Shown piece by piece: positions 1-64,000 of a DNA stretch of 64,000 nucleotides. A program made the position numbers and the translations under genes. Within the stretch, counting starts at the first letter, position 1. The number at the start of each line of letters is the position of its first letter. This DNA is from Octopus bimaculoides (taxonomy: Eukaryota): positions 42,485,042-42,549,041 of the forward strand of contig NC_068984.1 of NCBI RefSeq assembly GCF_001194135.2. The letters are read 5' to 3'. The notes beneath the pieces are model-generated. The model was not told where the DNA came from. It saw only the letters and a list, made by a program, of their open reading frames with translations, and did no database searches.

Positions 1-14459: not shown

Positions 14460-15190
14460 CAGGGTGTTCGGGTCAAATTTGACGAATTTTTGTCTCCTTT
14501 TTTCCAAGAACAGCTTGATGTATAGGTGAATAGTAAACGGCGTTCGAGAGCATAAAGATTAATGTTGTATTTGAGAAAAAGGTAATTGTCATTGAAGGCT
14601 GGAAACCAGCGGAATATTGGAAAACGTAACCTGTGTCATGATGATAAGCGCTGGGTATCAAAATGACGACACCTTAACTGTAGCTCAATGTTCAGTGAAC
14701 ACTTAAAAGGCTATAAGACGTGACCTGGACAGATCCATCTGAGAATACGAAGCTGTGGCCAGCAGGAAGGGACACAGCAAGTGCTCTGACTGCGTCGGTA
14801 CAGCGGTATTGAAAAGAGCCTTTGGCTTAATTCATACGGCTATATGAAACTGCGCGAGATTGTGGTCAAACTTTGGCTGGGGAGGGTTGTTGTTGGAAGG
14901 CTATTCGTGGCAGCAGGATTCAGCTCCTTGCCATACCTCCTGAAAGAATCAGAAGTACTTGTCGGAGAATTTCTACGACTTTGCTAACCCCATTTTTCGA
15001 ACTCCAAATTCGCCCAATTGTAATCCCATGGATTATTATGTGTGAGATGCGATTGAGAAAGACAACCTCTTCACTGTCACACCAAAGCCAAGCTGGGGGC
15101 TTAGGTCAAGGTGCTAATCGATGATCTTCCCAGAGACATTGTGAAGAACGCATACACCAGGTTCGGGCATGTGCATTGTTTGTTTTTGAT
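14460..15190 (+). mobile_element. Decayed Tc1/mariner-superfamily transposon, DD37D (maT) type
   Basis: TA|CAGGGTGTTCGG left end. In-frame WQQDSAPCHTS*...PNSPNCNPMDYYV* with 37 residues between D (14917) and D (15031). Stops present. Confidence 0.8.
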
Positions 15191-15299
15191 TTTGTCAACT
15201 ACACAGTATAGTAGGGTCAGTTGGGCACCATCTGTGAGAAAAAACAGCACTATGACGCAAATCGCCATGCCAGAAATTTGGAAACAGCATGTACTGCTT

Positions 15300-15495
15300 G
15301 GTAGGTGATTACGAAGGTGTTTGGAGTGATCACTAGTGATGGTGACGTTATGGCTTCATTCATTTTCCCACACGGTCTCAGATTCAACACGGAGGCCTAC
15401 ATCAAGTGCCTGAACGAGGTAGTGCTGTCCTGAGTCAAGAGGGTGGCTGTTGAAAGACCCTGTATCTGGCAACAGGACTCTGCACCATGTCACGT
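15300..15495 (+). mobile_element. Second, divergent maT-like transposase fragment
   Basis: VITSDGDVMASFIFPHGLRFNTEAYIKCLNEVVLS*VKRVAVERPCIWQQDSAPCH. Confidence 0.7.
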
Positions 15496-15664
15496 TATAA
15501 TAAAAACAACTTCGAATTAATCTGAGCGGTTACACTACTCTATTATAGAGTACGAATTTATTATTCTTAAACAAGGATATTGTCAAACAAGAATATATAT
15601 GTGTATGTGCGTGCGTGCGTATGTGTGTGTGTGTGTGTGTGTGTTTATTTTACTTATTTCAGTC

Positions 15665-15695
<31 letters not shown>

Positions 15696-16619
15696 TGTAT
15701 GTATGTATGAATGTATGTATGCATGCATGTATGCATGTATGTATGTATTTATGTATGTATGTATGTATGTATCAGAAGAAGATTACAGAAATATGTGAAA
15801 TTAATAGTAACTGATACAATTGTCTTTCTCAGCCATATAATGTTATATATTTTATTGTAAAGTAATAATATTTTTGGAAACAATGCAAATGCCATCTTGA
15901 AACTTCAGACTTCAAAGCCAAGGGAAACAGGTATGTAGTATGTCAGCCTTCTAGAAATAGCAACCACATCTCTTCAACAACGACCTTACGATCTTAAATA
16001 CGCTGTGTCAATAAAAGACAGTACGTCTGTGGCAGAAATACATTTGATCATATATATCCTTGAACAGTTACTAGAACAACATGTTATACATAGTCAAATG
16101 CATGTAACATCAATTATATTATTATTTATACATCTAACCCAGCATGAATACTAAAAGTAGTCAGTAAAATATAATACACCTGTCTATTTGGTGTTATCTT
16201 AAATATTTTGTCTACCAGGTGGCAGGTGTAAGGAGAGCTGATTTGTGCAATTTATCGCAGTTACCAACCAAACTTGTAACAATATGCAGATTATATTCAC
16301 GTACTTGAAAGCTAATTAGCATTTGTGTATGTTTTATGAATATTAATTTCTAGGTAGGAGTATAAGGTCTAAAACAAAATATAGAAATTTAAATAGCCAC
16401 CAACCTTCCTTTACGTTGCTTATGTCATATCATTGAGTGTTTGGGATATAATGCGACAATGACTCATTCCAAGAAAAATTTGTTTTACTCTATGTAAACG
16501 TCTCGACCTTTAGTGCTAATGGGTGATTGGAATATCATCTTAGACATTCGCTTAGATTGTGTGAGGCTAGCTGTTAGAAAAGTGGTGATTTGCCCTAAAA
16601 AGAGAAATTGAAGTAGAAT

Positions 16620-19170
16620 GAATTATGTTTAGTAAGGCATCAGCGACAGAAAGAAGTAGAATAGATTGAAACTTAGAAACTTAGAAGAGCCGCTCAGGAA
16701 AGGCGTTGCAATCAACGTACTGGCGAAATTGACTCTGGACCAATTCAACGCTAAGCACGAAGGATATAAAAATGAGGAAACGGAAGCCGCTCAACGGGAC
16801 CGAGAGGTAGAGGTAAAACGTGGCAACAAATCCACAATTCGGTCTTTGGTGGACCAAACTAGGCGCACAGCATTCGAGCCCGAGACGTTGTGTACGGCAT
16901 TTCAACAGCATGTTGCGCGGCTGTTTGGGACAAATGTCAGACCGTATGCAAGAGGGAGGAACATTACGAAATGCCGATAACAACTGCGGAAATACATGAT
17001 GAGATGATGGGCTGCACAGAGGGTAAATGGTTTGGTTTGGATGGTCTGCTCCGTGAGCTATACTTTTACATGTCAGACTTGTTTGGCAGCCTGTTAACCG
17101 ATATCTACCTCAACTGGCAGCAGAACAGGAGAATTCCTAATTCTCTGAGTCAAGGGGCGGTAGCACTGCTGAGAAAGAACACAAACAATGGGGATTAATG
17201 GAAAATTTTAGGCACGTAACGTAGACTTCAAAATTTGAACCAAGGTTTTAGCATATAGGTTGGCGCTTGTTGTCAAGGAACTGATTTGTGATGCGCAAAC
17301 ATGCGAAATCTCAAGCAGATTAATGCTCGACAACCTCCACCTCATACAATACATCATAGGCAGAGTGGATAGAGGAGTTGGCATGGGTTGAGCCCAAATC
17401 AATTGGGATCAATCTGAAGCCTTTGATAAGGTCGACCACCAATACTTGGCAGCCGTTCTCACAGTGGCCCGATGTTTTCCGTGGCTGTATCGATGCAATG
17501 TACAGCGACATCTACTCGGTAGTTCAGATGAACGGTTACCTATTGGAACCATTCAGTATCATGCGTTCGGTCCGTCAAGGGTGTCTACTCTCGTCTCTTC
17601 TGTATGTACCGGCTCTAGAGACACTACTATAGAAATTGGAGACGTTGAGAAGCATCTCGCGCGAACTAGGACGTGGGAGAACCGTGTCAGCATACGCAGA
17701 CAACGTCACCATCATAGTGTCGGAATCTAGGCGCATAAATCTGGTCAGCACTGCTGTAAGAGACTACGATTTGGTGAGAGGAGCAAAAATTAACCAAGAA
17801 AAGCCAGTGGCCTACAGCTTAGAGTCTGGTTTGGTCCGGATCTCCAGGTAGAGAAGTACTTGAACTACGTGACGAGCAGGGTGGCCAATCACACCTAGAA
17901 ATGCGATGAGAGAAAGCCATCCCTAAAACGTCGGGCAGAAGAGGTAAATACATTGACTTCGCTATATCTTATCGACTTACCACCGTGCCTTGCCCATGCG
18001 TACGTGTAACCAAACTGGAGTGCATACTCTTCCGCTTTCTGCAGAAGGGACGCGTTCCACTGGTCAGGCGCTCCATTTGATGTCAACTCTTACTGAATGG
18101 AGAGCTGGACATGCCGTGGCTGCTGATTCTCGGAGATGAGCTGAGGCTATGACATCAGCGCTTCCTTGAGGATGTGCAGGTGTGATCGTCGTTTGTCAGA
18201 CAGGATTTTTACAGCTCGTCTCCTTGTGCTGCTGTCCTGGATCGAGCTTAGACCGAGGCAGGGTGCGTGGCATCTAGAGTGTTATCAGGTGCTCATAATC
18301 CTCTGTCAGTAGAGCAATTCGGTCGGTGGAAGTTCCACTCTGGCGTTCTATAGAGGGTTAGTAGCAGGGAAATGCGATGACGTTCTTCAGGAGAATCTGG
18401 ATGTCGACAAGAATAAACTAACTTCTTTGTTCCGGAGGACTTTCCTGCTGGGGCTAATGGATTATTTCCAGAAATCCTTGACCTCTCAATGATACTGGGA
18501 AGCATTACCGGTTTGGAATAAACTCCACAGACATGGAAGTGTAATCAGCCGAGCTTACCAGAGATGCGCGCAGAACGACGAAACTGCACGCTCTCGTATT
18601 GCTGTGGGCTTATGTCGAACACTTGCTATCACGTGTAGGACGGAACCAGCTTTCGATTGAGTCCGTTGTGGAGAAGGTCCCGCCACCTCCATTGATCAGC
18701 AAGGGCAGGCAGTTTTTATTTGTGTGGCAGTCTTAGTGAAAGACGTTGTGGTGGACCTTATTGAAACGGTTGAAGACAGATACTTTCCTCTTTTCTAACT
18801 CCTCATCAATTATTTCGAGTTTCACATGAAAAGGAAAGTGAGAGTAGAGTGGGAAGTGTTGCCTCCTTGCAATTTTGCTGAAAGGCTGGTGAATGTGGGC
18901 AGAACGATCTGAGTGAACGGGCCTACGCTAAGTACGCGTCTATAGTCGATAAGGATAGGGCACTGGCTCTACTGGTCAGGGTGTCCGAGGTTTTCTGGGG
19001 TTTCCACGAGCAGTCCTTGAAAGTCACCCTCTTTCGGCAAATTTTTCATTGTTATAATTTATTTTATAATTTTCAGTTTACACGCTCCATTTTATGTAAC
19101 CCTACTGAGTATCGTCTTGTACCGGTCCCCAATGTTATTTTTTATGAACCTTTAGTGGTGAATAAATAAA
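16620..19170 (+). mobile_element. 5'-truncated, frameshifted L1/Tx1-clade LINE
   Basis: RT motifs GLDGL..ELY, DQSEAFDKVDH, RSVRQGCLLSSLLYV, YADNVT and GAKIN spread over shifted frames. Degenerate C-terminal RCAQNDET. AATAAA near 19161. Confidence 0.85.
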
Positions 19171-19171
19171 C

Positions 19172-19176
19172 CATCA

Positions 19177-19249
<73 letters not shown>

Positions 19250-19277
19250 CATCATCATCATCATCATCATCATTATT
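19172..19277. repeat. (ATC)n/(ATT)n compound microsatellite
   Basis: Direct reading. Confidence 0.95.
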
Positions 19278-19817
19278 GAGCGAGTGAGCAGTGCAAGCCA
19301 TGAAAGTGAGAATGGGGTAAAATATACGAAGCCCAGTATAAGCATCATGAACTAACCGTCTGATAAAGGTACACGAGGCACATGCATCACAACCATATGT
19401 GCGCGACATGGCGATCTCATATCAAGATAAACAGCGCATGATCTTGCATATGGGGACCCAGTTAAAATTTTCTTAAGGTCGAGTAGCTCATCCTGCTCAA
19501 ATGGTCCTTGAATAAGGGTTCTTTAAGGATGTTGAACGAAACAACCATGTTTCCACAGGTGAATTATTCCTCTCAACACATAGCTATGATGCTCCCCCAC
19601 TACTTCTGCTCATGATCAGAGATGCACATATCGTCAGCCACCAAGGGACATGCTCAACTGGTTAAGGTCAAACAAATAACAGCCAAATCTGTGGCGTTGA
19701 GCAGAATATTTGCTGTAGCCAATCTTTTATACCAAGACAAAACAATGTTCATGATAACACTTCTAATCAGTTAAGATCAGAAGCCATGAGAGCCATTGCC
19801 TGATACTGTATCAGAGC
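19278..19817. mobile_element. Unclassified ~540-bp non-coding interspersed element bounded by (ATT)n
   Basis: Complex sequence with ATT repeats at both ends, no convincing ORF and no tRNA head seen. Confidence 0.5.
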
Positions 19818-19849
19818 TATTATTATTAGTATTCTAATTATTATTATTA

Positions 19850-21260
19850 CCTTTGAACAGCTTTTAACGCTGGAGACATACTACGGTGTCAGCTGTTCAA
19901 TACCAGTGAACTAAGGTAACACCTCTTATTTTTCGAGCACCTTCCGGAGTATTCGAGCGCTCCCGAGCAGTGCTGTTTTCTGCAAGTGCTCCACTCTTAT
20001 TTCAGCCCCTATTTGTTCCATGTAATTCTCGAAATTTTTACTCACTGTTCTCAGGGCTCCGACAATAATTGCTACCACTACCGCCTTTTTCATCGACCAC
20101 AACTGCTTTACCTCCCAAGCTAAACTGTCACACCTATCGACTTTTCTTTCTTTCTTATCGCTTACCTTGTTGTCAGCTGGACATGCTATATCTATGATCC
20201 AACATAGTTTGGCATCTTTCTCAATTATTACTATGTCTAGCTACATATTCTCTATCTCATGGTCACACTGAATCATAAAATCCTACAGGATCTTTGCATT
20301 ATCATTTTCGATGATGCCTTCGGGTTTGTGGTCATACTAATTTTTAGATTCTGCACTTGTCACTTTCTGATGTGTTGTCTACTCAGTATTTTATGTAGTT
20401 TGTTCTTAGTGCTTGCTCTTAGGCAGCACAGATTAAAGCCTCCGTTTCCGGTTTTAAATCACTTTTAGTCATCCACAGCCATCTTTGTTTTTCTGTCTGT
20501 CTTATTATCTTCAACATCACTATGAAATTGTCCATGCATTCTTTTCTTTACCCATCTATTTTCAGTTTCAATCGTTTTCAATTGCTTGTACAGTGCTTTA
20601 TCTTTGCAATCTTTCATCCTATACAAGCCTGACCTTCTTGCTTCTAATAATAACGGTTCTGTGGCATTTTTTTACATACCATGCTATGTTGTTTTCTACT
20701 GCTCTAATGCTGTGTTCGCATCCAATAAGTCCTCTTACCCCTCTTTTTCTTGGTACATATAGTCTGACTGTGCCATTTTTAGGTGGAGTGTTCCATATCT
20801 AGTTAGCAACTTCCTTGTCTTTCTGTCTAAGCAGTTTAGTTCGTCTACTATCCATGTGATTACCCCTGCTCCATATCTAAGGAGTGAAACCGCCCAGGTG
20901 TTGATAGCTTCGATCTTATTCTGTACGTTTAATTTCGACTTCAGGATCAGTCTCAGTCTGCGCAAGTACTCCACCATAAATTTTTCTGTCATTTGTTTCT
21001 CCATCAATTTCTCCATTTCCAAAATCCCCAAGTACTTATAACCCGTCTCTTCTATCTGCTTCATAACCTCCCCCGACGGTATCGATAGCCCATCCATACA
21101 TTTGATTTTGTCTCTCTTCAAGACCAACACACCACACTTTCTCAGTCCGAACTCTATTCTGATATCAGCACTGAAGGTATACACCGTATCAACGAGGGAA
21201 CTAACTTAGGCTTCATCTTCACCATAAAGTTTGTGATCATCCATGAACAACAAATGGTTA
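19850..21260 (-). mobile_element. 5'-truncated R4/Dong-clade non-LTR retrotransposon (RT plus restriction-like endonuclease), inactivated
   Basis: FMDD at 21236-21247, FGLRKC, YKYLG, NKIEAINTWA, then RLE region IL*DFMIQCDH..IIDIACPAD..KKEEK and C-terminal LQKTALLGSARILRKVLEK* (stop at 19926-19928). Flanked by (TAA)n on both sides. Confidence 0.8.
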
Positions 21261-21280
21261 TGGTAACTAATGGTAACTAA

Positions 21281-21331
21281 TTATTATTATTATTATTATT
21301 ATTATTATTGTTATTATTATTATTATTATTA
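21281..21331. repeat. (ATT)n microsatellite at the 5' junction of the Dong element
   Basis: Direct reading. Confidence 0.95.
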
Positions 21332-21464
21332 ATTTACGATTTCTAATTGTAGCACAAGGTCACAAAAATATATATAGATAATTCAGTAATTATTAATCAT
21401 ACTCAAGTTTTAAATGGTACGTCATTTCATACGAGCCAAATAATCACTATATTATATATGCATA

Positions 21465-21467
21465 TAT

Positions 21468-21538
<71 letters not shown>

Positions 21539-22028
21539 CACATATATATATACATATATACATACATACATACATACATACATACATACAGATATATGGA
21601 GTGAGGGATAATTAGGAAGACAGATAAATAGATATAGATATAAAAGTAGATATATCGAGGTGTAATGACATCATTGCTTGTCTCTCAATCAGCAATCAGG
21701 TTTATTGGCAAATCTCCATCATTTCGAAACATATGTCAGTCAGAGTGACTCAATTACACTTACAGGTGTATCCGTGTTCATGATATGACTCACCTGATAA
21801 ACTACACTAATAACTTGACACCGATTAATTCATTGAAGGTCAATATTAGAAGAAAAACAAGTCGAATGTTTATCTTGCACTCTACATATGCTGTGAATTA
21901 GGAAGTTACCATAACACATATCACACCATGTTTCAATATTATACATTTACACCTCATACGCACATGCATATTTACATACTTACATACATATATATATGTG
22001 TGTGTGTGTATGTATGTATGTATGTATG

Positions 22029-22064
<36 letters not shown>

Positions 22065-22229
22065 GTGTCTGTGTTTGTGTGCAGCCAGTACACAGTTATA
22101 TATGTATTACACTTTAGCATACAAGATCACATGCATTAATCTTTTTTTATCCATGACATATCTGTGTATGCTTCCCACCGCACTCTCTATCACTCTCTCT
22201 TTCTCTCTTTCTCTCTTTCTCTCTCTCTA

Positions 22230-22290
<61 letters not shown>

Positions 22291-22665
22291 CTTTCTCTCT
22301 CTTGCTCTCTCACACTCTCTCTTTCTTTATATGATTCTGAACGAGGTGTGTAATTAACACAAACTCACTTAAATGACATCTGAAGCAAAATACTACGACT
22401 AGCGTTGTTGTGCGTTCGTCTGTCTGTTGCCTCACTTTACACCTGCTATTACTCTCTACTACGGTTTTGAGCACTCTTTCTTTCGAAAGTCAGAACTAAA
22501 CCTGTATAAACATAAGTGTGTGTGTGTATATATTAGTCCGTGTGTGTTTGTGTATGTGTGTATCTATGTATTTATGTTTCTATGTCTGTATGTGTGTATG
22601 TATGTATGTACCTATGTATGTATGTGTGTGTGTATGTATGTATGGGTGAGAGACAGAGATGAAAC

Positions 22666-22716
<51 letters not shown>

Positions 22717-23023
22717 GAGAGTAAGAGCAACAGACAGATACATTATAACTGTTACTGAGTGATGGTTACATAATCCTCATATAAATATAAGTATATTTAT
22801 GTATGTATGTACGTACATACATACTTACATACATACTTACATATATACATACATACAAACAAACGTACGTACATACATACTTTCATACATACATACTTAC
22901 ATACATACATATTATGTAAGTATGTATGTAATTATGTATGTATATATGTAAGTATGTATGTAAATATGTACGGAAGTATGTATGTATGTATATATGTATG
23001 TATGTAAATATGTATGTATGTAC
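21465..23023. repeat. Microsatellite-rich block: (CA)n, (TACA)n, (CT)n, (GA)n, (TATG)n
   Basis: Direct reading, with short unique spacers between tracts. Confidence 0.9.
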
Positions 23024-24112
23024 NNNNNNNNNNNNNNNNNNNNNNNNNNNNNNNNNNNNNNNNNNNNNNNNNNNNNNNNNNNNNNNNNNNNNNNNNNNNN
23101 NNNNNNNNNNNNNNNNNNNNNNNNNNNNNNNNNNNNNNNNNNNNNNNNNNNNNNNNNNNNNNNNNNNNNNNNNNNNNNNNNNNNNNNNNNNNNNNNNNNN
23201 NNNNNNNNNNNNNNNNNNNNNNNNNNNNNNNNNNNNNNNNNNNNNNNNNNNNNNNNNNNNNNNNNNNNNNNNNNNNNNNNNNNNNNNNNNNNNNNNNNNN
23301 NNNNNNNNNNNNNNNNNNNNNNNNNNNNNNNNNNNNNNNNNNNNNNNNNNNNNNNNNNNNNNNNNNNNNNNNNNNNNNNNNNNNNNNNNNNNNNNNNNNN
23401 NNNNNNNNNNNNNNNNNNNNNNNNNNNNNNNNNNNNNNNNNNNNNNNNNNNNNNNNNNNNNNNNNNNNNNNNNNNNNNNNNNNNNNNNNNNNNNNNNNNN
23501 NNNNNNNNNNNNNNNNNNNNNNNNNNNNNNNNNNNNNNNNNNNNNNNNNNNNNNNNNNNNNNNNNNNNNNNNNNNNNNNNNNNNNNNNNNNNNNNNNNNN
23601 NNNNNNNNNNNNNNNNNNNNNNNNNNNNNNNNNNNNNNNNNNNNNNNNNNNNNNNNNNNNNNNNNNNNNNNNNNNNNNNNNNNNNNNNNNNNNNNNNNNN
23701 NNNNNNNNNNNNNNNNNNNNNNNNNNNNNNNNNNNNNNNNNNNNNNNNNNNNNNNNNNNNNNNNNNNNNNNNNNNNNNNNNNNNNNNNNNNNNNNNNNNN
23801 NNNNNNNNNNNNNNNNNNNNNNNNNNNNNNNNNNNNTTATGTAGTCGGCACTTAATGTATATCGGCTGAATGGACGTCAGTGATTGGTTGAAATTATCGA
23901 AATAAGACAATTTTTTACATGAAATAAATTCGAATACAAAAATATTTTTCTGTTCTATAACACAAAATAGATAAGTATACGAAGTTTGAAAGTCTTTCGG
24001 TACCAAAAACACTACGTAAAACATTAATGAAAAATGTGGCCCCCGTTTTAAAAAAGATCCCTTCTCTCTGTATCTTTGACTCCCATTCACTCTGTCTTTG
24101 TCTGTCTCTGTC

Positions 24113-24159
<47 letters not shown>

Positions 24160-26522
24160 TTGCCATTATCAACACCAACGTCACCGCTGAAGTCTCTGCC
24201 AATAGTCGCTACCGTAACTACCAATTGTTCCTTACTCTATTGGACTTACCTCCCTTATTGTGACACTAAACACATGCTCGCAGGTAGAAACGTATCAACG
24301 TATATACATATAAATTATTGGTGTAATACATGTTGTGTTCTGTCAAATGATTTTAGCTAAATAATTTTCCAGGCAACGTAACTTTCGTTCATGTAATAGT
24401 ATTTCTTATTTATTAGATGCTGCGTGAATCATTTTTATTACATTGAATTATTTGTGTGCATTGTTGTATAGTTTGGTCAACTGATTGATATATATATATA
24501 ACATTTATGGAAGAGGGTATGTTTTAACTAGAGTATGTTTCCTTAGCAAGAGTATATTCTGTTAGCAAGAGTATATTCTGCGTTTTGTTGATTAGCAGAC
24601 AGTTTATTGTTTAGCATTAAACTGATTTAGCTTTGTAGTCCTTTGTTCGTGGAGAAGAATCTAACATCCGTGTACATATTTTATAGCTGATATTCACGAT
24701 CTCCACACGTGTATAAGTATTTATTGGTTGTTTTACCGTTTGAGGAAATATAAAAATCCTTAAATAAACCTTTAAACCTGAAAAATAGTCGTATTTCCAA
24801 ATATATCATTTTGCTATCAAGATTAATACTTGTTCACTCTCGCTTTTATTTTCTCTCTTCTCTCTCTCCTCTTTGTATTTATATACTTATGCGTATGTGC
24901 ATGCGTATGCATGCTCTTATCAGGGACAACATTTCAATACAGAAGAAAGTTTTCGATTTCTAGTCGCAGAAATGTTAAACAGCAAAAAGGCGGATTACTT
25001 GAAAGTAATGCGCCTTATAAACAGTAGCGTCGGTGTCAGAGTTTGGTTTTAAATAACACTTGCGTTCTTCACTGGACTGGTTAAAGATTATGGTTTGCAA
25101 AATTTAAAAAATGGTTTGTAAAATATGAATAACAAAAAATATGGATACCAAACAATCGTAATCTTATTCTGTATAAATTTAGGATGTTGTGAATAAGAAA
25201 CTAACAGATTTTACAAATCACATTATTTGTGTTATGCAATGTAAGCTAAATTAATCAAAAGGAAACGTGGTTAAATTCTCATACTCAGCCACTCACAATT
25301 TTGCACAATCAATCGCCTCTTCAGATGCAATCAAACTATAAACTAAGCGAACTATCCACATAATTGCACTTACACAAGTAAGCAACCACTGCTCCTTCAG
25401 GGAATGGAAACTAACAAAAAATTTTCTCTACAAAGCTAATGTGAACAATGATCCATTGTCTCGACCTTTTGTTGGTTAATTGCGAATAAATTTTTAAAAA
25501 GATTTTGCGGCATACATTTTCATTTAATCACAGATATACACTTCACTGTCAAAGTACGAGTGGATGCTGAAAAATTGTAGCATAAATTTAAATATTTTTT
25601 AAAATATTCTATTAAGAGACAGACCATTCGATCAAAATGAAGAAAACCGTGTCTGGAATGCGAATTAGAGGAGACTGTTACCTAGAGATACCTCACCAGT
25701 TTTGTTTTTCATTGAAATAAACGGGATACTTTCATTTCCAATTCAAATTTCCTTTGCTCCTAATTTAGATATAATGCTGTTTTATTTTTATTCAAAATTC
25801 CTGAAATGTCTTGATCCTTCTTTGGTTGAAAGTCTCGATGCTAATATTTAAGCAAACCAATCCAGTAACACAGTGGTTACCTATTTGAGGGTCAGGTTTC
25901 TTTAATCGTATTCACGCAATGGCAGATCTTTCAAATAATTTCAATTTTTGCAATTAATTTGCTGTCCTCTTCCTTTCCAAGTTTTGCACACTCATTAATT
26001 AACAGTACCAAAATCATGCCCACCAAATGTTTTTAAATATATGCAATTATGTAAATTTAGATTTAAAAGGATGTCCGCAACCACTCGGAATTATGAATAT
26101 ATCACAATTTATGGAATTATGAATATATCGTAATTTCTATCAACTCCATCACTTCACAGTTTATTAAATTTTGGCTGACCAGCAAGCATGGTCAACAGTA
26201 GAGTTTCTTTTTCTGCTAAGCTGATGCCTTTGTACACTCAGTTTGATCATACCATCTGGTTTGAACAGAATTCGTGTCTAATTTAGTTTTCAGTAGAGAA
26301 CTAGATTGGCCTGATTTAACAATTTCTCGCATTTTGTTTTGTTTTTTGCTTTGTTTTGTGCTTTTCAGCAATATTTCTTTGCGCGATATCGTTCGTTATT
26401 ATGCGTAAATTTATTTTTATTTCATCAAAAGTCTACATGTGTTTCTGACACCTAAACTTTTCATAAAATATATACAAATTTAGCAAACCATGAATATATA
26501 TATATATATATATATAATTATT

Positions 26523-26557
<35 letters not shown>

Positions 26558-26976
26558 CAAAACAATTTGATTCGGCTCCATGCGACTTAAAATTTTGCAG
26601 TCTTCTAACAGAAACCTAGCTCGTGGAGGCTCGGATTACTGAATGCAAAAATACAAGAAGTCCAAGGCTGCTACAGGAAAATGGGCTGCTATTCGTGATA
26701 CTTATGTGTATATAAACATGTGTGTGTGTGTGTGTGTGCGTGCGTGCGCGTGTGTGTGTGTGCGTGTGCGCGTGTGTGCATGCGTGTGTGTTTTTATATA
26801 CATGCATACATACATAAACGTTAGCTAGGATGACAAATCCTCTCATCAAGATAAACCGTAGCAATGTCACCAGTAAGTGAAGACATGCGACAGACATGTA
26901 CGCAGCCCAGTTCCTTCATTCTGGCGATACATTAAAATAATAATTATTATTTAATCCATTATTATAATTATAATAA

Positions 26977-27432
26977 TGGTTTAAATTTTTGATACAAGGA
27001 CATGGAATTTAAGGAAAGGTTAAGTCGATTACATCGACCTTAATGTTCAGCTGATGCTTATTTTTTCGACCCTCAAAATTTGAAAGGTAAAGTTGCCCTT
27101 GGCTCGCGCACTCACACCATTTATTTCATTCGTTATAAATTCTCTGAACAATATCTATAAAATGAAAGTTAGATTCCAAGTATAAACAAGACGAATGTTG
27201 GATAGCATTTATGTCGTGGAGTGTAACATAGATTCAAGGACAGTAATTATTTAGAGGAGGTAGTCAATACCAGCATTCCTAGTACTTAGAATGGGACTTT
27301 ATTATATTGACCCCGAAAGAATGGAAGGCAAAGTTGATCTCAGCGGGATTTGAGCTCGGAATATAAAGCGCCGGAAAAATACAGAAAAGCATTTTCTTCG
27401 ACGCTCTAAAGTGTTTGCCAGCTCGCCGCCTT
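26977..27432 (-). mobile_element. Two decayed copies of SINE family C (26977-27103, 27253-27432)
   Basis: gtcgattacatcgacc, gaaaggcaaagttgatctc and gccagctcgccgcc blocks shared with the 52 kb copy. Confidence 0.65.
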
Positions 27433-28421
27433 AGGATAGTATTTAGAAAATAGTAACAGTAAAGAGCACCATACTGAATTTAATATGTCTTTAGAATTAC
27501 ATTTATTAAATAAATTTGCATAACATATATTAGACGGTCCCGCTTTTCTCTTGATAAGGCGACTACTTCATGATTACATATACGAATGTTATTCTATAAT
27601 CTGGTTGGTGAACTTGTAGGCTTTGAAGAAATTGTCCATAAATATTATCTTTCTCACCGATTTAACATGAAACATTCTCAACGGCTAAACATGAGTTTTA
27701 TTTTCAGTTCCAAAAAGTTATGTCAGGAATGTATTTGGGTGAAGTTTTTGACTGGAATGGTCCAACATATGTATCCATTTTGTATATGTCCATGTATGTA
27801 TGTATGTATGTATATATGTATGTATGCATGCATGCATGAGTTTGTGCATGTGTGTACGTATGTGTGATGCACACATTTATGTATATGTGTGTTTCTGTGC
27901 GTGGAAGTGAATATACGTGTGTGTCTACTTGTGCGAATGTGTCAGCATGTATCTTGAGTAAACAAGACCATATGCATATACGCATATACCACACTTGTAA
28001 ATAGAATATACATGTATGCATAAAAAGAGGAGCGAGAGATAGAGATAACGAGAGAGTGACAGAGACTTACAGGAGAAAAGGTATAGACATAGATGTTCAT
28101 GCAAACACACACAAACGCGCGCGCTACGCATAGCATAGAGTCTCTGATATATAACACTAATACAGAGGCATGAACAACTTTAATTAGCTGAGGCAGACCT
28201 TGAAACTAAGGAACAAATTCCTCCACTAAGAGTGTTTAAAATATATGAAAAAGCTGTATACGATAATAATAAATCCATTACTATCAACCAATTCAAAAAT
28301 CTTGGATTTTGTCTTGAAAACCAACTGGAGAAAGCAACAGGCAGATTTCATTCTTCTTTGATTGCAACGGTAAAATGTATACCTTTAATTGGTTGTGTTT
28401 GTATATGTGTGTGAATGTATT

Positions 28422-28545
<124 letters not shown>

Positions 28546-28616
28546 TCTATCTAATCTGTCTGTCTATCTATAAAGATAGATACACACACATATATGTGTG
28601 TGCGCGTGTGTGTGTG

Positions 28617-28899
28617 AAGGTGCGTGGTTTAGTTGTTAGGGGATTGCACGCATAATCTCTAGATTATGGGTTCGATTCCCAGACCGGGTGATGCGTTCCA
28701 CTCTTGAATAAAACACTTTATTTCACTTTCTACCAGTTGATTCAACTCTAAATGGGTGAGCCTGCGACGGAACAGCCTTCCAATCATGGAGAATGTTAGC
28801 CTGCTGACCTAACCAGCTGAGTAGCGCTATTCGGAAGCTAAAACAATGCGAAGCGCATTATGAACCGTGATGTACAACACTCGATAGTCTGGTTGTTAC

Positions 28900-28905
<6 letters not shown>
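28617..28905 (+). mobile_element. Decayed tRNA-derived SINE family D
   Basis: A-box-like ggtttagttgttagg, B-box GGTTCGATTCC, then cttgaataaaacactttatttcac central block. Confidence 0.6.
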
Positions 28906-28929
<24 letters not shown>

Positions 28930-28937
<8 letters not shown>

Positions 28938-29190
28938 TACAAAATAGGACAAGAACACAAAACATCCAGATAGACGATACAAAGAAAACGAAGGACAAGT
29001 CATTCGGAGTTTTCTTTCATCAGTCGAGTTCCAGATTATCTTTGCAAATTCGGCTGCTTATACTCGAGATTGCTCCAATCTAGCCATCCCTAAAGAAAAA
29101 CTAATCTAAGAGCATTAAATTCCTTGGAAGAAAGCAGCCAATGTATACAAAACAAGGACGGAAAAAAACGAACAATGTTACACAAATACA
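28930..29190 (-). mobile_element. Penelope-type terminal-repeat-like sequence with hammerhead-like core
   Basis: Minus strand reads CGA-CTGATGA-AAGAAAACTCC-GAAT-GACTTGTC-C-TTCG (28989-29026). The Penelope assignment is inferred from the motif and the nearby GIY-YIG fragment. Confidence 0.4.
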
Positions 29191-29354
29191 TATACATACA
29201 TATATATATATATATATNNNNNNNNNNNNNNNNNNNNNNNNNNNNNNNNNNNNNNNNNNNNNNNNNNNNNNNNNNNNNNNNNNNNNNNNNNNNNNNNNNN
29301 NNNNNNNNNNNNNNNNNNNNNNNNNNNNNNNNNNNNNNNNNNNNNNNNNNNNNN

Positions 29355-29396
<42 letters not shown>

Positions 29397-29399
<3 letters not shown>

Positions 29400-29882
29400 G
29401 GCAAAGAAGAAAATGGAGATAATTAATTGACAAACATCAGCTTACGAACATCAGCTAGATCTATTTATTAATTACAATCATATGAATAAATAAATAAATA
29501 AAGATAAATGAGTGAATATATATCTACTCTTACAGCTGTTTCTACTTTGGGGTCCATTATGCTAAAGTCAACACATCGTACCTAGATTATACAAAAATTG
29601 TGCAAACATTGAACAAAAATTGGACAAAATTTGAACCCCAAAGCTTCATCAGAGAGTCGTCCAATTTTTGTTCAATGTTTATACAATCTTTGTATAATCT
29701 TGGTATGATGTGTCAACCTTGGCATGCTGGACCCCAAAATAGAAACAGCTGTAAGAGTAGAGTTATATTCACTCATTTTTCCTTATTTATTCATATGATT
29801 ATAATTAATATATAGATCCTGTTGATGTTTGTAAGCTGATGTTTGTCAATTAATTATCTTCTCCATTTTCTTCCTTGCCTTA
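29397..29882. mobile_element. Palindromic foldback element (MITE-like), arms about 225 bp
   Basis: 29397-29625 is the reverse complement of 29659-29882 with scattered mismatches. 33-nt spacer, TA at both ends. Confidence 0.85.
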
Positions 29883-30624
29883 TAAATTCTGTTTAAACTT
29901 TTGTTTACCTCTACACATATCTATTATTGAATTGCAATATTGCCTTACACCAGTAAGCATTTGGATATATATAGGTATACATCCAGTAGTATATTGGATA
30001 TTTATTATCCCTTAGATGGTTGTCTAAGCTCTACTCATATATGCGTATNNNNNNNNNNNNNNNNNNNNNNNNNNNNNNNNNNNNNNNNNNNNNNNNNNNN
30101 NNNNNNNNNNNNNNNNNNNNNNNNNNNNNNNNNNNNNNNNNNNNNNNNNNNNNNNNNNNNNNNNNNNNNNNNNNNNNNNNNNNNNNNNNNNNNNNNNNNN
30201 NNNNNNNNNNNNNNNNNNNNNNNNNNNNNNNNNNNNNNNNNNNNNNNNNNNNNNNNNATAAAAGGAGCAAAAATACTGGAGATTCAGTATATATTCCACG
30301 TGGCAAAATTATGAGTTGAAAATATGTGGAAAACATATATAAGAAGTGGAAGAGAAATACCATCGTTTCACATAGTTTAGTATCGTTATATAAAGAAATG
30401 TTTTTTTTAAATATATACATATTTTATGAATGTTGTGATATCCAACCGCTTTTCGCTATTTAAATTAGCTTTTCAAGGGACATTGTGAAGTAATCAATTC
30501 TTGTGACAAAGGGGTCTCACCATTTTGGATGCTTGAAAAATAAGAATGAGTCTAAAGAGTGGATCCAGGGAGGCAACAGGTGGCAAGGGGGACAACTAAC
30601 TCCTCAGTACAATTTTTGAAGTGG

Positions 30625-30935
30625 TTAAGTTTGTATATTAAGGTGTTGTCTGTACTTTTGAATGAACAGGTTTTCCTTGTTTAGGCGTTCTTGTAAGGAG
30701 ATTGGATTTTTGCATTGGTATAATGGAAAGATATAGAAATTCGGCGTTTTATTTCTTGCGCATCTGTCGATATGTTCGCTCAGGCCTATCTGCCTGTATC
30801 GAGGAAAACGAATCTGCTCTTTATGCAGCGTGACTCTGCGTCTGAAAGTAGGGCTCGTTTGTCCCACATAATTGTGGCCACAACCTGAGCAGGTTAGGAC
30901 ATAGATAAGTTTCTGGGAAGCACATGTGAAGTTAT
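30625..30935 (-). mobile_element. Penelope-like element GIY-YIG endonuclease fragment
   Basis: Minus strand FTCASQKLIYVLTCSGCGHNYVGQTSPTFRRRVTLHKEQIR...KENLFIQKY, the PLE pattern IY..C..C...YVGQT..R..H. Confidence 0.8.
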
Positions 30936-30999
30936 ATATATATGAATGATTTTAAAAAACATGTAGTAAATACAAGCTAACATATACTAAGTACACAGG

Positions 31000-31235
31000 T
31001 GAACAGAAAATACAGAAAGTCAAGTCACCAACTCTTCATCAGTTATCGGCCAAAGAGTCAAACGCAATTTCAGCCATTATCGATAATATAGATTCCACTC
31101 TGGAGACACCGGCAAGAAACTTGCCGGGAATGGGACCAAAACATAACAAAACGAGACGGGCTCGAGACGAGACCTTTAGTGGACAGGCGAGGGACAAAAC
31201 AATAAACAGAATAAAGGCTTAGGGCCACTCGAAGT
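31000..31235 (-). mobile_element. Probable PLE terminal-repeat remnant
   Basis: Minus-strand CTGATGAAGAG near 31032-31042, just upstream of the GIY-YIG fragment. The GAAA part is degenerate. Confidence 0.35.
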
Positions 31236-31239
31236 CACC

Positions 31240-31541
31240 AATTAATAAGGATAATAATACATATACAACAAAATAAACCTCAGAAATGCCAACAATAGCA
31301 GCAACAACAACAGCCGAACAACTGTTATAGCAACTGTGGCACTACAGATTGATTGAAGTACCACCATTAGCATCACCACTGCCACCACCACCACCACGAT
31401 CATCATCCGCATCATCCAGAGCCCCACCCGTTGCTGTAACTCCCCTACTTCACGTCCCCACTACTCACAGAGAGCCACCACTAGACATATACACAGAAGG
31501 CCAATTATAGAAACGCAATGACTACGGCAGTAGTAGTAGTA

Positions 31542-31605
<64 letters not shown>

Positions 31606-31870
31606 CAGTAGTAGTTATTGTTCATGCGGGTGCTGCAGTTATAGTTGTTGTTGTTCCGCCTATTCTGCCCCACCCTCATTGCTAGCATGTACCATTATCG
31701 ATTTCTCATTTTTATGCAACACCATCGTAAGCATCACCACCACCACCACCACTCATAACGACTGTCACTATCATCACTACTACAATGACTGGCGTCGCCA
31801 TCTCTGCCTCCATCACCACCATCACAAAGTCCTTTACTCCCTCACCCCCACCTACTGTAACTCCCCTACC
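31240..31870. repeat. Triplet microsatellite region (CAC/CAT/AGT)n
   Basis: Direct reading. Confidence 0.85.
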
Positions 31871-32244
31871 ACATTTCACTAAAATTTGTATTATTTCGAA
31901 TCAATGAAGAATTCTCAATGTGGTTCTCGACCTCATCTCATGGAAGTAGAAACTAATTCTCCCTCAAGTTCCCAACCGTATCTTAAAGTAAGGCCACTTT
32001 AGATAATGTTACACTGTATGTATGAAAAAGTCGGGATGTTCATGGCTGAAATACCTTTTATCATAGTTCCTCTTAATGAGGAATGGTATTCAGTATTTCT
32101 CAGCCATTTTCTACCTACGGAGTTTCTTTGATTCTTATTTCACTCGAGTAGTCATTTGATGTTTTAAAAAATTATATATTTTTATAATTAGATATTATTA
32201 GGAATTGAATAAAAAAAAATTCTTAAAATATTTTGAGAAATGTA

Positions 32245-32406
32245 GGCGCAGGAGTGGCTGTGTAGTAAGAAGCTTGCTTCCCAACCACATGGTTCCGGGT
32301 TCAGTCCCACTGCGTGGCACCTTGGGCAAGTGTCTCCTACTATAGCCTCGAGCCGACTAAAGCCTAGTGAGTGGATTTGGTAGACGGAAACTGAAAGAAG
32401 CCCGTC

Positions 32407-32456
<50 letters not shown>

Positions 32457-32457
32457 A

Positions 32458-32508
<51 letters not shown>

Positions 32509-32720
32509 TATTTGTGTGTCTGTGTTTGTTCTCCTCACCATCACTTGACAACCGATGCTGGTGTGTTTACGTCCCCGTAACTTAGCGATTCGGCAAACGA
32601 AACCGATAGAATAAGTATTAGGCTTACAAAGAATAAGTCCTGCAGTCGAAATGTTCGACTAAAGGCAGTGCCCCAACATGGCCGCAGTCAAATGACTGAA
32701 ACAAATAAAAGAATAAAAAA
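32245..32720 (+). mobile_element. Full-length SINE family B
   Basis: GGCGCAGGAGTGGCTGTG A-box, GGTTCAGTCCC B-box, CCTTGGGCAAGT core, internal (AT)/(GA) tract, tail ending aaataaaagaataaaa. Confidence 0.9.
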
Positions 32721-32856
32721 AACATGTTAAAGTATAACTACAACCCTCAAGGGCCATTCGACCCCCGAGGGTCAATGGATCCTTAAAGGACATATGGACG
32801 CCCACTGAAAACCACTGGTCTAGATGTAATGAACATTTAATATTACTCGCATTATA

Positions 32857-33230
32857 AGGCCAGAACCTTTAGCACGTCGGACAAAATGCTTAGCGGCATT
32901 TCGTCCGTGTTCACGCTCTGAGTTCAAATTCCACCGAGGTCAACTTTGCCTTTCATCCTTTCAGAGTTGATAAAATAAGGATCAGTCAAGCACTGGGGTC
33001 GACGCAATCGACTTAATTCCTCTCCGAAATTGCTGGCCTTGTATCAAAAATTGAAATCAATATTACTCGCCATTATATTCGCTTGTCCTTACGTTCAAAT
33101 ATCTCCGAGGTCAACTCTGCCCTTCGTCCTTCCGGAGTCGATAAATTAAGTACCAGTTGAGCACTGGGGTTCGTGTGATTGACTTGCCCCTCCCTTCAAA
33201 ATTGGTGGCCGTGTGTCAAAATTCGAAACC
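32857..33230 (+). mobile_element. Two tandem SINE family C copies (32857-33058, 33078-33230)
   Basis: gagttcaaattcc, gcctttcatcctt..gataaa..agtaccag central block (possibly Meta/MESC-like). Separated and flanked by three copies of AATATTACTCG..ATTATA. Confidence 0.8.
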
Positions 33231-33499
33231 AATATTACTCGTATTATAACAGCTGATTTTCATTTATATTTACATCACAAACACTGGCAGCAGCACTAAA
33301 ATCGCCAACACTATAACCGACGGAGCCACTATATAGGAAAGCCATCGGCTAGAAATAGCAGAGAGATTCCAATCAAATTACATCGCCTTGAACATCGGAC
33401 ACTTTAGATGTAATCCGAGTTGGTCCAGCTTGGAATGCCTTAATTAGGGCTGAACTATGCACTAAACGCCGCTATTGCTTGAAATACAACGCTGCTATT

Positions 33500-34065
33500 G
33501 CTTGAAATATCCCCAATTGTAAACACCACTGGACGTTATCTCCGCTATATGACCACCACTACAGTAGCCCTCTCCAACACCACCACCACACTACCGTCAC
33601 CGCTATCGCTACCAATCCCACCAAAAGCAACATCATCACCAGTTAACATATCTTTCTCACTGTTACCACTGCCATTAGTATCTTCCCTCACTATACACTC
33701 ACACACACACACACACACTCTCTCGCGCGCGCGTTTACCGGTATGTTAGCAGCATCACTAACAGTTGTTGTACGTACCATCTCGTTCTCACTAGCATCAC
33801 CACTACCATCATTACGACCACGACCACCCTATCCTCGTTACCGCCACTACCACTATCAAAACCACTACCACCACCACTACTATCACAACCACCATCACAA
33901 TTGCAAGTAATACCAGCACAGACAACACCATCACCACAAAACAACAACATCAACATGTAAACCATCTCCACCGCAATAACTAATACTACCATCAAACACC
34001 CACTCACCCACCCATCTTCTCTTCGAAAAACCCTCATCCTACTCTCATTCCACTGTCTACAATTA

Positions 34066-34113
<48 letters not shown>

Positions 34114-34117
34114 CAGA

Positions 34118-34193
<76 letters not shown>

Positions 34194-34260
34194 ACAGCAG
34201 CAACAACAACGACAGCTGCAACAGCGCCACTACTGCCGCTCAGCCCCAAGATGCCATTCC
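33500..34260. repeat. (CAC/CAT)n-rich and (AGT)n/(AGC)n triplet region
   Basis: Direct reading. Confidence 0.85.
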
Positions 34261-34624
34261 AGTTCTTACCATCTCTGTTAGAAGACTTGACTACCCATTT
34301 CACTCACTGACAGCCGCAGCGACCGAAAGGGCAGCAGAACGGGATGTGATACGACACAAACATAACAGGAAAAAGCAAAAAAAAAAAAAAAACCACAAAA
34401 AAACTTGTAAGCTTACATGTAAAGAAATAAAATTACTGATCAACGAATAAATAAAATATTAAAATGTCATATATATATATATACACACACACACACGCAA
34501 ATATACATACATGTATATAGCTGTTAAACAAAAGCAAGGAAAACTAAAGAGAAAACTCGAGGAATGACAATAAAATAGCGAACACAAAAACCCGTTCTTT
34601 GACAACGTACTTAGTTACAGCGTC

Positions 34625-35130
34625 CAGAGGACTGTAATTGCCATAGCAACAAAAGCTGGAATTACGGCCGTTCATAAACACTAACAACTGGAATTACTTC
34701 TGTTAATATAACAACAACACCTATCGTAATAGCACCTGTCGTTACTATTATTATAGCAATAATACTTGGAACTAAAGTGCTTGTATCGTAATAACAAATG
34801 GTGTTACCGCGGTTACTATAGCAATAACGACTTTTACTACAGCCGTTACTATAGCAATAACGACTGGAACTATCATCGTTATTATTGCAATAACAAATAG
34901 AACGATCGCCGTTACGATAGAAATAACAACAGTGATTGTCGTTGTTATGAACTATAGCAGTAAGTGGAACTACTATCATCATTAAAGCAACAACAGCGAA
35001 TGACGTTGTTTCTATAGCAACTGGAACTACTACTGTAACTATAGCGACAGCGATCGATGAATTCTACCGTCGTACTTATAGCAACACCATAACTACAGCG
35101 GTAACTAGAGTAACAACCACTAGACCGACT
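34625..35130. repeat. Degenerate minisatellite with recurring GTTACTATAGCAATAAC and ACTGGAACTA units
   Basis: Repeated near-copies of these words, with stops in the frames examined. Confidence 0.6.
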
Positions 35131-35260
35131 CATTAATGCTATCCGTATCAGGAGTTATTACTTTTGGAATTTTTTAAAAACATTTGGAGAAATACCTTTG
35201 GATCTACCCCAGTAGCAATAGATGGATCTACCTCTGTAAATTATAAGTAACAGCAATACC

Positions 35261-35317
<57 letters not shown>

Positions 35318-36610
35318 AGTAGTTAATATAACCACTCAACATTATGACACCAACATCAATGCATTATTATTAAACATCATTATCATCAGCAGCAACTACT
35401 ACTACTACTACTACTACTAATAATAATAATAATAATGTGGCCGGTGTAGGAGATTTAAACCTAATCACTTCAGTTACGTAGCTAATATGCCCTTTGGAAA
35501 GGCATGCACGTCATATAATCTCTTTATTAGCCATGCAAACATTTTATCCTTTATTTTAGATAGAAATCATACTTATTGTAATAAGCATTATTGCTTAATT
35601 ATTCATATTGTTATTAATAGAAATACTATCATTTATATTATAATTATAAAAATTATGAAACTAAAATCCTACAATAACTTTGAAAATAACAACCAACAAC
35701 AACAAGTAAAAACAGGAAAAGCAAGAAATAGCCTGTAAGACATAAATTATCATTTCTGTTTGACTATTTTCAGGTGTGACCAAAGTTTTTAAATCTGTAA
35801 TTAGTATTTACATTCATCTCTCTTTTGATCCGTTTTTTTTTTTAAACAACGTAAGTGTGAGAATTAAATGAAATAAGGACATTTTTGTTTTGTTTTGTGT
35901 GAACATAGATACAAGAACTAAAGAAATAATTTAAAGTTTCGCGTAGATATTTTTAGGCATATAATATTAAGTGATTTGCGTTTAATAACTCCTGCAAATA
36001 TTCATTACCTGAGAAAAGTGAAGATAAAAAGAAAATATCATAAACAGTGGATTTGTGAATACATGTCTGTAACTAATCGACCGGCAAATTAATCGGCGGG
36101 TCGTTTTCGAATTCTAGAAGTACATTCATTTCTCTGAAACTTACCGTTCTTTTTCCTCATTTGTTCATAAGTAAACAATATATTATAAAAAAAAATTCAT
36201 TCAAAAGTGAGAACGCTGAAGTTAAGAAGACAATCAATAAGTAAACAATTTAGTCTGATTTTATATAGTACGTTTACCGTTTGACAGATATATGAAACTA
36301 CGAGGGACATGATAACTCAAAGAGAGTAACCAATCAAATTCACAGGTAAATTAGATACAAGCAACGCCATGTAACTAAGGTAAACTGGCTTGGTTACAAC
36401 TAAATAACTTGTGGGACTGGGACAGGGAAGAGGCTTAATAAGATCTCACAAATGACATAACACTGGTCATAAACAAATTGACTACACCTATCAGGAAAAA
36501 AGCGGGAATATTAATTAAATAAGATACACGCAAGAGATAATGTTACTTTGTAGACATTACATAAAAATGACTGATAATTGAGAAATAGATAAAATAACAG
36601 ATGGACAAAC

Positions 36611-36667
<57 letters not shown>

Positions 36668-37194
36668 TACATACATTACGTACACATATACATGCATACA
36701 TCGAAATGAGTATATAGATAAATCGATACATACAAAAAAGACTGTTAGGTAGATATTAACTAGATATAACGTCAAGTAGTGGTTAGAAAGCTCGGTAACA
36801 ATATACTATTCAGCTTTTTAACATCCAAGGGTGTACGTTTACCCAATATATTTGTAGGCTACTTGTTTACAGTAGCATTCACTTTCGAACTATTCACACA
36901 CATACACGAAGACGAATGGAAAGAGAGAGTGAATGAGAGAAAGCGAATTACAGACATAAATAGATAGACATACGTAATTAGACAATATATATACGCTGGT
37001 AAATAATAACAAAGTGATATTTAAATTCCATTTGGACTTGGCAGATGTCTAAAATGATTCGGAATGGGAGTCAGCAAATATAACAGAAATCCTTTTTGGT
37101 AAAGGGACTGTTCAATCAATTCTAGCGATTGTTTTTGTCTTCTTTCCGACAGCCTGCTGAGGTACTGAGATCTTATTAAACTTGGTCAGTCCTT

Positions 37195-37309
37195 TTAGAG
37201 AATCGCGTGTAGACGCGCACGCACGCACGTGAGTGCGTACGCGCATCTGCGTGCGCGCGCTCGCATGTGCGTGTGCGTTTGTGTCCGCTTGTGTGCGCTT
37301 GTGTGTGTT

Positions 37310-37340
<31 letters not shown>

Positions 37341-37480
37341 GCGCGTTCATATGAATGAATGTGTAGGCTAGTGTAAATGCGTGAGTGAATGTATGCGTGT
37401 CTGTGTCTGCGCACGTGTGCGTGAGTGTGTGTGTGTGTGTGTGTGTTTGTATGCATGCGTGTATGTGTGTAATAAACATA
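37195..37480. repeat. CpG-rich alternating purine-pyrimidine tract (TG/CG)n
   Basis: Direct reading. Confidence 0.85.
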
Positions 37481-38056
37481 AGCGTGTAACAGCGTGAGGT
37501 GATAGTAGTGCGGTTGAGTGTATATGTGCGTGTGGAAACACCTTGTACGTGCTAAAGGTGTGTATACATTTATGTAAGTATCGCCTTTGTTTGAGTGAAT
37601 TTCTGAACATAAAAATAACGTGTTTACGTATGCGTGTACGCGATTGCGTGCGCACGCGTGTTTCTGTGAATCCTTCTCGTAGTTAAAAAAAAGTTAAGTG
37701 TTTGTCTTTGCTTTGACTCGAGACGACGCTATCATCACACACGTCTGACAAGAGGCCTGTGTGTGCTGGAGAAGTTTTCCCCTTTCTTTTTCTGTTTTTT
37801 TTTCTTCATTTTTTTGTGTGTGTTTTATTTTTTGCTTTTTTTGTTTCTTTTCTTTGTCTCCTTATGTAGTTTTTTTTTTGCACGACTCCAGTTCTTTCTG
37901 TCTGTCCGACTGTCTGTCGTTTGCCTGCCTGGATGATGTAGTAACACAACATACACACAAATACATACCTCGATCACACACATACACACACACACACATA
38001 TATATATATATAAACACACACGCACAAACATACACACACTCACACTCACGCACACA

Positions 38057-38088
<32 letters not shown>

Positions 38089-38345
38089 NNNNNNNNNNNN
38101 NNNNNNNNNNNNNNNNNNNNNNNNNNNNNNNNNNNNNNNNNNNNNNNNNNNNNNNNNNNNNNNNNNNNNNNNNNNNNNNNNNNNNNNNNNNNNNNNNNNN
38201 NNNNNNNNNNNNNNNNNNNNNNNNNNNNNNNNNNNNNNNNNNNNNNNNNNNNNNNNNNNNNNNNNNNNNNNNNNNNNNNNNNNNNNNNNNNNNNNNNNNN
38301 NNNNNNNNNNNNNNNNNNNNNNNNNNNNNNNNNNNNCTTGCTTAG

Positions 38346-38395
38346 CTCCCTCCCTGTACGCCCGCCGCCGCCGCCGCCGCCGCCGCCCGCCCGTT
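38346..38395 (+). repeat. (GCC)n GC-rich tract about 150 bp upstream of the ATG, possibly promoter or 5'UTR
   Basis: ccgccgccg run in otherwise AT-rich DNA, next to an assembly gap. Confidence 0.6.
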
Positions 38396-38545
38396 TCTTC
38401 GTCTGTCTGTCTGTTAGTTAGTCAGTCAGTCAGTTAGTCCGTCAGATGCATATTAGCCACTAGCGATTTCTCTTTCGATGCCTTCTCCCGTCGCCTCGGA
38501 AGACTACACCTCGGAACGCTAAGACAAAATGTTCTTGCATTCAAT

Positions 38546-38641
38546 ATGGCTACTACCAGGCCTGCATATGTTTTTACCTCATGTTTCTGTCTTGTTCAAT
38601 CGCTCTTGTTCATGCTATTCTTGATCTGGAATGTCTCTACA
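38546..38641 (+). other. Predicted signal peptide (aa 1-32)
   Basis: Basic n-region (R5), hydrophobic core VFTSCFCLVQSLLFMLFLIW, plausible VST|SP cleavage site. Judged by eye. Confidence 0.65.
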
Positions 38642-40020
38642 TCACCTACAATACCATCGTCACCGTCGCCGTCGTCGCCAGCATCCTTGTCGCCGCTGTT
38701 GTCAACGTCGTCGCCGCCGTCGTCGCTACCGTCCATGTCATCTTCATCATCACCATTATCATCGGCAGCATCACCTCCGTCGCCATCATCATCAGCAGCA
38801 GCAGCAGGAGCAGCAGCAGTAACAACGGTACCATCAACATCGTTTAATTTACCAGCGTCATCCCCTTACCAACATTTTCAATTACCGGCTTTCCCACCGT
38901 CATCAACATCACCGCCGTTATCTTCCTCCTTTTCTTCGTCACCATCCTTGTTATCGGTGTCGCCGTCATCACGGTCACTCTCTTCTCGAGTATTGTCTCA
39001 TACGCCACCAGCGTTGGCCACCATGCAGCTGTTATCCAGTAAGCAGCCGAGTTTGGTGCCAGGCTTCAATAATTCAGCCGTATCTGCTTCGATTCACTTG
39101 GACAAGTTTTCGGTGGCATCTGAAAACGTTAGCATTATCGCTACCGTCACCACCACCAACACCACCACCACCACCAACAACAACAACAACGACATAAATA
39201 ACAATGAAACGAATCGAATTATTATAGACAATGGGTCACAGCGCAACTACTATCACCAGAACCAGCAGCGGCAGAAACAACAACAACAACAACAACAACG
39301 ACAGCAGCAACAACAACAACAACAACAACAACAACAAAACCAACAAAGACAGAAAAAATCAGAAAATCAGCAACGCTGGCGGATACGAGAAGATAAAAAA
39401 GAAGAAAAACATCATCAACATGAACAAAAGCAGAAACCACAAACACAACAACAACACCAACCACAACTTCTGATTCTACTTCAAAAAGAAGAAAGACGAA
39501 CACTTCGGCGATTACAAAAACAACAACAGCAACATCAAAACCAGCATTATCACCAACACCAGAAGCAGCAACAGCTGCGACATCAACAACAACAACACCG
39601 GCAACAAAATCTACAGCTGCATGGTTTGAATTCGACGCAGCAAGCACAGCAAAAGTATGGAAATCTCTACAAACAACAACGAGGGCGGAATAGCTCGTTG
39701 GCTTATCTTAATCAATTCTACCGCTGGTCCCAAGGGATCCCTACTAAACAACGGGACCAACAGATACACAATGGATATTCGGATTATAACGGGTTAACAA
39801 ATTCCTCTTCACTTTCCAATCTAACAAGCTCCGAGCATGTTCGTGCGGTAAACAACACTCGGTCACTTTTATCATCTTTGTATATTAATAATATAGTTGG
39901 TAACATTACCCACACTAACAAAACAGACGTTACTATGCACGCGTTGACAAACACATCCTCGCCTTCACCTTCACCTTCACCGTCACTGACACCAACACCT
40001 ACACCACCACCGCTATCGCT

Positions 40021-40071
<51 letters not shown>

Positions 40072-41775
40072 GCCGTCACATCCATCATTATCGTTTGATC
40101 GATTATCAACTTCTCCACTAACATCAATAGCACAATCAACGAAAACATTAATTACATCATCACATCCATCACTTATATCATCAACATCAACATCGTCATC
40201 ATCATTGTTGCCGTCATCCTCCTCATCTTCCTCATCCTCATCATCATCATTGTCATCTTCCATACCACTACCATCACGCACGAAAAATTACTTATCAACA
40301 TTATTGTTATCGTCATCGAATTTGTCGTCTATATTCTCCTCATTAAATGTAAAAGTGAATCCGTTAAAGGAATTGTTTAGGGTTGAGAAAAGTGAAAAGC
40401 ATGCAAAAAACAATTGGGACTTTGAGGACAAAAGGGGAAATATTGGTGGGAACGAAACAGATATATCATTAAAAGACAAGACTGAGACCGAAACACGGCA
40501 GCATCGCGATGCTGTGTTTACCGGTTATAACCGTGATACTGTAAAATTAAACAAAACATTGAAGCCTCACAACCACACACACAAACGTCTACATGACAAC
40601 AACAATAACAAAAACAACACTTTTAACAAAAACAACAAATCACTTCCAGAAATGGATACCTACACGAACACGCGTCCTGCCATTTCAAAGGAAACATTTG
40701 TTTCTGGACACTTACTTTCAGTGCCAACGTTGAAGGCGGATCATGTCGCAGGTAAAGACAAACCATTACGGATTATTACTGACATTACTAACCGCGACTT
40801 ATCTGTAACTGGCACAGCGGAAACACACACTCCGTTAAAGAAAAGTGACATACAAATGACACAAAACTCTATGAAAGGCAGAGACACGACTGTTTTACAA
40901 GTAAAATTACACAGTTCTAAAAATATTTCAAAGAATTTTTCTGCCGACACGGACACCGTTAATCGGGACAAAGAAAGCAATCGGAACGCTATCTCTGACC
41001 GCGGTGACTACGATATTCATGAAAAACTATCGACTGCTACTGTGGAGAAAAACATCTCCTCACCGATGGATTTAGCACGGATTAAGCAGAGCGGAAGAAA
41101 ACACCTGATTGATATTCTACAGGTCAGTTCTAAAAGACAATTGACAAGTGAAACTATGTCAAACTTAAAGTCCTTTGCTGGATTACCCAGGCCCTTTGAC
41201 AACGTTGATTCGCTGATCAACAATTCAGTATCTGTTGTTCAAAATAATGTTTCCTTTTCTCTTCCTTCTCCTCTCAATTCTTCTTCTTCTTCTTCTTCTT
41301 CTTCTTCTTCTTCTTCTTCTTCTTCTTCTTCTTCTTCTTCTTCTTCTTCTTCTTCTTCTTCTTCTTCTTCTTCTTCTTCTTCCTCACAGATGCATCGGAC
41401 AAAACACTTTGATCTACACCCTACCTCTCCCACACACACTTTCATTGCACGTATGACATCGCACTCAACGCAGGCCCCGTCGTTGCCCGCGTTACCACCG
41501 TCGCGATCATCGGCAAAGTCGACACCTGAAAATGTGCCGACAGCCACGACGACGTCGTCGGTACTGTCAACAACGTCGCCGTTTGTTCTACCTTCGAAAG
41601 AAGGGCGTAAAATAAAGGTCTTGCCCGATCAGCATCTGACAATAAATGTCGACGATGTAAATAATGCCCTAAAAAGTCTTCCAAGTAAGAAAACGAATTT
41701 AAATAAAGTTAGGGATAAATTTTACATTTATTTCAGGCACTATAATAAGAGTATGAAAAGCTTTAATTATATTAA

Positions 41776-41834
<59 letters not shown>

Positions 41835-42792
41835 ATATTAGTAGTAAACAGAGAAACAGTACCACAAACAACTTTGTTAACAATAACAATGACACTATCT
41901 TCCTTCCATCCAAGCAACAACACCCTAACAACATAAAGAATAACCATGACGACAATAGCAACAACAAAAACAACAGTAACCATAACACTATCAGTGGTGC
42001 CCGAACACAAGGTAAGCTCCTTGATCGCAAACATATCATGAACCCCACAAATACACTTGACGCTGTCACGGTTTCAAGTTCCGTACCAGCGGCAAATGAC
42101 AAACTGACATCACCTACAACTTTCTCCCCCTCGTTCTCTTCTAGTTCTTCTCCTCCATCTACTTTCCCTTCATTATCTGAATTAGTGACAAACCGTGACC
42201 CAATATCCTCGGTTACGGACCCTAATGGGAATCTGCAAGACAACCACACACAAACACAAAACCATCCACAACAACAACAACAGCAACAACAAACACAACA
42301 ATCACAGAAACAGAGACGACCGCCGTCACCATCAACGCCACCTTCACAACATCAGACACAGATAAGTGGCGGGCAACAAGAAGCCAAATCTTCAGTAAAT
42401 GACAATTTAAACGGCCGGGATTCCAGTAATAATGGCTTTGATCGGAAAAATGAGGACAGTACAGACGGGATGGCGAAAATCCGTCACAAACGAAGCTTTT
42501 TGGACTATTACTACGAACAGTGGGAGAAACTACAAGAAAATACAGATTTTATAGATGAATCAGTTGCTATAATACCTTCAAACTATGACAGCGATTTATC
42601 GTCAGACGATCTGGCGAAAACAGTCGAACAAACTAATACTCCGGACTCCTTCCAAGGGAACCAAGCTGCTTATGGCAGCGGAGCTGATATGTCTTTCTCC
42701 AATTTGGTGCCATGCTCCAGTAAAGAGCGATTGTTTTGTCTTAATGGGGGTACCTGTTACATTATGGTGATGATGGAACGAAAAACATGCAA
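38546..42792 (+). CDS. Large coding exon of a secreted or membrane pro-EGF-family ligand (neuregulin-like): signal peptide, long low-complexity prodomain, RHKR site, N-terminal half of the EGF domain; gene continues after an intron
   Basis: 1416-codon ORF stays open across many triplet microsatellites. Hydrophobic N-terminus (aa 9-28). No Cys between aa 15 and aa 1390. Ends SNLVPCSSKERLFCLNGGTCYIMVMMERKTCK, resembling NRG1 SHLVKCAEKEKTFCVNGGECFMV and NRG4 FCLNGGLCY as recalled. TGC AA|GTAAGT donor at 42793 gives a phase-2 intron. Confidence 0.85.
42482..42493 (+). other. Furin/proprotein convertase site RHKR (aa 1313-1316)
   Basis: CGT CAC AAA CGA matches R-X-K-R and is followed by the only complex, aromatic-rich stretch (SFLDYYYEQWEKLQE). 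Confidence 0.65.
42713..42792 (+). other. EGF domain cysteines 1-4 (C1390, C1398, C1404, C1415)
   Basis: C-x7-C-x5-C-x10-C spacing with FCLNGGTC fits the ErbB-ligand consensus CX7CX4-5CX10-13CXCX8C. Confidence 0.85.
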
Positions 42793-42798
42793 GTAAGT
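42793..42798 (+). promoter_or_regulatory. 5' splice donor GTAAGT
   Basis: Perfect consensus directly after the codon for Cys4 plus two bases of the next codon. Confidence 0.85.
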
Positions 42799-43349
42799 AG
42801 CTGAATTTCTAATAATTTTCTTACGTCGTTTTGTTTTTTTCTGCTTTAATATCTTTTTCACATCATTATGCATGTAAATACGTGTGACTCTGTTTGTGTG
42901 TGTGTGTGTGTGTATTAAAATGCAGATTTCTGCGATCGACTAATTTATTCAATTCCTAAGGACCTAGACAACATATATTGGTCACAAGGAGATTACTGTC
43001 AGAATGTCGGTAAAACGTTTCTTCCTTACTATAGGCAATTTCATACAAGTTAGCAATTATATATCTACATCAGAAGCAGGACCTCAAAACAAGTAAATTT
43101 CTTAATGGGGATACTAATGTTAAGGATACTAATGTTAAGGCTGTTAATGTTATGCACTAAACTATGTTGTTTCAAGATTCTTACATTATTATATGTTGTG
43201 GGGTCGGGTTGGTGAAATATTAAAGGAGGAGGGGAATACAGAAAAATGGTTAAGAAACACTGGTTTAGCAGGTCGCATGCATATACAGAGTGCTAGACCC
43301 TACCGTCTCTGATACCTTATGGCTGGGTAGGTAAATGCAGATACATAGG

Positions 43350-43406
<57 letters not shown>

Positions 43407-44518
43407 ATGAGAGAGAGAGGGAGAAAGCGTAGTGGGGAGAGAAAACGTCTCAGGAGCCAAGCACCGAAACTTAAATGTCAAATGACGTGTAATTAAGTAG
43501 CTTATAATACCGAGATCGAATCCTTTCAAATACTAATACATACTTTCACAGCTTCAGCTTACCGAGAATAACTTTTAGGGAAAACTACGTAAATAAAACA
43601 AAGTCCCAACAAGGCCCTGTTGATTTTTGATTTCTTGTGTATAATGGTCCAAATGGACCTTTCCCTATTCCGTATCACATGTGATACACAGGGTATACAG
43701 GATACATTTCCCTGTCGTCCATGCATCATATATGATACACATGCCCAATTATTTTGAACCATCAGGATAATTTAGGACTTATGAAAGAAAAACCTTTTTA
43801 TTCCTCAAAACGTATGAAAACAAGGGATGACTAAAAGTCTGAAAACGAGTACGTGCGTTTAAGTAAAAACTTTTGAAAAGGCTGTGGACAGGCAAAGGGT
43901 TAATAAAAAAAATATGTTATATTCAGTGACAGAAACGGTAAAGACCGAACAAAGGAGTAAAATAATTTTACTAATGAGATTTATTGTCTTCATTGTTATG
44001 CGTTCAAATACTATCGATCATTGAGAATTTTTCGTATTTTTGATTTGAGGTATAACTGCGCTGGAGTGAACGTAATTAAATTAATAGCGTTATCAATTAA
44101 CTGTGATTTCCGTGTAACATGCATCGAGGTAAAGAAAACAAAAACAACAAGCAGAAAAATCCTTGGTAGTTGTAGCCCTAGTTTTTGTTGTAATATTGTT
44201 TTAATATGCATGAATCTCTAAAATAGCGGTAGAGCAGCGACAAAACAGGAAAGGTCAAAGTTCAATGATGTGCATAATGACTTTAAATACTAAATGAGAC
44301 GTCATGCATGAACAGGAAAGGAATATAGTCTATCGTTTATTTTTACCGATTCTGACGGAATAAAATGATAAAGTTGTTCAATACATGATTTAAACTCACA
44401 ACGGAGAATAGCAAAACTTAAATGCACTAAAGTCAGTCTTCATATTGGTTTCCTTTTATTATTTTTTTTTTCAATAGTCTGCTGAGCCTCCTCCTTTAGC
44501 AATAATTCTTTCTACCGT

Positions 44519-44709
44519 GGGTACAAGGCCTGAAATTTTGGGGAAGGGACATCGACGCCAGTGACCAACTGGCACTTATTTTATCGACCCCAAAAGGATG
44601 AAAGGCAAAACCGACCTCAGGGGAATTCGAATTCAGAATATAAAGACGAACAAAATGCTGCTAAACATTTTGTCCGGCGTCATAACGATGTTGCCAGCTC
44701 GCCACCTTC
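44519..44709 (-). mobile_element. SINE family C
   Basis: cttattttatcgaccccaaaaggatgaaaggcaaa and gccagctcgccacc blocks. Confidence 0.75.
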
Positions 44710-45524
44710 CTATGGTAATAATAATTACATGAGTGACGAAGAAATAGAGGAGTCACTACATAGCCACTCTGTTTGCTAGAATTAGCAGCCAAAACATGTT
44801 CAATTCACAACCCACTTATATAAAAAATATAATAATAAAAAGTGGGGACGGCATTTTCGAAATCAGTTATGTTTGAAAGGACAGGATAATCACATCCAGA
44901 ATATCTTTGAAGGGCTAAGCTAGAGTTAAACAACCGCAGCAACAATAACAATAAAATGTGTAAAAGATACGGATTTTATTTTCCGAGTAAATACTATAAA
45001 TTTGTTTTCTTTCGTTGACCATGCTGTATTTCCTTTCCATACTGAGTATCAAGTACTACTTTATCTCATCAAGAAATAAAGGAAAGAAAGTAGAATATGA
45101 TTTGAGAGAGAGACTTGGCTGTTGTTTTTAGCAGATGGCGTAATCATGTATAGGCCTTGTAATTCAGCGTGCGATCATTGTTACAGCGTGAGTAAAAAAA
45201 AAATTTAAAACATTAAAAAGCATTCGTTGTCGTAAACTTTATTTTATTACTTTCCTAATTGTGCATCAGTCAAATGAGGCATAACCACCTACGGGAGGGA
45301 TACTGCACGGCGTTTAAACTGTTAGAAATAGCGGCAAGTCACACCTTGTTGCGTTATTGGGATATTGCACTGCGTTTGAACTGTTAGAAATAGCAGCTAG
45401 TCACAGAAGAAAAGTTTAGTTCTAGGTAAGATGTATCTCAAAAACTGTTTTGTCACAGGTAGAACGTTTAGTTCCTTGACGAGGAAGGGCTGATCTGGGC
45501 CTTGGCAACAACAGCGGTTTAATA

Positions 45525-45723
45525 GAAGAATCGTTAGCACGCCGGAAGAAAATGCTTAGCAGCATTTCTTCCGACTTTTCGTTTTGAGTTCAAATTCTGC
45601 TGAGGTCAATTTTGCCTGTCATCCTTTCGGGTTTGATAAGATGTTGATGTAATCGATTTACCCCCACTTCCCGAAATTGCTGGCCTTGTGTCAAAATTTG
45701 AAGCCAATAATTGTATTTCTTTC

Positions 45724-45764
<41 letters not shown>

Positions 45765-45906
45765 GTAACGGCGGCAGTGGAAGGATCGTTAGCATGCTGG
45801 CAAAACCGATAGCAGCATTTCCTCTGTCTTTACGCTTTGAGTTCGAATGACGCTGTGGTCGATTTTCTCTTTCCTCTTTTTGGGGGTCGATAAAATGAGT
45901 ACCAGC
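45525..45906 (+). mobile_element. Two SINE family C copies (45525-45706, 45770-45906)
   Basis: gttagcacgccgg, gagttcaaattc and ggggtcgataaaatgagtaccag blocks. Confidence 0.75.
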
Positions 45907-45944
45907 TAGAAAAATAGAGAGAGAGAAACAGAGAGATGTTAATA

Positions 45945-46342
45945 GGCGCAGGCAAAGCTGTGTGGTTAAGAAGCTACTTTGCAACATCGTAGATTTGGGT
46001 TCAGTCCCACAGCACAGCACATCGCCAAGTATCTTCCCGGACCGACCAATGCCTTTTTAAAGAATTTGGTAGACGGAGTCTGTGTGAAAGTATACATGTA
46101 TATGTGCGTGAGTAGTTGTGTATGTATGTTTATGTTTGTCCCCTTCTCACCGCTTGATAACCGGTGTCGGTTTGTTACGTCCCTGTAACTAAACGTTTCG
46201 GCGAAAGAAACGATAATGCAAATATCTGACTTTAAAAATGACTACTGGAGTCGATTTATTTGTCTAAAAACCCTTCGAGGTGGTGCTGCTCTACCATGGC
46301 CGTAGCCCAATGACTGAAAGAAGTAAACGACAAAAGAAAAGA
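45945..46342 (+). mobile_element. SINE family B, diverged full-length copy
   Basis: GGCGCAGG head, GGTTCAGTCCC, tail aatgactgaaagaagtaaac. Confidence 0.8.
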
Positions 46343-46367
46343 TATACTATTGGTATACTATTAAGAA

Positions 46368-46838
46368 TGGGTGTGTGGTAAGAGGCTCGCTTCCCAACCA
46401 CATGGTTCCGGATCGAGCCCCACTGCATGGCTCTTTGGGCAAGTGTCTCGGACCGACCAAACCTTTGTGAGTGAATTTGGTAGATGGAAACTGAAAGAAG
46501 CCCGTCGTATATATATATATATATATATATATATNNNNNNNNNNNNNNNNNNNNNNNNNNNNNNNNNNNNNNNNNNNNNNNNNNNNNNNNNNNNNNNNNN
46601 NNNNNNNNNNNNNNNNNNNNNNNNNNNNNNNNNNNNNNNNNNNNNNNNNNNNNNNNNNNNNNNNNNNNNNNNNNNNNNNNNNNNNNNNNNATCCCCATAG
46701 CCGGTTCGGCAAAAGAGACCGATAGAATAGATACTAGGCTTACAAAGAATAAGTCCTGGGGTCGACTTGCTCGAGTAAAGGCGTTGCTCCAGCATCGCCG
46801 AAGTCAAATGACAGAAACAAGTAAAAGAATAAAAGAAT
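46368..46838 (+). mobile_element. SINE family B spanning a gap
   Basis: Head, body and tail match the 32245 copy on both sides of the N-run. Confidence 0.85.
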
Positions 46839-46849
46839 GTGAAATTATC

Positions 46850-47276
46850 TCTTATCTTTTAATTGTTTTTCAGTCATTAGACTGCGACCATGCTGGAGCA
46901 TCACCTTGAAGAATATTAACCGAATAAATCGATCACAGAACTTTTTCTTTTTAAAGCTTGGTCCTTATTCTATCGATCTCTTTTGTCAAAGCGCTAAATT
47001 ACACGGACGGAAACTCACCAACACCGGTTGTCAAGCGGTGGAGATGGGGACAAACACAGAGACACACAGAGAGATATATGTACACGCACACACACACACA
47101 CACATATATGTATACTACAGGCTTCTTTCAGTTTCCGTCTACCAAATCAACTTACAATACTTTGGTTAACCCGAGGATATAGTAGAAAACCCTTGCCCAC
47201 GGTGCTACGCAGTGGGACAGAACCCGGAACCATGTGGTTGGGAAGCAAGCTTCTTACCACACAGCCACGCCTGCGC
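46850..47276 (-). mobile_element. SINE family B, antisense full-length copy
   Basis: Reverse complement of the 32245 copy, ending cacagccacgcctgcgc. Confidence 0.85.
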
Positions 47277-47499
47277 TATAAATTGTATAAAAGTTTTGAA
47301 ATAAAATTAAGTTATGATTTGTCTGGGATTGAACCCTGTTATAAACGCATGAAGAGTGCGTAGATGCAGGCATAATGATCATAGGGAAGGGAATTTCGAA
47401 AGCGAATATTTAGTCAATATTACTACAAATACATATTTGGATCTGGGGTGTTGGGGTGGACTTGTGTGTATGAATTTGTGGTGCGGCGTATTTGTGTCT

Positions 47500-47865
47500 C
47501 AATGAGTGAATATATCGCTTGACAACTGATGTTTGTGTGTTTACATCCCCATAGCCGGTTCGGCAAAAGAGTCCGATAGAATAAATATTAGGCTTACAAA
47601 GAATAAGTCCTGGGGTCGACTTGCTCGAGTAAAGGCGTTGCTCCAGCATCGCCGAAGTCAAATGACAGAAACAAGTAAAAGAATAAAAGAATGTGAAATT
47701 ATCTCTTATCTTTTACTTGTTTCAGTCATTACACTGCGGCCATGCTGGAGCACCACCTTGAAGAATATTAACCGAATAAATCGAACACTACTTTTTCTTT
47801 TTAAAGCCTGGTCCTTATTCTATCGATCTCTTTTGTCAAAGCGCTAAATTACACGGACGGAAACA
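47500..47865. mobile_element. Partial family B tails in tail-to-tail arrangement, duplicate of 46691-47015
   Basis: Near-identical over about 320 bp, including the non-SINE junction. Confidence 0.85.
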
Positions 47866-47899
47866 TCTCACTCTTGCTCTCTTTCTTTCTTTCTTTATT

Positions 47900-47966
<67 letters not shown>

Positions 47967-49079
47967 CGCATATACAAATAGATATAAGTTTATATCTATA
48001 AATATATAGATACAGGTAAATTTACGAACGCATAAATGTATGTGTATGTGTGTATGCGCGTGTGGATATATATATGTATGTGTGTGCTTTTGTGTTGATA
48101 TATATTTATGTGTGTGTGTGCGTGTGTGTGTGTGTGTGTGTGCAATGCATAAATTCATGTTTCTCTAAATATGCACGTAAATCTGTTTTTCTTTCTTCCT
48201 ACTTCCAATAAATTATCCAAACAAGCGTAGACACACCTATATGTAGGTATGTATATATGTGTCAGTATGTCAAACGTACGCATCTGTATTTAAAACGTAT
48301 GAATTACATATACGCAGTTATATTAACAGCATGATGATAATATGGTCTATCTCCAGTATCTTTGGCTTTATATTCCTTGTCTACTGACTGGAAAAAAAAT
48401 GGTTTTACATAGTGATGGGTGTGGGTGCTATATATGAACGTTATATTGAAAGCATAAGTGAAACATAGTAAATTAATTGAAGCAGAAGTTAGTAAACTCA
48501 TGCCAGTAAAGTCTGGGACTTTGAATTCGTTTGAGACATTCCTGCGCCCTAGTAAAAAATAACCAATGGCAAAGTTGTAAGTCTCGTGAATGCATAAGAA
48601 TGCATGAGACTATGAGAAGCTCATACTCCTATTCTATGAATCTGGGACATTTTGGTTAAGAAGTTAGCTTAAATGTCTAAATGTCTGACATGATTTAGTA
48701 TTAAAGCGATAATTACTCTTGAGATTTTTAACCTCATTTTTAGATATGAAATATTTTTTTTTTCCTTTTGGTATATTTAATTGGATCGGCTTGATGTCCT
48801 GTAGTCATCAAGTGATGATAGGTTCATAGTATCGTACGCTAAGGTTAAGGTCTGAAAAATTATAGCCATAAGACATCAGTTTTATATACCTTTCTTTGTT
48901 ATATGCATGCTTACATGTATGCATACATATATATACATGTACGCACATACATGCATGTATGCATGTATGTATGTGTATGCATATATACATGTCAGTCTGT
49001 GTGTGTGTATATACATATGTGTGTGTATACATGCATTTATATATATTACTTAATGTATGTACATCACACAAAGAAACAT

Positions 49080-49158
<79 letters not shown>

Positions 49159-49644
49159 NNNNNNNNNNNNNNNNNNNNNNNNNNNNNNNNNNNNNNNNNN
49201 NNNNNNNNNNNNNNNNNNNNNNNNNNNNNNNNNNNNNNNNNNNNNNNNNNNNNNNNNNNNNNNNNNNNNNNNNNNNNNNNNNNNNNNNNNNNNNNNNNNN
49301 NNNNNNNNNNNNNNNNNNNNNNNNNNNNNNNNNNNNNNNNNNNNNNNNNNNNNNNNNNNNNNNNNNNNNNNNNNNNNNNNNNNNNNNNNNNNNNNNNNNN
49401 NNNNNNNNNNNNNNNNNNNNNNNNNNNNNNNNNNNNNNNNNNNNNNNNNNNNNNNNNNNNNNNNNNNNNNNNNNNNNNNNNNNNNNNNNNNNNNNNNNNN
49501 NNNNNNNNNNNNNNNNNNNNNNNNNNNNNNNNNNNNNNNNNNNNNNNNNNNNNNNNNNNNNNNNNNNNNNNNNNNNNNNNNNNNNNNNNNNNNNNNNNNN
49601 NNNNNNNNNNNNTATATATATATATATATATATTAGTTACATGA

Positions 49645-49830
49645 CGACCGGCTGGCTGTGTCGATAGAGCGACAATACCCTGCAGTATTTCTTTCAGATC
49701 TTCAATCCCTGAGTTCAAATCCCTTCCAACGTCAACGTTTCTTTTTATCCCACCGGAATCGATAAAATGAAATACCAATCCAGTACTGAGGTCGATGGCG
49801 TCGACTCAACCTGTCCCTGAAATTTGTTAG
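49645..49830 (+). mobile_element. Decayed SINE family C
   Basis: gagttcaaatcc, gataaaatgaaataccaat and gaggtcgatggcgtcgac blocks. Confidence 0.55.
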
Positions 49831-50016
49831 AAACATTTATTCATTATTTTTATTTATTTATTTATTTATTTATTTTGGAGACGGTAGTGGGTGTGTTGAA
49901 ATAAGGGCAATGCTAAGCTATAGGCTATAATGAATGAAACGACGCGATTCTAGTCGGAAGTCATTTCGGTTGATTTGCAATGACGTGGCCACAGAATCTA
50001 TTGTCTTTCGTTAAAC

Positions 50017-50480
50017 ATCAGGTCATCAAATAAATTCTGTCCGAATTTTGAATAAAGAAAACAAGCGATCAAATGTTATAATTAATTGAAATTTAATCAT
50101 CAATGTACTTTCCCTGATTATCTATGATTCCTTCCATCTATTTACAAGCTTTTAAATCCCATCAATGTAAAACTCTTTGGATTCAAAGCAAAGAAATCTG
50201 AAATGTCAGTTTCGACCTCCTCCTGGCTAGCGAAAGTTACGTCCCCGAAATGATTCTGTAAACTACAAAACAAACGGTAGTTTGAAGGAGCAAGGTCGGG
50301 ATAATAAGGTGGATGAGGAATTTTTTCCCAACCAAGCTCTTCGATCTTCTGTGATGTGATCTTTACAGTGTGGGGTCACGCATTGTCCTGATGAAACATC
50401 ACTTCTTTTCGATTCACTAAAGCGGATATTTTATCTTCAAAGCTTGGTTCAAACGCTCTAACTGCTGAACAGTGCATTCA
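50017..50480 (-). mobile_element. Mariner (DD34D) transposase C-terminal fragment with right TIR
   Basis: Minus strand FHQDNA*PHTVK...IPHPPYYPDLAPSNY, 34 residues from the second D to the third-D position (now N). Ends GKYIDD*, with a TIR-like segment at about 50017-50050. Confidence 0.8.
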
Positions 50481-51124
50481 GTTGCATTACGTGAATGAGA
50501 TTTCACCTAACTGGGTCACCAGATTACCAAAGGTAAATATTCCAAGAAGATTTGTCATCTGTTCTCTGTAGTCGAACTGAAATGCATTGAGTTTAACCAC
50601 TTTAGGGGATAATAAATCAAAGCTCATGTGTTGACAGGTCATTATTGTAAGCAAATTAGTTTACTTTGACTTAGATATCCTTTGTCAGTCTGAGAAAGAG
50701 TGACAAGAGTTATTGTCTTTCCTGACTCTTCTAAACATGCAGGTCAAAATTACTGGGAGAGGTGGTAAGATTAATTCTTCTCTGAAATGTTCGTTCGAAG
50801 GAAGTTTCCAATGCATGTAGAATCTTAGCATTGAAAATCAAACAGTGCTTAGTATTCTGTCTTAGGCATAGAATTAAATGTTATAAAAACAAAAAAATTA
50901 GGAAATTCCTTCGGATTCCGACAATTTTCACACTCCTCTATGCTGTAATTATTAATTCACAATTCATATATCTAATATATTACTTTTACTAATAATTCAA
51001 AGACATCATTTGAGTCTGTAAATTCTATAAACAATGTTAATAGAGTGTTTGAAACATTTTTTTAAATATGCAAGAGAGTTGAAGTGAAAGACGTGTTTGG
51101 GCTTTGCGAAGATGTGTCAACATA

Positions 51125-51300
51125 GGTGCTAGCATCGCTGTGTCCTTCAGAAGTTTATTTCGCATTGCGTGGTACCGGGTTCATTTCTATTGCGTATGAC
51201 TCGGGAAAGTGTCTTCTGCTAGAGTCCTAGATTGACCAGTAACTTGTAAGCGAAGTTTTTCTATTGACGGATAATGATTAAAAGCCTGTCGTGTGTGTGT
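51125..51300 (+). mobile_element. Highly decayed SINE family B
   Basis: gggaaagtgtcttctgctagag and aagcctgtcgtgtgtg blocks. Confidence 0.5.

Positions 51301-64000: not shown

What the first reader, a model, noticed from the sequence alone, without database searches (positions are those of the whole stretch)
38546..42792. Giant single-exon precursor of an Ig-less neuregulin-like ErbB ligand in a probable cephalopod
Seen: a signal peptide, about 1,280 aa of Cys-free Ser/Thr/Pro/Gln/Asn sequence with many N-x-S/T sequons, RHKR, then an EGF half-domain with C-x7-C-x5-C-x10-C spacing. Known: this spacing and FCLNGG.CY typify neuregulins and EGFR ligands. NRG1 types I/II and Drosophila Vein carry an Ig domain, whereas NRG3 has a Ser/Thr mucin-like stalk instead. 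Inference: this is an NRG3/NRG4-like, Ig-less mollusc ligand with an exceptionally long prodomain, and the best candidate for new biology in this window. Such low-complexity genes are easily left uncharacterised by pipelines.
Basis: partly seen in the sequence, partly recalled or inferred. Interest (0 to 1): 0.72.

Follow-up and report, generated by a model that had tools for sequence, protein, structure and literature searches.

The report
Octopus secreted EGF-family growth-factor gene
This is the large first coding exon of an octopus gene for a secreted EGF/neuregulin-type growth factor; it is real, but related genes are already on record in other molluscs, so it is a modest rather than a striking find.

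Summary
Window 38546-42792 (+) is one 1416-codon open frame: signal peptide, about 1,280 aa of Cys-free low-complexity sequence, one furin-type site (RHKR 1313-1316), an acidic 73-aa linker, and the first four cysteines of an EGF module. It ends at a GTAAGT donor that splits the codon after C4.

It is exon 1 of a two-coding-exon gene. Exon 2 is not in the window. Orthologues supply it:
- Octopus vulgaris CAI9720644.1: ...KTCNCPAGYIGERCEMIDHEY
- golden cuttlefish mRNA contig: ...KTCRCPVGYSGQRCEQIDHNYIYNIL*, then a 3'UTR
- abalone LOC124283664: two exons, 36.5-kb intron

All three share the phase-2 intron after C4, an Arg before C6 and a stop soon after the EGF module. None has a transmembrane segment or an Ig domain.

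Against all PDB sequences, the domain and a family profile match ErbB ligands first (EGF, NRG1, epigen, epiregulin, Spitz), ahead of Notch.

"ErbB-ligand-type, Ig-less" is therefore supported. "Neuregulin" rather than "EGF-like" is unresolved, and the membrane anchor of NRG3/NRG4 is absent. The closest characterised analogue is the secreted molluscan L-EGF.

The giant prodomain is not conserved even between octopus and cuttlefish. The O. vulgaris orthologue is already auto-annotated "pro-neuregulin-4". Verdict: new member of a known kind.

The parts
38529..38624 (+). Upstream ORF of 31 codons. It starts 17 nt before the main ATG, is out of frame, and overlaps the signal-peptide codons. It lies in a conserved stretch of 5'UTR.
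   Evidence: the octopus uORF (MFLHS...CYS*) and the cuttlefish uORF (29 codons, MYLNS...CYS*) start and end at homologous positions; the 5'UTR just before the ATG is nearly identical in the two species.
38546..38644 (+). Start codon and N-terminal hydrophobic segment (aa 1-33). Probably a cleavable signal peptide, with a possible cleavage site after V-S-T.
   Evidence: It is the only hydrophobic peak in the protein (Kyte-Doolittle 2.3, aa 6-28). It is 56% identical to the cuttlefish N-terminus, where V-C-A sits at the homologous -3/-1 position.
38645..42481 (+). Cys-free, low-complexity prodomain of about 1,280 aa. It contains poly-Ser, poly-Gln, poly-Asn and S/T/P-rich tracts encoded largely by trinucleotide repeats.
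   Evidence: Composition and homopolymer runs. Trinucleotide arrays. Codon-position bias. Not alignable to the cuttlefish orthologue. The corresponding region before the furin-type site is about 750 aa in cuttlefish and about 210 aa in abalone.
41120..41848 (+). In-frame 729-nt segment (aa 859-1101) that the O. vulgaris gene model treats as an intron: CAG|GTCAGT ... AAACAG|. It is open in this window, so it may be an alternatively spliced internal intron or an annotation artefact.
   Evidence: Alignment of P0001 to the ORF. GT/AG at exactly the two boundaries. No stops in 243 codons, against 11 and 40 stops in the other two frames.
42482..42493 (+). Furin-type cleavage site R-H-K-R (aa 1313-1316), followed by S-F-L.
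   Evidence: It is the only R-x-K/R-R in the protein. It is conserved as RKKR-SFL in cuttlefish and as RSRR-SY in abalone.
42494..42712 (+). Acidic 73-aa linker between the cleavage site and the EGF module (14 D/E against 2 K/R). It has no dibasic site.
   Evidence: The first ~20 residues (SFLDYYYEQWEKLQE) and the last ~20 (NQAAYGSG...SNLVP) are conserved in cuttlefish.
42713..42792 (+). First two-thirds of the EGF module, C1-C4: CSSKERLFCLNGGTCYIMVMMERKTC plus two bases of the next codon.
   Evidence: Spacing x7-x5-x10. The best PDB matches are NRG1, then EGF, an EGF/TGF-alpha chimera and amphiregulin.
42793..42798 (+). Splice donor GTAAGT, phase 2, immediately after C4. The in-frame TAA that ends the ORF overlaps the donor.
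   Evidence: The same position and phase are seen in cuttlefish (AG|GTGAGT) and abalone (AG|GTGAGC).

Best explanation
Window 38546-42792 is the first coding exon of the octopus member of a molluscan two-coding-exon gene. The gene encodes a secreted, single-EGF ligand of the EGFR/ErbB-ligand family with no membrane anchor.

Shown:
- Exon 1 carries the start codon, an N-terminal hydrophobic signal sequence, a long non-conserved low-complexity prodomain, a conserved furin-type site, an acidic linker and cysteines C1-C4.
- A phase-2 intron follows C4.
- In orthologues a small second exon, tens of kb away, adds C5-x8-C6 with the Arg before C6, a 7-19-aa tail and a stop codon.

Inferred mechanism:
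- The precursor enters the ER and the Ser/Thr/Asn-rich prodomain is glycosylated.
- A furin-like convertase cuts after RHKR1316.
- This frees a C-terminal fragment of about 118 aa (acidic linker plus EGF module) that diffuses and activates the cephalopod EGFR homologue.
- No ADAM or rhomboid shedding step is needed, because there is no transmembrane anchor.
- The extra length of the octopus prodomain comes from trinucleotide-repeat expansion. It is spacer rather than a conserved functional domain.
For: - Real coding exon: ORF statistics and codon-position bias.
- Orthologues from a search of 1.84 billion proteins: O. vulgaris CAI9720644.1 (E 6e-77, 96% identity) and a cuttlefish cluster (E 2e-11).
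- Species of the Logan runs: golden cuttlefish.
- Spliced mRNA evidence: cuttlefish RNA-seq contig L007 joins the unspliced big ORF to ...CRCPVGYSGQRCEQIDHNYIYNIL, then a stop and about 730 nt of 3'UTR. Two further RNA contigs encode the same end.
- Genomic cuttlefish contigs show the intron at AG|GTGAGT.
- Abalone: exon 1 ends ...KTC AG|GTGAGC, the intron is 36.5 kb, and exon 2 encodes RCPMGYTGLRCEMIDQEYILSLLTNSIMFD*.
- The O. vulgaris gene spans 138 kb, which explains why exon 2 is absent from the 21 kb downstream in the window.
- Ligand class: PDB rankings. A splice site between C4 and C5 and an Arg before C6 are published diagnostics of ErbB ligands (PMC1618406).
- Conservation is confined to three islands: signal sequence, furin region and pre-EGF plus EGF.
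Against: - Exon 2 of this species was not seen, because it lies outside the window.
- There is no RNA evidence from the octopus itself. The O. vulgaris model is truncated at the N-terminus and its evidential basis is unknown.
- Alternative 3' exons encoding a transmembrane segment cannot be excluded (neuregulin-1 has both kinds of isoform, by my own knowledge).
- Receptor binding, furin cleavage and secretion are all inferred.
- Pfam EGF scores for the cephalopod proteins fall just below the curated cut-off (20.6 and 21.2 against 21.5 bits). The abalone protein passes (29.6 bits).
- The published criterion 'EGF module next to a transmembrane domain' is not met.
- The AlphaFold model of the mature region was too poor to use (pLDDT 45).
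Confidence: 0.8

Rival explanations
1. It is a true membrane-bound pro-neuregulin (NRG3/NRG4-like, as the first reader proposed and as the O. vulgaris record is named). A transmembrane and cytoplasmic part would be encoded by further downstream exons, and the ligand would be released by juxtamembrane shedding.
For: - The source names the O. vulgaris orthologue 'pro-neuregulin-4, membrane-bound isoform'.
- The C1-C3 half is most similar to neuregulin-1, including the S-x-L-V-x-C lead-in.
- The cysteine spacing x7-x5-x10-x1-x8 is that of NRG4 and of EGF (my own knowledge of those sequences).
- The O. vulgaris gene range is 138 kb, which leaves room for more exons.
Against: - All three available products end 7-19 aa after C6 with no hydrophobic stretch.
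- The cuttlefish mRNA has a stop codon and a 3'UTR there.
- The abalone gene has only two coding exons.
- With the full domain or a family profile, EGF scores as well as or better than NRG1.
- No Ig domain and no neuregulin intracellular domain were found by Pfam.
Confidence: 0.1
2. It is a secreted mucin-like or matrix glycoprotein. The Ser/Thr/Pro-rich body is the functional part and the C-terminal EGF module is structural, not a receptor ligand.
For: - 35% S/T/P, long poly-Ser tracts and 33 sequons.
- Vertebrate mucins 3, 4, 12 and 17 also carry EGF modules split between C4 and C5 (PMC1618406).
- A mussel foot protein built of EGF repeats appears among the PDB matches.
Against: - The 'mucin' body is not conserved even between octopus and cuttlefish, and shrinks to about 210 aa in abalone. 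The signal sequence, furin site and EGF module are conserved.
- A conserved convertase site would separate the body from the EGF module.
- Sequons are no more frequent than the composition predicts.
Confidence: 0.07
3. The long open frame is an accident of trinucleotide-repeat-rich DNA, or a dead gene relic, and is not translated as such.
For: - Much of the ORF is encoded by trinucleotide arrays.
- Pfam finds nothing in it.
- Word-index searches found no relatives at first.
Against: - The probability of no stop is about 1e-34 and shuffles reach at most 187 codons.
- Orthologous open frames exist in O. vulgaris, cuttlefish and abalone, with the same splice site.
- The cuttlefish orthologue is present in RNA-seq contigs from several runs.
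Confidence: 0.02

Closest known systems
Lymnaea stagnalis L-EGF (Hermann et al. 2000, as described in PMC4210270)
   Same: Both are molluscan, with a single EGF module, secreted rather than membrane-bound. L-EGF acts through an ErbB-type receptor (L-EGFR). The abalone orthologue found here (288 aa; signal peptide, RSRR, EGF, short tail) has the same general plan.
   Different: I could not obtain the L-EGF sequence (paper not held), so orthology is untested. The octopus precursor carries a low-complexity prodomain of about 1,280 aa, and I know of no equivalent in L-EGF.
Octopus vulgaris CAI9720644.1, 'pro-neuregulin-4, membrane-bound isoform' (automatic annotation)
   Same: It is the orthologue: 96% identical over the last 127 aa, and 428 of 468 aligned residues overall. 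It supplies the missing C5-C6 part.
   Different: That model starts at an internal Met (aa 703 here), so it has no signal peptide. It splices out aa 859-1101. Despite its name it contains no membrane-spanning segment.
Vertebrate neuregulins (NRG1 EGF domain; NRG3 and NRG4 as Ig-less forms)
   Same: The SNLVPCSSKERLFCLNGGTCYIMV segment matches 14 of 24 residues of NRG1 SHLVKCAEKEKTFCVNGGECFMVK. Both have the intron between C4 and C5 (PMC1618406). A Ser/Thr-rich region precedes the EGF module as in NRG3 (my own knowledge).
   Different: There is no transmembrane or cytoplasmic domain in any orthologue and no Ig domain. The C3-C4 loop is 10 residues, against 13 in NRG1 (alignment). The C-terminal third (CNCPAGYIGERC in O. 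vulgaris) resembles EGF more.
EGF / TGF-alpha / Spitz-type EGFR ligands ('EGF-type' of Barberan et al. 2016, PMC4914847)
   Same: The architecture is one EGF module without Ig, and that survey lists soluble forms with zero TM segments. EGF is the best match of the molluscan family profile (E 7e-12 to 2e-11).
   Different: Most members are type I membrane precursors released by ADAM or rhomboid proteases (my own knowledge). Here release would be by a furin-type cut on the N-terminal side only.
Drosophila Vein and the soluble neuregulin-1 isoforms
   Same: Both are ErbB ligands made without a membrane anchor (Vein is described as secreted in PMC1618406).
   Different: Vein and NRG1 types I/II carry an Ig domain (PMC4914847). 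None is present here.

Membership tests
EGFR/ErbB ligand family (criteria of Stein and Staros 2006, PMC1618406) | Six-cysteine EGF module with ligand-type spacing | tested here: met
   C1-C4 with x7-x5-x10 are in the window. C5-x8-C6 are in the O. vulgaris, cuttlefish and abalone orthologues. They were not seen for this species because exon 2 lies outside the window.
EGFR/ErbB ligand family (criteria of Stein and Staros 2006, PMC1618406) | [quoted passage not shown] | tested here: met
   TGC AA|GTAAGT at 42792/42793. The same phase-2 site occurs in cuttlefish and abalone, and the junction is confirmed in cuttlefish mRNA.
EGFR/ErbB ligand family (criteria of Stein and Staros 2006, PMC1618406) | Arg immediately before the sixth cysteine | tested here: met
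   GERC (O. vulgaris), GQRC (cuttlefish) and GLRC (abalone). Seen in orthologues only.
EGFR/ErbB ligand family (criteria of Stein and Staros 2006, PMC1618406) | EGF module placed next to a transmembrane domain | tested here: not met
   The products end 7-19 aa after C6 with no hydrophobic segment. Known secreted ligands (Vein, L-EGF) also fail this criterion.
EGFR/ErbB ligand family (criteria of Stein and Staros 2006, PMC1618406) | EGF module more similar to known ligands than to non-signalling EGF repeats | tested here: met
   Half-domain: the matches are NRG1 x5, then EGF, an EGF/TGF-alpha chimera and amphiregulin, with no Notch. Family profile: 24 of the top 26 PDB matches are ErbB ligands; the other two are an EGF-like ant toxin and a mussel foot protein. 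Notch first appears at rank 27.
EGFR/ErbB ligand family (criteria of Stein and Staros 2006, PMC1618406) | Binds and activates an EGFR/ErbB receptor | not testable with these tools
   Needs a receptor phosphorylation or binding assay.
Neuregulin type (Barberan et al. 2016: Ig + EGF + TM; vertebrate NRG1-4) | Immunoglobulin I-set domain N-terminal to the EGF module | tested here: not met
   Pfam finds no domain in the 1416 aa. There are no cysteines between aa 15 and 1390. The cuttlefish mRNA has only 5'UTR upstream.
Neuregulin type (Barberan et al. 2016: Ig + EGF + TM; vertebrate NRG1-4) | Transmembrane segment and neuregulin cytoplasmic region after the EGF module | tested here: not met
   Absent from all orthologue products. 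Untested for possible alternative isoforms.
Neuregulin type (Barberan et al. 2016: Ig + EGF + TM; vertebrate NRG1-4) | EGF module groups with NRG rather than with EGF/TGF-alpha ligands | tested here: inconclusive
   NRG1 is best for the C1-C4 half. It ties with EGF for the full domain (40 vs 39 bits). EGF is best for the family profile. No proper phylogeny was made, since the domain has only about 45 alignable residues.
Molluscan secreted EGF (L-EGF type) | Signal peptide, single EGF module, no membrane anchor | tested here: met
   The window gives the signal sequence and C1-C4. The orthologues give the end of the protein.
Molluscan secreted EGF (L-EGF type) | Sequence orthology to Lymnaea L-EGF | not tested

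The most novel reading that the evidence does not exclude
The unusually long and unusually conserved N-terminal hydrophobic segment is about 21 residues and 56% identical between octopus and cuttlefish, while the rest of the prodomain is unalignable. It might not be cleaved but act as a signal anchor.

The precursor would then be a type II membrane protein. It would hold the EGF module at the far tip of a glycosylated stalk of more than 1,000 aa, and the conserved furin cut would be the shedding step. This would be a topology inverted relative to all classical type I ErbB pro-ligands. Cephalopod-specific stalk expansion could then tune the reach of juxtacrine signalling.

The conserved overlapping uORF would add translational control.
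Probability: 0.1. Interest if true: 0.55.

Novelty: new member of a known kind. Interest (0 to 1): 0.33.

Why it matters
EGFR signalling in cephalopods is almost unstudied. My literature searches found no paper that characterises a cephalopod EGFR ligand, and the broad survey of EGFR ligands across animals covered no cephalopod (PMC4914847).

This locus gives a full-length exon 1 for such a ligand. It shows that the only public octopus model is truncated and misnamed as membrane-bound. It also ties octopus, cuttlefish and abalone genes into one family with a fixed two-exon structure.

That makes a concrete reagent available: the fragment after RHKR plus exon 2. It could be used to test EGFR signalling in cephalopod neural development or arm regeneration, where neuregulin-type signals have been proposed by analogy (PMC10550383).

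The giant repeat-driven prodomain is a curiosity of sequence evolution. It is not evidence of a new mechanism.

Tried and rejected
- Exon 2 in the window: I looked for C5-x8-C6 in the + strand of 42797-64000 with strict and loose patterns. Nothing credible appeared. The orthologous genes have introns of 36 kb to more than 100 kb, so this is expected.
- Pfam on the whole ORF and on the last 38 and 105 aa gave nothing useful.
- The word-index protein search with the last 128 aa found nothing, although the exhaustive HMMER search later found a 96% identical protein. The two later word-index searches gave the abalone orthologue, then only generic EGF-repeat proteins.
- An exact look-up of the ORF in assemblies found nothing on record.
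- DNA of the O. vulgaris locus was not delivered because the gene range is too long.
- The AlphaFold2 model of the region from the furin site to the C-terminus had mean pLDDT 45.5. I judged it too poor for a fold search and ran none.
- The original L-EGF paper (PMC6772968) is not held, and the supplement of PMC4914847 lists only gene identifiers. Orthology to L-EGF and to the Lottia ligand could therefore not be tested.
- I did not build an EGF-domain tree from sequences recalled from memory. I used PDB rankings instead.
- Reverse-transcriptase-looking ORFs at 16.8-17.8 kb and 20.7-21.2 kb gave no Pfam hit at E <= 0.01.
- Rfam and ARAGORN found nothing relevant to the gene.


Full report
**1. 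What is in the sequence**

The ORF listing gives one outstanding open frame in the whole 64-kb window: 38546..42796 on the + strand, 1416 codons plus stop. The rest of the window looks like cephalopod intergenic or intronic DNA. It has 30-40% G+C, thirteen runs of N, abundant microsatellites and SINE-like interspersed repeats.

The frame is not a chance product:
- From its own base composition, the probability of 1416 codons without a stop is about 1e-34.
- The longest open stretch in 200 shuffles is 187 codons.
- The other five frames of the same DNA contain 42-147 stops.
- Codon positions differ in composition inside the ORF but not in the DNA downstream.

- Cysteines occur only at aa 13 and 15 and at aa 1390, 1398, 1404 and 1415, with spacing x7-x5-x10.
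- The only hydrophobic segment is aa 6-28.
- S+T+P make up 35% of residues, with poly-Ser runs of up to 36 and poly-Gln runs of up to 12, encoded by trinucleotide arrays.
- RHKR at 1313-1316 is the only R-x-K/R-R site.
- The 33 N-x-S/T sequons are real but not enriched. Shuffling the protein gives 32.5 +/- 4.7.

**2. How the ORF ends**

The frame ends ...ACA TGC AA|G TAA GT. The stop codon therefore overlaps a perfect GTAAGT donor at 42793-42798. The exon ends at 42792 with two bases of a codon, directly after the fourth cysteine.

I searched the + strand downstream (42797-64000) for an exon that would supply C5-x8-C6, using strict and loose patterns, and found none.

**3. Relatives**

A word-index search with the last 128 aa found nothing. 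The exhaustive HMMER search of 1.84 billion representative proteins found two true relatives.

- **P0001** (E 6e-77, 96% identity) is GenBank CAI9720644.1. Its source names it 'pro-neuregulin-4, membrane-bound isoform [Octopus vulgaris]'. Its gene spans 138 kb of the chromosome-level assembly GCA_951406725.2. It ends ...MERKTCNCPAGYIGERCEMIDHEY, which supplies C5, eight residues, C6 and the G-x-R-C motif.
- **P0002** (E 2e-11) is a 924-aa open frame on 4.6-kb contigs assembled from public read sets. One run (ERR12945500) is cited as Acanthosepion esculentum short reads and another (SRR20545806) turns up in Sepia esculenta papers, so the species is the golden cuttlefish. The genomic contig ends the frame at ...ACA TGT AG|GTGAGT, the same position and phase as in the octopus.

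Other members of the P0002 cluster come from RNA-seq runs and are spliced. Contig L007 carries the whole 924-codon frame uninterrupted. It is joined to TGT CCA GTT GGA TAC TCT GGT CAA CGC TGC GAA CAA ATC GAC CAT AAT TAC ATT TAT AAT ATT CTC TAG, followed by about 730 nt of A/T-rich 3'UTR. Two further RNA contigs encode the same C-terminus. Upstream of the cuttlefish start codon, the mRNA is collinear with the genomic contig and non-coding.

A profile search then found **P0012**, 'uncharacterized protein LOC124283664 [Haliotis rubra]', 288 aa. Mapping it on its 43-kb locus shows two coding exons:
- Exon 1 runs from the start to ...AAA ACC TGC AG|GTGAGC.
- The intron is 36.5 kb.
- Exon 2 reads ...TTACAG|G TGC CCG ATG GGC ..., encoding RCPMGYTGLRCEMIDQEYILSLLTNSIMFD and a stop.

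Three molluscs therefore share the same plan: a gene with two coding exons, a phase-2 intron right after C4, a very long intron, and a protein that stops 7-19 residues after C6. That long intron explains why exon 2 is missing from this window.

**4. What is conserved**

Between the octopus ORF and the cuttlefish protein, BLASTP finds only three islands:
- the N-terminus (aa 1-33),
- the convertase site with its first downstream residues (M-x-K-x-R-x-K-R-S-F-L, aa 1309-1338),
- the 49 residues that lead into and include C1-C4 (53% identity).

The roughly 1,280 aa in between are unalignable. The corresponding region is about 750 aa in cuttlefish and about 210 aa in abalone, where the site is RSRR. 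The 'exceptionally long prodomain' is therefore fast-evolving spacer inflated by repeat expansion. It is not a conserved domain.

The linker after the cut is strongly acidic (14 D/E against 2 K/R) and has no further dibasic site.

**5. What kind of EGF module**

Against all 177,635 distinct PDB sequences:
- The last 38 aa of the window ORF match neuregulin-1/heregulin first (five entries, E 2e-5 to 8e-5; SNLVPCSSKERLFCLNGGTCYIMV against SHLVKCAEKEKTFCVNGGECFMVK). EGF, an EGF/TGF-alpha chimera and amphiregulin follow. No Notch, laminin or clotting-factor module passes.
- The complete O. vulgaris module matches NRG1 (2.5e-9) and EGF or EGF/TGF-alpha (6e-9 to 1e-8) almost equally. Epiregulin, betacellulin, TGF-alpha, epigen, HB-EGF and Spitz follow. 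The first Notch match is weaker (5.8e-7).
- A profile of the three molluscan modules puts EGF first (7e-12), then NRG1 (1.4e-10). Of the top 26 matches, 24 are ErbB ligands; the other two are an EGF-like ant toxin and a mussel foot protein.

Stein and Staros defined ErbB ligands by a splice site between C4 and C5, an Arg before C6 and proximity to a transmembrane domain (PMC1618406). The first two are met here and the third is not. The same is true of the secreted ligand Vein.

Pfam's generic EGF model scores the cephalopod proteins just under its cut-off and the abalone protein above it. Pfam finds no Ig domain and no neuregulin cytoplasmic domain.

In the architectural scheme of Barberan et al., neuregulin-type means Ig + EGF + TM, while EGF-type means EGF alone with zero to two TM segments (PMC4914847). 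This protein is EGF-type.

My conclusion is that membership of the ErbB-ligand class is well supported and assignment to the neuregulin branch is not.

**6. Mechanism**

Shown: the exon structure, the conserved islands and the anchor-less end of the orthologous products.

Inferred:
- The N-terminal segment directs the precursor into the ER. Both cephalopods have small residues at -3/-1 just after the hydrophobic core (V-S-T in octopus, V-C-A in cuttlefish), which favours cleavage.
- The Ser/Thr/Asn-rich body is glycosylated.
- A furin-type convertase cuts after RHKR.
- The C-terminal fragment of about 118 aa, ending in the EGF module, is released without any need for juxtamembrane shedding and acts on the EGFR homologue.

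The known precedent is Lymnaea L-EGF. [quoted passage not shown] I could not test sequence orthology to L-EGF.

**7. Open points**

- The O. vulgaris model begins at the Met that is aa 703 here. It omits aa 859-1101.
- In this window the borders of that omission are CAG|GTCAGT and AAACAG|. The omission is exactly 243 codons and stays open in frame.
- It may be a genuine alternative internal intron or an artefact of gene prediction across poly-Ser DNA. The cuttlefish mRNA shows no internal splicing.
- Isoforms with a transmembrane exon cannot be excluded without octopus cDNA.
- The window's species is an Octopus other than O. vulgaris: 428 of 468 aligned residues are identical. The gap-rich assembly suggests O. 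bimaculoides, but that is a guess.

**8. Verdict**

It is wrong or unproven on three points: the subfamily, the implied membrane anchoring, and the significance of the prodomain.

Related genes are already in public records. One is auto-named pro-neuregulin-4, and a secreted molluscan EGF has been known since 2000. I rate this a new member of a known kind, with moderate-to-low interest.

Noticed in passing
window 38529-38624 (and L007 239-328): A conserved upstream ORF starts 17 nt before the main ATG, is out of frame, and overlaps the signal-peptide codons. It has 31 codons in octopus and 29 in cuttlefish, both ending ...CYS*. The roughly 30 nt of 5'UTR before the ATG are almost identical in the two species, although most of the coding region is unalignable. 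This suggests translational control, and may also explain why the signal peptide is so well conserved.
   Followed up: partly
window 41120-41848: The O. vulgaris orthologue's gene model removes exactly this in-frame 729-nt stretch. It is bounded here by GTCAGT and CAG, yet it is open in frame in this window. It may be an alternatively spliced internal intron or an annotation artefact over poly-Ser DNA.
   Followed up: partly
window 38337-38445: Directly upstream of the gene, next to a 248-nt run of N (38089-38336), lie a (CCG)8-9 tract and a (GTCA)n array. This G+C-rich, promoter-like 5' region may be incomplete in the assembly.
   Followed up: no
window 46691-47014 and 47545-47864; also 32540-32718 and 56569-56706: A 320-bp element is present twice at 96% identity, 850 bp apart. 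More diverged copies occur elsewhere in the window, along with several other SINE-like families (e.g. 44502-44708, 51938-52159, 54338-54505, 58949-59144). None overlaps the ORF.
   Followed up: partly
window 16660-19170 (+) and 20735-21184 (-): These open stretches look by eye like fragments of a retrotransposon reverse transcriptase, and they coincide with the highest G+C in the window (42-43%). Pfam gave no hit at E <= 0.01 for five of them, so this is unconfirmed.
   Followed up: partly
window 2600-2672 (+): A weak tRNA-like match in Rfam (33 bits against a gathering score of 29) that ARAGORN does not call. It is probably a tRNA-derived SINE head or a pseudogene.
   Followed up: no
P0003 / P0004 (Schistocerca proteins XP_049772871.1 and XP_049855445.1): These locust proteins are named 'Notch-like' and 'fibropellin-like'. 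They consist of dozens of tandem EGF modules that all have the ligand-type pattern (FCLNGGTC ... YYC-x-C ... G-x-RCE), and they were the only non-mollusc hits to the half-EGF query.
   Followed up: no
L011 3001-3102 (Haliotis rubra): The abalone model starts 33 codons upstream of a second Met that immediately precedes the signal peptide (MGCTFFLPLLQLIVTLLALSEC). The annotated start is probably too far upstream.
   Followed up: no
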